This document shows, one piece after another, positions 1 through 26,000 of a stretch of 26,000 nucleotides of DNA. A program made the position numbers and the translations under genes. Under the pieces are notes generated by a model. The model was not told the origin of the DNA. It saw nothing but the letters and a program-made list of their open reading frames with translations, and searched no databases. The stretch is from Elsinoe ampelina. Taxonomy: Eukaryota. The DNA is taken from the NCBI GenBank assembly GCA_010093995.1, contig ML992501.1, forward strand, positions 2,607,320 through 2,633,319, in the 5' to 3' direction. The first letter of the stretch is position 1, and each line of letters starts with the position of its first letter.

Positions 1-677
1 ATGCTGTACCATGCCTCCACAACGAAGATGCTTCGGCCGAGGACCAGATCATCTAGCATGTGCCTTGGCAGGACCATCGAGCCGCCAATCGCCCCTCATA
101 TCTGGAGGTGATGGACACGGTAGAAGTGGACACTTGTGCTGCTCTGCGACCTGACCCACCAGACGATTCGACACGCGGCTTGTGCTCGATGCTCGATATT
201 TTGTTTACACTGAATGAACAGTCCAATTTCACGTGCTCAGCACAATCAGTAGTACCCTGTCGGTGTTTGGCAGTAAACGGCCGCAAGCGCAATAAGAGCG
301 ATAGACCAAAGGCGCAACAGTCGTCGGGAAGAAAAGGAGATTGTGCAGAGTCCATGCCCGGAACACCCCGCCGGCTCAAAAGCAAAAGCCAAAATCCTGT
401 GACATGTATAGAAATGAAGATCCCTGTCTCAGCTTGTCGCTGTTGCAATTACCTGTCTCACTGCTGACGAGTCTAAACCAGACGCCAATCGTTGTTGGGT
501 CCCGCCAACGAAATTTCACTAGACAAGGCCCTAGACATCTGCGAGAAGATCGTCTTCTCCTTTCTTGCAATCATACCAGTCCAACTCACTTCGGTCTTTC
601 CTGCCTGGCCTTTCAATACCCTCTACCACGCCGTCAACTACTTTCGCAACCCGCGCAACATTGATCAAAACCTCAAG

Positions 678-2056
<1,379 letters not shown>

Positions 2057-2883
2057 AGCAGCGATTCCAAGACTTGCGTGTCCCCTTCAGACCGGGATTA
2101 ATGTTCCTTTCTTGTGCATTCTTGGAGGCGTTGTAGAGCCTGGACATTTTACATAACATAGACATAGCTTCACATGACCCAAAAGCGCGACTATATCGCT
2201 GTTGGAAAGATAATACCCGGAAATCTAATGAAGTCAATCTTGACCTACTACTACTCCTCTCAAAGACCTTTTAAATTGTCCATTCTATCATGTTCGGACT
2301 ACTCAAAGTGCATTCATACTATACAATATTCTCAATATGACGTCGCAGCACATAAAATCACGTGGCTTGCACTTGGCAGGAAACGGCCTCATCGTCCGAT
2401 GAGCTTCTCAAAATTGACAGTGTCGATCAACGAATGTGTCAGCCATGTAAACGGCATCATGTCATCGCTTTTGCCAATACTGACCTCATCATTCTCACCT
2501 ATCCAATATCGGTTCAGAACATTATTGTATGGTCAGGATCGACTGCCCCCGATCCAAAGATGGCCTGTGCCTTCTGCCGGCTGCAAAATGCTAGATCGGC
2601 ACCCACAGGACAACCAGGCAACACTTTGACTCACGACTAACACCCTTGAGGCAGCCTCTGGATGGCAGATGCGCTACCCACGAGAATGTGGCGGAAGAAC
2701 GCGTGGGGTAGAATAACATCTACCGACAGGATCATGCCTTCGCATTGAGCTGACCGTACCCATGGACCATGTGGGGATGCTTACAGGGCGCCGCATCAAA
2801 CTATCCATGCAGACTCGTCCTTTAAGGCTTATCTTCTTACAAAACCACATTCCAGACCGGCGGTGGCAATCACGCTACGCAAG

Positions 2884-4557
2884 ATGTCTATCAGCTCCGT
2901 ATGGCTATCGTCTCTCGCTGGGCAGCCGCTTGTGGCTAGAGGTGCCGCAATTGCTTCACTGGGGCTCACTCTTATTGTTTTGCTTGTCATCTACAGGATC
3001 TTCCTCCATCCACTGTCTCGAATACCGGGTCCCTTTCTTGCGAGAATCAGCAACAACTGGAAGACATCAAAGTATCGACAAGGACAATGGCACGAGGACA
3101 TCGTCAAGCTGCACGAAACCTACGGCCGAGTCGTAAGGATCGCGCCCAATGAGATCTCCGTTGTGGACGAATATGCTATGAAGCAACTGTACGGACATGG
3201 ACACAACGCGGCAAAGACTGACTGGTATCGTATCTGGAACCCGCCTGGTATGACATCCATCTTTTCAGAGACAGACAAGTCGTATCACTCTTTCCTCCGG
3301 AAGCGGGTTTCACAGGCATATTCCATGTCATCCATGCTGAAATACGAGACCTACATCCAGAGATGTCTAGACTTGCTGCTGCATAGGCTTTGGGACATGG
3401 CGAGATCGCCCATCGATATCGATATAGCATCATGGACCAATGCTTTAGCCTTTGACGTGGTAGGCGAGCTCGCCTATGGTCAGGAGCTTGGCCACATCCG
3501 CACAGGCACAGACGTCCACGGACTACGAAACACCATATACGGCGCCTTTGTGTGGTTGTCATCCAATGGAGACAACACTCTGGCAAAATGGCTCTTGAAC
3601 CAGAAGAAGCTCGCAAAGATCATGCCAAACCCGTTCGGTAGCTTCTTGACATGGTCGACCGATGTTGTTACCGCGAGAATGACCGGCAAAGATAACGTTG
3701 AGAGGGATGACATGCTGAACCACTTCTGCCGAATGAAGACCGCTGATGGTAAAGCGGCGAGCCTTGACGATGTCTTGATAGAGGCAATGAACCTGGTGTT
3801 AGTAATTTAATTCATGTCAATTGATCACTAGACTGATGTTGTTTCCAGGGGCGCAGGTGCAGACACCACATCGATAGGCATGAAAGCCAATTTGTACTAC
3901 CTTGCGAAAAACCCTCGACACTACAAATTGCTGCAGGCTGAGGTCGACGCTTACTACAAGGACAATCAACTCAGCGAGCCCATCAAGTACCTCCAGACAC
4001 AACAACTCCCAATGCTCCAAGCCATTGTCAAGGAATCGACGAGACTTCTCCCTTCGATTGTCTTCCAGCTCCCACGAGTAGCTCCACCAAACTTTACGAT
4101 TCGAGACTACCATATCCCTCCCGGCACCTCAGTCGGCATCAGTCCCATTGCTCAAAATCGCGACAAGGAAATCTGGGGGCCCGACGCCAACGACTTCCGT
4201 CCCGAAAGATGGCTCGAAGATGAGGCCCGCGCTCGCTACCTCGACAGCAGCAACATGACTTTTGGCGGGAACGGACCGAGGACCTGTATCGGCAAGAACA
4301 TAGCGTTGGTAAGGCCACTCACCGTATCCTTGACACTAGGAAGCCGTAGCTGACATGACCTCTCTCAGGTCGAAATGCACAAATTCATCGCCCAATTCAT
4401 CCACCACTTTGATTTTGAGCTCGTCAACCCGGACAAGCCCTGGCGCATCACGTCGCATTGGTTCGCCATGCAGCATGAGTTTGGGTTGAGGGTCATGAGG
4501 AGAGAGCATGCACTGCCGAGGTCTGTGAGGAGCCCATACACCGCCCCGATGAGATGA
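2884..4557 (+). CDS. Cytochrome P450 monooxygenase (~520 aa); exons 2884-3797, 3849-4308, 4369-4557
   Basis: N-terminal TM anchor followed by HPLSRIPGP; I-helix AGADTT formed across intron 3798-3848; KESTR (ExxR); FRPERW; heme motif FGGNGPRTCIG; second intron 4309-4368 (GTAAGG...GCTGAC...CAG). Confidence 0.95.
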
Positions 4558-5023
4558 TGGGGGCAGCGTACTCTGGCTATTCGTGAACACACATTGAGGA
4601 TGGCGAGGTGAGACGATGCAACCAGGCAAGAGGAAACCGGACTCTTGTGAGAGCAGTAGTCAAAGGCGACTCGGGCGTGACACGCAGTGCGTTTTCAACG
4701 TGACGCTCGTGCATATACACGCCAGAAATCTCAGCTCGTCTGACATATCGTTCCATGGAAAGTAGCTATGTACACGGGTTCAAGTGTGAATCTTCCTTCT
4801 CGATCGTAGAGGCAGAGGAATTTCGGCAGTTGACGTAATGCGGTTCACCGAGCAACCAGATCCAATTTCAGCCAATCGGAGTTCACCCGCTAGCATCGTC
4901 ATTCCCAGCAGCGTGAACCACAGCGGCTCATCTACATCTTTCACTGTAGAACTACTCTACTTCGAGACTTCACACCTAGACATGATCAACATCGTTCAAT
5001 AACATTTTACCACATCAATCAAC

Positions 5024-5731
5024 ATGCCACCAAAACGCACTACCCGCACCTCCTCACGAGGTACCCGCACCTCAGGCCAAGGCGTCCTCTCCTTCAACGC
5101 CCGCGTCACAAAACCCAACACCTCACCACGCTCAGCAAAATCCAAGAAAGACCCAGGCCTTCTCGAAGCCGAACTCCACGATCAATCCGCGCCTGACTCC
5201 GCCGTCTCTCCCCCTGCCAAATCCCTCGGCCCCCCTCCCGCCGCCGACCCCATCTCCACCTCCCCCGTCAAAACAGAAGACGTCCTCGGCGGCCTCGCCA
5301 CACCCGAGCCAGAAACCCCAGAGACCAACGAGGAAGAAGCAGCCGACAACGCCGCCGCCCTCAAGCTCCCCGTGAGCCGCATCAAGTCCTACTGGCGCGA
5401 GAAAGAAGCAGCTCGATTAGCGCCCAGGGTTCACCAGGAGGGACTGAGTCTGGCGGAGAAGATCCTTAGGGAGTGGGATATGAGTGGGCAGTATGGGCCT
5501 TGTATTGGGATCAGTAGGGTGGGGAGGTGGAGGAGGGCGAAGGGGTTGGGGTTGGAGCCGCCTTTGGAGGTGTTGGGGGTTTTGTTGGGGAGGTTGGATG
5601 GGGAGGGGGGCGGAAAGGGGAAGGGGGCCAAGGGGGGAGGGAATGGGAAGGGGGTGAAGGAGGAGGAGGAGGGCGTGGAGGGCAGGGCATATGTGGATTT
5701 ATTGATGGGGAATAGGATGGTGGCTGTTTAG
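5024..5731 (+). CDS. POLD4: DNA polymerase delta subunit 4 (Cdm1/p12 family)
   Basis: Basic N-terminus with PIP-like QGVLSF; conserved C-terminal EKILREWDMSGQYGPCIGISRVGRWRRAKGLGLEPPLEV motif; intronless ORF. Confidence 0.9.
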   Translation: MPPKRTTRTSSRGTRTSGQGVLSFNARVTKPNTSPRSAKSKKDPGLLEAELHDQSAPDSAVSPPAKSLGPPPAADPISTSPVKTEDVLGGLATPEPETPETNEEEAADNAAALKLPVSRIKSYWREKEAARLAPRVHQEGLSLAEKILREWDMSGQYGPCIGISRVGRWRRAKGLGLEPPLEVLGVLLGRLDGEGGGKGKGAKGGGNGKGVKEEEEGVEGRAYVDLLMGNRMVAV

Positions 5732-6040
5732 AGAGGGAGGCATTGAGTGTGAGGAGGGAGGGGTTGGAAAGGCATGAGGGATCGGGTATGGGAATGATAC
5801 CAGGCGTTCACTGGAGGATCGTATTGTTGAGACCACAGTATCATGATGAATTGATCTTTGATGAACATCTCTCCTTGCCTGTCCAGCTGTCGTTGTGTGA
5901 ATCGCCCTTGCGGAGTGGCATGTGGGGCATCTGAAAGTGCTTGCATACAAAATTCCTGGAATTGCATGTCTACCTCTTTGCTTTCCCAACAACACCAGAG
6001 CTTGGAAGACCTTTAAGCTAATCACAACTTGTGTATCAAG

Positions 6041-7321
6041 ATGAGTGCGGATAAGAATGATGCTGAGGCATTGATACCGCGTTTTGTCTTTGAACGTCTC
6101 TTGAATCAGGGTAAGTGTCACTCTAACCTTTCACCGCTTCAGTCACAGTGTCACCCAAGACCATTATGAACTCGGCACTATCACAAGTCTGACTGTGGTA
6201 GACTCTCAAGGCCGACGTATCATCCTGCTCGGCAAGATTGATGATCGCCCCGCTCTGCTCACCGCCGAGCGAGCAGCTTTCAGCTCATCCCAGGAGCATC
6301 TCCTGCGCTTCGTATCCTCCCTATCCTCAGTGGAAAATTTGGGCGACAACGATATCTATCGCTGGTACCTTGCTCGTACTGCAGCTTCTCCGGACAATGG
6401 GACCGATGCAGCTACACCTCACGACCTCAAGCTCAACCTGATCTATCCTTGCACCGATAAGCACATCAGGAAGTACACTCCCCAGAAGGCTCGTTACGTT
6501 ACCGAGACACCCGAAATCTACGCCAGATACGTCCGCCCCTGGATTATCCAACAGCGAGATGAAGGCCGTCTGACATGGGTCTTCAACATCCTCGAAGGCA
6601 AGACCGAAGTCGAAGATGTCCTCTATCGCAGCTGGGAACACACATCCACTCTCGGACAAGACGAATCCACCCAAGAAGAGAACGACAAGCGCTTCATCCT
6701 CCTGCCTGACCTCAACTGGGACCGAAAGACTCTCTCGGCCCTGCACCTCCTCGCCCTCCCCGAGCGTCGCGACAAATGGTCAGTCCGCGACCTGCACAAA
6801 TCTGACGTGCCCTGGCTCGAAGACATGGTCCGCCGCCTCGAAACAGCCGTCGCCGAACTCTACGGCAAAGGTGGCGAAAAAGCCAATCAGAGCTCCGGCG
6901 AGTGGATCGAGAGCGACCAGATTAAGTTCTACCTACACTGTATGTCCCCTCTCCCCTCCCACTGCCCTCCGTTTCCTGCCTCTCCCTTCCTCCCCTCCTT
7001 CCCTTCTCCAAAACTCGTTCCAGTTCTGTCCAAGCATGACTACACCCCCCAGACCAACCCACCTACCATCACCTACACATCCACATCGTCGCCCTCACTC
7101 TCGACGCCGGCGCCACCCAAGCCGTAGGCAAAGCCCTCGACCTGCGCACCGTGATCGGCATCCTCAAAGCCCTGCCCGACCCTGGCTCGTCCATGGCGGA
7201 TATCGACATCTCCTACGGCGTTGGCGAGGGGACGGAGTTGTGGGAGAAGATCTGGGCGCCGTTGAAGAGGGGGGAGGAACCTGCGGTGGGGGATGGAGCT
7301 GAAGGGGCGAAGGGGAAGTGA
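6041..7321 (+). CDS. DCS1: Scavenger mRNA decapping enzyme (m7GpppX diphosphatase, HIT family); exons 6041-6110, 6202-6939, 7053-7321
   Basis: LIPRFVFERLLNQ start, LIYPCTDKHIRKY, WVFNILEG, LLPDLNWD; the HIT motif HYQPTYHHLHIH forms after splicing 6940-7052; introns GTAAGT..TAG (6111-6201) and GTATGT..CAG. Confidence 0.94.
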
Positions 7322-8441
7322 GCGGCTTAGGCCGTGGAGGTCCGGGATGGACCTTTGTCGTGGAAATGACATAGGCAGGAAATCTGCCTGGTACAGCCTG
7401 ATTAGGCTTGACTCATGGTTATGAGTAAGACGGGAAGCGTCTTAGAGGCAGATGTCTCTATCTTTGATATGAGGGTTGCGTAGGAAAACGCAAAGTCCGC
7501 TGGAGCTGTTTCGTTGGCTGCCATGTCCAGGCATGAGGTGTGCTTGGCTGAGCGCTTTTGAGCGATGCCAGAGAGGCACGAGGAGGAGCTAAAACAACGC
7601 GGAACGGGGTAGAAGGTACTCAGAGTCGCGGACGAGGTTCGTTTGGAAAGACAGGTTGAGATTGAGCTAGGTATGCGGCAAGTCGATGATGGGCTTTTGG
7701 CTTCTCGTTGGCGAGGAGGGATTCAACTCCCACTGGGTTGGGCTGGCGGTGCAGATGTTACCACCGACTAGATTTGCTTCCTAGCCTTGGGCTTGCTTTT
7801 GTCATTGACCTTGCTGGACATCTTTGGATAGTCCGTTCGCTCATTTATATGCATTGGAATTTGACTTGGAAACTCTTCCCACCTTCGACTTACCAACCAT
7901 GACTTGTGACCATTTGGACGTCATTCGGTCAGTGCCTGTGTAAATGAAGCACTCTTCAAGCCGAGCTCATCTGTGCTCCTTGACCGTGTGCTTGACAAAA
8001 GATTGCACAGCCATCGTGTGTCACAGCAGAAAATAGGCGGGAATTGCACCAGGGAACCGGAAGACATAGCAGCATGACAGCATAACGTTACTCACAGATG
8101 AACGGTGGTCTGAGAAAGGTAGATTTGATTAGCGAGCTGCTTTGACAAAAGGTGCTGAGAGAGACCAACCATAGTGACCATCTGTGAAGGCCGTCCGACC
8201 ACTCCTCCAAGTCAAGAGTCCCTGCGTGCTGATGTCGAATAGGTGCGATATGGTCGTTGCATATTCGCGTTTCAACGAGCATCCCCAATGCCTCGCTCAG
8301 CTTCCATCCCCGGAGAGACAGATTGCGATCTTTGCCGTTGCGCGATACATCGCGACTGCATCGTCTGGGCCCATCTGAACGCATACTGGCCCGACAGATG
8401 CGCATAATCATATCCTTCACTCTCCCACATGTGGTCCTCCA

Positions 8442-8873
8442 CTAGTACCTATACCTCGTCGAATAATCCTTCGGACTAACCACCAACCCCCTCCCCTTCT
8501 TCGCCCCCCTATAAATCGTCTCCAAAATATCAATCAACTCCTGCTTATCCTCCAACACCCAATTCAGCTTGTTATTATTTCCGGTACCGAAATCACACAT
8601 CATGTGCTTGTTCCTGAAGAAGAACATGATGGTGCAAGGGTCATACAGCTCGTACATGGCTTTGAAGTCGGGCACTTGGTCCAGGTCGCATACGTAGATG
8701 ACGGCAAAGTTCTTGACGCGGTCGGCGATGCGGTAGAGCACTTCGTCCTGGCGCATGCAGTCGGCGTCCCAGTCGCGCCCGAAGCGGATGACCACGAGGC
8801 GTTCTTCTTCGGAGAGGATGGCTTGGTCGACGTGCCAGCCTGTGACGAGGTGGGGGAGGACGACGGAGCCCAT
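8442..8873 (-). CDS. DIB1: U5 snRNP thioredoxin-like protein Dim1/Dib1 (TXNL4A)
   Basis: Near-invariant family sequence: LPHLVTGWHVDQAILSEEERLVVIRFG ... GTGNNNKLNW ... GLVVSPKDYSTRYRY; 143 aa, intronless. Confidence 0.98.
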   Translation of the reverse strand: MGSVVLPHLVTGWHVDQAILSEEERLVVIRFGRDWDADCMRQDEVLYRIADRVKNFAVIYVCDLDQVPDFKAMYELYDPCTIMFFFRNKHMMCDFGTGNNNKLNWVLEDKQELIDILETIYRGAKKGRGLVVSPKDYSTRYRY

Positions 8874-9217
8874 GGTGGGCGCGTGGATGTGCGATGGGGT
8901 GAGGTGTCGGTGGAATGGAGTGGGTTTCGACAGCTGAATAAGATCCGGGGGACGCTGAATTTAGGACGCTGCTCGATCCTGATGAGTGATTTTGTGTAAA
9001 GTGGAAGTGGTGGTGGAAGTGGTGAAGTGAAAGAGCTGGAAGTGCATGACTGGAAATTTCCATCTGCAGGAGTCACATGACTCTCGTCGACCCCGCCATC
9101 CCACCATTCACATGCATGCTTCAAAGACAAAGATATCTCTGCCTGAGATACTCATACACATATGCAGTAGTTGCAGAGACCAACCAACATTCCAGCATAC
9201 TTCACAGACACGCTAAC

Positions 9218-10023
9218 ATGGCGGACAACAGTCCCGATGTGCCCAAGAGCGCAAAGCGCTTCATCCCATTAGGTAGGCATACCAGACTCCACATTGCCGA
9301 CACCATCACTCACAATTCCCAGAAAACAACCCAGAAGTAATGAGCTCTCTCCTCCACGAGCTCGGCCTCTCCCCATCCCTCAGCTTCCACGACGTATACA
9401 GCATCGACGACCCATCCCTCCTCGAATTCGTGCCCCGCCCCGCGCACGCCCTCCTCCTCGTCTTCCCCGTCAGCGCTACCTACGAAAAATTCCGACGTTC
9501 CGAAGACGCATCCAAAGAGGAATACGCAGGCGCCGGCACCTCGGAAGAAGTCGTCTGGTACAAACAAACAATCGGCAACGCGTGTGGACTCATCGGGCTA
9601 CTACACGGGGTGTCCAACGGTGCCGCGAGGGATTTTATTACCGCGGACTCGGATCTAGCGACGCTATTGAAGCAGGCGATACCTCTCGGGCCGAAGGAGA
9701 GGGCGGATCTGCTGTATGAGAGTCAGGCGCTAGAGAAGGCTCATCAGGGGGCGGCGGAGGGTGGGGACAGTAGGGCGCCGGAAGCCGGGGACGATGTGGA
9801 TCTGCACTATGTCTGTTTTGTGAAGAGCAAGGAGGGGAATTTGTGGGAAATGGATGGGAGGAGGAAGGGGCCGTTGAAGAGAGGGGTGTTGGGTGAGGGG
9901 GAGGACGTGCTGAGTGAAAAGGCACTCGATCTGGGGGTGAGGAGTTTCTTGAAGAGAGAGGCAGAGGCTGGTGGTGGTGAGTTGAGGTTCAGCCTGATTG
10001 CTCTGGCGCAGGGCTTTGATTGA
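9218..10023 (+). CDS. YUH1: Ubiquitin C-terminal hydrolase (peptidase C12, UCH-L3/Yuh1); exons 9218-9272, 9323-10023
   Basis: FIPLENNPEV across intron 9273-9322; catalytic KQTIGNACG (Q, C), DLHYVCF (H), EMDGRRKGP (D); ends RFSLIALA. Confidence 0.95.
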
Positions 10024-11318
10024 GCATGGTGGAAGAGGGTCATTGGCAAGATCTTGGTGCGTGCGGCATTCCGGCGGGAATGGCTGAATCGATAGAGATT
10101 GACAGCTCAGGGCTAGAGGAGCTTAAAGTTGGAGTCTGGACGGGATGAGGACATTCTGTCAGTAATCATGTGGCAACAAGCCACGCGGTGGTTATTCATC
10201 AGCGGATCAGACATGGACGGCAGTTTGTCGACGTTACAACGTGTCTATGAGTGCGTGGCGGTCACGAGACATTCGTGTTGGCTATCCATGGACAAGGCGA
10301 TAGGCAAAGTAGGCATGGGCTAGACTCATGAGATTTTCGACAGTCGGCGAGTGAGACGAACGGTATCGATATCTGGGTAGACGGATATTGTGGTAACGGC
10401 AAGCCAGACTAGAATCATCGTGGCCACGAGATCTGCTAACATTGTCGTTGATGTGCAAGACCCGAAAAATGCCAGGAGTAACAAGGTGTGGCTAAATGGT
10501 GGTGATGGGAAGGATGCAAGGTTAGGTAAGGGGACGACGGGTGATCGGCAAGATTATGCACGTCTATTCACGACGGCGTCATATCCAGTCTGCCGGGTCC
10601 TCCTTAGCCAAGCTGCGTCTAGCCTGTTCAAGAGCTTTCCTGCCCGAACGCGTCGCCTCCCTGTGATTTCTGACCAGAACCACGGATCTGGCTGCTGCCA
10701 CCTCATCAATATTTCTCCTCTTCAACATGCGGGCATCGCGGGACCACCCGCATCCGTGGGGGCTACACTGCATCACACCGACTACTGTACTGTACAATTC
10801 CTTCTCACCTGACCGTATCGAAGTGATCCGCATGCAGCTCCGAACCATGAATGCGGCAGTGAATACGCACTGGCCAGCGGCCTTTTCGCCACGGGCAGCA
10901 TTCCTCATTCCTTGACCTCGTCGGCCAGAATTCCGCAAATTCCCACGCACAACCGTTTGCACTTCAACTCCTCGCCCGTTGCCCTGATCACCCTGCCGCA
11001 TCAACAGCTCTACACTTGCCGTGTCTCTGCTCCAATCAGATCGTCTCTCGATCCAGGAGTTGTCCCCAGCGTCGGCGACCTTTGCATCACCTTACTCGCA
11101 TGTCCTGGGAAGCTACCGCATTGGGCAACCTCACTCTGGTATGATCAGCGAAAGCAGGGGAGAAGCTTAGCACGCACCATCTCCGAACCTCACGCGAAGG
11201 ACGCTCGAATCCCAAGCTACCAAGGAGATCGTCCCCTCAGTCCATTATCGTTCGTGTGACTCTCTCCCTTCTCTCTTCAACATCTTTATCCATCGAGACA
11301 CCACTGCTCTTCTTCTGG

Positions 11319-11432
11319 ATGGAACTCGACCCTCACTCTACCCATGGGAGCGACCTAACACCGGACGTTGAGTGGGCGCAAACCCAGTCAGCTCGCCTGT
11401 GGGATACAGGGCGCCCTAGAAAACGGTCATGA
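11319..11432 (+). promoter_or_regulatory. Candidate 37-aa upstream ORF whose TGA overlaps the GPCR ATG (ATGA); nested 4-aa uORF at 11344-11358
   Basis: ATG at 11319 reads open to TGA at 11430-11432, and the main ATG is 11429-11431. It lies just downstream of a CT-rich tract (~11260-11315). Transcription start is unknown. Confidence 0.5.
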
Positions 11433-13601
11433 CCTCCTTGGCATCGAGCTCACCGTCGCTCACTCATGGCAACGATGCCCTGTCTCAAGCCTTTGGCCTG
11501 GTATCTACCCTGCGTGCTTCTTCACCCACCTTGTTCGCTCGAGTCGCACAAACTGTCAACCCAGGCACGGCTACGGCCTCAATATTAACCGCCATGGGAT
11601 TGGGAGGGCACAATCTCGACACGAATGCGCTGCTCAGCCAACAGCAGAAAATCATAATTCAACATGTGTCGATCGGCGTGGCTTCGCTCAGCGTTGCGGC
11701 GTGTCTGCTCTCCATATACTGGTTTTTGCTAATGAGGAGGAACTTTCGACGAACGTATGTCAGACTGACCGCTCGAGTCGATATTCACTGACTTGATGAC
11801 TAGACTCGTCATGCTCCTCCTCTTCTCTGATCTGTTCAAGTCATCATGGTTTATGGTATTTCCAGCTGTGTCGCTCAAAGTTGGCGGCATCTTGTCAGGA
11901 AGCCGCTTCTGCGACGTGGGAGGCTTCTTCTTACAAGCAGGCATCGAGTCTTGTGATGTAGCCATTCTGATGATGTCGATACACATGTCGCTACAGGTCT
12001 TCAATCCCACTAGCGGCCGAATTGGACCCGATGGGCTCTATCGCTATCGTAACGCAGTCTATGCTATCTGGATATTCTTACCATCATTCATGGCTGGACT
12101 GGCTTTTGTACGACAGGGCCAAGGTTCTTATCTCTCACAAGGCGCTTTCTGCACTTTGCCAATCCGTCCGTTCTGGTACCGCCTAGCTCTTTCCTGGATA
12201 CCTCGATACCTCGTGTTGGCGTACATTACGGTCACTGCGATCAGAATTTATCTCCATGTTGGCGCCGGCTTCACTGTCTTTGCCCGAGAAGTTGACAGTG
12301 CTTCTAGGACGGAGCCCAGCACTGTCGATAGATCGGTCTCCCGACGTTCAATGGTAGTGCCACAGATGCGTAGAGCAGCAAGCTACGTTTCTGAGCACAT
12401 ACCTGTCCCCTTCTTGCAACATCCGGAACCAGCGAGACGCCCTTCCGATGGCTACCACCAAGAAGATGACTCTCAGGAAGGCTATTCGATGCAATCGTCA
12501 CCGACAAAGACCTCCCACAAACCTAGCCGCGACTCTCTGTCACCCGATGCAGCCGCTCAGATGGTGTCCCACTTTCAACGCCCACGACAGGGCTCCCACA
12601 TGACGAACATGACGGCCATGACGACCGCATCATCCAACGTCATCGATTATGGTGCGGCTCAGATACTCCCTGGCAGTACTGCCTCTGGTGGTCCTCTCGT
12701 CAACATTATCTCCACAGCCGACTGTACTGCAAATGCACGTCGTCGAGCCATTCAACGTCAAACCCGACTTCTCTTCATCTATCCTTGCGTCTACATGATC
12801 TTCATGGTCATTCCATTTGTGCAGCACTGTTTCACCTATTCAGATTACTTCGCCCAACATCCCGTCTTCGCTATCCAAATCTTGGCTCCCATTTGCTATG
12901 CCATCATGGGTTTCGCAGACTGCATGGTCTTTTGCTGGCGTGAGAAGCCCTGGACCAACATTCCTGGCTCTAATGGCACCTTTTGGGGCAGCTTCTGCTG
13001 GTGGCGCTTCATCGGCCCCTGGGCAGATCGTAGCCCTACACCTTCTTCTCGCGAGTTCAGAGTCGCAGTCCGTGCGATCCAGAAGCGGGAAATGGAAATC
13101 GGTCCAAAGGGCGAAGGCACACTCGAGGGGAACCCCAGCGACAGCACGCTGCAAGCTTCACACCCGACCTTTGAATTGACAGATTACGACAATAGACCTG
13201 GCAGCTCCGGAAGCACAACCAAGAAATTCCTCAAGACCATAAAGGTCATTCGTCCTAGCAATCGCCGCGCCTTCAGCGGACACAGCGACCAAGCAGCACT
13301 CGCAGCTGAGCGGGCAGCGGAACGACTTGCGCTGGAACGAGCAGCACACACGCAACGCCGCAGCTTCTTGGCTGAAAAAGGGCACGGCGAGACAGGCAAG
13401 AGGGAGTGGTTCGACCAGCTCGTCGACGAAGAGGAAGGAGAAGAGGAGGAAGAGGAGGGATACGACGAGAGTGAGGCAGGGTCTGAAGAAGAGGGAGCGA
13501 AGCTCGAGAGAAAGGACACGCAGCGAGAGAGGGAAGAGAGGGAACAAAAGAGATTAGCAGACGAACGAGAGAAGAGGATGAGAGATTTCGGCGCCATGTA
13601 A
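11429..13601 (+). CDS. Git3/Gpr1-family G-protein-coupled receptor (~707 aa); exons 11429-11754, 11804-13601
   Basis: WFLLMRRNFRR-T-LVMLLLFSDLFKS across intron 11755-11803; FCDVGGFF; YLSQGAFCTLPIRPFWYRLALSWIPRY; IQRQTRLLFIYPCVY; GFADCMVFCWREKPW. Seven hydrophobic segments, a long third intracellular loop and an E/R-rich tail. Confidence 0.92.
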
Positions 13602-13769
13602 TGAAGAGAAGAGATGAGAAGAAAGAGACGGACCGCAAGGCCTACGCCGGACACTTTTACGATACCACGACCATAGAGATAGATCTTGGCTCTGCATTGC
13701 ATTACATGGCTAGGAAAAAGCATTGCTTGGAGCATGGACAGGAAATAGGGATGGAAAAGCATGACAGCT

Positions 13770-14681
13770 TCAAAACATTAGCATACCTTGGCATCGACAG
13801 ATCAGAAGCATGGAATCAGAACATGTCACTATCTTCGCTTCACAAATCCTGTCCCTTACCATCGAGATATCCCCATATCGGTCGACATTGACCAAGTTTC
13901 CCGTCCTCATGCTCCGCGTCCAGCAAGTCCGGACCGGAGCGTCACCGTCCGCGCCTGTGAAACTGCCAAGGACCCCCCCGCGAGTCGCCTCGAGTACCTT
14001 ACACGGCCCGCGAGATTCACATTAAAGTATGACCAGCAACTTCACCCCCAGATACCAGTGTCCCGGACGACATGACACCCCATCTGATGGCGCAGACACT
14101 GACCAGCATCCAGGCAAACTCTCGTGAGATAGTGGGAAGGGTCGGGTATGGTGCGCGCTCGGGGTGGTGGCTTGTATGTAGAATTCGTATCTGGAGTTGT
14201 GGGTTGCTCCGGCGCGTCTCAGAGGGGAGCTGTGTTCCATCCTTTGAGCCTGTTGAAGTAGCACCTGGCAAATGCAGACGTCTTGATTGTCCTCATTCGC
14301 TCCATTCCTGAATTGTGGAGTGGAGTCCAAGATAGAAGGTCGCCCGATCAGAGCCCATTCGTGGCGTTTGGTCCCCGAGCCACGAGACCAACCTCCGATG
14401 CCCAATATGATATCCTCCAATCCCGAGACTCTCTGCCTCTTCAGCCAAAGCTACAGCGTTATCAGACCAGGGCGACGCGTGCGTGATTGATCCCCGGGAG
14501 TGCGTGGCTCAGGACTCATTTGCCACTCCAGCCGAGCCGTGCAGATAATCCAAGGCCTACTTTCGACCTGTATCTCCATTTTCAACTTGGCAGTAGCCAT
14601 TCGACAGCGAATCCCCAGACCGGTACTCGGACTGTGAAGACCTTTAATTGCCCGCGCCGGCTGCAACACTCGACTGCTCAT
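13770..14681 (-). pseudogene. Probable decayed gene of unknown family (304-codon frame with two internal stops)
   Basis: ORFs 14451-14681 and 14022-14420 and an ATG-less continuation to TGA at 13770 are all in one frame. The only interruptions are TAG (14451-14453) and TAA (14022-14024). Confidence 0.4.
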
Positions 14682-14702
14682 TTCGCCCTGCCATAGAGGT
14701 GC

Positions 14703-15298
14703 TCACACATGCAACGCTACCTCCCTAATTGTATACACCATCTCTGGGTCGCGGCACTCCAACAGCCCCTCCTGGCCGACCTCAGATAGACTTGCGACTT
14801 GACGTGCTACGTAAAAGTCCGTACGTAAGGTGGCGAGTCCATCGTCGTCCGAGGTCGGTTCTTGGACTTCGACGACGATACAGGTCTTTTCGGATCCGCT
14901 CTCCTTGTCTAGCACTATGAAGGTAGAGGAGGTGAAGTCGCGGAGTGGTCTGATGTTCTGCAGAAAGAAGGCATTGAGATCGTGGAGGGACTTGCCAAGG
15001 AAGGGGAAATCGAAGGTCTCCGTCGGCGCAGTGGATCTTTGTGCAATCTCTGCTAGGTAGGTCCCGGAGGAGGAGGTGAGGATGTGGAGTCGCATGCTGT
15101 CGCGGGTAAGGTACTCGGCATCTTGGATACGGAGGAGATCGAGGGTCCGGTGTGTGGATCAGCGCTCGAGGACACAGGGTGGCGCTGAAGGTAGCGTACT
15201 TTAGATGGTATGGCAGCTGTACAGAAGACGGGAACGATTGAGCCACCTGGCTCTTCGGGTTCTGCAGGTAATTGCGAAGTCTTAGAAGGTGGCGCCAT
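14703..15298 (-). CDS. Fungal hypothetical protein (~180 aa); exon 15298-15200, apparent intron 15199-15147, exon 15146-14703
   Basis: MAPPSK...IVPVFCTAAIPSK, then a GTACGC donor and GCTGAT branch site, then in-frame TLDLLRIQDAEYL...FPFLGKSLHDLNAFF...TFIVLD...LRTDFYVA. The acceptor reads CGG, not YAG. Confidence 0.65.
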
Positions 15299-15637
15299 TT
15301 GGAGAGTGTTCAGTATAGAACGATTGTCGAAGTTGGTGTTGTTTGACGTCAAGAAGTTGACTGCTGCCTGTTTAGGCTGCGAAGCTGCGCCACAATGATC
15401 CGCAGAATATGCCTCAGGCATCCACGCATAGTCCCACGCTGGCGATATCGCTGCGATGTATCTGGTCGGAATTGCAGAAGCTCAGGCTGAGGGTATTCTG
15501 CTTTCATGATCTGCCCTGATGAAAGATGCTTGGCTTCAGAGATTACACATTGCTTTTGTCGAGATACCGCTCGGAAAGTGTGCCGACTTTGCACGCTGCC
15601 TGTCATGGTTGCCATCTGTTCATGCCTACCCCATCTC

Positions 15638-16453
15638 TCACTCTTCCATGAAAGGATGTCCTTGTAGCTCCCTGACGCTGGGCCGCTTTTCAACCTCAAC
15701 GGTCAGACACTTCCCCAGAAAGTCCATGGCAAGCTGATCCCGATTCGACGGTTTGTGATCAGGTAGTAGAAGATCAACCGCTGCTGCTTGACCGTGTGCT
15801 AGCCGGGCCACAAATGCCGTTGCCGTCTCATAGTCTGCCACAAGATCTGCCTGTCCCGAGAGCAACTGAGCGGTGATGATCCCGAGTAGAAAGACGTCGC
15901 TTTTGTGATTGATCCCTTGCCCTCGTGCTATTTCTGGCAAGGAGATAAATGCCGAAGGGAAGCGATACCCTACCAACGTGGTATCGAGTATGGGTAACTC
16001 GATTTGGGGACGGGTGTCGTAGTCCAACCAAATGTGATCGGGGTCAAGGTACGCCACAGCGAAGCCATGCTCGAGTTGCAAGTCCACAAGACCGTTGACA
16101 AGGTAGCGGAGGGTTCTTTGAATTATAGGGAGTGGGAGGGCTCCTTGCTCGCGGATGAGTCTTCTTAGAGATCCACCATGCAAGGCTTCGCTGAAGAGAT
16201 ATAGAGCATCTCCTTGTTGCTGGTAGCCCAGATACTGGACCAGGTTCTGGTCTGGCGCGGGTTTCGGGGTATGTCTGAGGTGTGAAAGGACTTGATCGAC
16301 GACAGAGCTCTGCAGCTCGACTCGTTCTGCCCAAAGGAGCTGTCCATCGCTGGAGCTCATGGCCGAGAAGACTGGGCCATATCGCCCGCTTCGTAGTGCA
16401 GGTTGTTCAGACAAGATCCAATCGAAGTCGATGATACAAGAAGGTAACATCAT
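15638..16453 (-). CDS. Protein kinase-fold protein, probable pseudokinase (STE/MAP3K-like scaffold), 271 aa
   Basis: RSGRYGPVF (Gly loop), NLVQYLGYQ, LYLFSEALHGGSL, LPEIARG, KSDVFLLG, DFLGKCLTVEVEKRPSVRELQGHPF. VAIK, HRD and DFG are all replaced. Confidence 0.8.
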   Translation of the reverse strand: MMLPSCIIDFDWILSEQPALRSGRYGPVFSAMSSSDGQLLWAERVELQSSVVDQVLSHLRHTPKPAPDQNLVQYLGYQQQGDALYLFSEALHGGSLRRLIREQGALPLPIIQRTLRYLVNGLVDLQLEHGFAVAYLDPDHIWLDYDTRPQIELPILDTTLVGYRFPSAFISLPEIARGQGINHKSDVFLLGIITAQLLSGQADLVADYETATAFVARLAHGQAAAVDLLLPDHKPSNRDQLAMDFLGKCLTVEVEKRPSVRELQGHPFMEE

Positions 16454-16922
16454 GTTGATGGATGAGAAGACAAAGAAGTTCGGATGAGTGGTGGGAGCTG
16501 AGGAAGACTCCTTGAAAACACAGGGCCTGCCTTTTGCCGTCCGAGGTCGTGCCACCGGAAGTGTCTGAAACGAAGCCTTGCAGTGATCCAGCTACCCCTT
16601 CGTTCTCAGCTCAAATCGCCGCAATGAACGTGCGGCTTGGCGAACATGTTCACCGGTCACTGTGCCAGATGACCGTGTTGGTGTTGGTCTTTGACTGTCA
16701 TGCCATCGCATAAACCACCTACACAAATGGCCTCACGCGTGAATCGGAGTGCGGAACAGGTACGTTTACAGTGTATCCGACTCTGAGAACAATTTTTCTC
16801 ATTAAAGATCAACGATGATTGCATTCCATGTGCATCCTGTCTATGCCGTAGGCCGCAACGCCGCCTGTATGCTAATCACTTCTGTTCACGACCGTGATGA
16901 GTCCGCAGTCATCAGGCCAAGT

Positions 16923-17336
16923 CTAACGGCGAGAAGCCTCCTTCTTCTTACCCTTGCTGGATGAGCCACTCTTGCTGGACGAGCCGCCTTTGCTGGATGA
17001 GCCGCCCTCGCTTTTGCTGGATGAGCCACCCTTGGACTCGGGCATGATATTCCGGTGCTTGGTGGACGGATCCTCGCGTGCATCTGTTCTCTTGTATGCC
17101 GCCGCGCACTCCGCGAGGCAATTCTGGGTCAGGGCAGGCGAAGCGTTGAATTTATAGCAATTATCGACACATTCCAAGTAGGTCTTGTATGCAAGGTGGG
17201 CAAGGTGATCAGGACTGCTCTCTTTGCTCGAGCTCGTGCTCTTACCATTGCCTTTACCAGATGATGAAGGAGGCGCAGCCAATACTGACGGCACAGTTGC
17301 TAAGAGTGCGAGTCGAAGAACGGTAGAGAAGAGCAT
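16923..17336 (-). CDS. Small secreted protein with four Cys and a Ser/Gly/Lys repeat tail (effector-like)
   Basis: Signal peptide MLFSTVLRLALLATVPSVLA; CVDNC and CLAEC motifs; KGGSSS-type repeats; 137-aa ATG-initiated ORF. Confidence 0.8.
   Translation of the reverse strand: MLFSTVLRLALLATVPSVLAAPPSSSGKGNGKSTSSSKESSPDHLAHLAYKTYLECVDNCYKFNASPALTQNCLAECAAAYKRTDAREDPSTKHRNIMPESKGGSSSKSEGGSSSKGGSSSKSGSSSKGKKKEASRR
16953..17030. repeat. Coding minisatellite: four ~18-bp units (YTTGCTGGAYGAGCCRCY) with one 6-bp spacer
   Basis: Units at 16953-16970, 16971-16988, 16989-17006 and 17013-17030; they encode (G/S)GSSSK repeats on the minus strand. Confidence 0.9.
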
Positions 17337-19651
17337 GGCGATTGATCGATGTACTGACGAGGTTGATTTGCGATTGTGCCAATGTCGAACAAGGTTGAAG
17401 AGGTTTTGGTGCTGGGTTGATTGACGGTCGATTAGTGAGGCAAATATGTTCGGAACTGAGACTCTGTTGTGATAGTCTGGACTGCAGGGACGTTCGAGTC
17501 CGCCGTTCCCATCTTCTAATAGACATTGCCGCGGGTGCTTGTCGCCCTGGTGTGGTCTGCTGGCGTCAAGGACTACCGATCAGGAGAGTGAACAGACCAA
17601 GAAGGCCACAAGGATCAGATATCCAAAGAGATATGATGTGATTGGTATCTGCATGTTTCAAGAAAGTGGACACGATTGTGAAGGCTGTACATGAGTACGA
17701 GATGGTGTTACGACCGGTGAAGTGTGTTGGAGGTCACCGACCGGTCTGCATCATGTGAGAAAGAGTCCAGGGTCCGAACCAGTCTAAACATGGCTCACCG
17801 GTCAGGTTTTCTGGCAGGCCAGAGCGGCGCAGTTCGAAAGCTGTCGATCGGAGAGCTGAGAGCTCGAACAACAAGCCACCACACTCGAGACCTGAGGATT
17901 TGATCTGTCAGATAAGGTTCTGGAGATGCTACACCGTCGTGTCTTGTACAAAGTTTTGACAGATTGTCTTCGATGTGACCCACTGCACGGGGTGGGAGGA
18001 GCCAGGGTATGAGCATGTGCCACTTGCATCACAGAATAATGTTGTGGTTTGGTAGGAATTATCGACTGGGCCTACCACCCGGCTGTGAAAGCGTCCTACA
18101 AGCTTGTTCCGATATGACAGGTGTTGTAAGTGGACGAGACCCATGTCAGAGCCTGACGTGCAAGCGTGTTGACAATGAAGTCGGACATGGTTGAGCGATT
18201 CGGAGCTTTTGTAGCCTCGGATCCATCGTACACCGAAAGGAGTCCTCGAGCTTGGTTCGCGTCAGATTCCGTGAATGAAACGATTGTGGAAGAATGAGGT
18301 CTTGGCCATGACGCTCGATGTCCTTCCGATGGGCTCATACATGACATGGTGTCCTCTCATCAATGTCCCCTTCCATCGACCCCGTCTTCGTCTTCGTGAG
18401 TCGAGACTGAAGAACCATCTTTGATGCTACTTTGATTGCGCAGAATAGAAAGCAGGCAGCCAGGGATAATTCAATGGACGGAGCAGTTGGAGGACTCTCG
18501 GCGCGCACTGCTGCCATCAGCCAAACGATGCCAGCCCGTGTACTGTTGTGAAACCTTTCCTGGTCGAGTGAGAGAAGGCGCAAGCTCTGGCCCATGGGCC
18601 ACTGCTCCGCAGGCGCAAAGACAGGCGTGACAACATTCAGCACCGGCACTGGTTGCGCTGATAGTGACAAGCGGTGGTTGAATGGGATAATCACAAATCT
18701 GTCTGATGATACACAGCAATATGGTACGTGAGAGTTGAAAGCAGAGTTGAACAGCTCACCCTAGGTAAGCGCCAGCCCAAAGCAGGCAGGCTGTCGAGGC
18801 CCTCTGCACCATGATCGGCACCACTACCCCTTGCATTATGTCCAATCTTGGGCCAGACAGGATGTACGCCGAGTTGGACACCCACACCCTCAGCGGGGAG
18901 CCAACCTGCCGTGGCTTGACTGTACAACAACGCGATGGGGTGGACAGCAAGTGATCATCTGTCGGCTGCATCCTGTAGCTGCTGGGCAGGATCTCCGTCG
19001 TTGGATGGCGATGTGTCTCTTGGCTCTGTGGACCACAATCTTGTTTGCCAATGCTGTCGATTTTTGCTAAAGTCGATGTGCCATTTTACCAGCGTGAAAT
19101 TGCCAGTCTCAAGAGGTGATACACGGTTGAAATGTGGTCGTCGTGTCGGTGGCTCACTTGGTGGGGGAAGGACTTGGCAAGCAAGGCAGCCATAGCTCAG
19201 GCCGTGACTGCAATCGGGCCTATTTGTTGTGATTTAGACATACATAGCATACCAATGACGGTGACACTGGGCGCCAACTCTGCAGTGAAGGGCCTATAGA
19301 GTCTCCACCATGCATATACTGTAGGCACCCCAAGAGGCTGACCTGTGCACGATTGCCATATGACATGTCGACCTTGGAAGTCATCCAACAGTTGGAAGCC
19401 GAGCTTAAATCGTTTAAGAAGTGCAATCCTTCACAGATCCACAGATCTGCCGTCTTCGATTTGTCTTTTTTTTTTCGCAACAGGCTGAATTCGATTGGCC
19501 AGCGGGCTGATGGCTGTTTGGGCAGAAGAATGGACCTGCAGTGTCAGCAGAGATGAAACGCACGACAAACGCCAGGGCTCCACTATAGAGCTGCAGCGGA
19601 AATTTGTGCAGAGGCCCGTTTGGGCGGTAGGGCGGCCAGTGGCTACACCAT

Positions 19652-19684
19652 GTGGGGTTCCCGTGGGTTTCCCGTGGGTTTACC
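19652..19684. repeat. Three tandem 11-mers: GTGGGGTTCCC / GTGGGTTTCCC / GTGGGTTTACC
   Basis: Read directly from the sequence, about 640 bp upstream of the AA9 ATG. Confidence 0.8.
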
Positions 19685-20324
19685 GCTCCAGAAGGTCTTG
19701 GCGTTATCAGTCTGGAGGCGCCTCCCGAAACTGACAGAACGTTTTGCCCGTACCCAAGCGAACTCCTGTGACATGCACCGCTCCCAATAATAATTCTTCC
19801 ATCTCGTCATTTCGGCCCTTTGTGATGCCCTGTCCTTGATGCTGGCGACCGACTGTGGGTATCATTTCCTCTTCTCTACCTGTGTTCATCCCGTCTCGGC
19901 CACATCATAATCCATGGAAAATTAAGCAATCCACCTCCATTACCACACGGTGGGAATCACTATATGCAAATCCCCGTGGCGCTCGCACTAATCGGCGCAC
20001 CTACCGGGACAGCGCCACAGAAAGCGAGATTGCGGCGGCGTGCATGACCAGTTTCCACCCCTGCTTTCTTCCGCCGTAATGAAGGGGAGCTGTCGACGGC
20101 GGCATCTCGTTTCAACATGCGGCTTTGCTTAGGCGAGGCCTTCTCTAGGGGACGCCTACACATGTATTTGACCTCCAAACCGCCTTGAGTGAGTTTGTTT
20201 CCTCACCACATCGCCTTTTTACATTCACAGAGCTGGGTCTCTTGTTTCTACGTCTCTAGTCTAGACGTCCATTCGTTCAAATTTGCTCACCGCAGTCACT
20301 CATTCCAACACTACCAAATTCACA

Positions 20325-21359
20325 ATGAAGTCCTTTATCGCCGCCCTGCCCTTGTTGGCAGCCACCGCCACCGCCCACACCACCTTCCAGGCCCTCTGGG
20401 TCGACGGTGTTGCCCAGGGCAAGATGACCACCTCCAACATCCGTCACAACTGGGCCGACCCAGAGTCAAACTACCCCCTCAAGGATGTCACCGCCCCTGA
20501 GATTGCCTGCAACAAGTGGGGTTCCACCCCGGCCTCCAAGAAGGTCACTGTCAAGGCCGGTGCCAAGGTCACCGCCGAGTGGCACCACGAGCCTACTCAG
20601 AAGTCCGGTGACGCCGACGAGCCCATCGCCCTTTCCCACAAGGGACCCATCATGGCCTACCTCGGTAAGGTCGACGATGCCAGCACCGCTAGCCCTACCG
20701 GTGTCAAATGGTTCAAGATCTTCGAGGACACCAAGGACAGCTCCGGCAAGTGGGCCGTCGAGCGTTTCTACAACGCCAAGGGTATGATCGACTTCTCCAT
20801 CCCATCCTGCGTCGCCAACGGTGACTACTTCCTCCGTGTCGAAATCATCGGTCTGCACGAGGCCGACCGCGCCGGTGGCGCCCAGCTCTACCCAGAGTGC
20901 GCCCAGATCTCCATCACCGGCGGCGGCTCTGCCAACCCGGCCACCGTCAGCTTCCCAGGTGCCTACATCCAGGACGGCGTCGGACTTTCCTACAACCTCT
21001 ACTCGGGCAACGCTCCTTACACCGCCCCTGGCCCCCGCCCATTCACCTGCGACGCCAGCGGTGGCAGCCCAGCCCCAGCCCCGGCCCCATCCTCCAGCAG
21101 CGCCGCCGCTCCTGCTCCTGCCCCAACCACCCTCCAGACCTCCACCCGCAGCACCACCGTCCGCCCCACTGTCCCCACCACCACCCGCGCCAGCGCACCC
21201 CCAAGCTACCCCAGCGCCCCGGCCTCATCAAGCGCCGCCGCCCCATCCCCAGTGCCAACCAGCACCACCCCCACCACCCCAGGTGCCCCAACCAAGGCCG
21301 AGATCGAGAGCTTCTTCGCCGAGATCATGGCGCTGTACAACACGTGGAAGGGGCAATAG
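20325..21359 (+). CDS. AA9 lytic polysaccharide monooxygenase with P/S/T linker and a short C-terminal helix (344 aa, intronless)
   Basis: Signal peptide MKSFIAALPLLAATATA then His1 (HTTFQ); SHKGP (second His of the brace); WFKIFE; YFLRVEIIGLH; AQLYPECAQ (Q-x-Y); VSFPGAY; no CBM1. Confidence 0.96.
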   Translation: MKSFIAALPLLAATATAHTTFQALWVDGVAQGKMTTSNIRHNWADPESNYPLKDVTAPEIACNKWGSTPASKKVTVKAGAKVTAEWHHEPTQKSGDADEPIALSHKGPIMAYLGKVDDASTASPTGVKWFKIFEDTKDSSGKWAVERFYNAKGMIDFSIPSCVANGDYFLRVEIIGLHEADRAGGAQLYPECAQISITGGGSANPATVSFPGAYIQDGVGLSYNLYSGNAPYTAPGPRPFTCDASGGSPAPAPAPSSSSAAAPAPAPTTLQTSTRSTTVRPTVPTTTRASAPPSYPSAPASSSAAAPSPVPTSTTPTTPGAPTKAEIESFFAEIMALYNTWKGQ

Positions 21360-22058
21360 ACGAGTCACTGGACGGGAGGGAGAGAAACCTCCACCCTTCG
21401 GGACGATGATGACAAGGGGTTGATGGACAGGCATATAGAAGGGTTGGGTCCAGGCAGGACACAGGGAGGGGAGATTTCACTTCTAGATATCACGCAAGGG
21501 GGAGAAGGGATACTTGGATTGTATAAATGATAACCTCTTTTTTACCATTGACTTGGTGTTTCATTCACTGCATGTCAGTTTGATTTCATTAAGACTTGTA
21601 TATTGATAATGGATGCTCATCTCACGCGTGCTACAGTATATATCGCAAAAAGCCAAAAGCATGAAGTAAGCCCAACCGGTGCGATCCACTGCGATGCAAA
21701 ATAATCATGCAAGGCCTCCCCTCAGGCCGCGGGCAAAAAGCGCCTCCTTCCCAGCCAAAGCAGCGCCCGCCACCCGGTCATTTCTCCGTCTCCACCCCTG
21801 AACGTGTGCCTGGCGTTTCAGGCCGCACACCCTCTTGCGCTTTTTCATCTCGGACGTCACACGTGGTCCTGACGATTAATATCGATGCTCGTGATCGGTC
21901 TATCGCGTGGGTTTGGGAACTATTTTCTCATGTGGGAAAGTGGTGAGCGATGATGGACGTTGATTGCCCTAATACTTGGTGCCACGCCGGGTCTTGGGAA
22001 TGGTAGGGCAGGAAGCTTCGAGAAAGTAGGAGGCTTTTTGACTTCTGTGTGGTGAGGT

Positions 22059-22200
22059 TGTTGTAACTGGCAAATCGGATCGAGAGACGTGTATTTCATT
22101 CAGAGAGTTATAATAACCAATTTATCTACTGTGCGTGCGCTGACTTATTAGTGCCAGTTCTTTAGTACTAGAGAAGCTGTACTAGCCTTCTATTACAACA
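22059..22200 (-). repeat. 142-bp 3' LTR of the Copia element
   Basis: Perfect 8-bp terminal inverted repeat TGTTGTAA (22059-22066) ... TTACAACA (22193-22200), directly abutting the PPT. Confidence 0.88.
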
Positions 22201-22210
22201 CTCCCCCTCT
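22201..22210 (-). other. Polypurine tract (plus-strand priming site)
   Basis: Minus strand reads AGAGGGGGAG immediately before the TGTTG of the LTR. Confidence 0.88.
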
Positions 22211-22560
22211 AGTATAGATTATTAAAGCTAGAGAACTGTCCTATTATATGTAAGTAAAGTAATTAGCTTATTACTTTATCTCTTTATAATTACTTATAAT
22301 TATTAGTGTTAGCTAATTATTAGTGAGAATTTACTATTAGTTTAGCTTATAATTGCTAGCAATAATAGTAACTATTAACAATAGCTAGGCAGCTATTGTT
22401 TATGTAAATAGACTAGCTTATAAGTCTTAATTAAAGAGATATAAGTATTTAACTAGCCTCTTTATAGTTTCTCCTTCCTTTATTACACTTATAGTAGTAG
22501 CTTCTTCTTTTATATAACACTTTTACCTTCTTACTATACTATATTAATAACACTTATAAT

Positions 22561-23714
22561 ATAAGCGCTATAGTGTAGTAATAGCTAGGTATTAGTAGCA
22601 TTACTACTAGTACTAGTGCTCTAAGTAGTCTACTAGGTAGCGGAGGTAGTAGTAAGAAAAGAAATTCTCTATTAAGGTTACCTAGTACTTCTAATATTAA
22701 TTATAATACTACTATAAGACTAATTACTTATCTTAATACTCTTAGTAAGTAGCTATAAAGTATTAATAGCACAAGCTAACATTAATAGCCTAATTAACTT
22801 AGACTTTAACTTAATAGTTAATCGACATAATCTAGAATACTCTTCTTAGACTTAGAATAATTAGTTATTATAACTATACTAACTTATATCCTATCTAGAG
22901 GTCTATAGTAGTCTAGGCCTTTAGTACCTATAGTATATACCTAGTAGTTACTAACCCTATTCTAGTTAAGGATCTAACTAAGCAAGTTAACCTTACTAGA
23001 TCTACTAACTACTCTACTACTTTAATAGCTTCTAGTGCTACTAGTAGAGTAGTCTACTATAGTACTAATTACTATACTAAGTATTAGAGATCTAACCCTA
23101 GTAATAATTAGAGTAAGGGTAAGGGTAGTAAGTTTAGTAAGTATATTACTTTACCTAGTTAGCTTAATAAGGCCTATACTTGCTATGCTTATAGCAACTA
23201 ATATACTAGATATTCCTTAGCTAACTATACTCTAACTCTAAGGCCTATTAGCTCTCCTAAACCTATAAGGACTCTAAGTAGCTTAAGGGTTATTACCTAG
23301 CCTATTCTATATAGCCTAATATACTTACTAATAGAGCTCTCTAGGTCTATCTCTTTTAGTAGTACTTTGCCTTAGAGGTTCTTACTAAGGGCCTATATAC
23401 TAGAGGTATTATTAGGTATAGTTAATACCTTAATAACTTATACTAACTCTTACTACTTTATAGTAGTCCCTATAAACTTTGTAGATTCTACTAATCTAAC
23501 TACTACTAAGGTTTATAACTTAGCTACTATAGTAATAAACTATATAGTAGAGCTTATAAGAATTATAGCTACTAGCTACCCTAGTTAGCTTTCTCCTATT
23601 TATACCTTTATACTAGGCCTAGTACTAATAAGGTATAGTAGGTCTAGATCTAATACTTCTATAAGGTCTACTAGTAGTAATAAAGGAAGAAGTTCTTCTT
23701 CTATAAAGAAGTAA
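22561..23714 (+). pseudogene. RIP-inactivated, intron-containing antisense cargo gene in the Copia element (DUF3716-like Cys-rich protein, ~370 codons); exons ~22561-22744, 22789-~23714
   Basis: Intact intron GTAAGT (22745) / GCTAAC (22775) / TAG (22788) joins two protein-like frames. De-RIPed core RSANYSAALM..TG...CTKC...GKFGKCVTLPGQLNKACTCCAYSN..TRCSL. Start (ATA from ATG) and stop are inferred. Confidence 0.7.
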
Positions 23715-23959
23715 TTTAAGGTAGAGAATAGGTAGGAGTTATTAAGGGTAATAATAGTACTAAGTAGTAGATATAGCTTAGGTATAAGTAGCTAGTAATA
23801 GAGTTATAATAGCTTTTCCTTTCTCTCTTCTTAATAATAAAGTAATTTACTTTAAGCTTTAGACAAATAAGATAGCTTAATAAGTAGTAGTAGTATAAAT
23901 AATATACTTAAAATAATAATATATATAAAATCTAAATAAGTATATAGTATAGATATATA

Positions 23960-26000
23960 CTAAGTAATTAGCCTTTACTAATTAATTAAGGATCTTATTA
24001 GGAGACTTAGGCTTTATAAGTATATTAGCTAATTACTAAGTTATATTAATATACTTAAGCTTAATTACTCTAAGTTTATACTACTCTCTATAGTAATAAT
24101 TCCTTAGATTAATATACTTAGATCTCCTTAAGTTAGTATAATCTCTTATAAGTTTAATAGCTAATTTATTATTAATAAAGACTATAGTTAGACTAAGGTA
24201 AATATTAGTAAGTAGCCTAAGTTTAATAATAAGATTTCTTAACTAATTAATCTCTCTATAGGTCTTAGTAAGAGTAAGGTATTTAGCCTTAGTACTTAAT
24301 AATATAATAATCTTCTATAGCCTTAACTTCTAAATAACTAGTATACTAAGTATATAAATAATAGTGCTAGATATAGATCTTATAGTTAATCTATCTCTAG
24401 TAAAGTCTAAGTTAGAGTAGGCCTTAATTATATTAACTAATAGTCTATTAGTTTTCTTAAAGGTAAAGCTCTTTATAATAGTTCTATTAATATACCTCTA
24501 GATCTATTTAGCTATAACTATATAAGCTATAGTTAGATTCTAAAGGAACCTAGCTAGGTAATTAGTAGTATAGCTAATATTAGGCCTTATATTATTAGCT
24601 AGATATTATAATTTACTAATAATCCTATTAAATATCTTATAGTACTAAGTATTAACTTAGCTATTAGTTAGTTTATAGAGTTAATTAATAGAATACTTTA
24701 TAGTTCTTACTTAGTAAAGATTATAGCCTTTAAGCTTCTCCTTTAAGTAGTGTAATTACTTAATCTTAATTATGTCTTTAGTTCTATAAAGTTAAATACT
24801 AAGAAAGAGGTTTAAGTTTATAATCTTTATTAGAAACTTAAGATAAAGATCCTTAACTAGCTTATCTATATACTTCTACCTAGTAGTAATAATCCTAAAG
24901 TTATTAATATATATAAGAACTATATAATACTTATTAATAAAGAGATAGATATTACTATAGAATCTAATAAAACTAAGTAATAGAAGTACCTTAACTATAG
25001 CGTTATACTAGAGAGTAGTAGCTTACTTAAGCCTATATAAGCCCTTTATAAGAACAATAAGCTTATTCTATTTACTAGGAATTAGTACGCCTTCTAGGTA
25101 GAAGATATAGTTCTTAATATTAATATCTAGTCTAAGGAATATAGTAACTATATCTACTATTATAATAACCTAGTTATAATAAAGAGTATATATAAGAATT
25201 ACTCTTCTAGTTTTAGCTCTTAGTATTAGTATAAAGGTTCTAATAAAGTTAATACCTACTCTTTAAGTAAAGCTCCTTATAGTCTAATAAGCTTTATATC
25301 TTTTAACTTTGCTATTAGTAAGCCTCTTAGTCTTAAAGACCTATTTATCTATTATTAGTCTAATACCTCTTAGTGCCTATAATTTCTTAATAATTAAAAA
25401 GGTTTTAGAGTTAGTTAGAGCCTTCTACTCTACCTCTATTATAGCTTACTAGTAATAACCTTTAAGAGAGATTAGTATATCTCTTACTATTTATAGGTCT
25501 AGCTTAAAATTAATAGCTATAGATCTAATAATCTTACTATTATTAAGTTTCTTATAATTAATCTAGTAATATATTCTAAGGGACCTTCTAATAGTTTCTT
25601 ATAGTAAGAAAGATCTTTTCCTTTTACTAGTTAAAGGTTATATATTAAATAGTATAATAAGGAAGTTAATATCCTTATTCTATATATATATTAGTAGTTA
25701 ATTAACATTAACTATAGAATTAAAGGTTAAATGTAGTTTACTAATAACTTTAAGTAGTAGTATTATAAAGTCTTTACCTTTATAATTAGTAATATTAAGT
25801 TACTTCCTCTATTTATTAACAGGTTAAGGATCTAGTTTAGAATATTAGTATTACTTCCTCTATTCTTTAATAGGGGTAGATAGTTATTTATATTTAGGAA
25901 TTAAGGGGTAGTTAGGTGTTAGTTATTTAGCCTAAGTAGTTTATAGATTCTTATAACTAAAGAGTAGTTAATTATAATTATAGCTATAAGCTGCCTAATA
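23960..26000 (-). pseudogene. Copia pol remnant (reverse transcriptase and RNase H)
   Basis: RT and RNase H motifs as listed for the element; stops within the motifs read are TAA/TAG, derivable from CAA/CAG/TGG. The left boundary is approximate. Confidence 0.9.

Follow-up and report, generated by a model that had tools for sequence, protein, structure and literature searches.

A likely relic of an antisense open reading frame between pol and the 3′ LTR of a RIP-saturated fungal Ty1/Copia element

Introduction

To our knowledge, extra genes in antisense orientation are widespread among LTR retrotransposons, and none of them has a known function. Additional antisense ORFs situated between pol and the 3′ LTR (aORF-3R) are described for plant elements, namely gene23 of maize Grande and the ORFs of rice RIRE2, Silene Retand, and Phaseolus PvRetro13, in the part of PMC7264820 available to us. 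The ORF relic that is the subject of this report shares its position and its antisense orientation with these plant ORFs. They are further described in that excerpt as occurring in most copies of their families without clear similarity in databases, and the present ORF is likewise without matches. Transcription from its own promoter has been shown for Grande gene23 (PMC7264820, same excerpt). The plant ORFs, as the excerpted text portrays them, belong to Ty3/Gypsy elements and are intact, with RNA or localisation data for some of them, whereas the present case is a mutated relic read from DNA alone.

Among fungi, Boty with its gene brtn was the only instance of an antisense additional gene in the literature we searched. 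Zhao et al. in 2011 (Virology 417:248) reportedly described brtn as an additional antisense gene of Boty, a Ty3/Gypsy element of Botrytis cinerea. In the available portions of two sources, Boty figures as a non-plant case of an additional antisense ORF (PMC7264820) and brtn is cited by name (PMC8365987). The likeness to our locus, as far as these portions describe Boty, is that a fungal LTR retrotransposon bears an extra gene opposite gag-pol. Boty is however a Ty3/Gypsy element, whereas the present one is a Ty1/Copia element of which all copies examined in this genome are dead, destroyed by RIP.

HTLV-1, a vertebrate retrovirus, also has an antisense gene at its 3′ end, HBZ, with transcription from the side of the 3′ LTR. 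Its product is a bZIP protein, and no similarity to the present ORF is expected. The HTLV antisense promoter lies within the 3′ LTR, according to the part of PMC7264820 at hand.

A comparison of a different sort is offered by REP9, a class II (IS3EU) transposon of Zymoseptoria tritici that carries two DUF3716 genes, as stated in the accessible text of PMC8232023. As a mobile element of a fungus, REP9 thereby bears accessory genes from the very family that a preliminary description of this DNA had proposed for the present ORF. As characterised in that text it is a DNA transposon, whereas the present element is a retrotransposon with a putative DUF3716 only. The presence of DUF3716 genes in REP9 raises the prior for the DUF3716 proposal and does not amount to a test of it.

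Our literature search returned no paper on an antisense ORF in a fungal Copia element, and a term search of the available text of a survey of fungal LTR elements (PMC3248453) found antisense or additional ORFs unmentioned there. The antisense additional ORF is already a known kind of gene from the available descriptions of plant elements and of Boty in Botrytis. Within the limits of the literature search, one in a fungal Copia element may be undescribed.

Results

The window, a stretch of 26,000 nucleotides analysed here in full, consists up to about position 22058 of gene-dense host DNA of filamentous ascomycete type, with Pfam matches to an epimerase, a P450, DNA polymerase delta subunit 4, DcpS, a UCH peptidase, a Git3-type receptor, a kinase, and an AA9 enzyme. 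GC is about 0.53 in this host part and drops to 0.22–0.30 from 22059 to the window end, where a Ty1/Copia element lies on the minus strand (Table 1). The reverse transcriptase family RVT_2 (PF07727) was matched at 24699–25367 with an E-value of 5.7e-19 and 69.1 bits (cut-off 31.6), using a minus-strand translation that was read through TAA and TAG stops. The C-terminal motif LANILIKP of pol stands at 24032 and the next stop at 23984–23982, with the end of pol near 23960. A protein search with the pol read-through returned a single distant match, to a Copia polyprotein from a plant (21% identical, E-value 2.5e-16). Across the three minus frames of 22211–25997, RVT_2 was the only Pfam family matched, besides a sub-threshold TPR_CAND1 (E 0.073).

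The boundary of the 3′ LTR is marked by loose contig ends with differing flanks at 22059, and a contig of the unique flank from the organism's own sequencing run stops at 22086. The LTR is more weakly marked by RIP than the element interior. The pattern at the junction of LTR and polypurine tract occurs once in the window and has no match in metagenome or viral contigs, and a search of viral contigs for related loci with the pol read-through and the plant Copia protein also returned none. The window ends at 26000, inside pol, and the 5′ LTR, PBS, and target-site duplication fall outside it. The element anatomy set out in the preliminary description, a minus-strand Copia element with a spacer of about 1.7 kb between pol and the polypurine tract, is thus borne out.

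RIP is diagnosed by a TpA/ApT ratio above 0.89 and a (CpA+TpG)/(ApC+GpT) ratio below 1.03. Both the spacer segment and pol lie on the RIP side of these thresholds: TpA/ApT is 2.61 in 22561–23714 and 1.83 in pol (23961–26000), with 0.55 in the host part, and (CpA+TpG)/(ApC+GpT) is 0.10, 0.06, and 1.30 in the same three regions. CpA, TpG, and CpG each stand at about 0.1 of expectation in element DNA. Nearly all differences among copies are transitions (47 A>G, 39 T>C, 35 G>A, 28 C>T), and 4 are transversions. The copy of the element in the window is RIP-saturated and dead.

Table 1. Features of the element portion of the window, in window coordinates.
Feature	Position	Strand	Basis and remarks
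3′ LTR, 142 bp, ends TGTTGTAA...TTACAACA (TG...CA)	22059..22200	-	Sequence and contig boundaries
Polypurine tract AGAGGGGGAG	22201..22210	-	Direct reading; adjoins the LTR
Spacer without frame preference, holding the previously proposed "exon 1" (22561–22744)	22211..22916		Stops per frame
Intron-like motif GTAAGT...GCTAAC...TAG, 44 nt	22745..22788	+	Letters present; unsupported as a real intron
Probable relic of an additional ORF on the strand opposite gag-pol	22917..23714	+	266 codons, 8 TAA/TAG stops, terminal TAA at 23712
Tyr/Cys-codon-rich core, previously proposed as a putative Cys/Zn domain	23055..23234	+	13/60 residues; lone surviving TGC at 23181
Short spacer from the antisense ORF stop to the pol end	23715..23960		Imperfect 28-nt tandem array at 23865–23967
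Copia pol, RT and RNase H part	23961..25997	-	RVT_2 match and C-terminal motif; RIP-saturated; runs off the window

The spacer is not uniformly littered with stops. Over 22917–23714, the plus frame in phase with 22563 contains 8 stops in 266 codons, and the other five frames contain 41, 52, 60, 25, and 25. In dinucleotide-preserving shuffles (n = 300) taken from 22201–26000, all six frames were scanned for their best window of 266 codons; in 0 of 300 shuffles did it have 8 stops or fewer, and the minimum was 14. The best window of the same length in the real pol frame has 13. No tandem repeats cover 22917–23714, so the stop-poor frame is not a repeat artefact. No start codon survives in this frame, but the ATA at 22935 may once have been an ATG, since RIP turns ATG into ATA.

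The stop-poor frame lies wholly within the 1.7-kb spacer between pol and the polypurine tract, and these observations support the reading that the spacer holds a decayed antisense additional ORF. Of the antisense gene that had been proposed for this place, an ORF relic on the plus strand, opposite gag-pol and between pol and the 3′ LTR, is retained, and it is narrower than the gene as first drawn. The frameless stretch on its LTR side (22211–22916) is where a promoter and leader would lie, had the antisense ORF possessed them.

To follow the segment beyond the window, contigs of four sequencing runs were aligned to the element at 80% likeness. In the organism's own run, which contributed 7320 pieces, 30 of 30 bins were covered. 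Summed word depth there was about 82,000 over the segment (8 bins, 22478–23709), about 80,000 over pol (12 bins), and 153 over unique flank; these values are not copy numbers, and summed contig depth is an indication of repetition only, which cannot rank the parts of a gene. Segment and pol have cover of similar magnitude, so the segment is probably not a one-off insertion. Terminal repeats or direct duplications bounding it are absent, the best inverted pair being one of 16 nt at 22471/23677 that lies off the edges. Both results speak against the one-off nested insertion that had been raised as an objection to the antisense gene.

Related DNA also occurs under other organism labels. One such run (X3) holds a 606-nt contig that aligns to 23471–24068 with 30 differences and bridges the ORF stop and the pol end, together with a second contig over 22891–23448 with 57 differences in 558 nt. 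A run with a third organism label (X4) holds 207 nt matching 22965–23171 with 7 differences. Both runs were picked with this same stretch and so speak to presence only.

The run of organism D (X5) gives a patchier picture. Cover on the LTR side extends to about 22490 and is found again from the bin 23710–23863 onward. In 22632–23709, cover is zero in 5 of 7 bins and 0.73 and 5.88 in the others; no contig bridges the gap, so this is not evidence that organism D lacks the segment or has something else in its place. One contig of this run diverges after 22493.

A repeated segment in this position could also be passenger DNA, a piece of some host gene or other mobile element that a forerunner of the family captured by transduction or nesting and that was then amplified along with it without being of service to the element. 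We consider this unlikely, although several observations fit it. Saturating RIP was simulated on 1659 host codons from the window by converting CpA, TpG, and CpG all to TpA. Host exons treated in this way have a GC of 0.305, and the segment, at 0.302, matches them in GC and in TpA share, with pol at 0.235. A codon model trained on host genes fits the plus reading well. In one contig of the organism's own run (depth 198), 22266 is directly followed by 23719, and a form lacking 22267–23718, nearly the whole spacer, therefore exists as DNA. Gene transduction by LTR elements is also described in the part of PMC7264820 available, but transduced genes are given there as usually present in one or a few copies, whereas the cover of the segment here equals that of pol. 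Passenger DNA is further opposed by the absence of direct or terminal repeats at the edges of the segment, and by Pfam searches of the plus-frame read-throughs, which matched no transposase, reverse transcriptase, or gag family even though RVT_2 is detectable in the same state of RIP.

The preliminary description had drawn a larger gene, with two exons (22561–22744 and 22789–23714) separated by a 44-nt intron and encoding a nuclear DUF3716-type Cys/Zn regulator of the element. In this full form we regard the proposal as quite improbable. The letters on which it was built all stand where they were placed, with ATA AGC GCT at 22561, GTAAGT at 22745, GCTAAC at 22775, a TAG ending at 22788, and TAA at 23712. 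The intron-like motif occurs once in 3.8 kb counting both strands, and at least once in 32% of the 300 dinucleotide shuffles; RIP itself generates AT-rich words of this kind. In the "exon 1" frame (22561–22790), 8 of 76 codons are stops, and frames +1, +2, and −2 have 8, 8, and 4 in 76. The start of "exon 2" (22791–22916) has 7 stops in 42 codons, where the six frames range from 4 to 8 in 41–42 codons. An ORF at 22585–22743, within exon 1, shows a phase preference of about 12 nats in favour of the model, a value that pertains to an ORF chosen for being open. With its motif at the level of chance and no depletion of stops in the flanking exon parts, the spliced model is not supported. The simplest gene model is unspliced, with a start perhaps at ATA 22935.

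The proposed domain is a separate matter from the intron. The core that had been quoted as YTKY...KGKGSKFSKYITLPS, a stop, LNKAYTCYAYSN, a stop, and YTRYSL is present in the frame of 22563. Its Tyr/Cys density of 13 in 60 residues exceeds the maximum of 9 in 60 in the pol sense frame, but the non-coding frames of the same RIPped DNA have 10–18 in 60. Each of the reversions that had been made (Tyr to Cys, Ser to Gly, and Ile to Val) is permitted by the RIP rule, and the possible ancestors of the core thus include the required Cys, Gly, and Val. CpG is erased as well, however, so TAY may stem from Tyr, His, Cys, or Arg codons, and reversion to Cys is a choice. The pattern of the core resembles what we take to be that of DUF3716 (CxxC, G.F..CV, C..C.Y, RCS), although the spacing from the last Tyr to "CS" is 6 residues versus 3 in the motif given in the preliminary description itself.

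When seven plus-frame read-through translations were run through Pfam hmmscan, no family was matched at E ≤ 10, PF12511 (DUF3716; 59 model positions, cut-off 22 bits) included. Because saturating RIP turns the TGY codons of Cys into TAY, this missing match is weak evidence; RVT_2, which is long and strongly conserved, remains detectable under the same RIP, whereas PF12511 is short and Cys-based. A search of 14 control genomes for PF12511 likewise had no match. The core is compatible with a putative Cys/His-rich domain. That the ORF relic is of DUF3716 type is a tentative suggestion from its residue pattern, which we would put well short of an even chance and for which the DUF3716 cargo of REP9 in Zymoseptoria provides a precedent (PMC8232023, in the text available).

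Other searches for the product were likewise without a match. A phmmer search of the plus-frame read-through against 1.84 billion representatives and word-indexed protein searches at near and shorter lengths each returned 0 matches, and a RIP-degenerate DNA pattern of the core (23117–23149) had no match in viral, metagenome, or prokaryote contigs. In the ESM Atlas, the native 70-aa ORF at 23376–23585 drew top scores of 0.81–0.82, at chance level and with no family. AlphaFold2 modelled the read-through with a mean pLDDT of 38.5 and a pTM of 0.24, and although helices are drawn after the core, a model with this pLDDT is too weak to trust. The sole match of a phmmer search against the PDB was an acyl carrier protein (E 0.13), which we take to be noise.

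The direction in which the segment was read has to be recovered from DNA in which both strands have decayed alike. RIP is strand-symmetric, and codon statistics are therefore nearly palindromic. A codon table trained on pol finds the phase (+0/−2) and leaves the strands tied on the segment, at −3.590 vs −3.589 nats per codon. The codon phase of the segment equals that of pol (+0/−2), and an extension on the sense strand would give the same. In the RIP simulation on host codons, stops make up 6.7% of codons in the sense frame and 8.6% in the in-phase antisense frame, and real pol has 6.9% and 8.8%. The segment has 3.0% on the plus and 9.4% on the minus strand, and from those stop rates plus is favoured as the sense strand at odds of about 100:1.

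Base composition at the second codon position can be set beside these rates. In the plus reading, C (0.259) exceeds G (0.169), as in ordinary proteins, and the neighbouring AA9 gene has 0.416 and 0.173; in the minus reading of the segment G exceeds C, an uncommon order among proteins. Plus is also preferred by the host-trained codon model, by 21 nats, with 13.8 from one half of the segment and 7.4 from the other. On pol, the same model ties the strands and is wrong by 11.6 nats in the RT part, and since it misses pol's own strand the 21 nats for plus are an unvalidated figure. Nor does the codon model tell the phases apart over the second half of the segment. Coding on the plus strand, antisense to gag-pol, is favoured and not proven.

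It is very improbable that there was no antisense gene and that the stop-poor plus frame mirrors a sense-strand extension or third ORF coded in minus frame 2, or is a compositional accident of RIP: the codon phase shared with pol and the strand tie of the pol-trained model would suit such a reading, as would the env-like sense ORFs after pol known in plant elements (PMC7264820, in the portion available), but the minus frame has 25 stops vs 8 on plus, an antisense frame would have to show 3.0% stops where 8.6–8.8% is expected, the minus reading has more G than C at the second position, none of the 300 shuffles reached 8 stops, and the minus frames yielded no family other than RVT_2 and the sub-threshold TPR_CAND1.

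Discussion

The explanation we prefer, with somewhat better than even confidence, is that the segment is a RIP-destroyed antisense additional ORF of the type found between pol and the 3′ LTR, and that the Ty1/Copia family which carried it was highly repeated. In the live family, the antisense gene would have been transcribed toward pol, starting either in the 3′ LTR or at a promoter of its own on that side, and, being antisense to the genomic RNA, it would have been copied with every retrotransposition. By analogy with Grande gene23, the likeliest product would be an accessory factor of the element that was nuclear or bound nucleic acids.

A bolder proposition, which we find rather doubtful, is that a highly repeated Ty1/Copia lineage of a filamentous ascomycete carried an antisense Cys-rich gene of DUF3716 type. 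Taken with the DUF3716 genes of REP9 in Zymoseptoria, this would make the domain an accessory module that recurs among unrelated mobile elements of fungi. If this were true, the DUF3716 factor might, for example, be nuclear and aid transposition or counter silencing, and the orphan domain would gain a testable context in mobile elements. An antisense accessory gene would thereby also be described for the first time in a fungal Copia element.

An antisense additional gene in a fungal Copia family would be the second fungal case after Boty. The locus described here is a dead, RIP-saturated relic, and as such it points to intact relatives in other fungi as the place to look.

Apparent RIP saturation and a variant of the element lacking the spacer

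RIP appears to be saturated in the interior of the Copia element (22201-26000), where CpG, CpA, and TpG all occur at about 0.1 of expectation and the loss of CpG is as complete as that of the other two. Simulating the loss of CpA, TpG, and CpG in exons of neighboring host genes reproduced both the observed GC (simulated value 0.305) and the observed stop rates. Such saturation would cause copies to re-converge and limit what a deRIP consensus built from the Elsinoe ampelina genome can recover.

Contigs from the organism's own sequencing run include joints that skip parts of the element. In one contig (depth 198, about single-copy), 22266 is joined directly to 23719, representing an element variant that lacks 1452 nt, nearly the entire spacer between pol and the polypurine tract, including the antisense ORF. 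A second joint leaves out 22283-22377. Between the antisense ORF and the end of pol (23715-23960), minus frames 0 and 1 contain only 3/81 and 4/81 stops, respectively, which together with an imperfect tandem array could reflect a frameshifted pol tail or chance.

Features located in and beside the element
Feature	Coordinates	Position	Search	E
Imperfect 28-nt tandem array	23865-23967	Between antisense ORF stop and pol end	Repeat search	
AA9 (lytic polysaccharide monooxygenase) gene	20265-21356		Pfam match	1.1e-56

The LTR and its flank

The transposon lies immediately downstream of the AA9 gene, whose tail is rich in Ser/Thr/Pro/Ala, with ~700 nt separating the gene end from the LTR. RIP marking is much weaker in this 142-bp LTR (22059-22200) than in the element interior, with a (CpA+TpG)/(ApC+GpT) index of 0.85 versus 0.04-0.10 and a GC of 0.39 versus 0.22-0.30. 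RIP indices showed no leakage into the unique flank (21400-22058). The weak marking of the LTR is consistent with short repeats mostly evading RIP.
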